Below, in pieces: positions 1 to 64,000 of a stretch of 64,000 nt of DNA; position 1 is the stretch's first letter; each line of letters begins with the position of its first letter. The DNA is from Flavobacteriaceae bacterium UBA3591 (GTDB lineage: Bacteria; Bacteroidota; Bacteroidia; Flavobacteriales; Flavobacteriaceae): NCBI GenBank assembly GCA_002375695.1, contig DFMO01000008.1:38784-102783 (forward strand), given 5' to 3'. The notes beneath the pieces were generated by a model. That model was not told where the DNA came from, made no database searches, and saw only the letters and a list, made by a program, of their open reading frames with translations. The position numbers were made by a program, and so were the translations under genes.

Positions 1-1381
1 CACCCCAATCGCCGCTAATAGCTTCGTTCCATGCTACGCCGTGCCCTGGCATACCACGACGGTTTGGCGCAACAATAATATAACCTTGCGAAGCCATTAA
101 TTGAAAATTCCAACGGGTAGAGTAAAATTGCGACAACGGAGATTGCGGTCCGCCTTGTGCATAAAGTAAGGTTGGGTATTTTTTGTTTTTATCAAAATTT
201 GGAGGAAGGATTACCCACACAAGCATTTGCTTGCCATCTTTGGTAGTAACCATTCTTTTTTCAACCGTAGGTAAATCTAACTTACCATAAAACTCGGTGT
301 TTACCTGTGTTAGTTGTTTAAAAGTATTTGTTTTTAAATCGAAAGAGAAAATTTCGGTCGCGTGATTCATATCGGTACGAGTAACGATAAGTTTATTTTC
401 TACTTGAGCAACAATACTCGTAACATCAAACTGTCCTTTTGAAAGCTGCTCTACTAGTGGCATCTTTCTTTTTTTGCCAGGATAGTCTACTTTAAAAATT
501 TGTTTTGTTCCATCCACGGGTGCAGTAAAGTAAATATCTGAACCATTATTAGCCCACATAAAACCGTTTACTGTGCCATCCCATTGAGCGGTTAAATTTT
601 GTTTTACGCCATTTTCTAGAACAATAATATCGTTTTTATCGGCTTCGTAACCATCGGTTTTCATTTGCAACCAAGCCAAAACACCATCTTTTGAAAACGC
701 AGGTTGGGTGTCGTAACCTTTGTTTTCTGAAGTTATATTTTCAGTTTTTTTAGTAGCTAAGTTATATTTATAAATATCGGTATTGGTGCTTAAGGCGTAA
801 TCTGTTCCGGCTAATTTTTTACTTACGTAGTAAATATTTTCACCTTTTGGTCCCCAAATATAATCTTCATCGCCACCAAAGGGTTCTTGCGGGGTATAAT
901 ACGGTTGTTGTGGGGTAATATTAGTTTCGGCCCCGGTTTTTACATCTTTGTAAAAAACGTGGTTATAGCTTCCGTCGTTGTACTTATCCCAATGGCGATA
1001 GTCTAAACTTGTATAAACATACGCATCACTTTTAGGTACATCGTTATAAATATCTTTGGCCATAACATCTTTTACGTGTACTTCTTTGTCAAATAAAAGG
1101 TATTTTCCATCGGGCGACAGATTTTTATCGGCTACTTTGGCTTCTTCTTTGGTAATTTCGGCAAAATTTCCCCCTTCAACCCGCATAGCGTAATACTTGG
1201 AGTCGAAACTGTTTTCTTTCATGTTTGGCGTTGTAACTTTGTAAAAAAGCACTTCGTTGTTTTCTGAAATTCCTACGGGACTTACTTTTTTCACCTGCCA
1301 TAAAAGCTCGGGTGTCATTGTGTTTTGAGCAACTAAGAAGCTAGCGCAAAAGAGGGCTAGCAGTAAAGGTATTTTTTTCAT
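1..1381 (-). CDS. S9 family serine peptidase (prolyl oligopeptidase / acylaminoacyl-peptidase type). Only the N-terminal ~460 aa are present; the gene continues past the window start.
   Basis: Absent from the ORF track because it runs off the edge. Manual reverse translation from ATG 1381..1379 gives MKKIPLLLALFCASFLVAQNTMTPELLWQVKKVSPVGISENNEVLFYKV..., a signal peptide followed by a propeller-like region. At the window edge it reads ...LYAQGGPQSPLSQFYSTRWNFQLMASQGYIIVAPNRRGMPGHGVAWNEAISGDWG, typical of the start of the S9 hydrolase domain. Confidence 0.8.
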   Translation of the reverse strand, partial: MKKIPLLLALFCASFLVAQNTMTPELLWQVKKVSPVGISENNEVLFYKVTTPNMKENSFDSKYYAMRVEGGNFAEITKEEAKVADKNLSPDGKYLLFDKEVHVKDVMAKDIYNDVPKSDAYVYTSLDYRHWDKYNDGSYNHVFYKDVKTGAETNITPQQPYYTPQEPFGGDEDYIWGPKGENIYYVSKKLAGTDYALSTNTDIYKYNLATKKTENITSENKGYDTQPAFSKDGVLAWLQMKTDGYEADKNDIIVLENGVKQNLTAQWDGTVNGFMWANNGSDIYFTAPVDGTKQIFKVDYPGKKRKMPLVEQLSKGQFDVTSIVAQVENKLIVTRTDMNHATEIFSFDLKTNTFKQLTQVNTEFYGKLDLPTVEKRMVTTKDGKQMLVWVILPPNFDKNKKYPTLLYAQGGPQSPLSQFYSTRWNFQLMASQGYIIVAPNRRGMPGHGVAWNEAISGDWG

Positions 1382-1470
1382 TTTACATTTTTTTAGAACC
1401 GTAAAGTTACTCAAAATAGTTGGTAGCTTAAATGCCTTTTGCTATTTGTGAATTTGGCGTTTTTTAATAG

Positions 1471-1478
1471 TATCTTTG
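1471..1478 (+). promoter_or_regulatory. Bacteroidota-type -7 promoter box (TAnnTTTG) for rimO
   Basis: TATCTTTG lies about 20 nt upstream of the rimO ATG. Confidence 0.5.
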
Positions 1479-1499
1479 CACCCCTATTAAAAAAAATAT

Positions 1500-2804
1500 A
1501 TGCGTACCAAAACCTTAAAAAAGAACAAGATAAATGTGGTAACCTTGGGTTGTTCCAAGAATGTGTATGACAGCGAAGTGCTTATGGGCCAACTGCGCGC
1601 TAGCAAAAAAGAAGTTGTACACGAAGAAGAAGGCAATATTGTGGTTATAAATACCTGTGGATTTATTGCAAATGCTAAAGAAGAAAGTATAAACACCATT
1701 TTAGAATTTGTTCAAAAGAAGGAAGAAGGTGTGGTTGATAAGGTTTTTGTTACCGGATGTCTTTCTGAAAGATATAAACCCGACTTGCAAAAAGAAATAC
1801 CCAATGTTGATCAATACTTTGGTACTACCGAATTGCCGAGCTTATTAAAAGCCTTGGGTGCCGATTATAAACACGAACTAATTGGCGAACGAATTACAAC
1901 TACCCCAAAAAACTACGCCTATTTTAAAATAGCCGAAGGTTGCGATAGACCGTGTTCATTTTGTGCAATCCCTATTATGCGCGGAAAACACAGAAGTACA
2001 CCTATTGAAGATTTGGTAACCGAAGCCGAAAAACTGGCATCCAACGGTGTTAAAGAATTAATTTTAATAGCACAAGATTTAACCTATTACGGCTTAGATT
2101 TATATAAAAAACGAAACTTAGCGCAACTTCTTAAGGAGTTAGTAAAAGTAGAGGGAATAGAATGGATTAGATTGCACTATGCTTTTCCAACGGGTTTCCC
2201 AATGGATGTGCTTGAAGTAATGCGCAACGAGCCAAAAGTGTGTAATTATATCGATATTCCGTTGCAGCACATTTCAGATTCTATCTTAAAATCCATGCGC
2301 CGTGGAACTACTAAAGCAAAGACTACAAAATTGTTAGAAGATTTTAGAGCTTCAGTTCCCGAAATGGCCATTAGAACCACGCTTATTGTAGGGTATCCTG
2401 GCGAAACCGAAGAAGATTTCCAAACCCTAAAGCAGTGGGTAAAAGAGATGCGTTTTGAACGTTTAGGTTGTTTTACATATTCTCACGAAGAAAATACACA
2501 CGCCTATAATCTTGAAGACGATGTGCCCGAAGATGTAAAAATGGATCGTGCCAACCAAATTATGGAAATACAATCGCAAATTTCTTGGGAATTGAATCAG
2601 CAGAAAGTAGGGAAGGAGTTTAGAGTTATGATTGACCGTAAAGAAGGCGGTTATTTTGTGGGTAGAACCGAATTTGACAGCCCCGATGTAGATAACGAAG
2701 TTTTAATTAATGCCGAAGATGATTATTTACGTACGGGTGAATTCTTTAATGTGAAAATAACGGCTGCCGAAGATTTTGATTTATATGCCGAAGTTGTAAA
2801 ATAA
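1500..2804 (+). CDS. rimO: Ribosomal protein S12 methylthiotransferase RimO (radical SAM)
   Basis: 434 aa. N-terminal KINVVTLGCSKNVYDSEVLMGQL (MTTase N domain), radical-SAM CSFCAIP cluster motif and a C-terminal TRAM-like region. Length fits RimO. Confidence 0.9.
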   Translation: MRTKTLKKNKINVVTLGCSKNVYDSEVLMGQLRASKKEVVHEEEGNIVVINTCGFIANAKEESINTILEFVQKKEEGVVDKVFVTGCLSERYKPDLQKEIPNVDQYFGTTELPSLLKALGADYKHELIGERITTTPKNYAYFKIAEGCDRPCSFCAIPIMRGKHRSTPIEDLVTEAEKLASNGVKELILIAQDLTYYGLDLYKKRNLAQLLKELVKVEGIEWIRLHYAFPTGFPMDVLEVMRNEPKVCNYIDIPLQHISDSILKSMRRGTTKAKTTKLLEDFRASVPEMAIRTTLIVGYPGETEEDFQTLKQWVKEMRFERLGCFTYSHEENTHAYNLEDDVPEDVKMDRANQIMEIQSQISWELNQQKVGKEFRVMIDRKEGGYFVGRTEFDSPDVDNEVLINAEDDYLRTGEFFNVKITAAEDFDLYAEVVK

Positions 2805-2848
2805 ATTGACCTTTTATTACACGTTTTCCTGTGTAGCAAAAGGTCAAT
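2805..2848. terminator. Hairpin between convergent rimO and the beta-helix lipoprotein gene (possible bidirectional terminator)
   Basis: attgacctttt (2805..2815) pairs with aaaaggtcaat (2838..2848): an 11-bp stem with a 22-nt loop. T-rich flank on the plus side, A-rich flank before it. Confidence 0.5.
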
Positions 2849-2885
2849 TTTCAAACAAACTTAGCGTAAGTTTTATTTACGAGTT

Positions 2886-4145
2886 TTATTCTTCGCAAAT
2901 ATCGTTTCCAACGTTATTGCTAAAGGTTACATTATTGTAAGAAACTGAAGAATCGGGATGTAACGCTCTTTCAATAATTCCGCAGCCACCGCTATTTGTA
3001 ATATGTACGTTAGTTAATGTAATAGAAAGTGTAGAGGTGGTTTGGTCTCCTAATGATAGTGCAGCGGGAGTGTCAAACCAATCCCAATGCGATTGTCCGG
3101 CGTCTGCAATAATAGCGTTTTGAATTAAATTTAAACTACTGTTGCTTTGTGTTAAATTTATACCTTTCCAGCTACCCATTCCATATTGGCCAGAAAACAC
3201 AACATTATTGTCTGGAGTTCCTAACGCTTCAAATACCGTGTTTCCGTCCCTTACTTGAATACCGTATTCTTCGGCGAAAATTAATTCGCATCCTTCGGTA
3301 ATTCTTAAATGGCCTGGTTTTTCATTTGCTCTATCGTGAATAACAAGAATATTTTCATCGATAAAAAATGGTATTCCTGGGTTTAACCAAGTGTGTACAG
3401 GACCGTTTACTTCATCTTCAATAAAGCCACGATTGTAGATAGAACCTGAGTTTACATAAACTTCATTAGATCCATTATCTGCATAAATACTTTCTGCACC
3501 ATCTAAAAACTTTACTTTTCTAGCGGCAATTTGCATGGGATATCCCTGGTTGCCAATAATTGTATTAGATTGATAACCTTCAATGTTTGCTCCTGGAGCA
3601 ATAAAAATACCGTCGTGCTTATTATTTCTAATAATAGTATTTTTTATTTCAATTTTACTATTGTTATCTGCGTAGAGTGCAGCTCTACTACCATCTGTTG
3701 CACCTGCAAATTCAAGTATAACGTGGTTAAATTTGTTATTTAAGTCGCCAGAGGTTAAAAGTATTCTTTCCCAGGCCCCTGGTGTACTATTTGTTCCGGT
3801 AAACGTAATAGGTTTATCGGCTGTTCCAACTGCGGTAATTGAACCAGTAAAGGAATCGTAATCTTGCACGTGCATTCCACCGCCTTGTTCAAAAGCAATT
3901 GTTACGCCTGGCTCGATAATAAGCGGAGCGTATACTTTAACAAAGCACGGCCAAATATAATCTACACCTTCGCCACGATCTGTAAGTATCATTTCTTCTT
4001 CAATGATATTACAACTTAATACTAAGGGTTCTACTATTGGGTCTGGCTCTGCGGGTGCGTCATCATCAGAACTACAACTTGTGTATGCAAAACTGGCAAT
4101 TGCTAAAATTAAAAGTGGTTTTAACCTGAATTGAGAAATCTTCAT
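2886..4145 (-). CDS. Lipoprotein with right-handed parallel beta-helix-like repeats; function unknown
   Basis: 419 aa. Signal peptide plus lipobox (LAIASFAYTSCSSDDD). Repeated short G/N/I-rich segments (NTIIRNNKHDGIFI, NTIIGNQGYPMQI, NAIIADAGQ, HITNSGGCGII) are typical of beta-helix proteins. Confidence 0.55.
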   Translation of the reverse strand: MKISQFRLKPLLILAIASFAYTSCSSDDDAPAEPDPIVEPLVLSCNIIEEEMILTDRGEGVDYIWPCFVKVYAPLIIEPGVTIAFEQGGGMHVQDYDSFTGSITAVGTADKPITFTGTNSTPGAWERILLTSGDLNNKFNHVILEFAGATDGSRAALYADNNSKIEIKNTIIRNNKHDGIFIAPGANIEGYQSNTIIGNQGYPMQIAARKVKFLDGAESIYADNGSNEVYVNSGSIYNRGFIEDEVNGPVHTWLNPGIPFFIDENILVIHDRANEKPGHLRITEGCELIFAEEYGIQVRDGNTVFEALGTPDNNVVFSGQYGMGSWKGINLTQSNSSLNLIQNAIIADAGQSHWDWFDTPAALSLGDQTTSTLSITLTNVHITNSGGCGIIERALHPDSSVSYNNVTFSNNVGNDICEE

Positions 4146-4233
4146 TTTTTATTTTCTTTAAATTCTATTAAAGCCCATATTTACTGGCTTTAATATGAGT
4201 TATTAAACAATAATTTTTTTAGAATAATTCAGC

Positions 4234-4241
4234 CAAAACTA
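4234..4241 (-). promoter_or_regulatory. Candidate -7 promoter box for the beta-helix lipoprotein gene
   Basis: The minus strand reads TAGTTTTG (TAnnTTTG), about 90 nt upstream of the ATG at 4145. Confidence 0.35.
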
Positions 4242-4433
4242 ACAAGCAAAGAAGGGTTGCACAATACAAAATGAGTATTCAGTACAATTGAATTAGAATT
4301 TGGTTAACCAAGTTGTATTTAGAAAAGTCTAGTGATAAATAATAAAATCAATACTTCGTTTTGTAATTTTCTGAAATAAAATTTGTAGCCCGAGTAACTA
4401 AAAAGCTTTGAATTTTTTCTTTATATAAAGTCG

Positions 4434-5192
4434 CTATTTAAACCGAAGCATAGTTTCAAGAATATGATTTACTTGCTTTGTTTTTTGTCTTGAAACAGGC
4501 ACTTCAACATCATCGTGCATCACCAAACTGCCTCCGTCATGCTTTAAAATTCCTTTTACATAGCGCGGATTGATTAAATGTGATTGATGCACCCGAACAA
4601 AACCGTGTTCAGATAAAAGTTCGTCAATCTCTTTTAGCGTTCTGCTTATTAACACCTTGTTTTGATCTTTGCAAAATATATGGGTGTAATTACTGTCAGA
4701 CTGACATCGCACAATATTATCGATTTCTACAATTTGGTACCCAATACCCGTAGGCAGTGCAATTTGTGAACATTCGTTGTCGGTTTTATCGAGGTGTTTT
4801 TGAAATAATTCCCATTGTTTATCAGACGTTTTATTGCGTCTTTTTTCCCAGTTTGAAAGTGCTTTTACAATATTTTTTTCGGTAATAGGTTTTAGTAAAT
4901 AATTGATAGCACTATAACGAAATGCTTTTATGGCATATTGATCATAAGCCGTTGTAAAAATTACATCAAAATTAATAGGGAAAAGATTATCTAAAAGCGC
5001 AAAGCCGTTTAATTTGGGCATTTCAATATCTAAAAATAATAAATCTGGCGGGTTGTTTTTTATAAATTCCAAGCCTTCAATTGGGTTTGTAAAAATACCC
5101 GTGATTGTATAATCGGAATGAATTTTTTCGATTAAACTCGCTAATACATTGGTGCAATGCATCTCGTCATCTATAATTATTATTTTTGCCAT
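4434..5192 (-). CDS. LytR/AlgR-family response regulator (receiver + LytTR DNA-binding domain)
   Basis: 252 aa. Receiver motifs IIIDDE and DLLFLDIEMPKLNG. The C-terminal LytTR-like region contains RCQSDSNYTHIF and VRVHQSHLINPRYV. Confidence 0.85.
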   Translation of the reverse strand: MAKIIIIDDEMHCTNVLASLIEKIHSDYTITGIFTNPIEGLEFIKNNPPDLLFLDIEMPKLNGFALLDNLFPINFDVIFTTAYDQYAIKAFRYSAINYLLKPITEKNIVKALSNWEKRRNKTSDKQWELFQKHLDKTDNECSQIALPTGIGYQIVEIDNIVRCQSDSNYTHIFCKDQNKVLISRTLKEIDELLSEHGFVRVHQSHLINPRYVKGILKHDGGSLVMHDDVEVPVSRQKTKQVNHILETMLRFK

Positions 5193-5195
5193 TTC

Positions 5196-7217
5196 TTAAT
5201 ATTGATATGTTAGTATTATTCGTGTGCCCAAGGCGCGACCGTCCTCTTCTAAATCGATTATTTTATACCGAATCGTATTTTCGTTTAAATGGTTATGAAG
5301 CGTCAAGCGCTCCTCCACAATTTGTGTCCCTACAGAGGCGTGCAATTTTCTTCTTTTTGCGCTTTCTTTTCTTCCTATCCCGTTATCTTCTATAATTATT
5401 TTTAAATTTTCGGCGGTATCAAAAATTATATCCAATCTCTTTTCGGTCTTTAAACTGGGTTGAAGTCCGTGCCAAATAGCATTTTCGACTAAAGGTTGCA
5501 ATAATAAAGGTGGGATTTGATACTGCGATAGGGTATCTCTATCGTTAGCCTCAATATTGTAAATAAATTGGCTACCCATTCTATTTTGTTCTAATGAAAG
5601 ATATAATTCTAAAATCTCTAACTCTTCTTCAACACTTATTTTTTTGCGATCGCTGTTTTGCAAAATACCTCGCAACAAACTAGAAAAATCGTCTAAATAT
5701 ATGGAGGCATCATCATTTCTGGAAGTCATTATTAAATGTTTAATAGCATTTAAACTATTAAAAATAAAGTGTGGATTCATTTGTGAACGCAGCGCTATCA
5801 TTTCGGTTTCTTTAATTCGCTGGGTAAATTCTCGTTTTATTTTTTCTTCTTTTTCTCTTTCTATTTCAGAGTATAGCTCAATTAATTCGGCTGTTTTATC
5901 GTGAATTTTATTGTCCAAGCGTCTATTCATATTTTCCTGCAACAATTTGTTTTCTTGTAATTGCGCAATTAATTTTTTGTTTGCTTTTGCCTTTTCTTTT
6001 TGAAGTAGAAACACATTTTGTCCCAATGCAAGGGAAAAGCAATATACTTCAGCCAGTAAACCAATTTGAAAAATAATATTGGGCGCTTCTTTAAAATTAA
6101 ATATACCGCCAAGCAACAAACTTTTATCGCCCGCCCCAATGTACGAGCCTAAAAGGGCGCCAATAAAAAAGAAGGATTGCCCAAAAATAAAATAGATAAG
6201 TAGTGGATGCTTGACCTTGTAAATTATCCAAAAAATTAAAACAAAATTTATTGGTAAAATTATTATTCTAACAATTAAAAATACGATGGATGCTATTTTG
6301 TGATCCTGTGTAAAAAGATTAACTCCAAACCTCAATACCGCATAAATAAAACACGCCCACCCTAAATAAGTTAATATCTTGGCTAAAAGCTTGTCGTAGT
6401 CTTCAACTTTTAAAAGCTTAATTATAAAGAATATGTAAAACCCAATAAAAGTAAATTGAACGGGCTCAAAAAGCTGTATCGACAAACTTGGTTGATACTG
6501 AAAAATATTGCCAACTGGCGCCAGCGTACTTCGCAATACAGTAAATCCATAAATTAATTGAAAAAATAAATACCCCAAGTAATAGGTATAGAGCTTTTCT
6601 CTTAATCTAAACCAAAAAACTATGGCAAAGATTATAATGGTAAATATGGATATTATATAAAAATAAAGAAAGCCAATAGACTTGGTTTGCTCATTAAAAT
6701 CTATTAAATAATGCTTTAAATAACCTTCTTCAGAATACAGGGTTGGGGTGTTGTCTAAATTGGTATTATACACGCGTAGCAATCTTACATAAACAAGCGA
6801 ATTTTCTTGAGCTGCTACCGAAATTGGTATAAAATAATCTACTGTTTTATTTACGCGCTGCGGCATGGGTAAAAAATACCCGTTGTCCATTTTTTTAAAA
6901 TTTCCGTTTATGTTTTGATATACCGTTGTATGTTGGTCTATACTGTACAAATAGCATAAAACGCTTTCTTGTGAATTATTCTTAAGCTTAAATTTTAACC
7001 AGATAGCCGAATCGCGCGAGGCTTCAAATTTAGGTGTAAATTTTTGCCAATTATCTTGTTGTAAAATAGATTGAAATGATGCGTTTTTGTCTGTTTTAAG
7101 CGCTTCTACTTTATTTGTTAATGGAAGCTTGTCTGTGATAGAATCTACAGCAATTTGGCCATGCATTGCCCATGCATTTGCCAAAAAACAAACAACAATT
7201 ATTAAATAGGTTTTCAT
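5196..7217 (-). CDS. Sensor histidine kinase: extracellular 7TMR-DISM-like domain, 7 TM segments and a LytS/YehU-type kinase core
   Basis: 673 aa. Signal peptide, then a long hydrophobic multi-TM block, a coiled-coil, the MNPHFIFNSLNAI motif (His_kinase PF06580 type) and ATPase ENAIWHGL ... DNGIG. Its stop lies 3 nt from the response regulator ATG, so the two form an operon. Confidence 0.8.
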   Translation of the reverse strand: MKTYLIIVVCFLANAWAMHGQIAVDSITDKLPLTNKVEALKTDKNASFQSILQQDNWQKFTPKFEASRDSAIWLKFKLKNNSQESVLCYLYSIDQHTTVYQNINGNFKKMDNGYFLPMPQRVNKTVDYFIPISVAAQENSLVYVRLLRVYNTNLDNTPTLYSEEGYLKHYLIDFNEQTKSIGFLYFYIISIFTIIIFAIVFWFRLREKLYTYYLGYLFFQLIYGFTVLRSTLAPVGNIFQYQPSLSIQLFEPVQFTFIGFYIFFIIKLLKVEDYDKLLAKILTYLGWACFIYAVLRFGVNLFTQDHKIASIVFLIVRIIILPINFVLIFWIIYKVKHPLLIYFIFGQSFFFIGALLGSYIGAGDKSLLLGGIFNFKEAPNIIFQIGLLAEVYCFSLALGQNVFLLQKEKAKANKKLIAQLQENKLLQENMNRRLDNKIHDKTAELIELYSEIEREKEEKIKREFTQRIKETEMIALRSQMNPHFIFNSLNAIKHLIMTSRNDDASIYLDDFSSLLRGILQNSDRKKISVEEELEILELYLSLEQNRMGSQFIYNIEANDRDTLSQYQIPPLLLQPLVENAIWHGLQPSLKTEKRLDIIFDTAENLKIIIEDNGIGRKESAKRRKLHASVGTQIVEERLTLHNHLNENTIRYKIIDLEEDGRALGTRIILTYQY

Positions 7218-7376
7218 GCGGTTAGCTAAAATACCAATCTTAATAAGAATTTATTGTCTTTTTTAGAATTTGGCCATTTTAATTTAGTATTCGGTAATTT
7301 TTTTTGATTTTTTACCAATTTCTAACCCATAATTGCCAAATTCTCATTGGGTATTTCACCGCTTGATAATCAGCAA

Positions 7377-7384
7377 TATATTTG
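7377..7384 (+). promoter_or_regulatory. Candidate -7 promoter box with no nearby coding start downstream
   Basis: TATATTTG matches TAnnTTTG. The next plus-strand ATG of a real gene is about 290 nt away (7677). Confidence 0.35.
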
Positions 7385-7507
7385 TTTTGTAATTTAATTT
7401 TTTAAATTATTAATTAATCAACTTTGGAAAAACGTTAAGGGTATTTTTTCATTTTTTATTTGAAATTCGTTTTTTCAAACACTAGCTAAAGGTTAATTTC
7501 TACCTTT

Positions 7508-7527
7508 AACTAACTAACCAAATTAAA
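7508..7527. repeat. Copy A of an exact 20-nt repeat, aactaactaaccaaattaaa
   Basis: Identical 20-mer at 20370..20389. It sits between two hairpins. Confidence 0.8.
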
Positions 7528-7567
7528 AACCTTTCTATTGAATTAATTTTCTTTGAAAGGTTTTTTT
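7525..7567 (+). terminator. Orphan Rho-independent terminator-like hairpin in the 459-nt intergenic region
   Basis: aaaaacctttc (7525..7535) pairs with gaaaggttttt (7555..7565), followed by a T-run to 7567. No coding gene on either strand reads into it. Confidence 0.45.
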
Positions 7568-7676
7568 AATTCGAGACATTCAGCTTTTAATTCTGAAATA
7601 GCTACTATCTAAAAAATGATGAAAAATTTATTGATTATGCATTTACAATCCCGAACTTAGCGTAAACATTTTTTTT

Positions 7677-8930
7677 ATGAAAGTTTTCAAAATAATTGGT
7701 AGCCTATTCTGCATAATTTGTTTAATTTCCTGTAAAACAGAATTAAAAAATACAGCAGAAATTTCACCCGGAGCGGTTTTACCGGTTAGCACAGTAATTA
7801 ATTTAAAAAATCCTTCCGAAGGAAATAGTTCACTACCTCGACTTTTTGCCGAAAATGACAAATTATACATGTCGTGGGTTGAACAAAAGGACAGCCTCTC
7901 TACCTTGTATTTTTCGGTTTTTCAAAATAACCAATGGGCAACTCCCGTAAATGTAAATAGCGGTACCAATTGGTTTATTAATTGGGCCGACTTTCCCGCG
8001 ATTGCTGCAAACAACGGAAACATTATTATTAGTTATTTACAAAAGTCTGCCAACGGTAAATACACTTACGATGCTAAGGTTAATCTATATTCAACTGCTA
8101 CTAAAACATGGAAAAAAAATATTGTTTTACACAGTGATGGAACGGCCAGCGAGCACGGTTTTGTTTCCATAGTGCCACAGGGTGAATCATCATTTTATGT
8201 GGCTTGGCTAGACGGCAGAAATACAACAAATAATACTAATCACGAACATCACGGCTCGGGCGCAATGACGCTACACGGTAGGTTGGTGAATGCCGATGGT
8301 TCTATGCTTGCCGAAGTGCAATTAGACGACCGTGTTTGCGATTGCTGCCAAACAGCTATGACTTCGGTAAACGGAAACCCAATTATTGTTTACCGAGATC
8401 GTTCAATTTCTGAAGTTCGAGATATTTCAACTATAAATATTGTAAATAAAAAATCTGCACCACCCAAAACTGTTTATAACGATGCGTGGGAAATTGCGGG
8501 TTGTCCGGTCAACGGACCTGCGATAGCTTCATTCAAAAATAATGTCGTGGTAGCTTGGTTTACAGCAGCAAATGAGCATCCTAAAGTACAGCTTGCCTTT
8601 TCAAAAAACCAAGGCAAAACTTTTGAAAAACCAATTAAAATAAATACTCTTGAAACTTTAGGGAGAGTAGATGTGGTTATGGCATCGCCCAATACGGCAA
8701 TTGTATCGTGGATGGAAAATATTGCCGATAAAACACTTTTGCAAGTGATGAAAGTGTACGCAGACGGCACCAAAAGTTTTCCTGTTACCGTTGCCGAAAC
8801 AAGTTTTAAACGAGCCAGTGGTTTTCCACAAATAGAGCTAATTGATAAAAAACTTTATGTGGCGTGGACAGCGGTAAACGGAAATGCCAAAACAATTGAA
8901 ACAGCTTTTATTTCAGTAGAAAATTTATAA
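7677..8930 (+). CDS. Lipoprotein with a BNR/sialidase-like beta-propeller; function unknown
   Basis: 417 aa with lipobox LISCKTE. A blade-like strand recurs five times (YMSWVEQ, YVAWLDG, VVAWFTA, IVSWMEN, YVAWTAV), as in six-bladed sialidase-like propellers. Confidence 0.5.
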   Translation: MKVFKIIGSLFCIICLISCKTELKNTAEISPGAVLPVSTVINLKNPSEGNSSLPRLFAENDKLYMSWVEQKDSLSTLYFSVFQNNQWATPVNVNSGTNWFINWADFPAIAANNGNIIISYLQKSANGKYTYDAKVNLYSTATKTWKKNIVLHSDGTASEHGFVSIVPQGESSFYVAWLDGRNTTNNTNHEHHGSGAMTLHGRLVNADGSMLAEVQLDDRVCDCCQTAMTSVNGNPIIVYRDRSISEVRDISTINIVNKKSAPPKTVYNDAWEIAGCPVNGPAIASFKNNVVVAWFTAANEHPKVQLAFSKNQGKTFEKPIKINTLETLGRVDVVMASPNTAIVSWMENIADKTLLQVMKVYADGTKSFPVTVAETSFKRASGFPQIELIDKKLYVAWTAVNGNAKTIETAFISVENL

Positions 8931-8970
8931 GTAAATTAATTATTGGCGCGCTAAAATTTCCAAAAAAAAT

Positions 8971-10221
8971 ATGGAATTAAAAAAACTATTAATAATTGGT
9001 CATACCTTCCCCGAGCCCAATACAACGGCGGCCGGGAGTAGAATGATGCAATTAATTAAATTGTTTAAAGAAGAAAATTACCAAATTACTTTTGCAAGTA
9101 CGGCATCGGTTTCTGAACAGAGTGAAAACCTGGAATCGCTTCATATTACAATTAAAAATATACGTTTAAACGATGCTGCTTTTGATGCGTTTATCAAAAA
9201 ATTAAATCCTGAAGTGGTAATTTTTGACCGTTTTGTTACCGAAGAACAATTTGGATGGCGTGTTGCTGAACAATGCCCAAACACTTTAAAAATTCTCGAT
9301 ACCGAGGATTTACACTTTTTACGAAAGGCGCGGGAAGAAGCTGTTAAAAAAGACAGTCCCGTATCTAAAGCAAATTTATTTTCAGATACAGCTAAGCGCG
9401 AACTGGCGAGTATACTGCGCTGCGATTTGTCGCTTATTATTTCGGAATACGAAATGGAACTCCTTAAACATACATTTAAAATACCCGAAGCAATTCTCTA
9501 TTACTTACCTCTTTTAATTGAACAAAAAGTATCGAAAAAACAATTGCCACCGTTTGAGGAAAGAGAACATTTTTTAGCAATTGGCAATTTGTTACACGCA
9601 CCAAATGTAGATTCTGTTTTGCAGTTAAAACAGCTCTGGCCCAAAATTAGAAAACAATTGCCAAAAGCACAGCTTCATATTTTCGGTGCCTATGCACCGC
9701 AAAAAATTCAGCAATTACACAATAAAAATCAAGGGTTTTTAATAAAAGGATGGGCAGAAAGTACAGCTGTAGTTATGAGTAAATACCGAGTACAATTAGC
9801 ACCGCTTCGTTTTGGCGCTGGGTTAAAAGGAAAGTTTTTAGATGCCATGCAGCTTGGGCTTCCTTCGGTAACCACCCCAATTGGCGCCGAAGGTTTTTGC
9901 GGAAATTTCACTTTTGGTGGTAGTGTTACAACATCAAAAGTCGAATTTATGAATAGTGCAATTGACTTCTACAAAAATGAAACAAGTTGGGAAGAAGCTC
10001 AAAAAAATGGTTTTCAGTTAGTTCAAAATCGCTTTAAAAAAGAGTTATTTGCGAAAGATTTTAAAACACGTCTTTTACAAATTGCAAGAAATCTAAAAAA
10101 GCATAGGGAGCTCAATTTTTTTGGACAAATACTACAACATCACAGTTTGCAGAGCACAAAATATTTAAGCAAGTGGATAGAGTCTAAGGAGTTAATTAAA
10201 ATTTTTAGGGATAGTTATTGA
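8971..10221 (+). CDS. Glycosyltransferase (GT-B fold, GT1/GT4-like)
   Basis: 416 aa. The C-terminal FGAGLKGKFLDAMQLGLPSVTTPIGAEG region resembles the nucleotide-sugar binding region of GT-B transferases. Confidence 0.55.
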   Translation: MELKKLLIIGHTFPEPNTTAAGSRMMQLIKLFKEENYQITFASTASVSEQSENLESLHITIKNIRLNDAAFDAFIKKLNPEVVIFDRFVTEEQFGWRVAEQCPNTLKILDTEDLHFLRKAREEAVKKDSPVSKANLFSDTAKRELASILRCDLSLIISEYEMELLKHTFKIPEAILYYLPLLIEQKVSKKQLPPFEEREHFLAIGNLLHAPNVDSVLQLKQLWPKIRKQLPKAQLHIFGAYAPQKIQQLHNKNQGFLIKGWAESTAVVMSKYRVQLAPLRFGAGLKGKFLDAMQLGLPSVTTPIGAEGFCGNFTFGGSVTTSKVEFMNSAIDFYKNETSWEEAQKNGFQLVQNRFKKELFAKDFKTRLLQIARNLKKHRELNFFGQILQHHSLQSTKYLSKWIESKELIKIFRDSY

Positions 10222-10263
10222 TTTCCACAAAATTGCTTTTATCTTTAAGATTTTTGATAGCAA

Positions 10264-10992
10264 ATGAGGCGTACTTTATATAATTTTTTACGAAAAATAG
10301 CACAATTTCTAAGGCATACCTTTAGAAAAGACAATCCAAAATTACCATACATTATTACTGCAATAATTGCAATAATTGTAGTTATAACAGGCACTAATCT
10401 CTTTATTGAACTTACCGAAATTTTAAAGGAAGATGTACTTGCGCAATACGATGACGATATTGCTGCCTTTGTTCTTTCGTTTCGATCTTCGGTTTTAACA
10501 AGTTACTTTATTTTTGTAACCCATGTGGGCGATGTGTATGGATATATTGTCATGCTAATTATAGCAATAACTGCTACCATAATTTATTTTAAAAACTGGA
10601 AATACATTCTTCAAACTATTTTTGTTTTACTGCTAGCATCAATATCCAATGTTATGCTAAAGCGATTTGTAAATCGCGCTCGACCCGATGGCGAACATTT
10701 GGTTGTAGTAGAAACGTTAAGCTATCCAAGCGGTCATGCTATGAGTGCGATGGCTTTTTATGGGTTTCTAATTTATTTGCTACATCGTACGCAAATGAAC
10801 AACCTTTTAAAATATACCCTAACAGTTTTATTGCTAGTTTTAATTTTAAGTATTGGTTTAAGTAGAATTTACCTTGGTGTACATTACCCATCTGATATTG
10901 CTGGTGGCTATATTGCCGGATTAATTTGGGTGTTCTTCTGTATATTACTGTTTAACTTAGCCGATATTTTTAGAAGAGATCCACAGGTATAA
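10264..10992 (+). CDS. PAP2-family membrane phosphatase
   Basis: 242 aa and multi-TM. All three PAP2 motifs are present: KRFVNRARP, PSGH and SRIYLGVHYPSD. Confidence 0.8.
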   Translation: MRRTLYNFLRKIAQFLRHTFRKDNPKLPYIITAIIAIIVVITGTNLFIELTEILKEDVLAQYDDDIAAFVLSFRSSVLTSYFIFVTHVGDVYGYIVMLIIAITATIIYFKNWKYILQTIFVLLLASISNVMLKRFVNRARPDGEHLVVVETLSYPSGHAMSAMAFYGFLIYLLHRTQMNNLLKYTLTVLLLVLILSIGLSRIYLGVHYPSDIAGGYIAGLIWVFFCILLFNLADIFRRDPQV

Positions 10993-11082
10993 TTCGTATT
11001 TTCAGATCTTCGGAGACATTAGTTTTTAAGTATACTAAAAGCGATTGATTAGCCGTAATTTTAAATTTTATGTGCAGTTTAT

Positions 11083-11769
11083 ATGAGTTTTAAATGGATA
11101 ATACGAGCTGTAGGCATTGTATTTATTTTGCTATTAACAATGGTTGTATTTTCAAATTATACCATTACACGAGCGGCTGAAAACAAAACTTTTAATGATG
11201 TAAATGCTATTAAAAAAAGTAATATTGGACTGCTTTTGGGTACTTCCAAATATTACAAAGATGGTGGGTTGAATTTATATTTTAAATATAGAATTGATGC
11301 TGCTGTTACGCTTTATCGCAACGGAAAAATTGATTTTATTTTGGTAAGTGGCGATAACAGTTCAAAATATTATAACGAACCCCAAACTTTTAAAAAAGAA
11401 CTGATAAAACGCGGTATTCCCGAAGCGGTAATCTTTTTGGACTATGCAGGCTTTAGAACTTTAGACTCCGTAATTCGTGCAAAAGCTATTTTTGGGCAGT
11501 CTGATATTACAGTTATCTCGCAACAATTTCATAATGAACGCGCTATTTATATCGCTCAAAAAAAGGGAATAAAAGCTGTAGGTTTTAATGCGAAAGACAT
11601 TGGAGGTACCAATGGTTTACAAGTGAAATTGAGAGAGTATTTTGCGCGTACCAAAGCTTTTTTGGATATAATATTTCACGTTGAACCCAAATTTTACGGA
11701 AAAGAAATAAAAATTTCCAAACCTGAAAAGAACGACTCCCTAAAAGCAGATAGTTTAGACAATAAATAA
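11083..11769 (+). CDS. SanA/YdcF (DUF218) family envelope protein
   Basis: 228 aa. N-terminal TM segment, then a DUF218-like core (LLLGTSKY..., ILVSGDNSSKYYNEP, ISQQFHNERAIYIA), as in SanA. Confidence 0.65.
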   Translation: MSFKWIIRAVGIVFILLLTMVVFSNYTITRAAENKTFNDVNAIKKSNIGLLLGTSKYYKDGGLNLYFKYRIDAAVTLYRNGKIDFILVSGDNSSKYYNEPQTFKKELIKRGIPEAVIFLDYAGFRTLDSVIRAKAIFGQSDITVISQQFHNERAIYIAQKKGIKAVGFNAKDIGGTNGLQVKLREYFARTKAFLDIIFHVEPKFYGKEIKISKPEKNDSLKADSLDNK

Positions 11770-11792
11770 CTCAATACAATAGATTCTATTTT

Positions 11793-11829
11793 AAAAAAAA
11801 GACCGCCAGTTAATTGGCAGTCTTTTTTT
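11793..11829. terminator. Bidirectional terminator between convergent genes
   Basis: A-run, then gaccgccag/ttggcagtc (stem with one mismatch), then a T-run (aaaaaaaagaccgccagttaattggcagtcttttttt). Confidence 0.6.
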
Positions 11830-11846
11830 GATATGTTTAAGCACAA

Positions 11847-13457
11847 TTACTTTTTAATAAATTGTTGGGTTTTTGTGGTAATACCGTCTTCAATTTTAAG
11901 AATATAACTTCCTGCTTGTAATTTTTCAACATTAATAGTATTTGCACCTACTTGGCTGTGCATTATTTGTTTTCCTTGGAGGTCAAAAATTGTATAAGTT
12001 GGATTGGAAAATTCATCTAAATTGTTGAGGTTTAAAATGGCTTCGGTCGGGTTTGGATAAAGTACCAAATCGCTTACCATATAATCTTCTAAACTAAGTA
12101 CGGTAGAACCTTCTACTACAGTAATAACTTGGTTGGCACTCACGTCTTCCAAAGTATCAACAATCCCCGATGGCCAAGTAATGGTAAGTGTAGCAATCTC
12201 GGTGTCGGCTCCTAAGCCAAAATGTGTGTTTAGCGTACTCATATATTTAAAACCTTGACCACTTCTAACTTCGCGAATTTGCGTTCCTAAATTTGAAGTA
12301 ATGCTTACACGAGCTCCAATACCGTTAATATTACTTTCCACCCCAACGGTATTTATAGTTATCCAATTATTGGCGTTGGTGTCGTTATAATAAATATGTC
12401 CAACCGAAAAAGCGTCTATAAAACCATCATTATTTAAGTCGCCTAAAGAGCCATTATTGTTTGGCAAAGCGTTTGGGATAAGAGTAAAAGTTAAATCGCC
12501 ATTGTTTAAAAGTATATTTCCGTTTGAGGCAATATCTATATAACCATCGTTATTAAAATCGTAGCTGCAATTTTCAATTCCAGTGGTTGTTAAGGCGTGG
12601 ATACCGGTACTTGCTGAAATATCTGTAAAAGTGCCGTCGCCATTGTTTCGGTTTAATTTATGGGTGAAATTGCTGTCGCTACTACCAATAAATACATCTA
12701 AATATCCATCGTTATCAAAATCTGCCCAGGTAGCAGACCAAGTTTGCATATTGTCTTTTAATCCAACAGCGTCGCCTACTTCCACAAAGTTTCCTGCCCC
12801 GTCGTTTTCGAATAATTGGTTTTCGCTTCGTTCGTTAACATCGCCGTTAACATTACACTTGGCGATAAAGCAATCCATGTCGCCATCATTGTCATAGTCA
12901 ATCCAAATTGAACCATAATTCCCGCCAGTTTCAAAATCGCCAATGTCGCCTTGATAAAATGTAAAGTTTCCTGTGCCATCGTTAATATAGTAAACACTTG
13001 GTGCAACATCGTGGCACACAAAGGCGTCTAAATGACCGTCGTTATTAATATCTACAAAATTTGACCGCTGTGAAAACACGTATTCCGGGAAGGTAATTTC
13101 TTCGTACATGGTGCCGTTATTTTTAGATCTCATAAATGTAACGCCATTACCACCGCCATAGAGCAAATCGGTGTAGCCATCTCGATCATAATCGGCAGCA
13201 GCCAAACTCCAAGAGGGAGTGTTATCTGCAGCAGTGGTAGTAATATTAGTTTCAACAAAACTGCCATCTGCTTGTTGGTAAAAAATTTGGATATTGGTGG
13301 CAGTAATTGAAACTATATCGTCTAAAAAATCGCCATTCATATCAACAACAGCGCGTTCGGCTCCATTAGTGGCAACAGGTACTGCTGTAAATGATACTTG
13401 AGCCGTACTTATTTTAAACACGGCAAAAAGTACAATAAGTGTAGTAATTTTTTTCAT
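11847..13457 (-). CDS. FG-GAP/VCBS repeat protein with ASPIC/UnbV domain (CRTAC1-like) and a T9SS C-terminal sorting domain
   Basis: 536 aa with a signal peptide. Many DxNxDGxxD calcium-type FG-GAP loops (DMNGDFLDD, DYDRDGYTD, DINNDGHLD, DYDNDGDMD, DFDNDGYLD, DFNNDGYID, DLNNDGFID). An ASPIC/UnbV-like block (NGIGARVSITSNLGTQIREVRSGQGFKYMS...HFGLG...ITWPSG). CTD motif LVLYPNPTEAILNL. Confidence 0.75.
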   Translation of the reverse strand: MKKITTLIVLFAVFKISTAQVSFTAVPVATNGAERAVVDMNGDFLDDIVSITATNIQIFYQQADGSFVETNITTTAADNTPSWSLAAADYDRDGYTDLLYGGGNGVTFMRSKNNGTMYEEITFPEYVFSQRSNFVDINNDGHLDAFVCHDVAPSVYYINDGTGNFTFYQGDIGDFETGGNYGSIWIDYDNDGDMDCFIAKCNVNGDVNERSENQLFENDGAGNFVEVGDAVGLKDNMQTWSATWADFDNDGYLDVFIGSSDSNFTHKLNRNNGDGTFTDISASTGIHALTTTGIENCSYDFNNDGYIDIASNGNILLNNGDLTFTLIPNALPNNNGSLGDLNNDGFIDAFSVGHIYYNDTNANNWITINTVGVESNINGIGARVSITSNLGTQIREVRSGQGFKYMSTLNTHFGLGADTEIATLTITWPSGIVDTLEDVSANQVITVVEGSTVLSLEDYMVSDLVLYPNPTEAILNLNNLDEFSNPTYTIFDLQGKQIMHSQVGANTINVEKLQAGSYILKIEDGITTKTQQFIKK

Positions 13458-13476
13458 AATTGAATTTATTAATTGG

Positions 13477-14868
13477 TTAATCGCATGGTTCGGTTAGTGA
13501 ATTTATCCATTCTTCTAGTACGGGTAAAAACTCTTCGTGTGCTAAGGAGCGTCCAGTCATTGGCATAGCGTATTCTTCGAGCGTTGTAGCAACTCTAAAA
13601 TATAAAATTGAATTTTCGGCATCGCCAGGTGTAATTAGCTTGGCACCATCAAAACCAGGAACTTGTAAATCTGGTTCTATGCAAACACCCAAATTATCGT
13701 GACTATGACTCTCTGAAAAGGCTAAACGCAATGAGCGAGCTCCACAGTGACCGCCGTCTATATGGCAATGTGCACAATTCATATCAAAATAGGAGCGTAC
13801 TCTCGTTTCTAAACTTTGCGAAATATCTTCCCAGCTTGGTACTGTTTCAATGGAAGAAGGCAAGCTATTGCTCGATAAATAGCCCATTGCTTTCCACTTT
13901 TCAATTTGGTTTTCAACACCATCGGCGTATTCAAAAATAGAATTTAAGTTTTGTGGTTTTGGCCCAATGGGGAAAACAATATCGTTCGACTTGTGACAAA
14001 TAAAACACTCCAAATCTGAAGGAATTCTATAATTAACCGATTTTGTTTCTCCATTTTCTACCCACTCAATAGGTACGTTAAATCCGTAGCCCGTAGTGTT
14101 AAGCAAGGCTTCTTCTTGGTTTTCGTCCCAAATGTAATTGGCAAAAATCCATCCTTCGTCCTTTTTAATTAACAACCGCGTTTCAATATTTACCGTTGTG
14201 TTATTCGGAAGAACATTTTCGTAGTAAAAAGTTTTAATTAGCACGCTTCCGGTAGGAAAATCGAGAATATCGCCATCGCCCACATATGCTGCTTCCACAT
14301 TATAAGGCATCCAAATAAAGCGCTTTTTATGGGCATAATCTGAAAACAATGCGTTAATGGGTTCGTATGGCAGTACGCCGTAAACTGGATTTTGTAAGGC
14401 TATTTCATCTTTAAAAAAATTGTAGTCGGAAAGCTTTTCAAACGGTACCGTTGCTATATCAAAATTAACGGGAGAAAAGGGTTGCACGTTAATTGTTACC
14501 ACGGCTGTAGCGCAGCTGGTAGTGGTAGCATCGCAAACGGTATATTCAAAAGTCACTTCGCCAGTAAAACTCGAATCTGGAGTGAACTGTATTTTATCGT
14601 CTAAAATAGTTTCGGGCGTGCCGTTGTTAAGTATTTCAACCGTACCGTGTTGCGGTGCAGTAACATTTAAAATACCGTTTTCTGGAATATTTCTATCGTT
14701 GTCAAAAACCGCTATTTCTAAAATAGCATTTTGAAAAACTTCGCCAAAATCGGCATTAGCCTCAATATTTAAGGGAATATATTCTGTGCCTTCGTCATCT
14801 CCTTTGCAGGAATTTAATACCAGTACAGTAAGTAGGAAGTAGACTACTCGAAAACCTATAGATTTCAT
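13477..14868 (-). CDS. Lipoprotein with an N-terminal Ig/cadherin-like domain and two CxxCH haem-c motifs (resembles the SO_2930-type dihaem cytochrome family)
   Basis: 463 aa with lipobox VLNSCKGDD. CFICH and CAHCH are present. The LSDYNFF ... PINALFSDYAHKKRFIWMP block matches my memory of that family. The assignment needs an HMM check. Confidence 0.5.
   Translation of the reverse strand: MKSIGFRVVYFLLTVLVLNSCKGDDEGTEYIPLNIEANADFGEVFQNAILEIAVFDNDRNIPENGILNVTAPQHGTVEILNNGTPETILDDKIQFTPDSSFTGEVTFEYTVCDATTTSCATAVVTINVQPFSPVNFDIATVPFEKLSDYNFFKDEIALQNPVYGVLPYEPINALFSDYAHKKRFIWMPYNVEAAYVGDGDILDFPTGSVLIKTFYYENVLPNNTTVNIETRLLIKKDEGWIFANYIWDENQEEALLNTTGYGFNVPIEWVENGETKSVNYRIPSDLECFICHKSNDIVFPIGPKPQNLNSIFEYADGVENQIEKWKAMGYLSSNSLPSSIETVPSWEDISQSLETRVRSYFDMNCAHCHIDGGHCGARSLRLAFSESHSHDNLGVCIEPDLQVPGFDGAKLITPGDAENSILYFRVATTLEEYAMPMTGRSLAHEEFLPVLEEWINSLTEPCD
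13762..13776 (-). other. Second CxxCH motif (CAHCH) of the putative cytochrome
   Basis: The reverse complement reads TGT GCA CAT TGC CAT. Confidence 0.7.
13993..14007 (-). other. First CxxCH motif (CFICH) of the putative cytochrome
   Basis: The reverse complement reads TGT TTT ATT TGT CAC. Confidence 0.7.
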
Positions 14869-15119
14869 TGTGAATTGGGATGATTAGTTATTTTAAAAAT
14901 GTCAAGATATTGTTAAAAGACTTTAAACTTATAAAAAAAATATTGTTTTGTCCTAAAAATAATTATTGTTTTAAAAAAACAGGTGCTTAAATGTAGTTTT
15001 AAAAAGCAATCACCGAAAGGATTTCGTTAGTCTTTTCTGATAGAAAATATTGAGGTTTATCGGGTTTAAAAGTTATTTGTTTAAAATCTTGAATTAGAAT
15101 GAGTGAGCGCTATTTTTCG

Positions 15120-15127
15120 TATTTTTG
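15120..15127 (+). promoter_or_regulatory. -7 promoter box for uvrB
   Basis: TATTTTTG lies about 20 nt upstream of ATG 15149. It overlaps the TTG used as start in the ORF track, which argues for the ATG. Confidence 0.5.
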
Positions 15128-15148
15128 CAAGGCATTGAAAAAGAATAT

Positions 15149-17146
15149 ATGAAGTTTAAAATAGCCTCAGAATTTAAACCTACAGGCGACCAACCCAAGG
15201 CGATAGAATCTTTAGTTAGTGGGTTGAATTCTGATGAAAAATATCAAACACTTTTAGGGGTTACTGGTTCGGGAAAAACCTTTACAGTGGCAAATGTGGT
15301 TCAAGAGGTGCAAAAGCCTACCTTGGTTTTAGCGCACAATAAAACGCTGGCTGCCCAATTATATACAGAGTTTAAAAACCTCTTTCCCGATAACGCAGTA
15401 GAGTACTTTGTGTCTTATTACGACTACTATCAACCCGAAGCTTTTATCCCGAGTAGCGGTACGTACATTGAAAAAGACCTTTCCATAAACGAAGAAATTG
15501 AAAAAATGCGATTGAGTACCACTTCGTCTTTATTGTCGGGGCGTCGCGATGTAATTGTGGTTTCTTCGGTTTCGTGTTTGTACGGTATTGGTAACCCGTT
15601 AGAATTTCAGAAAAACGTAATTAGTTTAGAAAAAGGCCAGATTATTTCGCGAACGAAATTATTACACAGACTTGTTCAAAGTTTATACTCGCGAACCGAA
15701 GCAGAATTCCACCACGGTAGGTTTCGCATAAAAGGGGATACGGTAGATGTGTATCCGGGGTATGCCGATGATGCTTTTAGAATTCACTTTTTTGGAGATG
15801 AAATTGAAGAAATTGAAATATTTGACCCAAAAAATAACGAGATAAAAGCAAAATACGACCGTTTAAATATCTATCCGGCCAATATGTTTGTGACCTCGCC
15901 AGATGTTTTACAGGGCGCTATTCGAGCCATTCAAGACGATTTGGTTTTGCAAATAGAATATTTTAAAGAAATTGGGAAGCATTTGGAGGCAAAACGACTT
16001 GAAGAACGCACCAATTTTGACCTTGAAATGATTCGCGAATTAGGATATTGCAGTGGTATTGAAAACTATTCGCGATACCTTGACCAACGTTTACCCGGGA
16101 CACGTCCATTCTGCCTTTTAGATTATTTTCCGAAAGATTATTTAATGGTAGTAGACGAAAGTCACGTAACCATTCCTCAAGTGGGAGCAATGTACGGTGG
16201 TGACCGTTCCCGAAAAGAAAATTTGGTGGATTACGGCTTTAGGCTTCCTGCGGCAATGGACAACAGACCCCTTAAGTTTGAAGAGTTTGAAGCCTTGCAA
16301 AACCAAGTTATTTACGTGAGTGCCACACCCGCCGATTATGAATTAGAAAAGAGCGGTGGCGTGTACGTTGAACAAATTATTAGACCTACAGGCTTGCTTG
16401 ATCCACCTATTGAAGTACGCCCAAGTTTAAATCAAATAGACGATTTACTTGAAGAAATTCACCTGCGTATTGAAAAAGACGAACGTATTTTGGTAACAAC
16501 GCTCACCAAAAGAATGGCCGAAGAATTGACTAAATACTTAGAGCGAGTACAGGTGCGTACGCGGTATATTCACAGTGATGTGGATACTCTTGAACGGGTA
16601 GAAATAATGCAAGATTTACGTCTGGGATTGTTTGATGTTTTAGTGGGAGTAAATTTATTGCGGGAAGGATTGGACTTACCAGAAGTTTCGCTCGTAGCCA
16701 TTTTGGATGCCGATAAGGAAGGTTTTTTACGAAGCAACCGTTCCTTAACGCAAACTGTTGGTCGAGCCGCCCGAAATTTAAACGGAAAAGCCATAATGTA
16801 TGCCGATAAAATAACAGACAGTATGCGAGCGACCATAGATAGCACCCAATATCGAAGAGAAAAGCAAATTGCTTATAATAAGGAACATGGCATTACCCCT
16901 ACGGCTATTAAAAAATCTTTTGAAAATTCGTTGACAAAGTCTAAACAGGCTAGTTATACTTTTGAAAATGCCGAAAGTTTAGCTGCAGAATCAGAAGTAG
17001 AATACTTGACAAAAGCGCAAATAGAAAAGAAAATTAGAGATACTCGAAAGGCGATGGAAAAGGCTGCAAAAGATCTCGATTTTATGATGGCAGCTAAATT
17101 AAGAGATAAAATTAAATCGTATCAAAAACAATTGGAAACCCTGTAA
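15149..17146 (+). CDS. uvrB: Excinuclease ABC subunit B
   Basis: MKFKIASEFKPTGDQPKAI start, Walker A GVTGSGKT, DESH box (VVDESHVT), helicase C motifs and a C-terminal UVR motif (FMMAAKLRDKI). Start trimmed from TTG 15125 to ATG 15149. Confidence 0.95.
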   Translation: MKFKIASEFKPTGDQPKAIESLVSGLNSDEKYQTLLGVTGSGKTFTVANVVQEVQKPTLVLAHNKTLAAQLYTEFKNLFPDNAVEYFVSYYDYYQPEAFIPSSGTYIEKDLSINEEIEKMRLSTTSSLLSGRRDVIVVSSVSCLYGIGNPLEFQKNVISLEKGQIISRTKLLHRLVQSLYSRTEAEFHHGRFRIKGDTVDVYPGYADDAFRIHFFGDEIEEIEIFDPKNNEIKAKYDRLNIYPANMFVTSPDVLQGAIRAIQDDLVLQIEYFKEIGKHLEAKRLEERTNFDLEMIRELGYCSGIENYSRYLDQRLPGTRPFCLLDYFPKDYLMVVDESHVTIPQVGAMYGGDRSRKENLVDYGFRLPAAMDNRPLKFEEFEALQNQVIYVSATPADYELEKSGGVYVEQIIRPTGLLDPPIEVRPSLNQIDDLLEEIHLRIEKDERILVTTLTKRMAEELTKYLERVQVRTRYIHSDVDTLERVEIMQDLRLGLFDVLVGVNLLREGLDLPEVSLVAILDADKEGFLRSNRSLTQTVGRAARNLNGKAIMYADKITDSMRATIDSTQYRREKQIAYNKEHGITPTAIKKSFENSLTKSKQASYTFENAESLAAESEVEYLTKAQIEKKIRDTRKAMEKAAKDLDFMMAAKLRDKIKSYQKQLETL

Positions 17147-17174
17147 TGACTAAATTTTTATTTTACAATTTAGA

Positions 17175-17822
17175 ATGTTCTTAACGCGAATCTGCATATC
17201 AATTTTGTATTTTTCTGTTACAATGGCTACATCTCAAAACGTTAACCTCGACAATAAAGAAATTCCAAAAAGTATAAAACAGGAAGCTATAAAAGCGCTT
17301 GAATATTTTCCCGAATTATACAATACGGCCATTGAATTCAAATTTAAAAACAACATTAAAAAATCTACAATGCAGGCGCAGCCTAGATTTACAAGTTTTT
17401 TTAAAAAGAAGGAAAACAGAGCGTATATAATTTTAATTAGTAGAAAGATACAAATTGAAGGAGAAGTATTTACAATGTCCGATATACCATCAGATGTGAT
17501 AATTGGGTGGATAGGACATGAATTGGGACATTTAATGGATTACCGCAACCGCACAAATTTTGGTATGCTAATCTTTGGAATAAAATACCTGTTTTCGTCA
17601 AAACATATAAAAGAAGTTGAACGAGCAGCAGATACGTATGCCATTGCCCACGGCATGGGGGATTATATTTTAAAGACTAAAAATTTTATTCTCGATAACG
17701 CCAACCTTTCTGAAAAGTATAAAGAACGAATTAGACGTTTGTATATTTCGCCCGAAGAGGTGATGGAATTAATTAATGAGAACAAAGTTGAAGACAATCC
17801 CGAAATAATCGATTTAAAATAA
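17175..17822 (+). CDS. Hypothetical secreted protein with an HExxH motif (possible zinc metallopeptidase)
   Basis: 215 aa. Hydrophobic N-terminus. GHELGHLMD is the only recognisable motif. Confidence 0.35.
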   Translation: MFLTRICISILYFSVTMATSQNVNLDNKEIPKSIKQEAIKALEYFPELYNTAIEFKFKNNIKKSTMQAQPRFTSFFKKKENRAYIILISRKIQIEGEVFTMSDIPSDVIIGWIGHELGHLMDYRNRTNFGMLIFGIKYLFSSKHIKEVERAADTYAIAHGMGDYILKTKNFILDNANLSEKYKERIRRLYISPEEVMELINENKVEDNPEIIDLK

Positions 17823-17825
17823 ACT

Positions 17826-19352
17826 CTAAGAAATTTCAGATTTTACAAATGCTTCCCATTCCGAAAACTTTTCTTTATCCATAACTTTTTCCATCTTTAC
17901 CTGCCCGCCTTTCTTCTTGTTTTTTGCATTCCATTCGTGAAAAACATTAGGATTTACAGTGGTAACTTTTACACCTTTTAAAGCCTTTGATCGAGCTACC
18001 GCATAATTTTTATTTGCTTCTTTTAATGCGTTGTCTAAAGCTTCGGCTATCTTTTCTGAATTGGTTTGAGCTTCGGTGCCTAAGTACCAGTGATGGTAAA
18101 ATTCGTCGTTTATTTTAACAGCTGCCAGAGTAAATTCAGGAATTTTAATATCAAATTTCGATTCCATTTCGCGTAGCGCTACCTCCATTTTATTAACTGA
18201 AAGTTGTGAGCCTACTACGTTTAAAAAGAATTTTGTGCGGCCGGTAATTTTAATTTCGGCTTTTTGAACATCGGTAAAAGCTATGGTGTCTCCAATTAAA
18301 TATCGCCATGCTCCCGAAACTGTGCTAATAATTAGTACATAATCTACATTTTCTTCAACTTCTGCAATAGTGAGCGCAGGCGCTTTTTGTGATAATGAAC
18401 CGTCTTCGTTGATATATTCGGGTTTAAAGGGAACAAATTCAAAATAAATTCCGTTGTCTGTTACCAGCTTCATGGCCGTAGTATCTGGCCTGTTTTGGAA
18501 TGCCAAAAATCCTTCAGAAGCCAAATACGTATCAATAACTGTTATGGGGTGTGCGAGTAACTGGTTAAAACTTTTTTCGTATGGCTGAAAGGCCACCCCA
18601 CCCGAGGTGTAAACTTGTAAATTTGGCCAAATTTCATGTATGTTATTCGCGTTGTGGTACGCAATTACTTCTTTCATCATTAATTCCATCCATGACGGAA
18701 TACCGCTTAAGGCACCAATATCCCACTGTCGTGCATTTTTGGCAATGGTTTCAACTTTTTTATCCCAATCGTCCATTTGTGCAATTTCTTCGCCGGGCTT
18801 GTAATAACCTCGAAACCAAAACGGAATATTGCTGGCACTAATGCCGCTTATTTCGCCTTCTAAAAATTGATCTTGTTCTTCCAAATCTGTGCTGCTTCCC
18901 AGCATCATAATTTCTTTTTCAAAAAAATCGGACGGGATTTCAAAATTTGTTAAGGCACCAACTTGTTTAATCCCTGTAGTTCGAATGGCTTCAATCATAT
19001 CTTCAGTTACCGGAATTTTTTTTGAAGATTTACCTGTAGTACCGCTACTACGTGCAAAATATTTTGGGCTTCCCGGCCAAGTAATATCGGCTAATCCCTC
19101 TTGGGTTTGTTGCCACCACGCTTGTTCCATTTCGTGATAATCAAAATAGGGGACTGCCTCGGCAAAAGCTTTTTGGATGTTCTCGGCTTCTAAAATTTTA
19201 TCGAATCCGTAATATTTGCCAAAAGCGGTGCCTTTTGCCTTTTCTAAATGATTTTTTAAAACCTCTTTTTGAGCTTCAACGGGTGATTTTTCTGAAACGA
19301 TAGCGCCGCGAAGATCAATCGCAGCTTTAATAATTGAACCTAGAATAGCCAT
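17826..19352 (-). CDS. GH3-family (auxin-responsive-promoter-like) acyl-adenylate-forming enzyme homologue
   Basis: 508 aa. SSGTTGKSSKKIPVT adenylation-type P-loop and overall length and layout typical of the bacterial GH3 family common in Bacteroidota. Confidence 0.7.
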   Translation of the reverse strand: MAILGSIIKAAIDLRGAIVSEKSPVEAQKEVLKNHLEKAKGTAFGKYYGFDKILEAENIQKAFAEAVPYFDYHEMEQAWWQQTQEGLADITWPGSPKYFARSSGTTGKSSKKIPVTEDMIEAIRTTGIKQVGALTNFEIPSDFFEKEIMMLGSSTDLEEQDQFLEGEISGISASNIPFWFRGYYKPGEEIAQMDDWDKKVETIAKNARQWDIGALSGIPSWMELMMKEVIAYHNANNIHEIWPNLQVYTSGGVAFQPYEKSFNQLLAHPITVIDTYLASEGFLAFQNRPDTTAMKLVTDNGIYFEFVPFKPEYINEDGSLSQKAPALTIAEVEENVDYVLIISTVSGAWRYLIGDTIAFTDVQKAEIKITGRTKFFLNVVGSQLSVNKMEVALREMESKFDIKIPEFTLAAVKINDEFYHHWYLGTEAQTNSEKIAEALDNALKEANKNYAVARSKALKGVKVTTVNPNVFHEWNAKNKKKGGQVKMEKVMDKEKFSEWEAFVKSEIS

Positions 19353-19445
19353 TAAATTATTTTTTGTTGAAACTACAATTTTTTGAAAAATATAAACTGG
19401 ATATTAATTCAATTTTAACCTTTTCTTATTGGCCTTCAATAATGG

Positions 19446-19453
19446 TATCTTTG
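19446..19453 (+). promoter_or_regulatory. -7 promoter box for the pseudouridine synthase gene
   Basis: TATCTTTG lies 15 nt upstream of ATG 19469. Confidence 0.5.
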
Positions 19454-19468
19454 TAAAAAAATGAAACA

Positions 19469-20323
19469 ATGCATCATCCAGATTCTGTACGATTAAATAA
19501 AGCAATTAGTGATAGTGGCTACTGCTCTCGCCGTGAGGCAGACACATTAATAGAAAAGGGAAGGGTGACCATAAATGGTGAAAAAGCCGAACTTGGCCAA
19601 CGCGTAATGCCCGGCGATGAGGTTTGCGTAGATGGGAAAACAGTTTCTAAAAACCAAACGGAAGTTTTTATTATGCTCAATAAACCCGTGGGGATTACGT
19701 GTACAACCGATACGCGGTTTGATGATAATGTAATTGATTTTGTAAACCATCCCGAAAGAATTTTTCCTGTGGGACGCTTAGATAAACCCAGTGAGGGCTT
19801 ATTATTGCTTACTAATGTAGGCGATATTGTCAATAAAATTTTAAGAGCGGGAAATGCACATGAAAAGGAATATATTGTAAAAGTTGATAGACCGGTTACC
19901 GATGAATTTGTTAAAAGAATGGGCTCTGGGATACCTATTTTAGATACAGTTACCAAACGCTGTAAAGTTGAAAGGATAAGTAGATTTGAATTTAGAATTA
20001 TTCTTGTCCAAGGTTTAAATAGACAAATTAGACGGATGTGTGAATACCTGGGCTATGAGGTTGTCGCTTTACAACGTATACGAATTATGAATTTAGTTTT
20101 GGGTGATTTACCCATTGGAGAATGGCGAGATTTAACCCCCAATGAATTAAAAGTTTTAAAAGATTCTGTAAAAGATAGCGATGGGCTCCCAAAGGAGCAC
20201 GCAGGCAGTAAGCAAAATTCAACCAAAAACGACCAAAAACCCGAAGTAAAAAGAAGGCAGGAACGTAAGCTGCAAAGAGAACAAAGAAAAACAGGAGGTA
20301 GAAGGCGTAGAGGGTTTAATTAG
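19469..20323 (+). CDS. rluF: RsuA/RluB/RluF-family rRNA pseudouridine synthase with S4 domain and a basic C-terminal tail
   Basis: S4-like N-terminus (RLNKAISDSGYCSRREADTLIEKGRVTING), catalytic GRLDKPSEGLLLLTN and NRQIRRM. The symbol is tentative (could be rluB or rluE type). Confidence 0.8.
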   Translation: MHHPDSVRLNKAISDSGYCSRREADTLIEKGRVTINGEKAELGQRVMPGDEVCVDGKTVSKNQTEVFIMLNKPVGITCTTDTRFDDNVIDFVNHPERIFPVGRLDKPSEGLLLLTNVGDIVNKILRAGNAHEKEYIVKVDRPVTDEFVKRMGSGIPILDTVTKRCKVERISRFEFRIILVQGLNRQIRRMCEYLGYEVVALQRIRIMNLVLGDLPIGEWRDLTPNELKVLKDSVKDSDGLPKEHAGSKQNSTKNDQKPEVKRRQERKLQREQRKTGGRRRRGFN

Positions 20324-20329
20324 GGGCAT

Positions 20330-20363
20330 GAAAAAACCGCGCACCGATTGAGTAGCACGCGGT
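20330..20363 (-). terminator. Rho-independent terminator of the hsp20 gene
   Basis: The minus strand reads ACCGCGTGC-loop-GTGCGCGGT followed by TTTTTT. The two non-Watson-Crick pairs are G-U only on the minus-strand RNA. Confidence 0.6.
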
Positions 20364-20369
20364 CATTTC

Positions 20370-20389
20370 AACTAACTAACCAAATTAAA
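20370..20389. repeat. Copy B of the exact 20-nt repeat, aactaactaaccaaattaaa
   Basis: Identical to 7508..7527. It lies in the hsp20 3' UTR between the stop codon and the terminator hairpin. Confidence 0.8.
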
Positions 20390-20395
20390 TTTCAA

Positions 20396-20830
20396 TTATG
20401 AAATCTCAACCATTTTCTTCAATGCTTTCTTTTCTTCTACTTTAGGAAGCATAATTTTTAATACGCCATTAGTATAACTGGCTTGAATTTCTTCTGTATT
20501 TATATTATCTGGAAGTGTAAATAAGCGTTCAAAACTCGAGTAATTAAACTCTATATTTAAATATTGATTGCTCTCTTGATCTTCCTCTTTTTTATCAATC
20601 TTTTTTGAAGTTACTTTTAAGGTATCTTCCTCAGCCTCAACTATTAGGTTTTCTTTGTTAAAACCAGGTATAGCTATTTCTATTGCAAAATTCGTCAAAT
20701 TTTCAATAATATTTACGGCTGGAATGCTAAATGTTTCATAATTATTTCTGAACGAATTATCATTTTTTTCAAATAAAAAATTGTCTAATAGTCCAGGAAA
20801 CCATATACTGTTTTTATTAACTGAATTCAT
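20396..20830 (-). CDS. Hsp20/alpha-crystallin small heat-shock protein
   Basis: 144 aa. Alpha-crystallin core (AIEIAIPGFNKENLIVEAEEDTLKVTS ... FERLFTLPDNINTEEIQASYTNGVLKIMLPK). Confidence 0.85.
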   Translation of the reverse strand: MNSVNKNSIWFPGLLDNFLFEKNDNSFRNNYETFSIPAVNIIENLTNFAIEIAIPGFNKENLIVEAEEDTLKVTSKKIDKKEEDQESNQYLNIEFNYSSFERLFTLPDNINTEEIQASYTNGVLKIMLPKVEEKKALKKMVEIS

Positions 20831-21033
20831 GTTTTTATATTGTTTAAATAGTACTTTTTTTACAACATTTTAGTCAATAACAATTCCAAAGTTAATAGCA
20901 AGACAATTTGACTCATATCTTTCTGATTTATATGACGTTAAGTCTTATTTTATTGCATAGAAGTCAAGAAAGTCTTAAAAATATTAAAACTTTGTGTGGT
21001 AATCTGTATTTTTAAGTATACTAATTATCCAAT

Positions 21034-22308
21034 ATGAAGCAGCTATTTGTTCGCATTTTTGATTTTTTTAATACTGTTGAAAGTAAAATAGCCTTTTACC
21101 CAACCTTGCTTTCGGTATCGGGAATTGTGTTGGCGGCTATCCTAATTTACTTAGAAAAACGAGGCGTATCTCGCGAAATTATGGAGGTGTGGCCCATGCT
21201 TATGGTAGAAGATGGCGACACTGCATTATCTGTATTAAGCGTGTGTTTAGGCGGGTTAATTTCGCTTATGGTTTTTAGTTTTTCGATGGTTATGTTACTG
21301 CTTAGTCAAGCCTCCAGTAATTATTCGCCACGGTTACTACCCGGACTTATAAGCGATAAACGACATCAATTTATTTTAGGGGTTTATTTAGCGACAATTT
21401 TATATAATATTTTTACGCTTTTTACCATCGAGCCAAGCGATGACAAATACGCGCTCCCGGGACTTTCGGTATTGTTAGGCATTGTATTTACCATTTTTTG
21501 CTTGGTAGCATTTATTTACTTTATTCATAATATTTCACAAAGTATACAAGTGAATAATATTTTGGACAATATATTTTCTATTGCCCAATTGCGATTAAAA
21601 CGTTTAATTTCTTCGGAAGAAGGAGAAATTAAATCCTTTCCCAACACCGAGCAATGGCATGCTTATCCCGCCAATTGCAGTGGATACTTTCAAAATCTTT
21701 CAATAGATAACATTTCACAAATATGTGAAAAAGCAAATACGAGAATTTATATTGTTGTCCCCAAAGGCTTGTACATCCTTAAAAATGCTACCTTTTTTAA
21801 ATCTGAAAAACCTTTGCCTGATAATGTGGTAAAAAGTATTATTTCGAATATTAGTTTGGCTAAAGGCGAATTGGTAAGTGATAATTACACTTTGGCGTTT
21901 AAACAAATTACCGAAATTGCTGTAAAGGCTATGTCGCCTGGCGTTAATGACCCGGGTACCGCAATTAATGCGGTTGACTATTTAACGAATCTATTGGCGT
22001 TGCGAATGCTTAAACGCGATACAGCTATAATTGCACGAAATAATAATGTGAATTTGCGAATTGCTGTAATAACGTTTAAAGAAATGCTCTACCAGATTAT
22101 GGCATCGTTACGTACGTACTGTGTTCACGACCCTATTATGGTACAAAAGTTGTTTTGGATGCTGCAATATTTAAGTAAACAACCAGCGGTAGAACCGCAA
22201 TATTACGAGGCTATAAAAACTGAAATGAATACACTTTTTACAGCAGCAAAAGATTCATTAAAAACAGAAGTCGATGTTCAGTATATAGAAAAAATGTACA
22301 GAACTTAG
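21034..22308 (+). CDS. DUF2254-family membrane protein
   Basis: 424 aa. Four N-terminal TM segments and a large cytoplasmic domain with PGVNDPGTAINAVD, as I recall for DUF2254. Confidence 0.55.
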   Translation: MKQLFVRIFDFFNTVESKIAFYPTLLSVSGIVLAAILIYLEKRGVSREIMEVWPMLMVEDGDTALSVLSVCLGGLISLMVFSFSMVMLLLSQASSNYSPRLLPGLISDKRHQFILGVYLATILYNIFTLFTIEPSDDKYALPGLSVLLGIVFTIFCLVAFIYFIHNISQSIQVNNILDNIFSIAQLRLKRLISSEEGEIKSFPNTEQWHAYPANCSGYFQNLSIDNISQICEKANTRIYIVVPKGLYILKNATFFKSEKPLPDNVVKSIISNISLAKGELVSDNYTLAFKQITEIAVKAMSPGVNDPGTAINAVDYLTNLLALRMLKRDTAIIARNNNVNLRIAVITFKEMLYQIMASLRTYCVHDPIMVQKLFWMLQYLSKQPAVEPQYYEAIKTEMNTLFTAAKDSLKTEVDVQYIEKMYRT

Positions 22309-22700
22309 TTGTAGTAAATTTTAAATATTTTTAATAATTCTTCGGCGGGTACGGTTTGGCCTTTTGCCTTTTCCATTTTATAAAGAATTTGATCTGCTAC
22401 CACAGGCCGGATGCCCATTTTAAGCCCAAAGTTTTTTAGCGCTATTAATTCGGCAGGGTGGGTTTCATTATCAATTTTCATCACTAAAATTAGTTTGTAA
22501 AATTGTGTAATTCTTTCAACTTCATCGTATGCAGTATTTGAATTTTCTGGATTTTCAAACAATTGAATTAATTTCTTTTCTGAAATATTCATACGTAAAG
22601 CCAATTTCTGAAGAAATTCAATTTCTGAAATTTTTATCTCTCCATCGGCTTTCACCATTTGGATTAAATCGCTTAGTAATGCCAAATTTTTATTATCCAT
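22305..22700 (-). CDS. TerB-like (tellurite-resistance TerB / DjlA N-domain fold) small protein
   Basis: 131 aa, all-helical, with LIQMVKADGEIKISEIEFLQKLALRMNIS typical of TerB-like modules. Its stop overlaps the convergent DUF2254 stop by 4 nt. Confidence 0.45.
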   Translation of the reverse strand: MDNKNLALLSDLIQMVKADGEIKISEIEFLQKLALRMNISEKKLIQLFENPENSNTAYDEVERITQFYKLILVMKIDNETHPAELIALKNFGLKMGIRPVVADQILYKMEKAKGQTVPAEELLKIFKIYYN

Positions 22701-22712
22701 ACTATTAAAATT

Positions 22713-22745
22713 AAAAAAGCCCTCGCAAATGCTAAGGGCTTTAAA
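22713..22745 (-). terminator. Rho-independent terminator of sucC
   Basis: The minus strand reads aaagccct-tagcatttgcg-agggcttt followed by a T-rich run, 20 nt after the sucC stop. Confidence 0.6.
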
Positions 22746-22764
22746 AATAATAATTTCAATTGCG

Positions 22765-23955
22765 TTATGAAAGGACAGCTTTTACTTTATCTGCCGCTTC
22801 TTGAAATTCGATAGCACTCTGTACGTCGAGTCCGCTGTTATCTATTAATTCTTTAGCAATATCGGCATTAGTACCTTGTAAGCGTACGATAATTGGCACA
22901 TCGATAGTACCCATATTTTTATATGCATCTACAATTCCTTGTGCAACGCGATCGCATCTTACAATTCCACCAAAAATATTAACCAAGATAGCTTTTACAT
23001 TTGGATCTTTTAAGATAAGTTTAAAAGCAGCTTCAACACGTTCGGCATCTGCTGTACCTCCTACATCAAGGAAGTTTGCAGGGTCTCCACCGGCTTGTTT
23101 AATAAGGTCCATAGTTGCCATTGCAAGTCCTGCACCATTTACCATACAACCCACATTTCCGTCTAGGTCTACGTAATTTAAGCCTTTTTCTTGCGCTTCA
23201 ACTTCTACTGCATTTTCTTCGCGAATATCACGCATAGCTAAGTAGTCTTTATGACGGTAAAGTGCATTATCGTCAAGGCTTACTTTGGCATCTACAGCAA
23301 TAATTTTATCGTCGCTTGTTTTTAAAACTGGATTTATTTCGAATAAAGAAGAGTCAGACTCTGCATAAGCCTTATAAAGTGCCGAAACGAATTTGGTCAT
23401 TTCTTTAAATGCTTTTCCGCTTAATCCAAGGTTAAAGGCTACTCTTCTTGCTTGAAAACCAAGTAGACCAACAGCTGGATCAATTTCTTCGGTAAAAATT
23501 AGGTGAGGTGTTTCTTCGGCTACAGTTTCAATATCCATTCCACCTTCGGTAGAATACATAATCATATTTCTACCAGTTGAGCGATTTAAAAGCACGCTCA
23601 TATAATATTCTTCGGGTTCGTTATCACCAGGATAGTAAACATCTTCGGCAATTAAAACTTGATGAACTTTTTTACCTTCTGCAGATGTTTGTGGAGTAAC
23701 AAGGTTCATACCTATAATATCTCCAGCAATATTTTCAACTTCTTGTAAGTTTTTAGCAAGTTTTACACCTCCGCCTTTTCCGCGACCTCCTGCGTGCACT
23801 TGCGCTTTAATTACGTGCCAGCCTGTTCCGGTTTCTTCGGTAAGTTTTTTAGCGGCTTCTACAGCTTCTTGCGGAGTTGTTGCCACGATACCGCGCTGTA
23901 TTTCAACGCCAAAACTGTTTAAAATTTCTTTTCCCTGATATTCGTGTAAATTCAT
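22765..23955 (-). CDS. sucC: Succinyl-CoA synthetase (ADP-forming) beta subunit
   Basis: MNLHEYQGKEILNSFGV start, ATP-grasp region and C-terminal ligase-CoA domain (GNVGCMVNGAGLAMATMD, NIFGGIVRCD). Start trimmed to ATG 23955. Confidence 0.95.
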   Translation of the reverse strand: MNLHEYQGKEILNSFGVEIQRGIVATTPQEAVEAAKKLTEETGTGWHVIKAQVHAGGRGKGGGVKLAKNLQEVENIAGDIIGMNLVTPQTSAEGKKVHQVLIAEDVYYPGDNEPEEYYMSVLLNRSTGRNMIMYSTEGGMDIETVAEETPHLIFTEEIDPAVGLLGFQARRVAFNLGLSGKAFKEMTKFVSALYKAYAESDSSLFEINPVLKTSDDKIIAVDAKVSLDDNALYRHKDYLAMRDIREENAVEVEAQEKGLNYVDLDGNVGCMVNGAGLAMATMDLIKQAGGDPANFLDVGGTADAERVEAAFKLILKDPNVKAILVNIFGGIVRCDRVAQGIVDAYKNMGTIDVPIIVRLQGTNADIAKELIDNSGLDVQSAIEFQEAADKVKAVLS

Positions 23956-23985
23956 AGTATCGGTTTTGTACTTGTTTATGGTTTG

Positions 23986-23993
23986 CAAAAATA
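23986..23993 (-). promoter_or_regulatory. -7 promoter box for sucC
   Basis: The minus strand reads TATTTTTG, about 30 nt upstream of ATG 23955 and inside the spurious N-terminal extension of the track ORF. Confidence 0.5.
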
Positions 23994-24228
23994 GCAAATG
24001 TGTTAGGATTGCGCTAATGTTTTTTTAAGCAATACGGTTGAAATTTTAATTAGTGGTTTAATGTGGTATTTATTATTTAAACCCTAAACATTAGGTTGTA
24101 TGGTTTGCCTAATTTAACAGTGTGTATTTGTAAATTTCTAATAAAATTGTTAAAAAATAGTAATGATGGTAAAAATTTAATTTTATAAAATAAATAATGT
24201 AATCTACCTAATATCTCAATAATAACTC

Positions 24229-24236
24229 TATCTTTG
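24229..24236 (+). promoter_or_regulatory. -7 promoter box for the cold-shock gene
   Basis: TATCTTTG lies 30 nt upstream of ATG 24267. Confidence 0.5.
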
Positions 24237-24266
24237 CCGCTTATATTAATTATTTATTTAAATACA

Positions 24267-24458
24267 ATGAACAAAGGAACAGTAAAATTCTTCAACGACA
24301 CAAAAGGATTTGGTTTTATCACTGAAGAAGGAACTAGTAAAGAACATTTTGTACACATCTCAGGTCTTATTGATGAAGTTCGTGAAGGTGACGAAGTAGA
24401 ATTTGATCTTCAAGAAGGCAGAAAAGGATTGAATGCGGTAAACGTAAAAGTGCTTTAA
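24267..24458 (+). CDS. Cold-shock protein (CspA family, S1-like CSD)
   Basis: MNKGTVKFFNDTKGFGFITEEG...HFVHISGL contains the RNP1 and RNP2 motifs. 63 aa after trimming the track ORF to the internal ATG. Confidence 0.95.
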   Translation: MNKGTVKFFNDTKGFGFITEEGTSKEHFVHISGLIDEVREGDEVEFDLQEGRKGLNAVNVKVL

Positions 24459-24484
24459 TACATACAATTTTTTTAGACGAAAAA

Positions 24485-24510
24485 CCTCCCAATTTGGGAG
24501 GTTTTTTTTT
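24485..24510 (+). terminator. Rho-independent terminator of the csp gene
   Basis: cctccc-aattt-gggagg followed by nine T. Confidence 0.8.
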
Positions 24511-24619
24511 GTGCCAATTTTTTCAAAATGTAGAGGATTTAAAACTTTATGATTTATAACTACCTGATTGTTAATAAATTGTTATAATTTTATAAAACTA
24601 ACTAAATAATTTATTTATT

Positions 24620-27600
24620 ATGAAAAAATTAACACTTCTATTAGTGTTGTTGTGTTTTTTGCCTGTGCAATTAAATTCGCAACACAAAAATCCAGAAAAA
24701 GAAAAGCAAGCTGCGCAAGATGCAGTTAGACCTTCAACCATTTCGCTAAATAAACTTATTAAACAAAAAAGTAATACGTATGTGATTACTAAAGAACACG
24801 TAAGTAGGATAAGTGGAATTAGACACGTTTATCTTCGGCAAGCCATTAATGGCTTAGAAGTCTATGGTACCGAATCTAGCGTACACATTGATAGATCGGG
24901 AAAAGTTGTAGTTGAACATAACAAGTTTTTGGCTGATGTTCAAGCTACTGTTCGTAAAAGTTCTCAAGGAATTTCGGCTAGGCAAGCAATAAGCTCCGTG
25001 GCGCGCCAAATGGGGTATAGCGTTTCAAACCTTCAAGAGTTAAAGAATAAAGGTGGTAAAAATCAAGCTGCTATTTTTAATAAGGCGGGTATTTCATCAG
25101 AAAACATTCCGGTTAAACTAATGTATTACTATCAACCGGGAAAAGGTACTACCTTGGTATGGGAGTTGTCTGTTGCAGAAAAAACCTCGTCAGACTGGTG
25201 GAATTTTAGAGTAGATGCATCCAGCGGAAAAATTATAGACAAAGATAATTGGACGGTTTCATGTAATATTTTGGGAGACCATGATGACCATATTCATACA
25301 AATGAAAATATGAGTTCCTTTGTTGGTCCTGTTGTGGAGCCTGTTGTAGATAACTTTGTTGATGAAGCCAATATAAATGCACCTCCAGCAGCTAGCTATA
25401 TGGTATATGCCATGCCAGTTGAAAATCCGAATTACGGTGTTAGAACATTAGAAACTAATCCTGAAAATTTAACCGCCTCTCCTTTTGGTTGGCACGATAT
25501 AAATGGAGATGATACACCAGAATTTACAGACACGCGCGGAAACAATGTAGATGCGTATGACGATGATAACGCAAATAACTTACCCGATGGAAAGTACGCT
25601 GTAAGTCCCGGCGGAAATTTAATTTTTAACTTTCCGTTGAATACAACTTATAGTGCGGGAGACCAATCTGAAAGTGCGGCGATTACCAATTTATTTTATT
25701 GGAGTAATATTATTCACGACGTAACTTATATGTATGGTTTCGATGAAGCCAGTGGTAATTTTCAATTTAATAATTACGGTAATGGCGGATTAGGAGCTGA
25801 TCCTGTAAATGCCGAAGCCCAAGACGGCTCTGGAACATGTAACGCAAACTTTGCAACCCCTCCCGATGGCACGAGACCGCGAATGCAAATGTATGTTTGC
25901 GGTTCAAGAGATGGTGATTTGGACAATATGGTAATTATTCATGAATATGGACATGGAATTTCCAACAGGCTAAGTAACCTGGGAGGCGCCGAACAAATGG
26001 GTGAAGGTTGGAGTGATTATTATGGTTTAATGCTCACCATGGAAGTAGGAGATACGGGACCAGACTCTAGAGGGGTTGGTACTTGGTTAATTGGTGAAGG
26101 ACCCGGTGGGCCAGGTATAAGAACATGGCCGTATAGTACTGATTTTGGTGTAAACCCGCATACTTATGACGATATAAAAACCGAAGTGGCACCTCACGGC
26201 GTAGGATCTGTTTGGGCCGAAATGCTTTGGGAAATGACTTGGGAGCTTATAGCAACGCATGGTTTTGATCCAGATTTTTATGGAGGAAGTGGTGGAAACA
26301 ATATTGCATTAGCTTTAGTTACAGAGGGATTAAAACTACAACCTAGTTTGCCAGGTTTTGTAGATGGACGTGACGCAATTTTAGCTGCCGATATGGCGCT
26401 CTACGGGGGTGTCAATCAATGTGCAATTTGGGAAGCTTTTGCTAGAAGAGGTTTAGGGTTTAGCGCCAGTCAAGGCTCTTCTGCAAGTAAAACAGACGGA
26501 ACCGAAGCATACGATCTACCACCCAGCTTTTCTAGCTTAGACGTTGTAGACGAAGTATGTATGTCTGCAGGAATTCAAACTGGATTAACTGGAGGAAACC
26601 CTACTGGTGGCCAGTATTCGGGTGCCGGTGTAACAGATGATGGTAATGGAACAACTTTTACTTTTGATCCAACGGTAGGCGGTCCAGGCTTAGTTACAGT
26701 TACTTATACTGTTAACGATTTTTGTTCCGGAGCACCTACAGTGCTTACCGACGACATAAATGTTACCAATGATCCGCCCGAAATTATTTGTGTAGGTTCA
26801 GGGGTAATTCCAATGACTGGTATGAGCACAGATAATCCATTAATTCCTATTCCAGATAACGGTAGCATTACTGCTACAATAAATGTTACAGAAAATGTAG
26901 TTATTACCGATTTGGATGTAATGGTAGATATAAGTCATACGTGGGTAGGAGATTTAATTGTCGATATTAAATCGCCAGCCGGAACAATTGCTCGAATTAT
27001 CGATAGGCCAGGAAGAGTATCTTCAGGATTTGGTTGCAGTGGTAATGATATTGATGCAATTTTAGACGATGAAGCTGCTACGCTTGTAGAAGATGAATGC
27101 GCACCTGCCACACCAACGATAGATGGTTCATTTATACCAAATAACTTACTATCTATTTTTGATGGCGAAAGCACTTTAGGTACTTGGGAGATAAGTGTAT
27201 CCGACAATGCAGGAGGCGATATTGGAACATTAAATAGTTGGGGTATAGATTATGATTATGAAATTATAGCACCAGTACTTGATGTTACTCTCGACGCCTC
27301 TGGCAACGCTACAGTTAATGCTGCAGATTTTCTGCACAGTGTAACCGTAGATTGTGGTGGTTATTCTGTTTTAGCAGGGAGTCCATTAGGAGCTACAGTA
27401 AGTTTTACTTGTGCCGATATTGGAACCAACAATGTTCCTGTAGAAGTTACTAACGATAATGGTGCTTCATCAACTTGTACGGCTATTGTAAATGTTATTG
27501 GTTCATCTGTTCCAGGTACTATTACTTGTCCTGCCGATATCACTCAAAACAATGACCCAGGCACGTGTAGCGCGAATGTTACAGTGCCAAAAGCTGTTTA

Positions 27601-30600
27601 TAATCTTGGTTGTGGCATCTCAGGTTGTACCCAGGAAGATGATATTGAAAGCTATGCGCCTGGGCCAATATTTGGTCAAGATCCTAATTGGGAAACTTGG
27701 AATCCTGGAACTCCAGGCGAAAGTGCTGAGGTTTCTTTAGATCAGGCCCAAAGTGGTAACCAAAGTGTAAAAGTTACAGGCGTACCAGCCGGTGGACCGG
27801 TAGATCAAATTTACAAGTTTGGTAATTTATCGAGTGGTGTTTGGGAAATTAAATATGCAATGTATGTTCCAGTAGGAAACACGGCATTTACAAATATTCA
27901 AAAGTCTGAAACTTCAGGCACCGAATGGGCTCATCAAATTCAATTTAATTCAGATGGTTCAGCAAACTATCAGGTAGAAAATAGTCTTAATCCATTTAGC
28001 TATCCGCAAGGAGTGTGGTTCGAAGTGTTATTTCATATTGATTTAACTAATGATACCTGTGAGTTTTTTATTAATGGAACTTCAATTATTACCCACCCTT
28101 ACAGTTCATTTAGTTCTGGAACCGGAGGCTTGAGTACAATAGGGTCTTTAAATATTTATCCGGTAACCAACTTTTTTGGTACAGATCCTAACCCGGCGGC
28201 AACACCTTTGTTTTATATAGATGATATAAGTCTATGTGTAGTGCCAGTTAATGATTATAATAACACTGCAGATGCTAGTGATAATTATCCGGTAGGAAGC
28301 ACGAATGTTGTTTGGACGGCCATTGACGAAACCGGTGCAAGTTATACTTGTACCCAAGTTATTACGGTTGAAGACGCAGAAGATCCAGTAATTACGTGTC
28401 CGGCAAATTTTAATGTAAACAATGATCCAGGAATTTGTGGAGCAGTAGTTAATTATCCTATGCCCACAGCAACAGATAATTGTAGTAGTTTAGGTTCTTT
28501 GTCTACATTGTTTGCATCCAATAATGGTGGCGCGCAAGGTGGTGCTGTTTATTTTGATGTAAGTGTAGCTAGTAATAATTTAACTGTAAACTCCATTGAA
28601 GTTAATACACCCGATGGCCCTGGCGGTGCGTTCAATATTAATGTATATACCACTCCAGGTACCTCTGTAGGTAATGAAACTAATGCGGGAGCATGGACGT
28701 TAGTTAGTTCGGGTACAGGAACTGTAACATCGGTAGATAGCCCATCATTAGCGGTATTATCAACTCCATTTACACTTAATGCTTCAACCAGTTATGGTCT
28801 TGCAATTGTAATGGACGGTTCACACGGCCATAGTTATACTAATGGTACGGGAGGTAATCAATCTTATTCTAATGCCGATTTGTCAATGTCATTAGGAAAA
28901 GCATCAAATTCACCTTTTAGTGCACCGCTTTTTAATCCTAGAGTCTTTAATGGAACACTAATTTACCAATCGGCAGCAAGTCTTTCTATTTCTCAAACAG
29001 GCGGACTAGCCAGCGGAAGTACATTTCCTGTTGGAACAACTACAAATACATTTGTTGTGACCGATGGAGCAGGAAATACAGATACTTGTAGTTTTGATGT
29101 TACGGTTAATGATACCGAACCGCCTATAGCGATGTGTATGCCTAATTTTACAATTCAATTAGATGCTAGCGGAAATGCGAGTATTACACCAACTGATATT
29201 GATAATGGAAGTACAGACAACTGTGGAATTACATCATATTCTGTCGCGCCCAATAGCTTTAGTTGTGCCGATATTGGTAATAATACAGTCACTTTAACAG
29301 TTACCGATGCTGCAGGAAATTCTAGTACATGTACCACAGTAGTCACGGTAGAAGATAATGTTGCACCAAATGCAATTTGCCAAAATATTACCGTTCAACT
29401 AGATGCTTCGGGCAATGCTTCAATTGTAGCGGCAGATGTCGACGGTGGTAGTAATGATGCTTGTGGAATTGCAAGCACTTCAATAGATATTACCGATTTC
29501 ACCTGTGCAAATATTGGTCCTAACAATGTAACTTTAACGGTTACCGATACTAACGGAAATAGTAGTACTTGTGTAGCAGTTGTAACTGTTGAAGATAACA
29601 TTCCGCCAATTATAGCATGTCCTGCAGATATTACAGCAAATTCTGATGCAGGAATGTGTAGTGCGGTCGTTACATTTGTAACGCCATTAGCTTTTGATAA
29701 TTGTAATGTTTCTGTAGCTCAAACAGCAGGGCTTCCAAGTGGAAGTGATTTCCCAGTGGGTGTAAATACCGTTGAGTTTACAGCAACCGATGACGGTGGT
29801 AATACTGCTGTTTGTAGTTTTACTATAACAGTAACAGATAATGAGCCACCAACAATGGCTTGTCAAAATATTACAATTCAACTAGATTCATTGGGTGTTG
29901 CAACAATTACAGCAGCAGATGTCGATGGCGGAAGTACAGATAACTGTGGTATAGCAACTTCAACTGTTAGTCCGAGCACATTCGATTGTAGTAATGTTGG
30001 CGATAATCCTGTAACTTTAACCGTCACCGACATACACGGAAATAGCAATACATGTACTGCTATTGTTACGGTAGAAGATGTAACGCCACCTATGGCAATG
30101 TGCCAAGATATTACGGTGCAATTAGATCCTGTAACGGGTATGGTAACTATTGTAGGAAGCGATGTTGATGGCGGAAGTACAGATGCCTGCGGTATAGATA
30201 CATATACTTTAGATATTGACACTTTTGACTGTTCAAATGTTGGAGCCAATACGGTTATGTTAACCGTAACCGATATTAACGGAAACGCTAGTACTTGCTC
30301 GGCAGTTGTAACCGTTGAGGATAATACGAGTCCGGTTTTAGTTTGTCAAGATTATACTTTAGAACTCGGGGCAGACGGAACAGCAACTTTAGATCCAATG
30401 GATGTAATAGCAAGTAATACAGATAATTGTGCAATACTTGCAGTTGCAGTCGACATAACTTTGTTTGATTGTAGCGACATTGGTGCGCCAGTAACTGTTC
30501 AAGTATTTACTGCAGACGTAAGTGGTAATTTAAGTACCTGTACAGCACAAGTAACAGTTGTAGATCTTTTGGCGCCAGTAATTACGTGTCCTATGGATCA

Positions 30601-31096
30601 AACAGTAGATCCAGGTCCTGGAAATGTATTCTATATAGTTCCAGATTATTTTGGTACTGGAGAAGCAACAGCAATGGATAATTGTACAGACCCAGTTACG
30701 GTTTTAAGTCAAAATCCGGCGCCAGGCACAGCATTGCCAGACGGAACTTATACAGTTACTCTTACCGCCGAAGATGACTACGGAAATAGTAGTACTTGCG
30801 ATTTTGAACTTATTGTAGAAAGCGTTTTAGGTGTGGGCGACAACACAGCCAATTTAGGCAGTGTTTTAATGTATCCTAATCCTGCAAAACATGCTGTAAT
30901 CATAGGAAATCCGCAAAGTATTTCACTAGAAAAAGTAGATATTTTTGATATTAGAGGAAGAATTGTAAAAACCGTAGACCTAAGAAACATGGGACCTGAA
31001 AAAGTTATCAATGTTTCTGAAATGGCCGCAGCAACCTATATTGTAATAATACAAGGTGAAAATGGTCAAATAACAAAACGACTTTTAAAAGAGTAA
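24620..31096 (+). CDS. Giant T9SS-secreted mosaic protein: FTP propeptide, M36 (fungalysin) metalloprotease, proprotein-convertase P-domain, HYR and Ig-like repeat modules, T9SS C-terminal sorting domain
   Basis: 2158 aa with a signal peptide. FTP-like HVYLRQAINGLEVYGTESSVHID. M36 motifs HEYGHGISNRL and GEGWSDYY. P-domain-like ITDLDVMVDISHTWVGDLIVDIKSPAGT...GTWEISVSDNAGGDIGTLNSWGI. HYR-like xxCPADIT...C modules. CTD motif VLMYPNPAKHAVIIG. Confidence 0.8.
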   Translation: MKKLTLLLVLLCFLPVQLNSQHKNPEKEKQAAQDAVRPSTISLNKLIKQKSNTYVITKEHVSRISGIRHVYLRQAINGLEVYGTESSVHIDRSGKVVVEHNKFLADVQATVRKSSQGISARQAISSVARQMGYSVSNLQELKNKGGKNQAAIFNKAGISSENIPVKLMYYYQPGKGTTLVWELSVAEKTSSDWWNFRVDASSGKIIDKDNWTVSCNILGDHDDHIHTNENMSSFVGPVVEPVVDNFVDEANINAPPAASYMVYAMPVENPNYGVRTLETNPENLTASPFGWHDINGDDTPEFTDTRGNNVDAYDDDNANNLPDGKYAVSPGGNLIFNFPLNTTYSAGDQSESAAITNLFYWSNIIHDVTYMYGFDEASGNFQFNNYGNGGLGADPVNAEAQDGSGTCNANFATPPDGTRPRMQMYVCGSRDGDLDNMVIIHEYGHGISNRLSNLGGAEQMGEGWSDYYGLMLTMEVGDTGPDSRGVGTWLIGEGPGGPGIRTWPYSTDFGVNPHTYDDIKTEVAPHGVGSVWAEMLWEMTWELIATHGFDPDFYGGSGGNNIALALVTEGLKLQPSLPGFVDGRDAILAADMALYGGVNQCAIWEAFARRGLGFSASQGSSASKTDGTEAYDLPPSFSSLDVVDEVCMSAGIQTGLTGGNPTGGQYSGAGVTDDGNGTTFTFDPTVGGPGLVTVTYTVNDFCSGAPTVLTDDINVTNDPPEIICVGSGVIPMTGMSTDNPLIPIPDNGSITATINVTENVVITDLDVMVDISHTWVGDLIVDIKSPAGTIARIIDRPGRVSSGFGCSGNDIDAILDDEAATLVEDECAPATPTIDGSFIPNNLLSIFDGESTLGTWEISVSDNAGGDIGTLNSWGIDYDYEIIAPVLDVTLDASGNATVNAADFLHSVTVDCGGYSVLAGSPLGATVSFTCADIGTNNVPVEVTNDNGASSTCTAIVNVIGSSVPGTITCPADITQNNDPGTCSANVTVPKAVYNLGCGISGCTQEDDIESYAPGPIFGQDPNWETWNPGTPGESAEVSLDQAQSGNQSVKVTGVPAGGPVDQIYKFGNLSSGVWEIKYAMYVPVGNTAFTNIQKSETSGTEWAHQIQFNSDGSANYQVENSLNPFSYPQGVWFEVLFHIDLTNDTCEFFINGTSIITHPYSSFSSGTGGLSTIGSLNIYPVTNFFGTDPNPAATPLFYIDDISLCVVPVNDYNNTADASDNYPVGSTNVVWTAIDETGASYTCTQVITVEDAEDPVITCPANFNVNNDPGICGAVVNYPMPTATDNCSSLGSLSTLFASNNGGAQGGAVYFDVSVASNNLTVNSIEVNTPDGPGGAFNINVYTTPGTSVGNETNAGAWTLVSSGTGTVTSVDSPSLAVLSTPFTLNASTSYGLAIVMDGSHGHSYTNGTGGNQSYSNADLSMSLGKASNSPFSAPLFNPRVFNGTLIYQSAASLSISQTGGLASGSTFPVGTTTNTFVVTDGAGNTDTCSFDVTVNDTEPPIAMCMPNFTIQLDASGNASITPTDIDNGSTDNCGITSYSVAPNSFSCADIGNNTVTLTVTDAAGNSSTCTTVVTVEDNVAPNAICQNITVQLDASGNASIVAADVDGGSNDACGIASTSIDITDFTCANIGPNNVTLTVTDTNGNSSTCVAVVTVEDNIPPIIACPADITANSDAGMCSAVVTFVTPLAFDNCNVSVAQTAGLPSGSDFPVGVNTVEFTATDDGGNTAVCSFTITVTDNEPPTMACQNITIQLDSLGVATITAADVDGGSTDNCGIATSTVSPSTFDCSNVGDNPVTLTVTDIHGNSNTCTAIVTVEDVTPPMAMCQDITVQLDPVTGMVTIVGSDVDGGSTDACGIDTYTLDIDTFDCSNVGANTVMLTVTDINGNASTCSAVVTVEDNTSPVLVCQDYTLELGADGTATLDPMDVIASNTDNCAILAVAVDITLFDCSDIGAPVTVQVFTADVSGNLSTCTAQVTVVDLLAPVITCPMDQTVDPGPGNVFYIVPDYFGTGEATAMDNCTDPVTVLSQNPAPGTALPDGTYTVTLTAEDDYGNSSTCDFELIVESVLGVGDNTANLGSVLMYPNPAKHAVIIGNPQSISLEKVDIFDIRGRIVKTVDLRNMGPEKVINVSEMAAATYIVIIQGENGQITKRLLKE
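25940..25954 (+). other. HExxH zinc-binding motif (HEYGH) of the M36 domain
   Basis: CAT GAA TAT GGA CAT in frame (residue 441 onward). Confidence 0.85.
29120..30575 (+). repeat. Five ~80-aa tandem Ig-like coding repeats, interrupted by one intact HYR module at about 29595..29850
   Basis: Units share the pattern C(Q/M)xxT(I/V)QLDxxGxxxIxxxDVDGGSxDxCGIxxxxxxxxxFxCxxxGxNxVTLTVTDxxGNxxTCxAxVTVED. They are diverged at the nucleotide level. Confidence 0.7.
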
Positions 31097-31116
31097 ATTA
31101 ATAACCTTTAAAACAG

Positions 31117-31149
31117 AAAACCCTTTCAAATTAATTGAAAGGGTTTTTT
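31117..31149. terminator. Bidirectional terminator between convergent genes
   Basis: aaaaccctttcaa (31117..31129) pairs with ttgaaagggtttt (31135..31147): a 13-bp stem with an A-run before and a T-run after. Confidence 0.8.
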
Positions 31150-31179
31150 ATTTTATTGCAAAAAATTTCGGTATTTAAT

Positions 31180-32121
31180 CTATAAGAAAACTACTTCCTC
31201 TTTTGCTTTTTTAAACTCTAAAATCATATCGTTTAAAATTTCAGCAGCAGGCTTAATGTCGTGAATTAACCCAGCAATTTGTCCAATTTCTAATTCTCCT
31301 TCATCTAAGTCGCCTTCAAACATTCCGCGCTTAGCTCGAGCACGACCTAAATGCTTAATAAGATCGTCTTTTGTGGGATTTGTTTTATAAAGCTCCATTA
31401 CGCTATCAAAAAACTTGTTTTTCAACATTCTAACTGGCGCTAATTCTTTAAGTGTTAGTTGGGTGTCACCCTCTTTTGCATCGACCACCATTTGTTTAAA
31501 TGCACGATGCGATGACGATTCTTCCGAGGCTACAAAACGGCTTCCTACCTGTACGCCATCGGCGCCCAAAACCATAGCGGCTAACATTCCGCGACCTGTT
31601 GCAACTCCGCCAGCGGCAATTAAAGGAACGTTTAATTGCTCCTTTACCATAGGTATTAAGGTAAATGTTGTAGTTTCTTCTCTACCGTTGTGCCCTCCCG
31701 CTTCAAAACCTTCGGCAACAATAGCATCAACTCCAGCCTCTTGTGCTTTTAATGCAAACTTTACACTACTTACAACGTGTACCACCGTAATACCGTGTTC
31801 TTTTAATTTTGAAGTATACGTCTTAGGGTTTCCTGCTGAGGTAAATATTATTTTTACGCCTTCTTCAATAATAATGTCAATAATTTTATCGATATCGGGA
31901 TAGAGCATAGGCACATTTACACCAAAAGGTTTGGTAGTTGCCTTTTTACATTTTATTATGTGTTCTCTTAAAACTTCGGGGTACATAGATCCTGCGCCCA
32001 ATAACCCTAAACCACCAGCGTTTGAAACTGCAGAGGCAAGGCGCCATCCGCTATTCCAAATCATTCCAGCCTGAATTATAGGGTATTTTATATTGAAAAG
32101 TTTGGTAATACTATTTTCCAC
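31180..32121 (-). CDS. Nitronate monooxygenase / NAD(P)H-dependent flavin oxidoreductase (FabK-like TIM barrel)
   Basis: 313 aa. YPIIQAGMIWNSG start, GVDAIVAEGFEAGGH and IPLIAAGGVATGRGMLAAMVLGADGVQVGSRF. Confidence 0.8.
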   Translation of the reverse strand: MENSITKLFNIKYPIIQAGMIWNSGWRLASAVSNAGGLGLLGAGSMYPEVLREHIIKCKKATTKPFGVNVPMLYPDIDKIIDIIIEEGVKIIFTSAGNPKTYTSKLKEHGITVVHVVSSVKFALKAQEAGVDAIVAEGFEAGGHNGREETTTFTLIPMVKEQLNVPLIAAGGVATGRGMLAAMVLGADGVQVGSRFVASEESSSHRAFKQMVVDAKEGDTQLTLKELAPVRMLKNKFFDSVMELYKTNPTKDDLIKHLGRARAKRGMFEGDLDEGELEIGQIAGLIHDIKPAAEILNDMILEFKKAKEEVVFL

Positions 32122-33755
32122 TACTTCTTGATAATTTTATAACTTGTTGTTTTGTTATTTGAGGTAATAGAGCAAATGTACATTCCCGATGGCAGCCCCG
32201 AAACATCTATGCTATTTCTTAAGTTGGTGATATTTGTTTGCAAGATTTTTTCACCTAAAACATTAAACATCGAAAACTCAGCACTGTCGGCATTTTTTGG
32301 GAACGAAATATTAATAAATGAACTCACGGGATTTGGGTAAAGTGCAAATTGCGTATCTTGTAGTTGCTCTTCTACGCTCAACAAAAGTAAAGCGTCTAAA
32401 GCTTCTTCAAAATTTGGAATACCATAACCCATTTTATCTGTAGGATTGTTATATCTACTGGCCGATTCGCGAATGGCTTGAGTAATAACTTCGTTGCTTA
32501 AATTTGGTACAGCACTCCATAATGAAGCAACCGCGCCAGCTATAATTGGCGAACTAAAAGATGTTCCGTTTGAAGTGGTAACATTTCCGTATTGATCTAC
32601 AACAGCAGCGTTGGTACCTTGGGCAACAACATCGGGCTTAATTCTTCCATCAACCGTAGGGCCATAAGAGCTAAAACCAGAAGGATCACCGCTACTATTA
32701 ACCGAGCCAATTGTAAAACTTCCAGGTGCGTCGCCGGGGGTGGCAACGTATCCAAAACTACCTGGATACCCGTCATTTCCAGCAGAAGTTACATTAATCA
32801 TTCCTTTGTCAAAAGCAGCATTTGCACCTCGGGCAGCAATAGTAGTTTGCCCGTCTAAATCTTGATAGGTATGGTCGAACGCCGGATTGTCAAAATCTTG
32901 GTAACCTAATGAAGTGTTAGTAACATATACCCCTAAGCTATCTGCGCGCTCTAAAGCTTCAACCCAGTACGCTTCTTCGGCGGGAGACTCGTCACTATCT
33001 TCGGTAATGTATAAATAGTACGATGCTCCGGGAGCTGTTCCTACAAACTGGCCATCTAAAAATCCTGCCGCATCACTAAAAGTAACCGCTCCGTGGCTGC
33101 CGTTTCCGTTTGGGTTTTCAACTCGAGCTGCAAAATCATAGTAGCCTAATAATCTACCTTCATTTCTAAGATTGGCATATGCTGGGTTTGTTAATACGCC
33201 AGGATATCCGTTATCCATAAAAGCTACGGTAATATTATCACCAATAAAATCGTTTTCGTGAAGATAATCTGCCGCAATCATTTCGGTTTGGTTTGTTGCG
33301 GTTCCGTAGTTGTATATTACGCGCGATTGCGATTCATTTTCAACCTCAAACTTATCATTTGTAAACTGTCTTCCGCTTGTAGTCCTATTTAGGCTTTTAT
33401 CGGCAAATTCAATATCAATTACAAAAGGAAGGTTGAGTAAGCTATTGATGTTGTTTTGGTTTCCTCTTACATATACTGCGTTTAACCACTTAGATTTTGC
33501 GAGTACTGTAATGCCTGTTGCGGCGTTAATTTGGGCTTTTTGAGTTTCGTTTAACGGCACATCGCGAGCATCGATTGGCGTATTGTGCGCCTGTTTTCTA
33601 TCAATTGCCTCTTGCGTTAAAATAGTAATTGGATTGGCCAATGCAGCCGAAACCACTGCCGGATCTTTTGCTTCTAAAAAAACTAATGCGTCTTCTACTT
33701 GTGCATAGTTTATTGAAGTAATTAATACAGCAATTAGTAAAATAATTTTTTTCAT
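32121..33755 (-). CDS. S8 (subtilisin-like) serine protease with a T9SS C-terminal sorting domain
   Basis: 544 aa with a signal peptide. Catalytic triad contexts VAFMDNGYPG, GNGSHGAVT and NGTSFSSPIIAGA. CTD motif FALYPNPVSSFINIS. Confidence 0.85.
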   Translation of the reverse strand: MKKIILLIAVLITSINYAQVEDALVFLEAKDPAVVSAALANPITILTQEAIDRKQAHNTPIDARDVPLNETQKAQINAATGITVLAKSKWLNAVYVRGNQNNINSLLNLPFVIDIEFADKSLNRTTSGRQFTNDKFEVENESQSRVIYNYGTATNQTEMIAADYLHENDFIGDNITVAFMDNGYPGVLTNPAYANLRNEGRLLGYYDFAARVENPNGNGSHGAVTFSDAAGFLDGQFVGTAPGASYYLYITEDSDESPAEEAYWVEALERADSLGVYVTNTSLGYQDFDNPAFDHTYQDLDGQTTIAARGANAAFDKGMINVTSAGNDGYPGSFGYVATPGDAPGSFTIGSVNSSGDPSGFSSYGPTVDGRIKPDVVAQGTNAAVVDQYGNVTTSNGTSFSSPIIAGAVASLWSAVPNLSNEVITQAIRESASRYNNPTDKMGYGIPNFEEALDALLLLSVEEQLQDTQFALYPNPVSSFINISFPKNADSAEFSMFNVLGEKILQTNITNLRNSIDVSGLPSGMYICSITSNNKTTSYKIIKK

Positions 33756-33767
33756 CTTGAATTTTTT

Positions 33768-34958
33768 TTAAGAAATAACACCGCTACCCAACAACTCATC
33801 ATCATTGTACCAAGCAACAAATTGCCCTTCGGTTATAGCAGCTTGTGGAGATTCAAATATAACATAAAGTCCCGAAATGGTTTGGTGCAAAGTGGCATTT
33901 TCTAAGGGTTGTCTATACCTAATACGTGCCATCACTTCCATAGTTTCGTCAATATTTAATTGTAAATCTGTGCGAACCCAATGTACTTCTTCATTTTTTA
34001 CAAAGAGTCCGCGTCTATACAAACCGGGGTGGTTTTTGCCTTGTCCGGTATAAATAACATTGGTCTCCACATCGGTATCAATTACAAACAGGGGTTCTTT
34101 GGTGCCCCCAACTGCCAATCCTTTGCGTTGCCCTTTGGTAAAATAATGGGCTCCGTGATGCGTGCCTACTTGTTTACCATCGGCAAGTGTGTAGTTGTGT
34201 TTAGACGAAAGATATTTTAATTCTTCTTCTGTTGAATTAAAAGTAGGAGTTTGCAGGTTATATGCTGAAAGGCTTGCAGGAACTTCAATAATCGCACCTT
34301 CTTTTGGTGCTAATTTTTGTTGTAAAAATTCGGGCAATCTTACTTTTCCTATAAAACACAACCCTTGAGAGTCGCGTTTTTCGGCTGTGATTAAATTTTG
34401 TTGTGTGGCAATTTCACGTACTTCAGATTTTAATAATTCTCCAACCGGAAAAAGCGTTTTTGATAGTTGTTCTTGCGATAATTGGCATAAAAAATAAGAC
34501 TGGTCTTTGTTTGGATCTTTTCCAGAAAGCAGTTGATAGATTTTATTACCGTCCTTATTAAACAAATCTCTTCTGCAATAATGTCCCGTTGCCACATAAT
34601 CTGCCCCAAGATTTAGGGCAATTTTCATAAATACATCAAATTTAATCTCACGATTACACAAAACATCGGGGTTTGGTGTACGCCCCATTTTGTATTCGCG
34701 AAACATATAATCTACAATGCGTTCTTTGTATTGCTCGCTTAAATCTACAGTTTGAAAAGGTATACCAAGTTTTTCGGCAACCATCATTGCGTCGTTGCTG
34801 TCTTCTAGCCACGGGCATTCATCAGAAATTGTAACAGAATCATCATGCCAATTTTTCATAAAAAGGCCAATAACTTCGTAACCTTGCTCTTTTAAAAGAT
34901 AGGCTGCAACGCTAGAATCTACACCACCACTAAGACCAACAACTACTCGTTTTTTCAT
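33768..34958 (-). CDS. mnmA: tRNA 2-thiouridine(34) synthase
   Basis: [24 protein letters not shown]-loop, [10 protein letters not shown] and full-length similarity to MnmA. Start trimmed to ATG 34958. Confidence 0.95.
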
Positions 34959-35007
34959 AAGTTTTTTGAATATACCTTTGCGTAAAATTGCATTTATTAA
35001 GAAGGAG

Positions 35008-35015
35008 CAAAGATA
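35008..35015 (-). promoter_or_regulatory. -7 promoter box for mnmA
   Basis: The minus strand reads TATCTTTG, about 50 nt upstream of ATG 34958 and inside the spurious N-terminal extension. Confidence 0.45.
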
Positions 35016-35070
35016 GTTATACTTTTTGTATACAACTGTCGGCAAATTGGAGTGAACCTTACCTAAAGCG

Positions 35071-35763
35071 CTACTTATTTTTAGGCTTCGGAAAGGTTTC
35101 TTCTAACACGGTTTTGCCGTCTTTATAATACTTCCAGAGCCCGTGTTTTTTATTGTTTTTGTAAGCTCCTTCAATAATTACATTGCCATAAGCATCGTAA
35201 TAGGTGGCAGAGCCGTGAAGCACATCGTTTTTATAATTCAATTTTTTAAGCAAAATTCCTTCGGGTGAAAAATAACTGTTTTCACCTTCTTTTTTTCCGT
35301 CTTTATAATTTATAACTTCTGTAATGGTGCCGTTGGGGTAGTAGGTGGTCATTTTTCCGTCGAGTTTACCAGAGGTGTAGTGCTCTCGAGTCATAATATT
35401 ATTTGAACCTTTATGGTAGTAAACCCATTCGCCAATGCGTTCTTTCCCCGCCATTTTGCCTTCACTAACAAGTTTTCCTTTTTTCGTGAAATATGAAACA
35501 TGAGCGGTATTGTCTTTGCTGGAGAATTTTTTAATAACCATGGGTTGGTCTTTACATTCTTCGCAGTAAAATTTAAATTCGCCAACCTCTTTCCCGTGCT
35601 TAAAAGTGCCTTCGTAACGCAGCTGAGTGCTGCCTGCAAAGGTTTTCTTCCAAAGTCCGTGACGTTTTCCTTCGGCGTCAACTTGGTTAATTTCACTTTG
35701 TGAATACCCCGTAGAAACGCAAAAAACAATTCCGAAGAAAAATAATAAAACCTTAATTTTCAT
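35071..35763 (-). CDS. MORN-repeat-variant protein (YwqK-like)
   Basis: 230 aa with a signal peptide. Repeated G-x-G-x-W-x-x-Y/F units ([70 protein letters not shown]). Confidence 0.6.
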
Positions 35764-35823
35764 TATTTGTATTATTTAATCTGTAGCAATAACGCAGAAA
35801 TTGAAAATCTATTTTTAAAAATG

Positions 35824-35860
35824 AAACCTCTCATGAAATATAGAATTTCATGAGAGGTTT
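35824..35860 (-). terminator. Terminator downstream of yidC
   Basis: Perfect 16-bp stem: aaacctctcatgaaat (35824..35839) pairs with atttcatgagaggttt (35845..35860), with a 5-nt loop. T-run on the minus-strand RNA. Confidence 0.7.
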
Positions 35861-35875
35861 TAATTTAAAGTTTAA

Positions 35876-37759
35876 TTATCGTTTTCCAGCTTTTTTCTGC
35901 TGTTCTGCTTGCTCCATCATCTCGGCCATTTTACGCTGAAATTTATTTTGTTTTTTAGGAGTAGCTTTTTTCACTTGTATTTTTGCGTGTACCTTATCTT
36001 CATCTATAATAAAGTTTTTGATAACAAGCATAATACCAATAGTAATTAAGTTTGAAACAAAGTAATACAGTGAAAGTCCACTCGCATAGTTGTTAAAGAA
36101 TACCAACATAAACAAAGGCGACAAATACATTAAAAATTTCATATTTGGCATTCCTGGCTGTTGCTGTTGTTGCATGCTTTGTCCCATAGTCATCATCATA
36201 TAAACAAAGATGGCGATAGATGCTAATATTGGGAATAAACTTACGTGATCTCCATAAAAAGGGATGTGGAATGGCAACTCTGCAATAGTATCATAGCTCG
36301 ATAGGTCATCTGCCCAAAGGAAGCTTTTCTGTCTTAAATCGAAAGCTGAAGGGAAAAATGTAAACAAAGCATAGAAAACAGGAATTTGTAACAAAGCAGG
36401 TAAACAACCCTTTAATGGGCTTGCACCAGCAGAGTTTTGAACCTTCATAGTTTCCTGCTGTATTTTTAAATTGTTCCCTTTGTATTTCTCTTTAATTTCG
36501 TCTAATTCGGGTTTTAACACCTTCATTTTTGCCTGTGCCAAATACTGCTTGTATTGTACTGGAGAAAGTAGCAGTTTAATTAAAACGGTAAGTACGATAA
36601 TGGCAATTCCGGCAGGTAAAAAGTCTGATAATAGACCAAATAGTGGAATGATTATGTATTTGTTAATCACACCAAAAATACCCCAACCTAACGGCATCGC
36701 CTCGTCTAAATTACGATCGTATTTTTTAAATATTTGGTAGTCTGATGGCCCGTAATACATATTCATATTTTGCGATATAGCACCATTTTTAGGTTCTAAA
36801 AGCATTTTGGCCCCGTACTGCTTTGTATATACAGTATCAATTTCTTCATCTTCTACTAAATCTACCGATGTGAGTTTTACCTCTTTAAACGGCGTATCGG
36901 TTAGTAACATAGAACTAAAGAAATGCTGACGGAAATTCATCCACGTTACATCTTTCTCTAATTCTTCATCTTCGCCAGTGGGAGAGAGTTTGGAGTGTTT
37001 TTCGTCGTCGTACTCATAGGTTAATCGCGAGTATCGATTTTCATACGATATACTTTTTGCGTTTCGATATCCCTTTAATTCCCAATCTAAATACATAGGT
37101 TGCGAAGTGTTAAGAATACCGTCTAAACCTTGACTGTTAATACTAAAATCCATCATATACTCACCAGGATGCAGCGTATATCGATATTCAATAAAACTGT
37201 TTGCCGAAGTTTTTAACTTCATTGAAAGCACTTGGTCTTCACCATTGCTGCTTAGCGTAGGTTCAAAGTATAAATCTTTAGAGTTTAAAGTTCTATTTTC
37301 CGAAGTAAACTGAAGATTTAATGAAGCGTTTCCATTTTTAATTAAATGAATTGGAACAGTATTGTACCTAGTAAAATTCTTTAATCGCGCAGTTGAAATA
37401 TAGCCTCCCTTGTTACTTACTTCTAAGTAAAGAACATCATTTTCAAAAACAGTAACATCATCTGTTGCCGAAGGAAGGGTTGCAGAATATGCAAACGAAC
37501 CTAGTTTGTTTTGTAGTGCTGCAAATGCTAAAGAATCGCCCGGTTTTGTAGCCAATGAATCATTAGTTGCTTGTGCTAAGCTAATAGCTTCGTTGTTTTT
37601 TTCGGCTTCAGCTTGTTGTTGTGCAGCGGCTTCGGTTTTTGCTTTTTCAGCTTGAAGCTCCTCTTCGGTAGGCTTGTTGAGATAAAGCATCCAAATAAGG
37701 ATACCACCTATTAGTAAAAAACCTACGAGCGAATTAAAGTCAAATTTTTTTTCTTCCAT
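35876..37759 (-). CDS. yidC: Membrane protein insertase YidC (long Bacteroidota form)
   Basis: 627 aa. N-terminal TM segment, large periplasmic domain, and a C-terminal 60-kDa insertase core (PLKGCLPALLQIPVFYALF, ASGLSLYYFVSNLITI). Confidence 0.9.
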   Translation of the reverse strand: MEEKKFDFNSLVGFLLIGGILIWMLYLNKPTEEELQAEKAKTEAAAQQQAEAEKNNEAISLAQATNDSLATKPGDSLAFAALQNKLGSFAYSATLPSATDDVTVFENDVLYLEVSNKGGYISTARLKNFTRYNTVPIHLIKNGNASLNLQFTSENRTLNSKDLYFEPTLSSNGEDQVLSMKLKTSANSFIEYRYTLHPGEYMMDFSINSQGLDGILNTSQPMYLDWELKGYRNAKSISYENRYSRLTYEYDDEKHSKLSPTGEDEELEKDVTWMNFRQHFFSSMLLTDTPFKEVKLTSVDLVEDEEIDTVYTKQYGAKMLLEPKNGAISQNMNMYYGPSDYQIFKKYDRNLDEAMPLGWGIFGVINKYIIIPLFGLLSDFLPAGIAIIVLTVLIKLLLSPVQYKQYLAQAKMKVLKPELDEIKEKYKGNNLKIQQETMKVQNSAGASPLKGCLPALLQIPVFYALFTFFPSAFDLRQKSFLWADDLSSYDTIAELPFHIPFYGDHVSLFPILASIAIFVYMMMTMGQSMQQQQQPGMPNMKFLMYLSPLFMLVFFNNYASGLSLYYFVSNLITIGIMLVIKNFIIDEDKVHAKIQVKKATPKKQNKFQRKMAEMMEQAEQQKKAGKR

Positions 37760-37859
37760 TTTTTATTTCTTCTTTTGAAAATACTTCAAAAGTATGTTAT
37801 CGTTAATTGTGTGTGGCAAGGCAATAACCCCGCCTTTTTTATAATTGCGTCAAATTGTC

Positions 37860-39521
<1,662 letters not shown>

Positions 39522-39598
39522 TTATTGTTTAAAGGAAAGGCTTAACTATTAAAAATGAAGGGCAAAAATAGAATTGAATTTTACGAAGATTAAAATTA

Positions 39599-40249
39599 TT
39601 AACCTTCTGTTTTTAAAGCTATTAAAAGCGTGTTTGTTGAATTTACTTTTTTAAAAACCGTAAACTCCATTCCGCTGCCAAAGTTTTTAATAATTCGTGT
39701 TGTGATTTTTGAATTTTTACCCAGTTCAATTCCCGCATTAAAAATTAAATATCCGTTCACTTCAATTAATTTTTTAAGGTTTTTACAAAATTCTTCTTCG
39801 TAAAAAACTGCGGGAACTTTTGTGTCTATAAATAAATCGACAATTATAAGCTGAAATTCTTTTTTCGTTTTTTTTATATACTGAAAAGCATCATCTTGAA
39901 TAATTTGTAATTTTTCGGAAGCAGTAATCTCAAATTCTTCTTTGGCGAGCTTAATAACTTGTGGGTCAATTTCAACTGCTACAATGTTTTTGCGATACTT
40001 AAATTTTTCTCGCAACGATTTAATCACACTGCCACCGCCCAACCCCAAAAGCAAAATATTTTTGGTGTTTTGTATATCTATTTTTGAAATTCCAAACTCT
40101 AATATTTTTTGAAGTGAACCGTAGGAATAGTTTGCATTTTGAGTGTCTAACAGCTTTTTTCCGTCAATATAAGTAACTTCCAAGGTATTGTTGTATGTTG
40201 AAGTATACCGTTGGGTAGTGGGCCAGATATAACTTAATATCTTTTTCAA
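39599..40249 (-). CDS. Class I SAM-dependent methyltransferase / spermidine-synthase-like protein
   Basis: 216 aa. Motif I-like ILLLGLGGGSVIKSL, then VEIDPQVIKLAKE and IIVDLF, as in the spermidine synthase fold. Confidence 0.5.
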   Translation of the reverse strand: MKKILSYIWPTTQRYTSTYNNTLEVTYIDGKKLLDTQNANYSYGSLQKILEFGISKIDIQNTKNILLLGLGGGSVIKSLREKFKYRKNIVAVEIDPQVIKLAKEEFEITASEKLQIIQDDAFQYIKKTKKEFQLIIVDLFIDTKVPAVFYEEEFCKNLKKLIEVNGYLIFNAGIELGKNSKITTRIIKNFGSGMEFTVFKKVNSTNTLLIALKTEG

Positions 40250-40476
40250 TTTTTAATTAATTTCTGTACCAGCCCTTCCAGTCCGTTTAATTTTAGTTCG
40301 TACATTTCGGCCATTAAACGCCCTAATTTTCCTTCGGGAAAACCTTTCTGTTTAAACCAAACAAAATAGTATTCGGGAATATTTGCCAAATAATAACCTT
40401 CAAATTTTCCAAAGGGCATTTTGTAATTTGCGAGTTCAACCAAATGGTTGGGGTCTAAATTATTTCCAAGCTGCAT
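40246..40476 (-). CDS. DUF3820-like small protein
   Basis: KMPFGKFEGYYLANIPEYYFVWFKQKGFPEGKLG matches my memory of DUF3820. The track ORF starts at TTG 40557. ATG 40476 gives 76 aa and reduces the overlap with the upstream gene to 17 nt. Confidence 0.45.
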   Translation of the reverse strand: MQLGNNLDPNHLVELANYKMPFGKFEGYYLANIPEYYFVWFKQKGFPEGKLGRLMAEMYELKLNGLEGLVQKLIKN

Positions 40477-40987
40477 ATATAGCGAGTTGTTGTGCGATGT
40501 AGTTTTGCCAAAAGGCCTCTTTTTTAAAATTTCGTGAGTGATCGGTCTCGGCGTCAAATTTCGTTTGCATAAGCCTTCGTTTATTTTCGAAAGCGTGATA
40601 AAGCGAGTCCATTTCAGATTTTACATTTTTTGAAAACTTTTTGTTTGCTAAGCTTTTCCGAAGCATTCGTGCGTATAATTCTGAAATATCAAAATGTGTT
40701 TGTTCGTGCTTTAAGATATGATTGTTTACTCTATTTGGCACAAACCAAGAAGTAGCAGGGTTAAAAAAGCTTTTTACTGAATAATCCACTATTACTTCGT
40801 TATTTTGAAAAGTGTATGAATATTGAAAACTAATACCAGAACTGGTGCTCGCAACAAAGGTGGCACTGGGTATGGATTTTCCTTGAAAATTATTCCAAGT
40901 TAATTTCTCATCCTGAGACCAGTAAATTTTTTCGGTTTCACTTTGTGGTATAAATAGCAAAGAAATTAAGACAAACAATGTTTTCAT
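40460..40987 (-). CDS. DUF922-like secreted protein with an HExxH motif (predicted Zn-dependent protease)
   Basis: 175 aa with a signal peptide. HEQTHFDISE motif. Confidence 0.5.
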   Translation of the reverse strand: MKTLFVLISLLFIPQSETEKIYWSQDEKLTWNNFQGKSIPSATFVASTSSGISFQYSYTFQNNEVIVDYSVKSFFNPATSWFVPNRVNNHILKHEQTHFDISELYARMLRKSLANKKFSKNVKSEMDSLYHAFENKRRLMQTKFDAETDHSRNFKKEAFWQNYIAQQLAIYAAWK

Positions 40988-41023
40988 AGCTACAATTTAA
41001 ATAAGCACGTTTAAAAGAGCTAT

Positions 41024-41428
41024 TTATCCCCAGTTAAAACGTATTGACTTTTCAATTTCGGGATGAAGACTCTGTAAAACAGGACACGTTTTGGCGGTGT
41101 TTTCAAGTATATTTTTAGACTTTTCGTCTGCCACAGCTGGAAGGTTTACTTCAACCGCTATTTTTGAAATTCGCCTTGGATTGGCGGCCATGGTTTTAGT
41201 AACCATTGCAATAGCGCCATCAATATTTACTTGCATATCGCGCGCTTTAATCCCCATAACGGTAAGCATACAATTTGCAAGACCCGTAGCCACTGTATCG
41301 GTTGGCGAAAAGGCTTCACCCTTACCGTTGTTATCGGTTGGTGCATCGGTTATAAATTTATTTCCCGACTTAAGATGTTCATTTTCGGTGCGTAAGTTAC
41401 CCAAATATGTTACCTTGGAAGTACTCAT
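41024..41428 (-). CDS. OsmC-family (peroxiredoxin-like) protein
   Basis: 134 aa with two conserved Cys contexts (LANCMLTV and KTCPVLQSL). Its start overlaps the upstream stop in ATGA. Confidence 0.8.
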   Translation of the reverse strand: MSTSKVTYLGNLRTENEHLKSGNKFITDAPTDNNGKGEAFSPTDTVATGLANCMLTVMGIKARDMQVNIDGAIAMVTKTMAANPRRISKIAVEVNLPAVADEKSKNILENTAKTCPVLQSLHPEIEKSIRFNWG

Positions 41429-43347
41429 TTAACTTCTTCAAATTTAAGTTGGTCGTTGTATTTTAAAATATACGCAGCTTGGTTACAATAGCCTCGCGAA
41501 TCTGCTTTTTCATATCGAAATTTATTTTCAACATACACCGTTTCATTGGTTGGCAAAATAGCGTCATAAATATCATTTTCTGAAGCTAATCTTAATAACA
41601 CATCGTAAGTAACATCAAAACCGCGAATTACGTATCTATTGGGTAGCACGCCGTACTTGTTTTTATAGCTTATTAAAAACGGGTTTCTTTTATCGTCTAC
41701 CGAGCTTTTATTAACCGAAGGAAATGTAAAATCTAGTTTTGCCAATCGGTTGCTCGAAACCTCGTGCCACTCAAAACCGTCGTTTTTATTTAAGGTGAAT
41801 AATCGTGCCTTATAGGTTGCGGGTAAAACTGCTAATACGTTTACGGCACTACTAATTAAAACTGGATTTTTAGTTTCCAAAATAACCCAGTTTGTCATTC
41901 CATCTACAGCTTTTGAAGTAATATCGCTAGCCTGAATAAATTCATTTTCGCGCGGTGTAATTGTTTTGGCTTCGGGAATTGCTTTTAAAATCATTTCGCG
42001 TTGTCTTGCACGACTTGCGTCGGCAATAATTATAATGTTCTTTCCGGAACTGTTTTCTTTGAGATAGCGAATCATTGTTTTTTCTAAAACGGCATCTGTT
42101 GGCAAGGATTGAAAAAGATTTGGATTCATAGCCATATCCCTATTGCTTAAAGGTGAAAAAACTGGAATTTTTTCACTTTTTAGAATTGCTGAAGCCTTTT
42201 CAACATTTTTTTGCAACAGTGGGCCAATAACGGCATCTACATTTTTAAAACTACTGTTGCTAACTATTGACGCAACCTTGCTGTCGCTTTTTTCGGTGTC
42301 ATAAACATCCAATGTTACCGAGATGCCATTGTCTTTTGCAAATTCGGCCGCCATGAGGGCTCCGCTATAAAAATCTAATGCTACGCGTAGCGTTGGATCT
42401 TTTTTTAAGAGCTGTACGTTGCTATTTGTTGAATCGACTATACTTCCACTAATGCGAAAAGGGAGCATGAGTGCCACCGTTTTCATCTTGGTGTTTCTAA
42501 TGCGGTTTTCAAGATTTACTGTTGTGATTTCATCTTTTGAAACACTTTTTTCTAACGGAAGTTTTAAAATCATTCCTTCTCTTAAACCTTCACTAGCATA
42601 GGGGTTTAGGGCAACAATTTCTTCTTCAGAAAGGCCAAACTTTACCTTTAGTCTGTAAAAACCTTCTTTGGGTTTTACCTCGTAATATTGAAAATTTTCG
42701 TCGTCTATTTCGGCGTTTTCAATAACAATTTCATCGGGGACAACAATGGTTGCACCCGCCTTTAAATTGTCACCAAGATTGGGGTTTAAATCTTCTAATT
42801 CTGCTATCGAAATTCCAAACTTTCTGGCAATGCCAAATTTAGTTTCTTGTGCTTTTACAAAATACTTTTGGGTTCCGGGCAGGGTAGTTTCGGTAGGATT
42901 GTTGTTATCTTTAGATTTTGCAGGGATAAGTAATCTTTCACCACGTTTTAATCCGCGTGCATATAACTCCTTATTTAATCTTTTAATATCGTCAACACTT
43001 ACGTTGTATTCTTTGGCAATACCGTAAAGGGTTTCCTTTCTTTTTACTTTGTGATGACGCAGATTGTTTTTGTGAGTTCCTGAGCTAATTACGCTGTTTG
43101 ACGGTATAATTAAAACACTATTTACCTTTAAATTGTTACGGGTATTGGGATTTAAATTATAAATAGTTTCTTCAGAAATATTATATTTTTTAGCAATACT
43201 GTAAATTGTTTCTCCATTTTTTACGGCATGACTTTTATATTGTTGTTGTGCAGTTGAACCACAGCTTATCATAAAAAGTACAGTTACCGAAACGTATATT
43301 AAACACTTCAACATAGGGATAATCAATTCTTTAATTTTGCTAAACAT
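41425..43347 (-). CDS. LysM-repeat protein fused to a periplasmic-binding-protein type 1 (amino-acid-binding-like) domain
   Basis: 640 aa. At least four LysM units (HAVKNGETIYSIAKKYNISEETIYNLN, HKVKRKETLYGIAKEYNVSVDDIKRLN, YFVKAQETKFGIARKFGISIAELEDLN, YEVKPKEGFYRLKVKFGLSEEEIVALN), then a PBP1-like region. Confidence 0.75.
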   Translation of the reverse strand: MFSKIKELIIPMLKCLIYVSVTVLFMISCGSTAQQQYKSHAVKNGETIYSIAKKYNISEETIYNLNPNTRNNLKVNSVLIIPSNSVISSGTHKNNLRHHKVKRKETLYGIAKEYNVSVDDIKRLNKELYARGLKRGERLLIPAKSKDNNNPTETTLPGTQKYFVKAQETKFGIARKFGISIAELEDLNPNLGDNLKAGATIVVPDEIVIENAEIDDENFQYYEVKPKEGFYRLKVKFGLSEEEIVALNPYASEGLREGMILKLPLEKSVSKDEITTVNLENRIRNTKMKTVALMLPFRISGSIVDSTNSNVQLLKKDPTLRVALDFYSGALMAAEFAKDNGISVTLDVYDTEKSDSKVASIVSNSSFKNVDAVIGPLLQKNVEKASAILKSEKIPVFSPLSNRDMAMNPNLFQSLPTDAVLEKTMIRYLKENSSGKNIIIIADASRARQREMILKAIPEAKTITPRENEFIQASDITSKAVDGMTNWVILETKNPVLISSAVNVLAVLPATYKARLFTLNKNDGFEWHEVSSNRLAKLDFTFPSVNKSSVDDKRNPFLISYKNKYGVLPNRYVIRGFDVTYDVLLRLASENDIYDAILPTNETVYVENKFRYEKADSRGYCNQAAYILKYNDQLKFEEVK

Positions 43348-43362
43348 AGTCTCTATTTTTAG

Positions 43363-44892
43363 TTATTCCCACTCTATGGTTGCGGGCGGTTTAGAGCTAA
43401 TGTCATAGACTACTCTATTAACGCCTTTAACACGGTTTATTATATGATTGCTTACTTCTTGTAAAAATTCGTACGGTAAATTAACCCAATCTGCAGTCAT
43501 TCCATCTGTAGATTCTACGGCTCGTAAAGCAACAACTTTTTCGTAGGTGCGTTCATCGCCCATAACACCTACGCTGTTTACCGGCAACAAAATTGCGCCT
43601 GCTTGCCATACTTTATCGTAAAGGTCCCATTTTTTTAGACCGTTAATAAAAATAGCATCTACCTCCTGTAATATACGAACTTTTTCTGCGGTAATATCGC
43701 CCAAAATCCTAATGGCCAATCCGGGGCCAGGGAAGGGGTGCCTGCCTAATAATTCTGGGTCTATGCCCATTTCTTTTCCTACACGTCTTACTTCGTCTTT
43801 AAAAAGCATACGCAAGGGTTCTACAATTTTAAGTTTCATAAAATCTGGCAAACCACCTACGTTATGATGACTTTTTATAGTAACAGATGGTCCATTTACC
43901 GAAACACTTTCAATTACATCGGGGTAGATAGTGCCTTGCCCTAGCCAGTCTACTCCAGTAACCTTGTGTGCTTCATCATCAAACACTTCGATAAAAGCAT
44001 TTCCTATGGCTTTTCGTTTTCTTTCTGGGTCTATTTCATTTCGCAAGGCATCTAAAAAGCGTTCGGAAGCATCGACACCTTTTACATTAAGCCCCATGTC
44101 TTTATATTGGTCTAACACACTTTCAAACTCATTTTTGCGCAATAAACCATTATTAACGAAAATACAGAACAAGTTTTTGCCAATAGCTTTATGCAATAAA
44201 ATTGCTGCCACGGTAGAATCTACCCCACCACTTAATCCTAAAACAACTTTACCATCGCCTATTTGTTCTTTTAGCGTTTCAACGGTTGTATCTACAAATG
44301 CTGCTGGGGTCCACGTTTGCGGAACTTCAGCAATTTTTACCAAAAAGTTTTCCAACAACTGTTTGCCGTGGGTAGTGTGATATACCTCTGGATGAAATTG
44401 GATAGCATAGGTTTCTTCATTGTCAATTCTATACGCGGCGTTTAGCACATCTACCGTGCTTGCTAAGCGTACGCCATTTTCTGGCAACTCGGTAATGGTG
44501 TCGCTATGGCTCATCCAAACGTTCGTGTTTTCTGGAATGTCTTGAAAGAAAACTTCGTTTGCTTTAATCATTGAAAGTTTAGCTCTTCCGTATTCGCGAA
44601 TATCTGAAGGTTCAACTCTTCCGCCATTAAAATGCGCTAAATACTGCGCCCCATAACAAACCGCTAAAAGTGGTTTTTTACCTCTAATTTGCGATAAATC
44701 TGGGTGCGGGGCGTCTTCTGCGCGAACAGAGAACGGACTTCCCGAAAGTATTACGGCTTTAAAAGCATCTAAGCTTTTTGGAATCTTGTGGTATGGGTGA
44801 ATTTCGCAGTAAATGTTTAACTCCCTAACGCGTCGTGCGATTAACTGGGTGTACTGCGAACCAAAATCTAATATGAGGACGTTATTTTGCAT
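43363..44892 (-). CDS. guaA: GMP synthase (glutamine-hydrolysing)
   Basis: [24 protein letters not shown] start, [14 protein letters not shown]-loop and C-terminal PPATIEWE. Start trimmed from TTG 44898 to ATG 44892. Confidence 0.97.
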
Positions 44893-44895
44893 AGG

Positions 44896-44903
44896 CAAAA
44901 ATA
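44896..44903 (-). promoter_or_regulatory. -7-type box immediately upstream of the guaA ATG
   Basis: The minus strand reads TATTTTTG, with only CCT separating it from the ATG. Confidence 0.35.
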
Positions 44904-45000
44904 CTTTAAATATCTAAGTTGTAAAATGGGTTTATAAGAATTTTTTTTGCTGTTTTCAACAAGTTGTTTTTAATAAAAAATTGAACGTATTTATCTAAAA

Positions 45001-46596
45001 TTATATCTCTAAAATTGTAAATTTTGAGCTTAGCGGATCTAAGTTTTCCTTTAGCATCTCCAATAAATTATCGCCATTTTCTAAGTATAATTCCGAAAAA
45101 TTAAGGTGGCGCTCCTGCAAGCCCTGCAAAGGGAAAAGCGTATTTTGTAACTTTTTTACAGCAGCTACTTTATATTCGTGTTTGCGCTTTTGAGCTTTTA
45201 ATAAACGTTTTTCTAAGTTTGACAATCCATTTGTTTGCTTTTTTTCTTGAGCCGCAACTGCGCCTAAAAACGAAGCATCGGTTTTTTGGGCTATTTTGTA
45301 CAGCTCTTTAAACTGCTCTTTTAAAAACTCTTTTTGTTTAGAAAAATCGATGGGTATTTCAGAAATTTCTTTGGTGTATTTTGCCAATAATTCGTGCTGT
45401 GGTAAAAACAAATCGGCAATAGAAATATTGTTTTTTTGTAGTTTTTCTGAAATTTTCTTCGGAATTAATAGTGCCGAATTTCGCAATAATAAAATAGGAA
45501 ATGGCACTTTAACCGCCTGAAAATAATCTTTTAGCTGAAACCAATACGCCAGCTCGCCACCGCCGCCAATATAACAAAGGTTGGGCAAAATTACTTCTTG
45601 ATACAGCGGACGTAAAAGTGCATTGGGCGAAAATCTTTCGGGGTGCTCATGCAATTCTTTTAAAATTTCTTCTTTTGAAAAAGAAAGGTCAGTGTCATTA
45701 ATATAATAGGTGCCATTTTTTTCAATAATTCGCTCTCGAAGATTCCTTTTTAAGTAAAATAAATTTATTTCGCGCGGATGAACTTGCTCTTTATAACCTG
45801 AATTGGTTAAGCGTTTGGTGGTTTCGGTTATCTTGTTAAAGCCTAAATTTTCGGTTAGTTCTTTTTCGGCAAACGGAATAAATTCTCTTTTTAGTTCGCT
45901 ATCGTTTCCGTCTACAATTACTAGTCCGTATTCCCAAAAAAGAGTGTTTGCCAGATTTCTTGTGGCATCTGCGAGATTTATATTGTTTTTATAGGCATTG
46001 GCAAAAAGTTCTACTAGTTTTTCGGCATTTTTTCCAGGACCCAACTTTTCTTTTAAAACCTCTTTTACGCGTTGTAATCCTTCCGTAGACAGTTCGCCCA
46101 CGGCACCCGAAGCATCGCGATTCCAAGCTATTTTTTCGCCAAAGAGATTGAAATAATTAATTTCAGCAAAGTCGTGATCTTCTGTGGCCATCCAGTAAAT
46201 AGGTACAAAATAGTGCTTTGAGTATTCCTTATTTAAAGTTTCTGCCAAATTTATGGTCGAAAAAATCTTGTATAAAAAATACAACGGCCCTGTAAAAATG
46301 TTGAGCTGGTGCCCCGTGGTTACCGTAAATGTATTAGACTCGTATAGCAGGTCTATATTGCTGAGTGTGGTTTGCGACATGTTATTATCGCCGTACTGAA
46401 ACATAATTCGTTTGGCAAGCGTTCTTCGTTGCGAATCAGACAACTGACCTCGTTTATCTTCAAACTGAGGTCTAAAATTTTCTAAGTTGGGATACCTATT
46501 ATAAAAGGTTTTTAAGACTGATTTTTCTTCTAAATAATCACAAATTATTGTAGAAAAATATCCTGTCTTTTGGTATTCAATTGAATTGGTTGGCAT
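45001..46596 (-). CDS. bshC: Bacillithiol biosynthesis cysteine-adding enzyme BshC
   Basis: About 531 aa, with the length and N-terminal pattern (IEYQKTGYFSTIICDYLEEK...LKTFYNRYP) I associate with BshC (TIGR03998). Start set to ATG 46596 rather than TTG 46608. Confidence 0.65.
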   Translation of the reverse strand: MPTNSIEYQKTGYFSTIICDYLEEKSVLKTFYNRYPNLENFRPQFEDKRGQLSDSQRRTLAKRIMFQYGDNNMSQTTLSNIDLLYESNTFTVTTGHQLNIFTGPLYFLYKIFSTINLAETLNKEYSKHYFVPIYWMATEDHDFAEINYFNLFGEKIAWNRDASGAVGELSTEGLQRVKEVLKEKLGPGKNAEKLVELFANAYKNNINLADATRNLANTLFWEYGLVIVDGNDSELKREFIPFAEKELTENLGFNKITETTKRLTNSGYKEQVHPREINLFYLKRNLRERIIEKNGTYYINDTDLSFSKEEILKELHEHPERFSPNALLRPLYQEVILPNLCYIGGGGELAYWFQLKDYFQAVKVPFPILLLRNSALLIPKKISEKLQKNNISIADLFLPQHELLAKYTKEISEIPIDFSKQKEFLKEQFKELYKIAQKTDASFLGAVAAQEKKQTNGLSNLEKRLLKAQKRKHEYKVAAVKKLQNTLFPLQGLQERHLNFSELYLENGDNLLEMLKENLDPLSSKFTILEI

Positions 46597-46618
46597 AGGT
46601 GTTTTCAAAATATTGTAA

Positions 46619-46626
46619 CAAAAATA
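46619..46626 (-). promoter_or_regulatory. -7 promoter box for bshC
   Basis: The minus strand reads TATTTTTG, about 22 nt upstream of ATG 46596. Confidence 0.45.
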
Positions 46627-46775
46627 GCCGTTTTAAGTTGGCGGTAAGTTTAAAGATACGTTAATATGGTTTTAATTGTTTTTTTCGAGTTTTTAATTCT
46701 TGTTGAAGCATAGTAAAAACCTATCGTCGTTCTTAGAATTTGGCTATCTTTAGCCTCTTAATTAAAATTTGCCAC

Positions 46776-49250
46776 ATGTTTAAAAAAGTAATTTTTCTGC
46801 TTTGTGTTTTACCGTTATTAGCTACAGCCCAATTACAGTCGCCTGCAGATTTTTTAGGTTATAAAATAGGAACTCAATTTACGAGGCACGCCGATGTTGT
46901 TCGCTATTTTGAACATGTTGCTGCCAATAGTGATTTGGTAACATTTTCAGACTACGGAAAAACTAATGAGCGCCGTAGATTGACATATGCTGTAATTTCT
47001 TCAAGAGAAAACATTGCAAATCTTGAAGAAATACGTACAAATAATTTAAAAAATATTGGTCTAATCGAAGGCGCAGCACAACCGCAAAAAGCGATAGTTT
47101 GGTTAAGTTATAACGTGCACGGAAATGAAGCCAGCAGTAGCGAAGCGGCAATGGCTACAATTTATAAATTAATCACTAATAGAACCGATTTATTACAAAA
47201 TACTGTAGTAATAATGGATCCTAATTTAAATCCGGATGGTCGCGATAGATATGTAAACTGGTATAACCAAGTAAAAGCATCGCCATACAATCCATTGCGC
47301 GATGCTGTTGAGCACAATGAACCTTGGCCCGGTGGCCGCCCCAACCATTACCTTTTCGATTTAAATAGAGATTGGATGTGGGCAAGCCAAGTAGAAACCC
47401 AACAGCGTTTAAAAGTTTACAATAAATGGATGCCCCATGTGCACGTAGATTTTCACGAACAATTTATAAATAATCCCTACTATTTTGCGCCAGGAGCAGA
47501 GCCGTACCACAGTATCATTAGCCCGTGGCAACGCAAATTTCAACAAACGGTTGGAAAAAACAACGCAAAGTATTTTGACGAAAACGGATGGCTGTTTTTT
47601 ACGCGCGAAAGCTTTGATTTATTGTACCCAAGTTATGGCGACACCTATCCACTGTTTATGGGTGCAATAGGAATGACCTATGAACAAGCAGGCCACGGAA
47701 TGGCAGGCTTAGGTATTATTAACGATGAAGAGGTAGAGCTAACTTTGGTAGATCGCGTAGCCCACCATACTACTTCGGGGATTGCTACAGTTGAAACCGC
47801 TTCAAAAAATGCAGCTGAATTAAATAAAGAATTTAAAAAATTCTTTACAAATGATAATTTAAAATATAAAAGCTTTGTTTTAAAAGGAAAACAGGACAAT
47901 CTAAATGCATTAACGCAATTATTAGACAAACACGAAATTAAATACGGATACACCAACACCGAAAAAGTTTCGGGGTATAATTATGCTACTCATAAGAAAG
48001 GAAGTATAGATGCGCGTGGTGCTTTAGTGGTTAGCACAAACCAGCCCAAGGGAAAAATGGTGCATGTGCTTTTTGAGCCAAATGCGGCGCTATCTACCCC
48101 GTTGACGTATGATATTACTGCATGGAGTATTCCGTATGCTTTTGGATTAGATGCAATTGCAAGCACTTCGTTAATTCCGGTAAGCAATGGGGCACCCAAA
48201 TTGTTTACAAATAATACACCCGTGCCAACTGCAGCTGGGTATATTATGGAATGGAACAGTTTAAAAGATGCCGAATTTCTTTCAGCTTTATTACAAAACG
48301 ATATTAAAGTTCGTTTTTCAAAAAAAGTATTGAGTTTTAATGGAAACTCGTTTGGTCGCGGAAGTTTAATGATAACTCGAAGCGATAATAAATCGAATTC
48401 AAATTTTGACGAAAAACTTGTTGAAATTGCCAATAAAATGAATCGCGAACTATACGCGTCTTCTACAAGCTACGCCGATAAATTAACCGATTTTGGCTCG
48501 CAGAATGTGCGTTTAATTAAAAATCTAAAAATTCTTGTTCTTCGAGGCGAAGGTACTTCATCATTAAGTTATGGAGCACTTTGGCACTATTTTGAAACAA
48601 AATTAAAATACCCAATTACTTCGGTGAACACTGATAATGTTAGTGCTATTAATTGGAATGAATACGATGTTTTGGTATTGCCGAACGGTAATTATAAGTC
48701 GGTTTTAAATGAAAAAACTTTTGAAAAAGTAGAAAAGTGGATTAACAAGGGCGGGAAAGTAATTGCCATAGCAAACGCAGTTAATTTTTTTGAAGGCAGA
48801 AAAGGATTCGACCTCAACGAAAATACAATTGCCAAAAAGGAAACTAAACAAGACAGCTTGGGCAATTTAACGCCCTATGCCGAGCGTGAAATGGAGAATA
48901 CCAAAAACCTAATAACTGGAAGTATTTATAAAGTTTTAATAGATAATACCCACCCGTTAGCATTTGGTTATGACAACTCGTACCACACCTTAAAATTAGG
49001 TAGCAATTCGTTTAAATTTTTAAATGATGGCTATAACGTTGGATATATAAAAACCCCTGAAAGTGTGGCAGGATTTTCGGGTGAAAATGCTAAAAACAGT
49101 CTAAAAAATTCTATCGTTTTTGCAGAGGCTAAAAAAGGTAAAGGCAGTGTAGTTTATTTGGTAGACGACGTAACATTTAGGTCGTTTTGGCACAACGGCG
49201 AACTATTTTTAGCCAATGCTATCTTCTTTGTAAATACTGGAAATTATTAA
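46776..49250 (+). CDS. M14-family zinc carboxypeptidase with a large C-terminal extension
   Basis: Signal peptide MFKKVIFLLCVLPLLATAQ, HxxE zinc motif in YNVHGNEASS, and NPDGRDRY. Start trimmed to ATG 46776. Confidence 0.8.
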   Translation: MFKKVIFLLCVLPLLATAQLQSPADFLGYKIGTQFTRHADVVRYFEHVAANSDLVTFSDYGKTNERRRLTYAVISSRENIANLEEIRTNNLKNIGLIEGAAQPQKAIVWLSYNVHGNEASSSEAAMATIYKLITNRTDLLQNTVVIMDPNLNPDGRDRYVNWYNQVKASPYNPLRDAVEHNEPWPGGRPNHYLFDLNRDWMWASQVETQQRLKVYNKWMPHVHVDFHEQFINNPYYFAPGAEPYHSIISPWQRKFQQTVGKNNAKYFDENGWLFFTRESFDLLYPSYGDTYPLFMGAIGMTYEQAGHGMAGLGIINDEEVELTLVDRVAHHTTSGIATVETASKNAAELNKEFKKFFTNDNLKYKSFVLKGKQDNLNALTQLLDKHEIKYGYTNTEKVSGYNYATHKKGSIDARGALVVSTNQPKGKMVHVLFEPNAALSTPLTYDITAWSIPYAFGLDAIASTSLIPVSNGAPKLFTNNTPVPTAAGYIMEWNSLKDAEFLSALLQNDIKVRFSKKVLSFNGNSFGRGSLMITRSDNKSNSNFDEKLVEIANKMNRELYASSTSYADKLTDFGSQNVRLIKNLKILVLRGEGTSSLSYGALWHYFETKLKYPITSVNTDNVSAINWNEYDVLVLPNGNYKSVLNEKTFEKVEKWINKGGKVIAIANAVNFFEGRKGFDLNENTIAKKETKQDSLGNLTPYAEREMENTKNLITGSIYKVLIDNTHPLAFGYDNSYHTLKLGSNSFKFLNDGYNVGYIKTPESVAGFSGENAKNSLKNSIVFAEAKKGKGSVVYLVDDVTFRSFWHNGELFLANAIFFVNTGNY

Positions 49251-49256
49251 AGTAAA

Positions 49257-50012
49257 CTAGTTGATTGTTTTATTTTCAGAAACCGAGATATCTTCAGTGA
49301 TAATTTCAGAAAGTAACTGTAATTTACCAGCTGTGTATAAAGTATCTACGTGCTGTAAATCTACATTTTTCCAATCGTCCAATTTATAATTTTTGTAATC
49401 TACAAAACGCACCCCGTTAATCACTCTTGGATTGAAAGCTTTTCTAAAGCGAATTCCGCCCTTTCCGGAGTAAAATTTATACGCAAAATAATCTATTGTA
49501 AAGTCGTTTTTTTCAATCCAATAAATATATTCGTCCTCGTGGTCGCTTCCGCCGCCATCTTCAGTAAAAGTTACTTGTAGTTTATAATATTCTTTATCGG
49601 TAAGTTCAGTTTCGCCAACCAATTTTTTATTTACAGCCGCATCGTTTAAACCAAATGGCAACTGTACAAAATAATGAACAGAGTTTAGCGCGTTTGAATA
49701 TTTGGTCGCCACAGAGTCGTGCAAAATTAGTTTGGTGCTATTAACGTAACGTTCAAAAGCGTTATTTGTGAGTACGTCGTAGGTTTCGCCTAAAGAATCT
49801 GTGGCGGTTTTGGTAAATTCATACAAACCATTATTTCGCGAACTGCTATATCTAACATTGCGAAAGGTGAATTCAATTTTTGCTGTTTGGTATCTATCAC
49901 CACCCGCATTTTCAATTGTTTTATCCACTATTTGTTGAGCAGTTAAACTTTTATTTTCTTGTTTACAAGAAATAAAGGTTACTAAAAGACTAATAAAAGC
50001 AATTGTTCGCAT
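49257..50012 (-). CDS. Hypothetical lipoprotein (conserved Flavobacteriia-type; possibly the DUF6503 family)
   Basis: 251 aa with lipobox LVTFISCKQE. No catalytic motif recognised. Confidence 0.35.
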   Translation of the reverse strand: MRTIAFISLLVTFISCKQENKSLTAQQIVDKTIENAGGDRYQTAKIEFTFRNVRYSSSRNNGLYEFTKTATDSLGETYDVLTNNAFERYVNSTKLILHDSVATKYSNALNSVHYFVQLPFGLNDAAVNKKLVGETELTDKEYYKLQVTFTEDGGGSDHEDEYIYWIEKNDFTIDYFAYKFYSGKGGIRFRKAFNPRVINGVRFVDYKNYKLDDWKNVDLQHVDTLYTAGKLQLLSEIITEDISVSENKTIN

Positions 50013-50027
50013 AAAAAAATTTTAATA

Positions 50028-50035
50028 CAAAGATA
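50028..50035 (-). promoter_or_regulatory. -7 promoter box for the 49257..50012 gene
   Basis: The minus strand reads TATCTTTG, 15 nt upstream of ATG 50012. Confidence 0.45.
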
Positions 50036-50277
50036 TAAAGTGTATTGAATGTAATACGATTACATCTTATAAATTTATTTTGCTAAATACTTCATTTTGA
50101 GGCGGCTAATTTTCAGTGTTTTGTTTTATCGAAGTTTTAGAAATATTGCGCTACCAAAAATTCAATTTTATTATATGGTTAAATGACACCGGCTTTTAAA
50201 AAATCTATTTTTTTACCTCAAAAACATAAGTATCTTCGGCAGCTGAAATTTAATCATTTTAAAAATCATTTTAAAGA

Positions 50278-53200
50278 ATGAAACAACTTAACTATTTAAC
50301 AACATTATTAGTACTCTTCATATTCTCGAGTACAATTACTGCACAAACAGTAATTGGGTTTGAGGATTTTGACGGTAATGAAATTAATCTTTCAGGTTCT
50401 ACCAACGTGGCCAATTACGGCAGTGGTGGAGGTGCGGGCGGCGATGTTTTTGGCCGTGTTAACGGACAAGCTGGTGGAATAGGGATGCCTTTTGACGTTG
50501 CAGACGATACTGCTTATAACGTAAGTGGCGGAGGCGCTGGATCTAATTTTCCTGCAGACCAATTGGGGATAGCAGGTCAAAACACCACGGCTTTCTTTGC
50601 TTTAAACGATATGGATGCCGTAGGGGTTAACGACGCCGTTTGGACGTTTTCTGGCTGGGGTGATGCTGTCATAAATTCAATTACAATAGATTTAGCAGCT
50701 ATGGGTAATTTTGAAACTGCGAGCAGCGATGGCTTTATAATTGAAGCTGCTGTTAATGGCGGTGCTTTTCAAGAAATTTTTAGAGCTGTAACAAATGAAG
50801 CTGAAACAAAAACTTACCGTCCGTTAGACGGTGGATTTGTTTTAACTACAGACGATCCATTAGAGTTATTTATTGACGGAAACCTTACTGCTGAAGGGTT
50901 TTTAGATAAATGCGATGTAGTTACAGGTAATTTTGATACCTACACTTCGCAACTTTTAAATGGTGAAACAGCGTCAGAAATACAAATTAAGCTTAGATGG
51001 GAAGGCGCTCCAAGTGGTTCGGAGCCTATGGGGATTGACAATATTACAATTAACGGCACTCCAATAGTAAGTACTCCAGAGCTGGTAATTTCTGAAATAA
51101 TGTACAACCCATCAAGTTCAGAAGATGATTGGGAGTGGATAGAAGTTTACAATGCTGGAGCCACTGCAGTAGATTTAGCTGGTTTTGTAATCGACGACAA
51201 CAATGGTGCAGCGCATTCTTCTGCAAACATTGCAGGTGGTATAATTGCTGCAGGTGCCTCGGCAGTTTTCTTTAATGCAGATGATATTACTGAAACCGAT
51301 TTTGCAGCAGCTTGGGGCGATGTGGCGCTTATTCCTGTAACAAATTGGGGGGCAATGACGTTGAATAACGGTGGCGATACAATAGCAATTTGGGAAAGTT
51401 TTGCAGCTTACACAGGCGATCATCAAACACAACTTAATGCAATTGAGCAAGTGGCTTATGATGATTCTAATGGCTGGCCAAGTGATAACAATGCAGGGTC
51501 AATTTATTTAACAGATTTAACCGCCGATAATACCGATGGTGCTAATTGGGCGTTGAGTACAGATGGCGCTTCAACACCACTCTTTACAGCTTATACAAGT
51601 AACGCGGCTGCTGGCAATTCTGGTGCAGATGTTGGTTCGCCAGGAGTACCTGCCAGCAGTATAAAACCGTTGTTAATTACTGAAATTGCCGTAACACCAA
51701 CGGCAGGCGAATTTATTGAAATATACAATCCAAATGCTACAAGCGTAGATTTGAGCAATGTTTATTTAACCGATGCAACTTTTGCCGGAGGGTCTACATA
51801 TTATTATAATATTGTTACTGGCTCAAATGCTGGTGGCGGCGGGTTTGGCGACTTTTTAGCACGCTTTCCCGATGGAGCTACAATCGCTCCCGAAGAATAT
51901 ATAACTATTGCTATAACCGGATCAGAAGACTTTTTTGCGACTTATGGCGTTAATCCAGATTACGAATTATACGAAGATAACGCAACTGCAGATGCAATTC
52001 CTGATATGCGCGAAGGCCTTGCCGGGAGTATAAATAACCAAGGGAGTTTAACCAATGGTGGTGAGGTGGCAATTCTATTTTATTGGGATGGAACAACCGA
52101 TTTGGTAACCGATTTAGATTATGTAATTTGGGGTGATACCGCCGAAGCTGTAGATAAAACAGGTGTAACAATAGACGGTCCCGATGCAGATAATATTGGG
52201 TCTACCTATAATAATGATACACCAATAGCCTCGCAACAATTGGTTAGCACTTCGGCGCATAGTGTGGGCGAATCTTTTCAAAGACAAGACCTTTTAGAAG
52301 GTGCCGAAATAACTTCGGGTGGAAATGGTGCTAACGGGCACGATGAAACTTCAGAAGACTTAATGAATACTTGGTGCTCATCGGCGACTACGCCAGGACA
52401 GGCAAATACTTGTGGTACAGCGCCTACTACACTTTATAAAATTAGTGAAGTACAAGGAGCTTCTACAAGTTCACCTTTGGTTAATCAATCTGTAAAAGTT
52501 TCGGCTATAGTAACAGCTACTTTCCAAGGTACAAACCAAATAGGCGGGTTCTTTATCCAGGAAGAAGATGTTGATATGGATGCAGATAGCAATACTTCAG
52601 AAGGTGTATTTGTATACTGTAATTCTTGCCCAGATTTAGTTACTGTGGGCGATTTGGTTGAGGTAACGGGTACTGTAAAAGAATTCTTTGGAATGACGCA
52701 AATAGATGTTACTGTACCAAACAGTTTAATTACCGTTGTAAGTAGCGGAAATCCGTTGCCAACACCAACAGATATAACGCTTCCGGCAGCAGATAGTACT
52801 AGTGCCGAAGCTACTTTTGAAAGTGTTGAGGGGATGATTGTAAACGTAACAACCCCGCTAGTAGTAAGCGAGTATTTTGAATTAGCTCGATACGGTACGC
52901 TTATGCTTACCGCCAACGAAAGAGAATTCCAGTTTACACATACAAATACTCCAGACCCAACTAATTATACGGCATTTTTGGAAGATTTAGGTAAAAAACG
53001 AATTTTGTTAGACGATGATAGCAATATTCAAAACAACGCTACGGCAGGACCTGTAGATCAGCCGTACTTTTGGCCAAGACCGGGCTTAAGCAATTCTAAT
53101 TATATTAGAGGAGGCGATCAAATAAGCAATTTAAAAGGAATTATGCACTGGTCATTTTCAGGTCAAAATGGTACAGATGCTTGGCGAATTAGACCAGTAG

Positions 53201-55026
53201 TTGATGCATTCGATTACAACTTTACTTCAGAAAACCCACGCGTTTCTGAACCCGAAGAAGTAGGAGGAACTTTTAAAGTTGCTAGTTTTAACGTGTTAAA
53301 TTACTTTACAACTTTAAACCAAAGAGGTGCTCATTCGCAAGTAGAATTAGAACGTCAGCGTGCAAAAATAGCTGCTGCTATCTGTGCCTTAAATGCCGAT
53401 GTAGTTGGATTAATTGAAATAGAAAACAACGGTACAGTTGCTTTAAACGATCTTTTAAACGGTACGGGAGGAATTAATGACGTTTGCGGTAGCGACTATG
53501 TAGCAGTTGATGCAGGTGTAATTGGCGGCGATCAAATTGCGGTTGCATTTATTTATAATGCTGCAACAACATCATTGGCTGGTGCGCATGCTATTTTAGA
53601 TAGTTCGGTAGATCCACGTTTCCTCGATAGTAAAAACCGTCCTGCCTTAGCACAAACATTCGAAGAAATTGCTACAGGTGGTAAAATTACAATTGCAGTT
53701 AACCATTTTAAATCAAAAGGTTCTTCGTGTAATGACGTTGGCGACCCTAATTTAAATGATGGTTCTGGAAATTGTAATGGTACCAGAACCGATGCTGCAG
53801 CTGCTTTAGTAGACTGGCTTGCAACAGACCCAACAAATAGCGGCGACACAGATTTCTTAATTTTAGGAGATTTAAATTCGTATAAAAGTGAAACGCCAAT
53901 AAGCGCAATTCTTGCAGGAGCCGATGACACTCCGGGCACAGGTGATGACTATACCGATTTACTTGCACATTTTGTTGGCGCTAATGCTTACGGATATGTT
54001 TTTAACGGCCAATTGGGCTACTTAGACTATGCACTAGCAAATGCCGATTTACTTACGCAGGTTACGGGTGCAACTTCTTGGAATATTAATGCAGACGAAA
54101 TTAATCTTTTTGATTACAATGATGGCGTTCAAGATCCTGGAGAGGCTTCATTTCACAGAGAGTCTAATGCCTTGCCTATTTACGAACCCAACATGTTTAG
54201 AGCTTCAGATCACGATCCCGTGCTAGTAGGTTTAAATTTAGTTACGGCAAACAACGCTCCGGTAATTGATTGTCCCGCAAATATTTCGACAAACGTAGAT
54301 GCTGGAAGCTGCAGTGCAATAGTTGTTTTCCCAGATGCAACGGCTACCGATGTAGACGGCGATTTACAAACGGTTGAACAAACCAACGGTTTAACTTCGG
54401 GGAGTGCATTTCCTGTGGGTGAAACGGTTATTGAATTTACTGCAACCGATTCTAACGGAAATACCGCTGTTTGTACGTTTACAATTACGGTTATAGATAA
54501 TGAAGCTCCGCAAATAGATTGTCCGGCCGATTTTACTGTAGACACAGGAGTAGGGAATACACAATACGAAGTGCCAGATTTCTTTGCCACAGGTGTTGCT
54601 ACTGCAAATGATAATTGTACAGACCCTGTAACAATTTACACCCAAAATCCGGCAGAAGGCGAGCTTTTAGATGACGGTGTTTACGAAGTAATCTTAACAG
54701 CAGAAGACGAATACGGAAATATTTCAGATTGTTCATTTAACCTTACCGTTGAAAGCGTTTTGGGGGTAAGTGAAAACCTGTTGGAAAATGCCGTACGTAT
54801 TTTTCCAAACCCCGCAAAAACTGAAGTAACAATCGCAAAAAGTAGCGATATTTCTTTAGAATCTGCAACGGTGTTTGATATTACCGGAAGAGTAATTATG
54901 ACAGTTAATTTAAAAGCAATGAACCAGGAGAAAACAATTGATATTTCAAAATTTCAGTCTGGTATCTATTTAATTAAATTAGAGAGTGCCAATGCAACGC
55001 TCACAAAACAACTATTGAAGAAATAA
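50278..55026 (+). CDS. ExeM/NucH-type extracellular endonuclease: two lamin-tail (LTD) domains, an endonuclease/exonuclease/phosphatase (EEP) domain, HYR modules and a T9SS C-terminal sorting domain
   Basis: 1582 aa with a signal peptide. LTD-like ISEIMYNPSSSEDDWEWIEVYN and ITEIAVTPTAGEFIEIYNPNATSVDLS. EEP motifs FKVASFNVLNYF, VVGLIEIEN, NHFKSKG, LGDLNSY and RASDHDPVLVGL. CTD motif VRIFPNPAKTEVTIA. Confidence 0.8.
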   Translation: MKQLNYLTTLLVLFIFSSTITAQTVIGFEDFDGNEINLSGSTNVANYGSGGGAGGDVFGRVNGQAGGIGMPFDVADDTAYNVSGGGAGSNFPADQLGIAGQNTTAFFALNDMDAVGVNDAVWTFSGWGDAVINSITIDLAAMGNFETASSDGFIIEAAVNGGAFQEIFRAVTNEAETKTYRPLDGGFVLTTDDPLELFIDGNLTAEGFLDKCDVVTGNFDTYTSQLLNGETASEIQIKLRWEGAPSGSEPMGIDNITINGTPIVSTPELVISEIMYNPSSSEDDWEWIEVYNAGATAVDLAGFVIDDNNGAAHSSANIAGGIIAAGASAVFFNADDITETDFAAAWGDVALIPVTNWGAMTLNNGGDTIAIWESFAAYTGDHQTQLNAIEQVAYDDSNGWPSDNNAGSIYLTDLTADNTDGANWALSTDGASTPLFTAYTSNAAAGNSGADVGSPGVPASSIKPLLITEIAVTPTAGEFIEIYNPNATSVDLSNVYLTDATFAGGSTYYYNIVTGSNAGGGGFGDFLARFPDGATIAPEEYITIAITGSEDFFATYGVNPDYELYEDNATADAIPDMREGLAGSINNQGSLTNGGEVAILFYWDGTTDLVTDLDYVIWGDTAEAVDKTGVTIDGPDADNIGSTYNNDTPIASQQLVSTSAHSVGESFQRQDLLEGAEITSGGNGANGHDETSEDLMNTWCSSATTPGQANTCGTAPTTLYKISEVQGASTSSPLVNQSVKVSAIVTATFQGTNQIGGFFIQEEDVDMDADSNTSEGVFVYCNSCPDLVTVGDLVEVTGTVKEFFGMTQIDVTVPNSLITVVSSGNPLPTPTDITLPAADSTSAEATFESVEGMIVNVTTPLVVSEYFELARYGTLMLTANEREFQFTHTNTPDPTNYTAFLEDLGKKRILLDDDSNIQNNATAGPVDQPYFWPRPGLSNSNYIRGGDQISNLKGIMHWSFSGQNGTDAWRIRPVVDAFDYNFTSENPRVSEPEEVGGTFKVASFNVLNYFTTLNQRGAHSQVELERQRAKIAAAICALNADVVGLIEIENNGTVALNDLLNGTGGINDVCGSDYVAVDAGVIGGDQIAVAFIYNAATTSLAGAHAILDSSVDPRFLDSKNRPALAQTFEEIATGGKITIAVNHFKSKGSSCNDVGDPNLNDGSGNCNGTRTDAAAALVDWLATDPTNSGDTDFLILGDLNSYKSETPISAILAGADDTPGTGDDYTDLLAHFVGANAYGYVFNGQLGYLDYALANADLLTQVTGATSWNINADEINLFDYNDGVQDPGEASFHRESNALPIYEPNMFRASDHDPVLVGLNLVTANNAPVIDCPANISTNVDAGSCSAIVVFPDATATDVDGDLQTVEQTNGLTSGSAFPVGETVIEFTATDSNGNTAVCTFTITVIDNEAPQIDCPADFTVDTGVGNTQYEVPDFFATGVATANDNCTDPVTIYTQNPAEGELLDDGVYEVILTAEDEYGNISDCSFNLTVESVLGVSENLLENAVRIFPNPAKTEVTIAKSSDISLESATVFDITGRVIMTVNLKAMNQEKTIDISKFQSGIYLIKLESANATLTKQLLKK

Positions 55027-55048
55027 TACTTTTATCTGTTAAAAATAG

Positions 55049-55081
55049 AAAACCGCCCATAGGAATTGGGCGGTTTTTTTA
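55049..55081. terminator. Bidirectional terminator between the nuclease gene and the convergent sigma factor gene
   Basis: aaccgccca (55051..55059) pairs with tgggcggtt (55067..55075), with an A-run before and a T-run after. Confidence 0.8.
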
Positions 55082-55103
55082 TGCAATTTACTTTACAGTT
55101 CTA

Positions 55104-55625
55104 TTAGCTGCATTTTGCACAGTCTGCCTCACCAATTAAATTCCCGTTTTTATCAAAATCGTATTTACAACACTCACTAAATTTTTCTTTTAACATAGCT
55201 TTGGAACGTCTAATTCGGGCTTTTATATTGGCTAAACTTATTGACAATAGTTGTGCAGCCTCTTCTTGTTTTTTACCTTGAATGTATACTAATTCTACCG
55301 TTTCTTTATAAATAGAAGGCAAATCATTTATAAACTCATCAAAACAACAAAAAGCTTCCGTGCTTTCGGTAGTTGAATATTCTTGATTGTTTAAATGATT
55401 TACATATTTAGCCTCGTTTGAAAAGTAATTCGCTATTTCATTTCTCGCTATTTGAAAAACCCAAGCCTTAATTTTTTGATCTTCTCTAACCCGATGAATG
55501 TTTTTATGAATCTTTAAAAAGGTATTTTGAAAAATATCGCCTGTGGCAACTTCGTTTTTTACCCTTTTTAAGATGAAAAAATAGAGTTGTTCATTAAATT
55601 GGGTCCATATTTTTTCGGTGTCCAT
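55104..55625 (-). CDS. ECF-type sigma-70 family RNA polymerase sigma factor with three Cys pairs (SigZ-like subgroup)
   Basis: 173 aa from ATG 55625. Region 2 (FQNTFLKIHKNIHRV..AWVFQIARNEIANYF), region 4 HTH (VELVYIQGKKQEEAAQLLSISLANIKARIRRSK), an inter-domain FCCF, and a C-terminal tail SECCKYDFDKNGNLIGEADCAKCS. The TTG 55643 start in the track would place the coding sequence inside the upstream hairpin. Confidence 0.8.
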   Translation of the reverse strand: MDTEKIWTQFNEQLYFFILKRVKNEVATGDIFQNTFLKIHKNIHRVREDQKIKAWVFQIARNEIANYFSNEAKYVNHLNNQEYSTTESTEAFCCFDEFINDLPSIYKETVELVYIQGKKQEEAAQLLSISLANIKARIRRSKAMLKEKFSECCKYDFDKNGNLIGEADCAKCS

Positions 55626-55628
55626 ACT

Positions 55629-55667
55629 CAAAAATAAAAACAAAGGTTGAATAAAAATTCAACCTTT
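55629..55667 (-). terminator. Hairpin plus T-tract between the Cys-rich peptide gene and the sigma gene (terminator or attenuator)
   Basis: The minus strand reads AAAGGTTGA-ATTTTTAT-TCAACCTTT (perfect 9-bp stem, 55667..55642), then GTTTTTATTTTTG. It starts 6 nt after the peptide stop and ends 3 nt before the sigma ATG. Confidence 0.6.
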
Positions 55668-55673
55668 TAATAT

Positions 55674-55787
55674 TTAACAGCAGTCGCACTTGCTACATTC
55701 ACACTTTTCGCAACTACAGTTTTGTTGCGCGCAATTTACACAGTTACATATAGTACACTCGCAGTTAGTACATTTACAATTATTCAT
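55674..55787 (-). CDS. Unannotated 37-aa cysteine-rich peptide (metallothionein-like): MNNCKCTNCECTICNCVNCAQQNCSCEKCECSKCDCC
   Basis: Manual reverse translation with ATG at 55787..55785 and TAA at 55676..55674. 14 of 37 residues are Cys, with no His or aromatic residues and a 15-nt (CxCxx) periodicity. It has its own downstream hairpin/T-tract. It is shorter than the ORF-track cutoff. Confidence 0.6.
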   Translation of the reverse strand: MNNCKCTNCECTICNCVNCAQQNCSCEKCECSKCDCC

Positions 55788-55857
55788 AATTTATATTTTT
55801 TAGGTTCATTAAGTAGACTGGAAAGATGTAAAAAGGATACATTTTATTTCAAGCTTT

Positions 55858-56454
55858 TTAAGGTATTGCTATTGTTCTAAAAGTCAGGTTGATACGCGGC
55901 GAATTTATTTTTTTAGTAGGAGGCAAGCGATGCAACCAATGTTTTTGTGTACTTCCCTCCATGGTTAATAGACTACCGTGTTGTAAAAATAGAGCAATTG
56001 TCTCTTTGGATTCTTTGTGTTTAAAAGCAAATTTACGTTCGGCACCAAAGCTAAGTGAAGCAATAGTCGCATCCTTTTTTAAATCTTTTTCGGCGTCGCT
56101 GTGCCACGACATACCTTCGCTACCGGTGTGATAAAGATTTAGTAAACAGCTGTTAAAAGTTTCTCCGGATTTGGCTTCTACTTTTTCTTTAAGCTCAATT
56201 AAAATAGGCGTCCACAATTGGGCTTTTTTGGTGATTTTTGAATACGTATATTCAAATTCGCGTTTGCCGTACCAGGCCACCTTTCGCTTTGTAACAATTT
56301 TTTTACCAAACATTACGGCTACATCATTGTTCCAATTTATTGTTTTTAGCAGTATATCAAAATAGTTACTGGCTTCCTTTTCCGAAAAAATTTTCCCAAA
56401 GTAGAAAGCTTTTCCATCCTTAGGCAAGAGATTGGTGTGCGTGTTCTTTTTCAT
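55858..56454 (-). CDS. alkB: Alpha-ketoglutarate/Fe(II)-dependent dioxygenase AlkB (alkylated DNA/RNA repair)
   Basis: 198 aa. HxD in WHSDAE, distal His in HWLHRLP, and RINLTFR. Confidence 0.85.
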   Translation of the reverse strand: MKKNTHTNLLPKDGKAFYFGKIFSEKEASNYFDILLKTINWNNDVAVMFGKKIVTKRKVAWYGKREFEYTYSKITKKAQLWTPILIELKEKVEAKSGETFNSCLLNLYHTGSEGMSWHSDAEKDLKKDATIASLSFGAERKFAFKHKESKETIALFLQHGSLLTMEGSTQKHWLHRLPPTKKINSPRINLTFRTIAIP

Positions 56455-56624
56455 ATAAAAACTATTAAAATTGCAGTGTGGTTTATTAAAATATATAAAT
56501 CTGCTAATTTTTGGGTGTATAAAAACCTTAAGACTTTTATGTATTTGTAACTTTCAGTTTAAGTTTTTACCAATTGGATAGAAATATAGTATATTAGTTC
56601 GTCTTTTAACTAACAACTAAACTT

Positions 56625-57185
56625 ATGAGTATAATTTTTCTTTTTCTGGGAGTAATTATTGTTGTAGCACTTCTGTTTGTAATTGTTTACAACCGCTTTG
56701 TAAAAAATAGAAACATGGTCAAAGATGCATGGAGCAATATTGACGTGGCTCTTAAACGTAGGTACGATTTAATTCCTAATCTTGTTGAAACCGTAAAAGG
56801 GTATGCAGCGCATGAAAAAACAACCTTATCGCAAATAGTTGAAGCGCGCAATGCTGCAATGGCAGTACCTTCAGATAATATTAACGAAAAGATAAAAGCC
56901 GAAAACCAACTGCAACAAACCCTTAGAAGTATTTTTGCTTTAAGTGAAGCGTATCCCGACTTAAAAGCAAATACTAACTTTTTGGATTTGCAGCAAAAGT
57001 TGAATGAAATTGAAGAAAATTTAGAGCGAAGCCGAAGGTATTATAACGGCACAGTACGCGAAAATAACACCTATGGCGAGAGCTTACCGGGCGTGCTTTT
57101 TGCGGGAATGCTAAACTATAAACACTTTGATTATTTTGAAGTAGACCAAGCTGCTCGCGAAAATGTAACTGTGAACTTTAATTAA
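56625..57185 (+). CDS. lemA: LemA family protein
   Basis: 186 aa. N-terminal TM segment, then YNRFVKNRNMVKDAWSNIDVALKRRYDLIPNLVETVKGYAAHEK and RRYYNGTVRENN. Confidence 0.9.
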   Translation: MSIIFLFLGVIIVVALLFVIVYNRFVKNRNMVKDAWSNIDVALKRRYDLIPNLVETVKGYAAHEKTTLSQIVEARNAAMAVPSDNINEKIKAENQLQQTLRSIFALSEAYPDLKANTNFLDLQQKLNEIEENLERSRRYYNGTVRENNTYGESLPGVLFAGMLNYKHFDYFEVDQAARENVTVNFN

Positions 57186-57266
57186 TAATTACAAATTTTT
57201 AATGCGGCGTGGCTTTTTTAGCAATCCTGCTATCTTTTTTATTTTCAATTTAATGAAAATTAAATA

Positions 57267-58988
57267 ATGAAACTTTCTATCCAATCTGGTTTAATTAGTA
57301 AAAAATTGCTGCTTAGTATTTTTGGAATATTTTTTATTCTGAAATCTTCGGCGCAAGATTTTATTGTAAATAAATGCGATGTAGATATTTATATTAAAGA
57401 GGAAGGCTATTTTGATGTAATTGAAACGTACGATTTAACATTCAATCTGCAGCGCCATGGCATTTATAGAAATTTTGTAACCAATTACGATTTATTGACT
57501 GAAAAGGGCACTAAAGAAAAACGAAAGATTAAAATTTCAAATATTGAAGTACCCAATTATAAATTTATTACCAATCCTAGTCACTTTCAAAATCTAAGTG
57601 ATAATCTTCAAATTAGAATAGGAGATGAGGACGTTACCGTAATTGGCCCTCAGCAATATCAAATTAAATACCGCGTACACAACGCTTTTTTATTCGAAGA
57701 AAATCAAATACGTTTTTACTGGAATATTAAAACTGCCGATTGGAATTCGGTTTTCGAAAAAATAAATTTTGCAATTCACCTACCTTCGGGGGTAGAATCT
57801 AGTTTGGATGATATTTTTGTCTATACGGGTTATACAGGTGAAACTTCCGATTCTGGAAACTTTGATATTACTTACAATAATGGGGTTTTTGCTGCCGAAA
57901 GTGTGCCTAAATACAAATCGTATAGCGGTCAAAATGTCACGGTTTTACTTAACCTACCATTAAATGCTGTAAAAGAAATTAAACCGTTGTGGCCTTTTTG
58001 GTCAGATTACGGATGGACCATTATTTTAGCGACTTTGTTGCTTGCGTTTTATTTAATTTGGAATAAGTACGGTAAAGACGATAAAACTATTGCCACTACA
58101 AGTTATTTTCCGCCCAGCGGGATTGATCCGGCGATGGCAGGATTTTTAATAGACGATACCGAAGACACTCAAGATTTAATTTCATTAATACCCTATTGGG
58201 GGGCTCGTGGCCTAATTGCTATGGTACAAATTCCTAAAAAGGGGTGGTTTGGCCAAGACGATACTAAACTTACAAAATTACGCCCATTGCCCGATGGAGC
58301 ACCTAATTACGAGGCAAAAATCTTTAACGGTTTATTTGGGGGCAAATATGGTACAGAGAATAACGAAGTACTTATTAGTAGTCTTAAAAATTCTTTTTAT
58401 ACCAATATGCTAAAAGCTAAAATACAGCTTAAAAAGAGCGCCCAAATTTATTACGTGGCTCAAGCCCGAAAGGTGCAAACAATAACAATTGTAGGTACCC
58501 TAATTTTAAGCACAATACTATTTTTTATTTTTCTAGCTACCTGGGGTTTAATTGCTGCTTTGGCTGTTATTCCTGTTACTATTTTCTTATTGTTTATGAG
58601 TGTGTATTTGGTAAAGAAAAATGCTTTAGGGAACGAAGTTTTATCTGAACTAAAAGGATTCAAAAACTTTATTAAAATAGCCGAAGAAAATAAATTAAAA
58701 ATGTTGCTGCACGATAGTCCAAACTATTTTGAAACTACAATGGGCTACGCTTTGGCATTTGGAATGTTTGATAAATGGGCTAGTAAATTTGAAGCGTTAA
58801 ACGTTCAGCCGCCTAGTTGGTACACTTCCTCGGCAGGATCATTTACAATGCATAATTTTTCAAATTCTTTTTCAAAATCAATCTCCTCTGCAAAATCTAC
58901 GATGGTTAGCTCGCCCAGCAGTAGCAGCTCGGGCGGTGGTGGATCATCGGGCGGTGGATTTGGCGGCGGTGGCGGTGGAAGCTGGTAA
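57267..58988 (+). CDS. DUF2207-family membrane protein with a Gly/Ser-rich C-terminus
   Basis: 573 aa. Signal peptide, extracellular domain, three TM segments and a tail SSSSSGGGGSSGGGFGGGGGGSW. It follows lemA, as usual for this pair. Confidence 0.7.
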   Translation: MKLSIQSGLISKKLLLSIFGIFFILKSSAQDFIVNKCDVDIYIKEEGYFDVIETYDLTFNLQRHGIYRNFVTNYDLLTEKGTKEKRKIKISNIEVPNYKFITNPSHFQNLSDNLQIRIGDEDVTVIGPQQYQIKYRVHNAFLFEENQIRFYWNIKTADWNSVFEKINFAIHLPSGVESSLDDIFVYTGYTGETSDSGNFDITYNNGVFAAESVPKYKSYSGQNVTVLLNLPLNAVKEIKPLWPFWSDYGWTIILATLLLAFYLIWNKYGKDDKTIATTSYFPPSGIDPAMAGFLIDDTEDTQDLISLIPYWGARGLIAMVQIPKKGWFGQDDTKLTKLRPLPDGAPNYEAKIFNGLFGGKYGTENNEVLISSLKNSFYTNMLKAKIQLKKSAQIYYVAQARKVQTITIVGTLILSTILFFIFLATWGLIAALAVIPVTIFLLFMSVYLVKKNALGNEVLSELKGFKNFIKIAEENKLKMLLHDSPNYFETTMGYALAFGMFDKWASKFEALNVQPPSWYTSSAGSFTMHNFSNSFSKSISSAKSTMVSSPSSSSSGGGGSSGGGFGGGGGGSW

Positions 58989-59045
58989 TCGCTAAAACTA
59001 AGATGTAACTATCCACAATTTCGGAAGAAATTAAAAATAAATTAT

Positions 59046-59094
59046 AAAAAAATGCGGCAATACTTCATTTAGTGAAATATTACCGCATTTAAAA
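59046..59094. terminator. Bidirectional terminator between the DUF2207 gene and convergent dapD
   Basis: aaatgcggcaata pairs with tattaccgcattt (one mismatch). An inner ttcat/gtgaa extension lengthens the stem. Flanked by A- and T-runs. Confidence 0.6.
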
Positions 59095-59107
59095 TTTAAA
59101 ATACAGT

Positions 59108-59938
59108 TTACACAGCCACATCGTACTCGCGAAGCGCGTCATTTAACGATGTTTTTAAATCGGTACTTAATTTTCGTTTGCCAATAATTAAGGCGCAAGG
59201 TACTTGATATTCGCCTGCTGCAAACTTTTTGGTATAGCTTCCAGGAATCACTACAGAGCGAGCAGGTACAGACCCCTTAGTTTCTACGGGTGTATTGCCG
59301 GTAACGTCTATAATTTTTGTTGAAGCAGTTAGCACCACATTGGCACCCAAAACAGCTTCCTTCCCAACGTGAACGCCTTCTACCACAATACATCGCGACC
59401 CAATAAAGGCACCGTCTTCAATGATAACGGGAGCGGCTTGCAACGGCTCTAAAACACCACCAATACCTACTCCGCCACTTAAGTGTACATTTTTCCCTAT
59501 TTGCGCACAACTACCTACGGTTGCCCAAGTGTCTACCATAGTACCTTCATCCACGTATGAGCCAATATTTACATAACTAGGCATTAAAATTACACCTCCT
59601 GAAATGTAAGCTCCGTGACGCGCAACTGCGTGAGGCACTACTCTAATACCTTTATCTTGGTACCCAGATTTTAGCGGAATTTTATCGTGATATTCAAAAA
59701 TACCAACCTCAAATGTTTTCATTTTTTGAATAGGGAAGTAGAGCACAATTGCTTTTTTAACCCATTCGTTAACTTTCCATCCATTCTCTGTGGGCTCGGC
59801 ACATCGCAGTTTCCCTTCGTCGCAGTAGTTTACTACTTCGCGAATGGCAACAATTGTTTCGGTATCTGTGAGGAGCGATCGGTCGTCCCAAGCTTTTTCT
59901 ATAATTTTCTGTAATTCTTGCATATTCAATTTTTTCAT
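59108..59938 (-). CDS. dapD: 2,3,4,5-tetrahydropyridine-2,6-dicarboxylate N-succinyltransferase
   Basis: Hexapeptide-repeat left-handed beta-helix (GAYISGGVILMPSYVNIGSYVDEGTMVDTWATVGSCAQIGKNVHLSGGVGIGG). The alternative ATG at 59923 (MQELQKIIEKAW) would give 271 aa, so the start is uncertain. Confidence 0.9.
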   Translation of the reverse strand: MKKLNMQELQKIIEKAWDDRSLLTDTETIVAIREVVNYCDEGKLRCAEPTENGWKVNEWVKKAIVLYFPIQKMKTFEVGIFEYHDKIPLKSGYQDKGIRVVPHAVARHGAYISGGVILMPSYVNIGSYVDEGTMVDTWATVGSCAQIGKNVHLSGGVGIGGVLEPLQAAPVIIEDGAFIGSRCIVVEGVHVGKEAVLGANVVLTASTKIIDVTGNTPVETKGSVPARSVVIPGSYTKKFAAGEYQVPCALIIGKRKLSTDLKTSLNDALREYDVAV

Positions 59939-60023
59939 CGATTATTGTCTTACAATTTTTAAGATTTGAACATTTCACTTAAAAATAGCACGTAAAATCT
60001 TTAATTGTAAAGGTAATTAATCA

Positions 60024-60031
60024 CAAATATA
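60024..60031 (-). promoter_or_regulatory. Candidate -7 promoter box for dapD
   Basis: The minus strand reads TATATTTG, about 85 to 100 nt upstream of the dapD start. Confidence 0.35.
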
Positions 60032-60084
60032 GGTTTCATATTTCAAATTTAGAGCGGTTTATAGTATAGTAATTGGCAAACCCG

Positions 60085-60092
60085 TACTTTTG
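60085..60092 (+). promoter_or_regulatory. -7 promoter box for ruvX
   Basis: TACTTTTG lies 8 nt upstream of ATG 60101, implying a very short leader. Confidence 0.45.
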
Positions 60093-60100
60093 CATTCGTT

Positions 60101-60511
60101 ATGGGAAGAATTTTGGCATTAGATTATGGCAGCAAACGTACAGGGATAGCCGTTACCGATGAATTACAGTTAATAGCATCTGGCTTAACAACAGTGCCTA
60201 CGTTGAGCTTATTAGATTTTTTATCGAAATATTTAGCCGATGAGCAAGTTGAATTAATACTCATTGGCGAGCCAAAGCAAAAGGATGGAAATCACTCTTC
60301 CATAGAGGGCGAAATTCAAAAATTTATTAAAAAATTTTCGAAGGCTTTTCCAAAATACCCTATAAAGCGCGTGGATGAACGGTATACGAGTAAAATGGCG
60401 TTTCAAACTATGATTGATAGTGGTTTAAAAAAGAAACAGCGCCAAAACAAAGCTTTGGTCGATGAAATTAGTGCTACCATAATTCTACAAGAGTATTTAT
60501 ACAACAAATAG
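60101..60511 (+). CDS. ruvX: Holliday-junction resolvase-like / pre-16S rRNA nuclease RuvX (YqgF)
   Basis: MGRILALDYGSKRTGIAVTD start, DERYTS and SATIILQEYL. Confidence 0.9.
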   Translation: MGRILALDYGSKRTGIAVTDELQLIASGLTTVPTLSLLDFLSKYLADEQVELILIGEPKQKDGNHSSIEGEIQKFIKKFSKAFPKYPIKRVDERYTSKMAFQTMIDSGLKKKQRQNKALVDEISATIILQEYLYNK

Positions 60512-60579
60512 TTTGGTAAACATTGCTTTAATTGCACCCGTAACAAATAAATTAAAAGAATAACAATAGAAAACATAGT

Positions 60580-61170
60580 ATGATTCTCCCAATTGTAGCC
60601 TACGGTGATCCTGTTTTAAGAAAGGAAACCAAAGAAATAACTAAAGATTACCCAAACCTAGATAAGGTAATTGAAAATATGTTTGAGACTATGTACGCGG
60701 CTCACGGCATTGGTTTAGCGGCGCCACAAGTAAATTTACCCATCCGTTTGTTTATAGTGGATGCAACTCCTTTTGAAGACGATGAAGATTTATCTGAAGA
60801 AGAACGAAAATTTCTATCCACCTTTAAAAAAGTGTTTATAAATCCGCAAATTATTGAGGAGTCTGGCGACGAATGGGCTTTTAACGAAGGCTGTTTAAGC
60901 ATTCCAGACGTTCGTGAAGATGTGTTTCGTCAACCCAATATTGTGATAAAGTATCAAGATGAAAATTTTAAAGAACACACAGATTCTTTTGACGGTATTG
61001 TTGCCAGAATTATTCAACATGAATACGATCACATTGAAGGAGTTTTATTTACAGATAAACTCTCGCCGTTAAAGAAAAGGTTGATTAAAAGTAAATTAAC
61101 AAATATTTCAAAAGGAAAGGTGAACATAGATTATAGAATGAAATTTCCAAACGCTAAAAAGAAACGTTAA
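60580..61170 (+). CDS. def: Peptide deformylase
   Basis: The three PDF motifs are present: GIGLAAPQ, EGCLSIP and QHEYDHIEG. Confidence 0.95.
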   Translation: MILPIVAYGDPVLRKETKEITKDYPNLDKVIENMFETMYAAHGIGLAAPQVNLPIRLFIVDATPFEDDEDLSEEERKFLSTFKKVFINPQIIEESGDEWAFNEGCLSIPDVREDVFRQPNIVIKYQDENFKEHTDSFDGIVARIIQHEYDHIEGVLFTDKLSPLKKRLIKSKLTNISKGKVNIDYRMKFPNAKKKR

Positions 61171-61235
61171 CACACTTGCGTATCTTAATCAAACCAAAGA
61201 TATTTGTAACCCTTTAAACAAATTAAAAGTAATTT

Positions 61236-61697
61236 ATGAGCTTAGAAAAAGTGCTTGCCATTTCTGGTAAACCCGGACTTTACAAATTAAAAACTCAAAC
61301 CCGCGCTGGCTTTTTGGCAGAATCGCTACTGGACGGTAAAACCATCAATGTAAGTGGACGACATAACGTAAGCTTACTTTCTGAAATAGCTATTTACACC
61401 TTAACTGAAGAAGTGCCACTTCGCGAAGTATTTAATAAAATTTCAGAAAAAGAAGGCGGTAAAGAAACCATAAGTCATAAATCTTCAAAAGAAAAATTGG
61501 AAGAATTCTTTTTTGAAGTAATGCCAGATTACGATGAAGATCGCGTTTACGCCAGCGATATTAAGAAAGTAGTGCAGTGGTATAATATGCTCATTAAAAA
61601 CGGAATTACAGATTTTTCTGAAAGCACAGAAACTGTAAATTCTGAAAATGATAAAGAAGAATCTACCGAAGATACAGAGCAAACGGCTGCAAAATAA
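61236..61697 (+). CDS. Conserved hypothetical protein (DUF5606-like) with an acidic C-terminus
   Basis: 153 aa. ISGKPGLYKLKTQTRAGFLAESLLDGK start. This family commonly follows def in Bacteroidota as far as I recall. Confidence 0.4.
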   Translation: MSLEKVLAISGKPGLYKLKTQTRAGFLAESLLDGKTINVSGRHNVSLLSEIAIYTLTEEVPLREVFNKISEKEGGKETISHKSSKEKLEEFFFEVMPDYDEDRVYASDIKKVVQWYNMLIKNGITDFSESTETVNSENDKEESTEDTEQTAAK

Positions 61698-61733
61698 CCT
61701 TTTTGCACAACTGTAAATTCGTTAAATAAAATA

Positions 61734-61770
61734 CCTCAAATCTGTTTAGATTTGGGGTTTTCTTTTTTTA
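61734..61770 (+). terminator. Rho-independent terminator
   Basis: cctcaaatct-gttt-agatttgggg (10-bp stem with one G-U pair), followed by ttttcttttttt. Confidence 0.7.
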
Positions 61771-61846
61771 AAAGAGTTTAAAAACAGATACCTTCGTATG
61801 ATTGTTTTTGTGATAAAACGCACTTTAATTTATAAAAACACAGAAA

Positions 61847-62620
61847 ATGAAATCACGCCAAGATAAGCTTAAAGCTTTTGACCGATTGTTAACTATAATG
61901 GATGAGTTGCGCGAGCAATGCCCCTGGGATCGCAAACAAACAATGGAGTCTTTGCGACACTTAACAATTGAAGAAACATACGAATTGGGCGATGCAATTT
62001 TAGATAATGATTTACAAGAAGTTAAAAAAGAATTGGGCGATGTTTTGCTACACATCGTTTTTTATGCTAAAATAGGTAGCGAAACGAATAGTTTTGATAT
62101 TGCCGATGTGTGTAATTCTATATGCGATAAATTAGTAGCGCGTCACCCACATATTTACAGCGATGTTGAGGTTAATAATGAAGAGGATGTAAAACGCAAT
62201 TGGGAAAATTTAAAACTTAAGGAAGGGAAAAAAAGCGTACTGGAAGGGGTGCCAAAATCGTTACCAGCCATGGTAAAAGCTAACAGAATTCAAGATAAAG
62301 TAGCAGGAGTAGGGTTTGATTGGGAAGAGCCGCAACAAGTTTTTGAAAAATTACAGGAAGAATTAGGCGAATTGCAACACGAAATAAACGAAAACAACAC
62401 TAAAAATATTGAAGCCGAATTTGGCGACGTTTTGTTTTCAATGATAAATTACGCCCGTTTTTTAAATGTAAATCCCGAAAACGCTTTGGAGCGAACAAAT
62501 AAAAAGTTTATTAATCGTTTTCAATATTTGGAAAGCAAGGCTAAAGAATTAAATAAGTCTTTAAAAGATATGACCTTAGCCGAAATGGACGTGTTTTGGA
62601 ACGAGGCAAAACTGAAATAA
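61847..62620 (+). CDS. mazG: Nucleoside triphosphate pyrophosphohydrolase MazG
   Basis: 257 aa. Two MazG repeats with EExxE/D signatures (TIEETYELGDAI..ELGDVLLHIV and LQEELGELQHEI..EFGDVLFSMI). Confidence 0.9.
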   Translation: MKSRQDKLKAFDRLLTIMDELREQCPWDRKQTMESLRHLTIEETYELGDAILDNDLQEVKKELGDVLLHIVFYAKIGSETNSFDIADVCNSICDKLVARHPHIYSDVEVNNEEDVKRNWENLKLKEGKKSVLEGVPKSLPAMVKANRIQDKVAGVGFDWEEPQQVFEKLQEELGELQHEINENNTKNIEAEFGDVLFSMINYARFLNVNPENALERTNKKFINRFQYLESKAKELNKSLKDMTLAEMDVFWNEAKLK

Positions 62621-62646
62621 CAACACTTTAAAAAGCGTTTAAAACC

Positions 62647-62689
62647 AAAAAAAAAGACGGCTCAATTACAGGCCGTCTTTCTATTTTTT
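62647..62689. terminator. Bidirectional terminator between mazG and the convergent DUF349 gene
   Basis: aaagacggc (62653..62661) pairs with gccgtcttt (62672..62680). Flanked by an A-run and a T-run. Confidence 0.7.
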
Positions 62690-62709
62690 AATTATAAAGT
62701 ACTTAAAAA

Positions 62710-64000
62710 TTAATCTTCTCTTACTTGTTTAATTTTAGATAATTTGGCTTTCCAAACTTCTAATTGCTCTTTGTGACGAGCAATATTTTTATGAACTTCC
62801 TTAACCAACGGATTGTCTTTATCTACGTGGTGGAAAAAGCCTAAATTGTTTTCCAGTTGTCTAATTTCATCTTTAGTTTCATCTATCTTTTTAGAAATAA
62901 AGAAGTGTTCGTTTTGTAACTTTCTTTCGTCTTCACGATTTACAAGCGTGTTAAGTTTATTGTCAAACTTTATGAGTTCTGCTTCTTTTTTACCCAAATT
63001 TAATTTTGAAAATAAACCGTCGAGTATTTTATTAAACTTTTGTTCAATACTGCGTTTATTGTAAGGAATACGCCCTATGTTTTTCCATTCCGAAATATGC
63101 TCTTTAATGGCTTCAACATCTTTTTTATGATCGCCGCTTAATTCAAAAGATTGCAGCTTTTCTAGCATTTTTTGTTTGTTTTCAAAATTTGCTAATTCTT
63201 CTTTACTGCTCTTATTCTTTTGTGCGTGTAGCCGGTCAAAATAATGATTGCAAGCTTGCTTAAATTGCTTCCAGATTTTGTCGCTATCCTTTCGCGGTAC
63301 GTGCCCAATAGACTTCCAATCGCTTTGAATTTTCTTCATTAAAGGCGTAGTAGCTTCAAAGTCTTCGCTGTCTTTATTGTCTTCAGCAATTTTAATTAAT
63401 TCGCGTTTCTTTTCTAAGTTGCTATACTGCTCTTTTTTCTGGTTTTTATAAAAACTGTTTTTGGTGTGGTTAAAATTACCGGTAGCATCTTTAAATGTGC
63501 GCCAAATTTCTTTATTATTCGCTCGTGGCACCCTTCCGGTTTGAAAGAAAGTGTCTCGTAAATCTTGTACTTTTTTTATTGCGTTTTGCCAAGCTTGATG
63601 ACTTGGTTTTGTTTCTTCAGTAATCTTATTGATATCGGCAATAATTTGCTTCTTTTTTTCAAGATTGTCTTTAAAAGTTTTTTCAAGTTCGGCGAGTTGT
63701 TCCTGGCGCCTGTCGTGAATTACCTTTGTTGCGGCACTAAATTTATCCCACACTTCATCGCGGTACTCTTTGGCTACTGGGCCAATGTCTTCTTTCCACA
63801 TTTTGTGCAACATTTGCAACTCGCGGAAAGCTTTATTTACATCGGTTTGTTGCGCTAATTCTTCGGCACGCGTAATTAATTTAAGTTTTGCATCTAGGTT
63901 GTGTTTAAAATCTAAATCGCGAAACTCTCTATTTAAGTGTAAGTAATCGTAAAAATTTTCAACGTGATGGTGGTAGGTATTCCACACTGTATTGTATTTG
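62710..64000 (-). CDS. DUF349 repeat protein, C-terminal part (the gene continues past the window end)
   Basis: Repeated W..IG.VP....D.IW..F units (WKEDIGPVAKEYRDEVWDKF, FFQTGRVPRANNKEIWRTF, WKSIGHVPRKDSDKIWKQF, WKNIGRIPYNKRSIEQKF). The reading frame is open to the window edge. Confidence 0.65.
   Translation of the reverse strand, partial: KYNTVWNTYHHHVENFYDYLHLNREFRDLDFKHNLDAKLKLITRAEELAQQTDVNKAFRELQMLHKMWKEDIGPVAKEYRDEVWDKFSAATKVIHDRRQEQLAELEKTFKDNLEKKKQIIADINKITEETKPSHQAWQNAIKKVQDLRDTFFQTGRVPRANNKEIWRTFKDATGNFNHTKNSFYKNQKKEQYSNLEKKRELIKIAEDNKDSEDFEATTPLMKKIQSDWKSIGHVPRKDSDKIWKQFKQACNHYFDRLHAQKNKSSKEELANFENKQKMLEKLQSFELSGDHKKDVEAIKEHISEWKNIGRIPYNKRSIEQKFNKILDGLFSKLNLGKKEAELIKFDNKLNTLVNREDERKLQNEHFFISKKIDETKDEIRQLENNLGFFHHVDKDNPLVKEVHKNIARHKEQLEVWKAKLSKIKQVRED

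Follow-up and report, generated by a model that had tools for sequence, protein, structure and literature searches.

A metallothionein-like peptide gene upstream of a SigZ-like ECF sigma factor gene in Bacteroidota, and a proposed metal-responsive operon

How is an ECF sigma factor controlled when it carries six cysteines of its own and has no anti-sigma gene beside it, and what is the role of a very short, extremely cysteine-rich reading frame that lies directly in front of its gene? Both questions are raised by one locus on the minus strand of the 64-kb stretch of DNA analysed here, which we refer to as the window. A sequence-only reading of the locus had described, in this order, a peptide gene, a hairpin with a T-tract and the gene for a 173-aa ECF sigma factor, and had regarded the two genes as a module. 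The order is present as described. ORFs, Pfam domains and a terminator scan together suggest a two-gene operon on the minus strand, with an AlkB-like gene upstream and a convergent gene downstream, and the elements of the operon are as follows, in the direction of transcription.

55813 to 55840, minus strand: predicted ECF-type promoter with the boxes GTATCC (55840-55835), after which comes a T-run, and GTCTAC (55818-55813), the spacer between them being 16 nt long
55804 to 55812, minus strand: conserved TTAATGAAC (consensus TTAnTGAAC), directly after the -10 box and shared by the majority of upstream regions in an alignment of 24; predicted transcription start and early leader
55674 to 55787, minus strand: gene for a 37-aa metallothionein-like peptide, MNNCKCTNCECTICNCVNCAQQNCSCEKCECSKCDCC, conserved in orthologous loci
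55629 to 55667, minus strand: intrinsic-terminator-like hairpin (stem 55667-55642) with T-tract GTTTTTATTTTTG (55641-55629), from the terminator scan
55104 to 55625, minus strand: gene for an ECF sigma factor of the SigZ/ECF238 kind, 173 aa, with Pfam domains Sigma70_r2 (residues 10-72) and Sigma70_r4_2 (95-145)
55049 to 55077, minus strand: strong G+C-rich terminator at the end of the operon, from the terminator scan; common to the convergent plus-strand gene

The peptide gene and its conservation

The peptide gene and the sigma gene are separated by 48 nt. We place the start of the sigma gene at ATG 55625 (MDTEKIW, 173 aa) and not at the upstream TTG of the mechanical ORF list, because the N-terminus so defined aligns with those of 31 homologues; the sequence-only reading had assumed the correct start. 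Past the sigma stop codon, at a distance of 26 nt, lies the terminator of the operon (55077-55049), with 11 pairs, six of them G-C, and then a T-run. The convergent plus-strand gene beyond it encodes a protein of 1582 aa with LTD, Exo_endo_phos and Por_Secre_tail domains, and the gene upstream of the module encodes a 2OG-Fe(II) oxygenase (AlkB-like) according to Pfam. With the terminator and the convergent gene on one side and the AlkB-like gene on the other, the reported absence of an adjacent anti-sigma gene is borne out.

The peptide contains 14 Cys among its 37 residues (38%), no His and no Phe, Tyr or Trp. Its cysteines follow the pattern (CxCxx)x3-C-x4-(CxCxx)x2-CxCC, which amounts to six CxC units and a terminal CC, and with both strands checked it is the sole Cys-rich small ORF of this type across the window. 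At orthologous loci the reading frame is 35-38 aa long, mostly 37, and among the 19 copies of equal length all 14 cysteines are invariant, with both TGT and TGC in use at each of the 14 positions. In the same 19 copies the third codon position is variable in 36 of 36 codons, the first position in 20 and the second in 16. Invariant cysteines combined with TGT/TGC wobble indicate that the ORF is translated and, as judged from this substitution pattern, the peptide gene is a real coding gene under purifying selection. Birth of the gene as a DNA tandem repeat was rejected, as TRF detects no repeat and the pentapeptide periodicity is found only at the protein level. An antisense 37-aa ORF (55690-55803, plus strand) was likewise dismissed as a mirror artefact of the Cys-codon periodicity, the codon-position variability fitting the minus-strand frame.

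Searches of the protein databases did not recover the peptide. No Pfam family, metallothionein families included, matched any of five variants (E<=10), there was no NCBIfam match, and the best match in the PDB was insignificant (E = 2.2). Exact look-up of eight variants found none of them among 15 billion proteins, and phmmer returned no matches among 1.84 billion representative proteins. The gene is uncalled at six named-genome loci (Roseivirga, Portibacter, Kaistella, Aequorivita CIP111184, Cellulophaga baltica and Dokdonia), and we read its absence from the databases as that of an unannotated and short or low-complexity sequence, with no proof of rarity. In its composition the peptide agrees with the operational description of a metallothionein, that is, a small protein with about 30% or more Cys in CxC, CxxC and CC arrangements and few or no aromatic residues or His. 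Bacterial metallothioneins are rare and occur chiefly in cyanobacteria, pseudomonads and mycobacteria. The peptide is likely to represent a new bacterial metallothionein family, widespread in marine Bacteroidota. Since the peptide is invisible to current annotation, ECF neighbourhood surveys built on annotated proteins would miss a partner of this kind.

The test on which the sequence-only reading had staked its module was a census of the DNA upstream of orthologous sigma genes, and the peptide gene was never missing from it: each of the 33 orthologous loci with upstream DNA has a peptide ORF immediately before the sigma gene and in the same orientation. These loci were collected by a metagenome scan and by look-ups in named genomes, a genome-contig scan with a single protein having given only 2; they include 24 metagenome contigs and genomes of Aequorivita, Kaistella, Roseivirga, Portibacter, Cellulophaga and Dokdonia, with sigma identity down to 42%, and they belong to Flavobacteriaceae, Weeksellaceae, Cytophagia and Saprospiria. 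Because the layout recurs in every locus examined, it is far beyond chance, and the module is genuine and conserved. Its novelty stands as far as this is testable, there being no description in the searchable literature, and the coupling of the peptide gene to the sigma gene appears unreported.

The flanking genes are unrelated from locus to locus, with no other gene conserved around the pair. None of 20 flanking proteins from orthologous loci contains an anti-sigma domain, and no anti-sigma gene accompanies the module at any locus. Among about 17 longer loci there are three in which the next gene encodes a metal transporter (L006, CDF exporter; L020, ZIP; L023, HupE/UreJ); these neighbours are few and mixed, with importers as well as an exporter. 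Aequorivita CIP111184 carries a second paralogue (P0021). Outside the orthologous set, both the peptide gene and the GTATCY-N16-GTCTHC promoter described below are absent from four distant SigZ-like loci (in Priestia, Vibrio, Hymenobacter and on a plasmid of Arenibacter). The sigma factors of the peptide-bearing subfamily have two adjacent Cys in the linker (CC), in contrast to the single Cys or none that is found at this place in the distant SigZ-like proteins lacking the peptide. On the Arenibacter plasmid, genes for thioredoxin-family and oxidoreductase proteins follow that of the distant relative.

The sigma factor and its relatives

All six cysteines that had been noted in the sigma factor are present: C93 and C94 in the linker (FCCF, the pair encoded at 55349-55344), and C152, C153, C169 and C172, the last two forming a CxxC, in the 24-residue tail SECCKYDFDKNGNLIGEADCAKCS (55178-55107). 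They do not vary among 32 homologues and persist in sequences with as little as 42% identity. An AF2 model of the protein is confident for the two helical domains, shows a disordered linker and predicts, with low-to-moderate confidence, a beta-hairpin for the tail; the top Foldseek matches of this model are all ECF sigma factors. Membership in the ECF group (group 4) is also indicated by TIGR02937, which scores 69.4 bits against a cut-off of 42.9. The closest NCBIfam families are the SigZ models, at about 150 bits compared with 69 for the generic ECF model, but their equivalog cut-offs are missed (NF007215, 150.2 bits versus 212; TIGR02959, 137.5 versus 168.65). The window sigma is nearest to SigZ, yet it is no SigZ equivalog. 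It shares with the PGAP-annotated SigZ proteins of Priestia and Vibrio the tail motif CCxxxxDxxGN[IL] and a linker Cys before FIN-LP, and a CC-containing tail follows directly after sigma-4 in all three (window ECCKYDFDKNGNLIGE, Priestia GCCHIKSDRYGNIVDF, Vibrio SCCNFSIDTQGNIMEY). However, its identity to SigZ proteins is only 26-33%, and Priestia SigZ has no terminal CxxC.

The ECF238 group unites the former groups ECF44 and ECF24 and holds CorE and CorE2 of Myxococcus xanthus as well as SigZ of Bacillus subtilis (PMC7826278, PMC4937300, PMC8999054). SigZ of B. subtilis, in subgroup 9, has no anti-sigma factor, and its function is described as essentially unknown (PMC7826278). Our placement of the window sigma in ECF238 is based on its relationship to SigZ together with the assignment of SigZ to ECF238 in PMC7826278. 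The protein has the short (~20 aa) Cys-rich C-terminal extension of ECF238/CorE-like factors (PMC7826278) and, as seen from the operon terminator and the flanks of orthologous loci, no cognate anti-sigma gene. In place of the linker CxC, which defines former ECF44 and is missing from about 85% of ECF238 members (PMC8999054), it has the invariant CC, a variant of the motif. The suggestion that the cysteines of the sigma factor stand in for an anti-sigma factor, as a switch within the protein that responds to metal or redox state, is not new, as it corresponds to the published description of ECF238 (PMC7826278, PMC4937300, PMC8999054).

CorE and CorE2 are similar to the window sigma in several respects, as judged from published descriptions: each is a minimal sigma-2/sigma-4 ECF protein that has paired linker Cys, is extended at its C-terminus by a short Cys-rich stretch, lacks an anti-sigma factor and has metal-handling genes nearby. 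Experiments have identified the cysteines of CorE and CorE2 as a metal sensor through which metal switches the sigma on (PMC4937300, PMC6851896), and both the Cys-rich tail and the linker Cys are essential for this metal-dependent activity, which involves no anti-sigma factor (PMC4937300, PMC6851896, PMC7826278). The window sigma differs from them in having CC in its linker where they have CxC, and in its tail, which has four Cys in about 21 residues (CC-x15-CxxC) compared with six in 28-38. Efflux ATPases, a multicopper oxidase and a CDF pump make up the known targets of these two sigma factors, with no metallothionein among them, and no conserved small Cys-rich ORF is known to accompany CorE or CorE2.

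The predicted promoter and the intercistronic hairpin

The sequence-only reading had found no TAnnTTTG box upstream of either gene and had suggested transcription by an alternative sigma factor, possibly with autoregulation. For the peptide gene this part holds: there is no such box, and the predicted ECF-type promoter, which ends 25 nt upstream of the peptide ATG, fits autoregulation. For the sigma gene the absence does not hold, as TATTTTTG (55636-55629), which lies 3 nt before the sigma ATG and within the T-tract of the terminator, matches TAnnTTTG, and 9 of 20 orthologous loci have this match in the corresponding position. This match could supply sigma independently of the ECF promoter, and so might transcripts running on from the AlkB-like gene, whose end is 17 nt upstream of the -35 box.

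Across loci the promoter has the consensus GTATCY-N16-GTCTHC, with -35-like and -10-like boxes separated by an invariant 16-nt spacer in 24 of 24 aligned loci; the motif occurs in loci L032-L036 and L038 too. Its distance to the peptide ATG is 22-29 nt in the aligned loci and 44 nt in L011. There is one match in the 64-kb window, where shuffled sequences lead us to expect 0, and a single one per orthologous locus, with none elsewhere in 180 kb; with no second match, the window and the locus flanks hold no further regulon candidates. As read from the sequences, the T-run follows the left box only, which makes the motif asymmetric and therefore favours a promoter over a palindromic operator. The palindromic operator was rejected also because the boxes give only a weak inverted repeat (GTAnnC...GnnTAC), with the conserved T-run on the left box alone. 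Among sequencing runs, the window sequence was found in DNA runs only, and three small metatranscriptomes of a sample that contained a close relative yielded no contig over the region.

The stem of the hairpin between the two genes has 11 bp and begins 6 nt after the peptide stop codon. Its predicted fold (-13 kcal/mol) is more stable than those of shuffled sequences (z = -4.5), and a comparison of 18 orthologues reveals compensatory double changes at 8 of 10 stem pairs. The hairpin is absent from the divergent loci L022 and L023, in which the intergenic gap is about 24-27 nt. No Rfam family reaches its gathering score at the peptide gene, its leader or the hairpin; the sub-threshold matches to leader families sit on the downstream terminator (55013-55082). 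We propose that the hairpin, conserved but weak, is a partial terminator (attenuator) that may set a high peptide-to-sigma ratio.

A proposed metal-responsive circuit and its alternatives

The reading that we favour, with a probability of roughly 0.6, is that the locus is a self-contained, metal-activated and self-transcribed two-gene stress operon, whose main product would be a metallothionein-like, metal-buffering peptide. The sigma factor itself would recognise the GTATCY-N16-GTCTHC promoter, because most ECF sigma factors recognise the promoter of their own operon, and it would be switched on when its six invariant cysteines (linker CC and tail CC...CxxC) bind a thiophilic metal, for which Zn, Cd and Cu are the candidates. 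The majority of transcripts would end at the hairpin and provide much peptide, and a minority reading through would renew the sigma factor in a positive feedback. The peptide, acting as a metallothionein, would sequester the activating metal; as the metal is soaked up, the sigma factor would lose its ligand and the operon would turn off. The peptide would then fill the negative-feedback role of an anti-sigma factor by sequestering the signal and not the sigma. Metal binding, the identity of the metal and dependence on the sigma factor are all points that we infer here. Several observations count against the model: the peptide matches no Pfam metallothionein family, the sigma factor lies below the NCBIfam SigZ cut-offs, and its linker has CC whereas CxC is what CorE and CorE2 need. 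CorE-like sigma factors are, in addition, only partly autoregulated according to a review (PMC6851896).

Other circuits of this general kind, with different regulators, are known. In Synechococcus, SmtB and SmtA are a pair of metal sensor and metallothionein. RicR and MymT of Mycobacterium tuberculosis form another such pair (cited in PMC10141476). In both pairs, as in our model, a cytoplasmic metal sensor controls a small Cys-rich sequestering protein that lowers the signal. Unlike the proposed module, however, they use as sensors metal-released repressors of the ArsR/SmtB and CsoR families, whereas the sensor here would be the sigma subunit itself, positive-acting and encoded in the same operon. 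SmtA and BmtA also contain His and a zinc-finger-like fold, and the peptide is unrelated to them in sequence.

A thiol or redox signal instead of metal would fit the same anatomy. The six invariant sigma cysteines, as vicinal or CxxC pairs, could form disulfides and in this way sense oxidants or electrophiles (disulfide stress, HOCl or quinones), with the peptide as a sacrificial thiol buffer. Cys redox switching is established for ZAS anti-sigma factors (PMC8999054), CorE discriminates Cu(II) from Cu(I) (PMC4937300), and the thioredoxin-family and oxidoreductase genes behind the distant Arenibacter relative would suit such a role. Nevertheless, we find a redox signal doubtful, given that the characterised relatives respond to metals and not to oxidants (PMC4937300, PMC6851896), that 38% Cys in a CxC/CxxC register with no His or aromatic residues is the classic pattern of a metal-thiolate cluster, and that, in the neighbourhoods of true orthologues, no function other than metal transport recurs. 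The peptide might also be a direct partner of the sigma factor, a miniature anti-sigma or co-factor that shares a metal-thiolate cluster or exchanges disulfides with it and is released on signal. Its gene sits where a typical ECF operon has its co-transcribed regulator, it is strictly co-inherited with the sigma gene in 33 of 33 loci, and the linker CC goes with its presence. The ZAS systems RsrA-SigR and RsiW-SigW offer a likeness, as each combines a Cys-rich, metal-binding partner with an autoregulated ECF sigma factor in one operon and uses a thiol switch. ZAS proteins, however, are helical, sigma-binding proteins of about 80-100 aa with an HxxxCxxC motif, and their genes follow the sigma gene, whereas the peptide gene precedes it with a terminator between. 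The peptide has no Pfam match to class I ASD or ZAS or to any other anti-sigma family and no His, hence no HxxxCxxC, and 37 residues with a Cys every ~2.6 positions cannot make a helical anti-sigma fold. The terminator, moreover, implies a large excess of peptide over sigma, which fits a buffer better than a stoichiometric partner, and CorE-like relatives act alone (PMC6851896), making a direct partnership unlikely.

Attenuators of the trp, his and leu type also consist of a short ORF in which one amino acid prevails, an intrinsic terminator directly after it and a regulated gene downstream; if the locus were one of these, ribosomes stalling at the 14 Cys codons would sense Cys-tRNA and attenuate the sigma gene, and the peptide itself would be functionless. 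This is very improbable for several reasons. In 20 loci, the peptide coding region offered the 5' arm no better antiterminator pairing than shuffled controls did; the stop codon and the stem are 6 nt apart, and there is no conserved competing helix. The spacing of the 14 Cys is exact and much of the intervening sequence is kept across bacterial classes, L022 and L023 retain the peptide while missing the hairpin, and no Rfam leader family reaches its threshold on either element. Many RiPP precursors are, like the peptide, small, Cys-rich and unannotated, so that the sigma factor might merely control the production of a secreted or modified product (a RiPP, a bacteriocin or a thiol-rich, siderophore-like peptide). 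We give this hardly any credence, as no modification enzyme, protease or exporter is conserved beside the module in about 20 loci with flanks, and the peptide has no signal peptide and no leader-core architecture, its Cys pattern beginning at residue 4.

Within the metal-activated operon that we favour, the peptide and the six-Cys site of the sigma factor may form a metal-exchange pair, in which the apo-peptide would take the activating metal away from the sigma factor, whether by competing as a ligand or by way of a short-lived thiolate cluster shared between the two. We offer this extension tentatively and would not bet on it. If true, a metallothionein would be the functional anti-sigma of an ECF system, a design that sequesters the ligand and not the sigma and is undescribed for sigma factors, and the enigmatic SigZ family would gain its first defined promoter, signal and target. 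To our knowledge, neither a signal nor a regulon has yet been established for SigZ of B. subtilis, the founding member. For the SigZ/ECF238 family, the module offers a concrete promoter that can be tested (GTATCY-N16-GTCTHC), one evident target gene and a signal that is plausible. It would unite a sensor and a sponge with their own promoter and attenuator in about 730 bp, a possible part for metal biosensing or sequestration.

A cysteine-rich peptide gene next to a SigZ-like sigma gene

The sequence-only reading had described a minus-strand order of peptide gene, hairpin with T-tract and 173-aa ECF sigma gene, and all of these are present in the window:

Features of the locus
56454-55858, minus strand: AlkB-like 2OG-Fe(II) oxygenase gene, first in minus-strand order
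55840-55813, minus strand: two-box motif of 28 nt, between the AlkB-like gene and the peptide ORF
55787-55674, minus strand: peptide ORF of 37 codons, product MNNCKCTNCECTICNCVNCAQQNCSCEKCECSKCDCC
55667-55642, minus strand: hairpin with 11-bp stem, then GTTTTTATTTTTG
55625 (ATG) to 55104 (stop), minus strand: ECF sigma gene of 173 codons
55077-55049, minus strand: strong terminator common to the sigma gene and the convergent gene
50278-55026, plus strand: convergent gene, 1582 aa, with two lamin-tail (LTD), HYR, Exo_endo_phos and Por_Secre_tail domains

The convergent gene, whose product is a secreted protein with a type IX secretion sorting domain at its C-terminus and probably a cell-surface or extracellular nuclease, has no relation to the peptide-sigma module. 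Divergent from the AlkB-like gene are a LemA-family gene and then a gene for a DUF2207 membrane protein whose C-terminus is rich in Gly/Ser (56625-58988, plus strand); genes of these two families, of unknown function, are often found paired.

Apart from the peptide ORF, neither strand of the 64-kb window has a small ORF rich in Cys. For comparison, orthologous loci were taken from species genomes (L001 and L002), metagenomes (L003-L027) and six named genomes (Roseivirga, Portibacter, Kaistella, Aequorivita CIP111184, Cellulophaga baltica and Dokdonia). The peptide ORF might have been missing beside orthologous sigma genes; instead, a Cys-rich ORF of 35-38 aa, in one copy with a TTG start, lies directly upstream of the sigma gene on the same strand in 33 of 33 loci with upstream DNA (window counted), in a census that was seeded with the sigma gene and covers only peptide genes adjoining a sigma. 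The flanking genes vary by locus (ABC transporter, Dus, transposase, glycosidase, ribosomal protein S16, beta-lactamase-fold protein, DUF families, toxin-antitoxin genes, integrase), so that the conserved unit is exactly the peptide gene plus the sigma gene.

Among 19 equal-length copies, all 14 peptide cysteines are invariant, with both TGT and TGC used at each, and variation falls on the third position of 36 of 36 codons, as against 20 first and 16 second positions. This pattern argues that the ORF is translated and under purifying selection in the minus-strand frame, and it is almost certainly a real gene. TRF detected no DNA-level tandem repeat, which indicates that the (CxCxx) periodicity is kept at the protein level. 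An antisense 37-aa ORF (55690-55803, plus strand), also seen in relatives (for example, L001 3814-3939), was rejected as an artefact that mirrors the TGY-codon periodicity, because the codon-position variability fits the minus-strand frame only.

Eight variants of the peptide were absent among 15 billion predicted proteins, phmmer returned zero matches to 1.84 billion representatives, and no Pfam or NCBIfam model matched, even at E<=10. None of the six named-genome loci has a called gene at the ORF, a systematic annotation gap for this family; there, the uncalled stretch that holds it upstream of the sigma gene spans 300-620 nt. The peptides of L011 (627-734) and L020 (2843-2950), both metagenomic, are two residues shorter, ending before the terminal CC; in L011 the cause is TGA in place of the penultimate TGC. 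Perhaps the final Cys pair can be spared, or perhaps these copies are degenerating.

No peptide-type ORF is present at four distant SigZ-like loci (Priestia, Vibrio, Hymenobacter and an Arenibacter plasmid), which indicates that the coupling is specific to the Bacteroidota subfamily of the window sigma. The Hymenobacter plasmid locus (L042) has a 22-codon ORF, MNNEPDDCCDGTCCGGNTSGCC, with six cysteines in an unrelated pattern (4606-4674, plus strand), adjoining arsC/arsB about 1.5 kb downstream of the distant sigma gene; it may be due to chance in a G+C-rich plasmid.

Promoter, hairpin and sources of sigma expression

Every peptide gene is preceded by GTATCY with a T-run, a spacer of exactly 16 nt and GTCTHC, the last replaced by GTCAAC in one locus and ATCTAC in another. 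This motif stops 22-29 nt short of the peptide ATG (44 nt in L011). It has one match in the window versus 0 expected and one per orthologous locus, with no other occurrence in the 180 kb examined. This geometry, two boxes at a constant 16-nt distance with GTC inside the -10 element, is typical of ECF promoters, and the asymmetry of the motif disfavors a palindromic operator. Given its perfect co-occurrence with the sigma gene, the window-type sigma is the obvious candidate to read this promoter, an assignment we consider likely from sequence comparison. Directly 3' of the -10 box, TTAnTGAAC (55804-55812, minus strand) is conserved in most orthologous loci; located at the predicted transcription start or early 5'-UTR, it could be a discriminator/initiation region or the site of a second regulator.

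The gap between the peptide and sigma genes is only about 48 nt, mainly occupied by the hairpin, which has an A/U-rich stem of modest energy (-13 kcal/mol; z = -4.5 versus shuffles) with the T-tract behind it. Across 18 loci, compensatory double changes occur at 8 of 10 base pairs, implying that the structure itself is under selection; no Rfam family was found there. The most divergent loci, L022 and L023, have no hairpin and an intergenic gap of only about 24-27 nt, which argues for an operon and against a peptide that merely serves a terminator. Very probably, both genes are transcribed as an operon from the conserved promoter. The simplest reading of the hairpin is a leaky terminator that gives abundant peptide mRNA and scarce sigma mRNA.

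It had been stated that no TAnnTTTG box precedes the sigma gene. This is contradicted by TATTTTTG at 55636-55629 (minus strand), 3 nt upstream of the sigma ATG and overlapping the T-tract, with matches at the equivalent position in 9 of 20 orthologous loci. The match may be a fortuitous by-product of the T-tract, or it could be a basal, nearly leaderless sigma promoter, which would accord with the metal-independent basal expression of corE and corE2 (PMC6851896). Only 17 nt without a terminator separate the end of the AlkB-like gene from the -35 box, so read-through is a possible further basal source of sigma in the window genome; this neighbor is not conserved at other loci.

Family and cysteines of the sigma factor

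Two NCBIfam SigZ models are by far the top matches to the sigma (150 and 137 bits, below their curated equivalog cut-offs of 212 and 169), followed by the generic sigma70-ECF model TIGR02937 at 69 bits. Homologs at 55-72% identity occur in Aequorivita, many other Flavobacteriia, Roseivirga and Portibacter, and a repeat search seeded with a divergent member again returned Bacteroidota only. The cysteines noted beforehand, C93-C94 (FCCF), C152-C153 and C169/C172, match the window protein; all six are invariant in a 32-sequence alignment and still kept at 42% identity. The PGAP-annotated SigZ proteins of Priestia megaterium and Vibrio cortegadensis, only 26-33% identical, carry the same CCxxxxDxxGN[IL] motif in the tail and likewise have a linker Cys before FIN-LP. 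In the AF2 model (mean pLDDT 73.6), the helices of sigma-2 and sigma-4 are confident, the linker is disordered, and the tail forms a beta-hairpin between CC and CxxC at low-to-moderate confidence. Its structural neighbors are without exception ECF sigmas; no solved structure was found for any member of its family.

B. subtilis SigZ and Myxococcus xanthus CorE2 are both assigned to ECF238 (old ECF24 plus ECF44), a group whose defining features are a C-terminal extension of about 20 aa rich in Cys, linker Cys in some cases, and the lack of an anti-sigma factor (PMC7826278). In CorE and CorE2, mutagenesis showed that activation by Cu or Cd/Zn requires the tail cysteines and linker CxC (PMC4937300, PMC6851896, PMC8999054); the window sigma differs in having CC in the linker and four rather than six tail cysteines. 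The proposal that a Cys switch within the sigma itself takes the role of an anti-sigma factor thus agrees with a published mechanism and is a re-discovery, both the sigma type and the switch being already known.

A candidate metal-responsive circuit and its alternatives

The most likely mechanism, to which we give a probability of about 0.6, is an operon of a metal-sensing sigma and a metallothionein-like peptide. A thiophilic metal would be bound by the six-Cys site of the sigma, which would become competent and fire the promoter. The hairpin would end most transcripts, so that peptide is made, and its 14 thiolates, without His or aromatic residues, would bind metal in clusters. Sigma would be replenished from read-through transcripts until free metal drops, the sigma reverts and the operon is turned off. 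Judged from sequence, the peptide probably acts as a metallothionein; that the sigma cysteines sense metal is slightly favored. In three loci, the next gene to the module encodes a CDF exporter (L006), a ZIP transporter (L020) or a HupE/UreJ protein (L023); these few and mixed neighbors lend modest independent backing to a metal theme.

The identical anatomy would also fit a signal of redox or electrophile type, in which case the peptide would buffer thiols; we regard this as rather unlikely. The peptide might instead bind the sigma directly and act as a very small anti-sigma factor or as a partner in metal exchange. This would suit the operon position and strict co-inheritance, but sequence support is absent and the excess of peptide that is implied speaks against it, making this improbable. 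Leader-peptide attenuation is very improbable, as no competing antiterminator helix was found and L022 and L023 keep the peptide without the hairpin. The tests in this analysis also leave a RiPP or bacteriocin precursor hardly credible and a chance ORF with negligible probability.

Metal sensors paired with metallothioneins are known, SmtB-SmtA being one such pair. RicR-MymT is another (PMC10141476). In the searchable literature, we found no description of the peptide family, of an operon, presumably autoregulated, in which it is obligatorily paired with a SigZ/CorE-like sigma, or of the conserved two-box promoter and putative intercistronic attenuator. The peptide family is likely a new, widespread bacterial metallothionein, and the module gives a SigZ-type sigma its first concrete candidate promoter and target, in a directly testable circuit.

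In L006, an IS4/5 transposase gene lies just upstream of the module and the CDF exporter gene downstream (features 1897-2727 and 3902-4453); in the Roseivirga locus, AbiEii-type toxin-antitoxin genes and a phage-type integrase surround it (816-2380 and 4765-5826). These mobile and defense elements hint at movement of the two-gene cassette from one genomic context to another.

Follow-up and report, generated by a model that had tools for sequence, protein, structure and literature searches.

Small cysteine-rich metal-binding proteins of bacteria are represented by the SmtA/BmtA type of metallothionein (PF02069) and by MymT of Mycobacterium, both of which are cytoplasmic and are produced when needed through a stress regulator of their own, this being the ArsR-family repressor SmtB in the case of SmtA and the CsoR-like repressor RicR in the case of MymT. 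Members of the SmtA/BmtA type are about 55 amino acids long and combine a zinc-finger-like fold with His ligands in a Zn4 cluster of the Cys9His2 type. Fungal copper thioneins, such as the metallothionein of Neurospora crassa, carry seven cysteines arranged as three CxC motifs plus one additional Cys. Our literature search found no reference to a metallothionein from Bacteroidota, a gap that the peptide described below would fill if it binds metals.

Sigma factors that carry their own cysteine-based sensors have been described as well. Group ECF238, which merges the former groups ECF24 and ECF44, is characterised by Cys-rich tails and by the absence of an anti-sigma factor, and includes both SigZ of B. 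subtilis, a member without known function, and CorE2 of Myxococcus (PMC7826278; PMC8999054). [quoted passage not shown] Although sigma factors of the ECF238/SigZ type are widespread, they have no known anti-sigma factor, their signal and regulon are known only for two Myxococcus proteins, and the SigZ branch is uncharacterised. No companion Cys-rich peptide is mentioned in the ECF238 literature consulted (PMC7826278, PMC8999054, PMC4937300). The ECF sigma factor OrbS of Burkholderia cenocepacia is described as having a C-terminal Cys-rich tail that serves as an on-board iron sensor (PMC9023288). OrbS is a member of an ECF group other than that of the sigma factor considered here and is not known to have a companion peptide, but it illustrates that metal sensing by a tail of this kind may work in either direction. 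Finally, the leaderless polycysteine upstream ORFs of mycobacteria, which act as Cys-responsive attenuators (bioRxiv 10.1101/834739), are short, unannotated, rich in Cys codons, and first in their operons.

The locus examined here resides on the minus strand of a 64-kb stretch of DNA, referred to as the window. It consists of a promoter-like element, a small ORF for a Cys-rich peptide, a hairpin, and the gene for an ECF sigma factor (Table 1), and this unit recurs with fixed order and spacing in the related genomes described below. The initial annotation placed the ORF in a gap of 214 nt between alkB and the sigma factor gene; this length applies only if TTG 55643, the start chosen by the ORF finder, is taken as the sigma start, and increases to 232 nt with the ATG that is conserved in the alignment of sigma factors.

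Table 1. Features of the peptide-sigma locus in the 64-kb window
Feature	Coordinates	Strand	Basis and remarks
ECF-type promoter-like element TGTATCCTTTTTACATCTTTCCAGTCTAC	55813..55841	(-)	Motif match and conservation upstream of the ORF
-35-like box TGTATC	55841-55836	(-)	Part of the ECF-type element
-10-like box GTCTAC	55818-55813	(-)	Part of the ECF-type element
A-rich short 5′ leader TTAATGAACCTAAAAAATATAAATT	55788..55812	(-)	TGAAC and TAAAA blocks conserved (upstream alignment, by eye)
Cys-rich peptide gene, 37 codons	55674..55787	(-)	ORF found; product MNNCKCTNCECTICNCVNCAQQNCSCEKCECSKCDCC; ATG at 55787, TAA at 55676-55674; stop codon included in coordinates
Stem-loop AAAGGTTGAAT-TTTT-ATTCAACCTTT, 11 bp, 4-nt loop	55642..55667	(-)	Terminator scan; intrinsic terminator/attenuator-like
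T-rich tail GTTTTTATTTTTGAGT, from hairpin to sigma ATG	55626..55641	(-)	Sequence
TATTTTTG within the T-rich tail	55636-55629	(-)	Fits TAnnTTTG, the -7 box consensus of Bacteroidota
SigZ-like ECF sigma factor, 173 aa	55104..55625	(-)	Pfam Sigma70_r2 and Sigma70_r4_2; NCBIfam SigZ models best; start at the conserved ATG 55625

The product of the small ORF comprises 37 residues, among which there are 14 Cys (38%) and no His, Phe, Tyr, or Trp, precisely as the initial annotation had it. Cysteines recur with a strict 5-residue period at positions 4, 9, 14, 19, 24, 29, and 34, and further Cys occupy positions 6, 11, 16, 26, 31, 36, and 37, such that six of the seven units include a second Cys two residues on and the peptide contains six CxC motifs and a terminal CC. 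It can be divided into two 7-Cys halves built from CxC units, each with three CxC motifs plus one more Cys. The 15-nt periodicity that had been proposed holds at the level of the peptide, in the form of this 5-residue register, and does not hold for the DNA, where Tandem Repeats Finder detects no repeat at the ORF. The peptide bears no signal peptide, its Cys units beginning at residue 4, and is most likely a cytoplasmic, thiolate-rich molecule.

An ORF of this composition lies far beyond chance expectation. The highest Cys content of open 34-residue windows was between 5 and 7 in 30 shuffled versions of the 64-kb sequence, compared with the 14 observed, and the runner-up among the real frames of the window has 8. 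Likewise, the binomial probability of encountering at least 14 TGY codons among 37 is approximately 4e-13, which agrees with the original contention that so many in-frame TGY codons would be unlikely to accumulate by chance.

Metallothioneins are expected to contain approximately 30% or more Cys, organised in CxC, CxxC, or CC motifs, with few or no aromatic residues. The peptide exceeds this Cys content, and the same compositional features, noted initially as metallothionein-like, are retained in its 76 distinct homologues with only an occasional His, Phe, or Tyr. The remaining positions of the peptide are mostly N, D, E, K, T, S, P, or G, which are also the residues found at most non-Cys positions of metallothioneins. 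Each half of the peptide, with three CxC motifs, one further Cys, and no aromatic residues, presumably resembles the fungal copper thioneins and the β-domain of vertebrate metallothioneins, although the spacers between cysteines are shorter and regular in the peptide; a BLASTP comparison with an approximate human MT2 sequence returned E=49 and thus no significant similarity. With SmtA/BmtA and MymT the peptide shares a small size, a high Cys content, a probable cytoplasmic location, and apparent stress-responsive synthesis governed by a regulator of its own, and metal-thiolate chemistry is presumed to be common to all of them. It differs from them in having no sequence similarity to either, in its length of 37 residues without His ligands, in its strict (CxCxx)n arrangement, and in its occurrence in Bacteroidota. 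It has neither the size nor the His ligands typical of SmtA/BmtA, there is no match to PF02069, and the view that it does not belong to that type is therefore upheld. Moreover, in place of a repressor such as SmtB or RicR, the peptide appears to be under the control of an ECF sigma factor encoded in the same operon.

The peptide proved to be absent from existing protein annotation. A word-indexed protein search with the sequence padded to 41 amino acids yielded no homologue, phmmer produced 0 matches for the 37-mer among 1.8 billion representatives, with a sensitivity limited by the short, Cys-biased query, and exact look-up of 10 variants of the peptide in a collection of 15 billion proteins found none on record. 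Because the query is short and biased toward Cys, absence from these collections means that the peptide is not annotated, rather than that it is not present. As predicted, then, gene callers have wholly missed a strongly selected gene, and in some genomes they have wrongly extended the sigma start over it: several database "sigma" proteins of 186-203 amino acids owe their extra length to a wrongly assigned start, from which the peptide ORF is read in another frame. These miscalled starts account for the longer "sigma" entries, and no true fusion of peptide and sigma factor was found.

Searches with profiles lead to a similar picture. Neither Pfam nor NCBIfam contains a match to the window peptide at E≤1, and comparison with Rfam and with PDB sequences revealed nothing significant. 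One of 55 peptides matches Pfam Metallothio_11, a fungal metallothionein model, at a non-significant E=2.6. A PDB profile search with the peptide recovered no metallothionein, its sole match being a McbG-like pentapeptide-repeat protein at an insignificant E=3.4, with which the peptide has the 5-residue period in common. Homology to the catalogued metallothionein families (the Pfam Metallothio_ models and PF02069) was thus not found by Pfam, NCBIfam, or PDB profile comparison. An AF2 model of the single sequence, metal-free and of low confidence (pLDDT 61), is devoid of helices. Zinc-binding anti-sigma domains (ZAS), which are helical, span about 90 amino acids, and carry an HxxxCxxC motif, were considered as a classification for the peptide and rejected, as it has 37 residues, no His, no CxxC, no AF2 helices, and no Pfam match.

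Relatives of the locus were retrieved by way of the adjacent sigma factor, using contigs that carry the best 80 of 354 sigma relatives, with one genome per species and with sigma identities of 50-72% to the window sigma. A Cys-rich ORF occurs on the same strand just upstream of the sigma gene in 78 of these 80 loci, and the suggested link between the peptide and the adjacent SigZ-like sigma factor is in this sense a genuine gene pairing. Carriers are distributed among the Flavobacteriales, Cytophagales, Saprospirales, Sphingobacteriales, and Chitinophagales, plus a Bacteroidales MAG. They include many genera of Flavobacteriaceae as well as Brumimicrobium, Profundicola, Roseivirga, Portibacter and other Saprospiraceae, a Cyclobacteriaceae MAG, Pedobacter, and Edaphocola. 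Cultivable hosts of the module, such as Cellulophaga baltica, Polaribacter irgensii, Maribacter species, and Pedobacter antarcticus, are present among them. A search of plasmids gave no match to the peptide and returned only distant, peptide-less homologues of SigZ, and a scan of metagenomes for a pure Cys-codon pattern recovered mostly TGY microsatellites, with one true family member (L199) among the matches listed. In this metagenomic relative, only 4 nt separate the peptide stop from the sigma ATG.

The 79 non-duplicate ORF-bearing loci, made up of the window's species and 78 genome loci, encode 76 distinct peptide sequences. The ORF is exactly 37 codons long in 72 of the 79 and has 35 or 38 codons in the remainder; all but one begin with ATG, and a stop codon is always there. 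Among 71 distinct 37-codon DNA sequences, the first two positions of all 14 Cys codons are invariant, with zero non-synonymous change, whereas TGT and TGC are used in nearly equal proportion at most Cys positions, where third-position entropy is close to 1 bit. The ratio dN/dS is approximately 0.2 for the ORF overall and approximately 0.5 for the non-Cys codons alone, and each of the residues N2, T7, N8, N15, K28, E30, and K33 shows conservation of at least about 80% across the sequences. The invariance of the Cys codons, the freedom of their wobble positions, the dN/dS values, and the retention of non-Cys residues indicate a translated product in which the register of the cysteines matters. 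The small ORF is therefore a real gene under purifying selection: the check put forward with the initial annotation, namely whether the frame and the Cys codons persist upstream of SigZ-like sigma genes, comes out in favour of the hidden protein-coding gene, with frame, length, and every Cys preserved in related genomes.

Beyond the peptide and the sigma factor, no conserved neighbour was found across the loci compared. Flanking genes belong to unrelated families (DUF6503, ADH, YceI, beta-lactamase, FAD monooxygenase, and Rieske), and alkB is an accidental neighbour that is specific to the lineage of the window and is not conserved. The two fetched loci without a peptide, from Marixanthotalea (L076) and Zunongwangia (L081), retain an intact six-Cys sigma factor and a copy of the putative target promoter, so that the sigma factor can evidently dispense with the peptide.

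Upstream of the small ORF, all 79 non-duplicate loci carry a promoter-like motif with the consensus TGTATCYTTTT, the conserved pattern being AAATGTATC(C/T)TTTT...(A/G)GTCTAC. The spacing GTATC-N17-GTCTAC is maintained in 78 of the 79, and in 71 the distance from the -10-like box to the ATG is 25-26 nt. The motif matches only once in the window, compared with an expectation of 0.01. Two boxes 17 nt apart, the second of the GTC type, constitute the usual shape of an ECF promoter. The intervening 5′ leader includes no Shine-Dalgarno sequence, as is usual in Bacteroidota. The peptide and the sigma factor share this one conserved, ECF-like promoter located upstream of the peptide gene.

In both peptide-less loci, the same motif precedes a gene for a TonB-dependent receptor that lies beside the sigma gene in convergent orientation, and on a Hymenobacter plasmid a peptide-less sigma homologue with 28% identity is preceded by GCGTC-N16-GTCTAT...GGAAC. 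The presence of the motif at the TonB receptors, together with this similar element from Hymenobacter, ties it to the sigma family rather than to the peptide. The receptor was also considered as a general member of the regulon and was rejected in this capacity, since its orthologues at four loci of three other genomes, including one near-identical pair, have no sigma-type promoter; a small ORF with a Cys motif before two of these receptor orthologues belongs to no family.

The hairpin begins 6 nt after the TAA of the peptide gene in the window and is followed by GTTTTTATTTTTG, in accord with the hairpin and T-tract originally reported to follow the frame at this distance, and 16 nt separate it from the sigma start. 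Among 71 loci, the distance from the peptide stop to the sigma ATG ranges from 42 to 63 nt and is usually 46-50 nt. The spacer hairpin starts 2-10 nt past the stop in 67 of these, has a stem of 10-14 bp in 61, and lies 10-16 nt before the sigma ATG in 65. An RNAalifold analysis of 58 loci identified 10 consensus pairs, with compensatory double changes at every pair. The structure had been described as the peptide gene's own terminator, of which the terminator-like character is substantiated by this conservation and covariation, whereas its internal position, 10-16 nt before the sigma ATG, does not correspond to the end of an independent unit. Because the promoter is shared and the hairpin is internal and so close to the sigma ATG, the arrangement is best described as a single operon with an internal attenuating hairpin, not as two units.

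The downstream gene encodes a protein with sigma2 and sigma4 regions, a short Cys-bearing C-terminal tail, and no adjacent anti-sigma gene, all of which correspond to the definition of ECF238/SigZ-like proteins (PMC7826278). It scores 150.2 bits against NF007215 (cut-off 212) and 137.5 bits against TIGR02959 (cut-off 168.65); as these SigZ models score best yet remain below their cut-offs, the protein is only SigZ-like and not a SigZ equivalog. Its sequence characteristics place the sigma factor, with due caution, in or next to ECF238. Six Cys are invariant in an alignment of 19 sequences, forming a CC doublet in the sigma2-sigma4 linker (C93, C94) and a CC-x15-CxxC arrangement in the tail (C152, C153, C169, C172), which reads CCKY...CxxC. 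The general layout, with sigma2 and sigma4, a linker Cys, a Cys-rich tail, and no anti-sigma gene, is that of CorE and CorE2 (ECF44, now ECF238) and of B. subtilis SigZ. Assignment to the strict CorE type (former ECF44) was rejected, as the linker contains CC in place of CxC and the tail has four Cys in place of six. Four distant homologues of SigZ encoded on plasmids of Priestia, Vibrio, Hymenobacter, and Arenibacter, which are 26-33% identical to the window sigma, have neither the linker CC doublet nor the peptide, and the peptide thus accompanies a particular sigma subclade.

We propose, with slightly better than even confidence, that the peptide is a sigma-controlled thionein, predicted to bind metal or to act as a thiol sink, that probably exerts feedback on a Cys-sensor sigma factor. 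Activation of the sigma factor would occur when a soft metal (Zn, Cd, or Cu) or thiol-reactive stress is perceived at its Cys sites, and the active protein would transcribe its own operon from the TGTATC-N17-GTCTAC promoter, its presumptive target. Partial termination at the hairpin after the peptide gene would end most transcripts, yielding much peptide and little sigma factor, and read-through past the hairpin would renew the sigma factor. The 14 Cys of the peptide would then chelate the metal, presumably one of those to which the sigma factor responds, or absorb an oxidant or electrophile. Finally, removal of the inducing signal, or the stripping of metal from the Cys sites of the sigma factor, would act as negative feedback and turn the response off. 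Under this proposal the peptide would represent a thionein family of its own, regulated in a novel way, that resembles metallothioneins in predicted function and stands outside the catalogued families. We use the name metallothionein by inference from the composition of the peptide and from the family of its sigma factor, and the data are about equally compatible with a thiol/redox role or with direct regulation of the sigma factor. The co-inherited 14-Cys peptide is in any event the first candidate effector or regulator for this sigma clade, and it comes with a promoter motif to search with.

Among the alternatives, the one to which we assign the greatest weight, while still considering it improbable, is that the peptide serves chiefly as a regulatory partner of the ECF238 sigma clade, a thionein-type anti-sigma factor or co-sensor in place of a bulk chelator. 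Such a peptide would bind the sigma factor, or exchange metal or disulfides with its six Cys, and thereby hold it inactive or activate it. The near-obligate linkage of two genes, with nothing else conserved around them, is what might be expected of this relationship, as is the duplication of the module as a pair on one contig of Aequorivita sp. CIP111184 (L012 and L014). The restriction of the peptide to the linker-CC subclade points in the same direction, and ECF238 proteins have no known anti-sigma factor that would otherwise occupy the role (PMC7826278; PMC8999054). Placement of the peptide first in the operon, ahead of an internal terminator, would furthermore generate an excess of peptide over sigma factor, as an inhibitor needs. 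Against these arguments, a molecule of 37 amino acids without predicted helices is unlike any known anti-sigma domain, the two peptide-less loci keep a six-Cys sigma factor together with its target promoter, and the database contains no fusion of the two proteins among the entries inspected. It is a tentative suggestion, offered at the same low level of confidence, that the thionein is the missing regulator of a large orphan ECF238 (SigZ-type) clade of Bacteroidota and acts through metal or disulfide exchange, or bridging, with the Cys of the sigma factor, the hairpin adding a translation-dependent gate on sigma synthesis. If the peptide does regulate the sigma factor directly, it would represent the first metallothionein-like anti-sigma factor or co-sensor.

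Somewhat less probable again is a protective function in which the peptide would be sacrificed, as a thiol or redox buffer, to oxidants, hypochlorite, electrophiles, or metalloids; the Cys of the sigma factor would then form a redox switch, and no metal signal would be involved. Fourteen thiols in 37 residues would suit such a buffer, and the Cys pairs of the sigma factor (CC, CC, and CxxC) could form disulfides. The distant plasmid homologues of SigZ adjoin redox and electrophile genes, not metal genes: their neighbours encode GST, a 2Fe-2S protein, an NADH:flavin oxidoreductase of the OYE type, an aldo-keto reductase, DinB, thioredoxin, and DoxX, a setting that favours a thiol-stress signal. 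However, this context derives from only four plasmid loci, whose sigma factors are distant from that of the window. A peptide of the (CxC)n type is also expected, by established chemistry, to bind metal in any case in a reducing, Zn-containing cytoplasm. Lastly, the ECF238 members that have been characterised respond to metals (PMC7826278; PMC8999054; PMC4937300).

The position of the ORF ahead of a terminator-like hairpin and a regulated gene raises a further possibility, which is that it functions in cis as a Cys-sensing leader, with the speed of the ribosome over the 14 Cys codons setting termination at the hairpin and with the product itself being irrelevant. The layout of an attenuation leader is indeed present, in that a short, Cys-codon-rich ORF is followed by such a hairpin and then by the gene to be regulated; a ribosome that has reached the stop codon would mask the hairpin's 5′ arm, and the mycobacterial polycysteine ORFs provide a precedent for attenuation of this kind. 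A conserved antiterminator was nevertheless not found, as pairing between the tail of the ORF and the 5′ arm of the hairpin has a mean z of -0.32 relative to codon-shuffled controls in 71 loci, and in the sequence of the window the hairpin stands alone, with no competing fold. The ORF persists where the hairpin is absent, with all Cys, length, and spacing intact in three genome loci (L034, L077, and L083), and it is likewise intact in the hairpin-less metagenomic relative L199. Furthermore, ribosome stalling does not call for a strict 5-residue Cys register, a fixed length, or conserved non-Cys residues, the last reflected in the dN/dS of the non-Cys codons. In contrast to the mycobacterial ORFs, in which cysteines occur in runs, the register is fixed here and the non-Cys residues and length are conserved, and the downstream gene is a sigma factor and not a gene of a cysteine pathway. 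A pure Cys-sensing leader peptide is accordingly unlikely, with a probability well below that of the readings already discussed, although the hairpin lies near enough to the stop codon for a terminating ribosome to reach it, and translation may in this way still influence read-through as a secondary effect.

The idea that the ORF encodes a precursor, from which a RiPP, a bacteriocin, a defensin-like product, or some other secreted or modified peptide would derive, can be all but dismissed, since its small size, its richness in Cys, and the leaky terminator with which many peptide precursor genes end are offset by the lack of a leader or signal sequence, the Cys units starting at residue 4, and by the lack of a conserved modifying enzyme, transporter, or immunity gene nearby.

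Returning to the thionein operon that we favour, one minor feature of the spacer concerns the T-rich tail between the hairpin and the sigma gene. In 36 of the 79 loci there is a match to the Bacteroidota consensus TAnnTTTG whose end is 3-4 nt away from the sigma ATG on its upstream side, and on the strength of this motif the tail element might be a second promoter.

The spacer between the 37-residue, 14-Cys peptide ORF and the SigZ-like sigma gene contains a TAnnTTTG element whose 3′ end lies 3-4 nt upstream of the sigma ATG and which overlaps the T-tract of the terminator-like hairpin. This element matches the consensus for the Bacteroidota housekeeping -7 box, and it could drive a basal leaderless sigma transcript independently of the upstream ECF-type promoter. 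Such a promoter role might explain why the hairpin and its tail are conserved in sequence, beyond structure.

The same spacer is interrupted at four loci by insertions of 183-260 nt, which may represent small mobile elements. In Mesonia profundi (L024), the insert resides within the hairpin loop, and both arms are retained, one on each side. The hairpin is absent from four other loci. Of these, the Galbibacter locus (L034) looks like a clean deletion of the hairpin, with AAGGTTTTTT remaining, and the metagenome relative (L199) has only 4 nt between the peptide stop codon and the sigma ATG. The L199 peptide is 44 aa in length and carries an MSTNNSSNS extension at its N-terminus.

Public gene calls for the sigma factor begin 13-30 residues too early in seven database entries (P0013, P0032, P0043, P0047, P0048, P0072 and P0116), with start sites located within or upstream of the peptide ORF in a different frame (e.g. 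...NATNAVVVKPNKG...). Because these calls run across the peptide ORF in another frame, the small gene is concealed. Two complete peptide-sigma modules occur about 16 kb apart on one contig (NZ_UEFQ01000026.1) of Aequorivita sp. CIP111184 (L012 and L014); their promoter motifs are identical, whereas both their peptides and their sigma factors differ.

In Marixanthotalea marina (L076) and Zunongwangia pacifica (L081), which have the sigma factor and lack the peptide, the same TGTATCC-N-GTCTAC promoter as at the peptide-sigma modules precedes a gene for a TonB-dependent receptor (723 aa) that is convergent to the sigma gene; the L081 receptor gene appears to be split into two ORFs. The motif is absent at the receptor orthologues of Cyclobacterium, Leeuwenhoekiella and Algoriphagus (63-72% identity). 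In two of the examined genomes (Leeuwenhoekiella and Algoriphagus; L205 and L207), an uncharacterised ORF of 110-136 aa lies upstream of the receptor orthologue; both ORFs share a DHLPCSPF(F/Y)SCG(N/S)CTGF motif, and neither matches an NCBIfam family.

Feature coordinates in the window and at the fetched loci
Feature	Sequence	Position	Strand	Remark
Secreted protein, 1582 aa	window	50278-55026	+	convergent to sigma gene
TAnnTTTG	window	55629-55636	-	equivalent position in 36/79 loci
Spacer insertion	L024	2241-2500		
Spacer insertion	L011	2289-2500		
Spacer insertion	L047	2318-2500		
Spacer insertion	L078	1720-1928		
Hairpin-less region	L034	2483-2500		
Hairpin-less region	L083	2377-2392		
Hairpin-less region	L077	2469-2500		
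Hairpin-less region	L199	6166-6856		
TGTATCC-N-GTCTAC promoter	L076	5270-5297	-	upstream of TonB-dependent receptor
TonB-dependent receptor gene	L076	3078-5249	-	
TGTATCC-N-GTCTAC promoter	L081	5266-5293	-	upstream of TonB-dependent receptor
ORF preceding receptor orthologue	L205	3553-3963	+	
ORF preceding receptor orthologue	L207	3624-3956	+	

Among the plasmid loci of distant homologues (L208-L211), SigZ-annotated or SigZ-like sigma genes of Priestia, Vibrio and Arenibacter adjoin redox/electrophile-stress genes, encoding an aldo-keto reductase, DinB, GST, a 2Fe-2S protein, an OYE-type oxidoreductase, thioredoxin and DoxX, and a SigZ-like gene on a Hymenobacter plasmid lies about 2 kb from arsC/arsB. 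The large secreted protein encoded beside the window sigma gene comprises LTD, endonuclease/exonuclease/phosphatase, HYR and T9SS sorting (Por_Secre_tail) domains; the gene call at this position in another assembly of the species covers just a C-terminal fragment of 203 aa.
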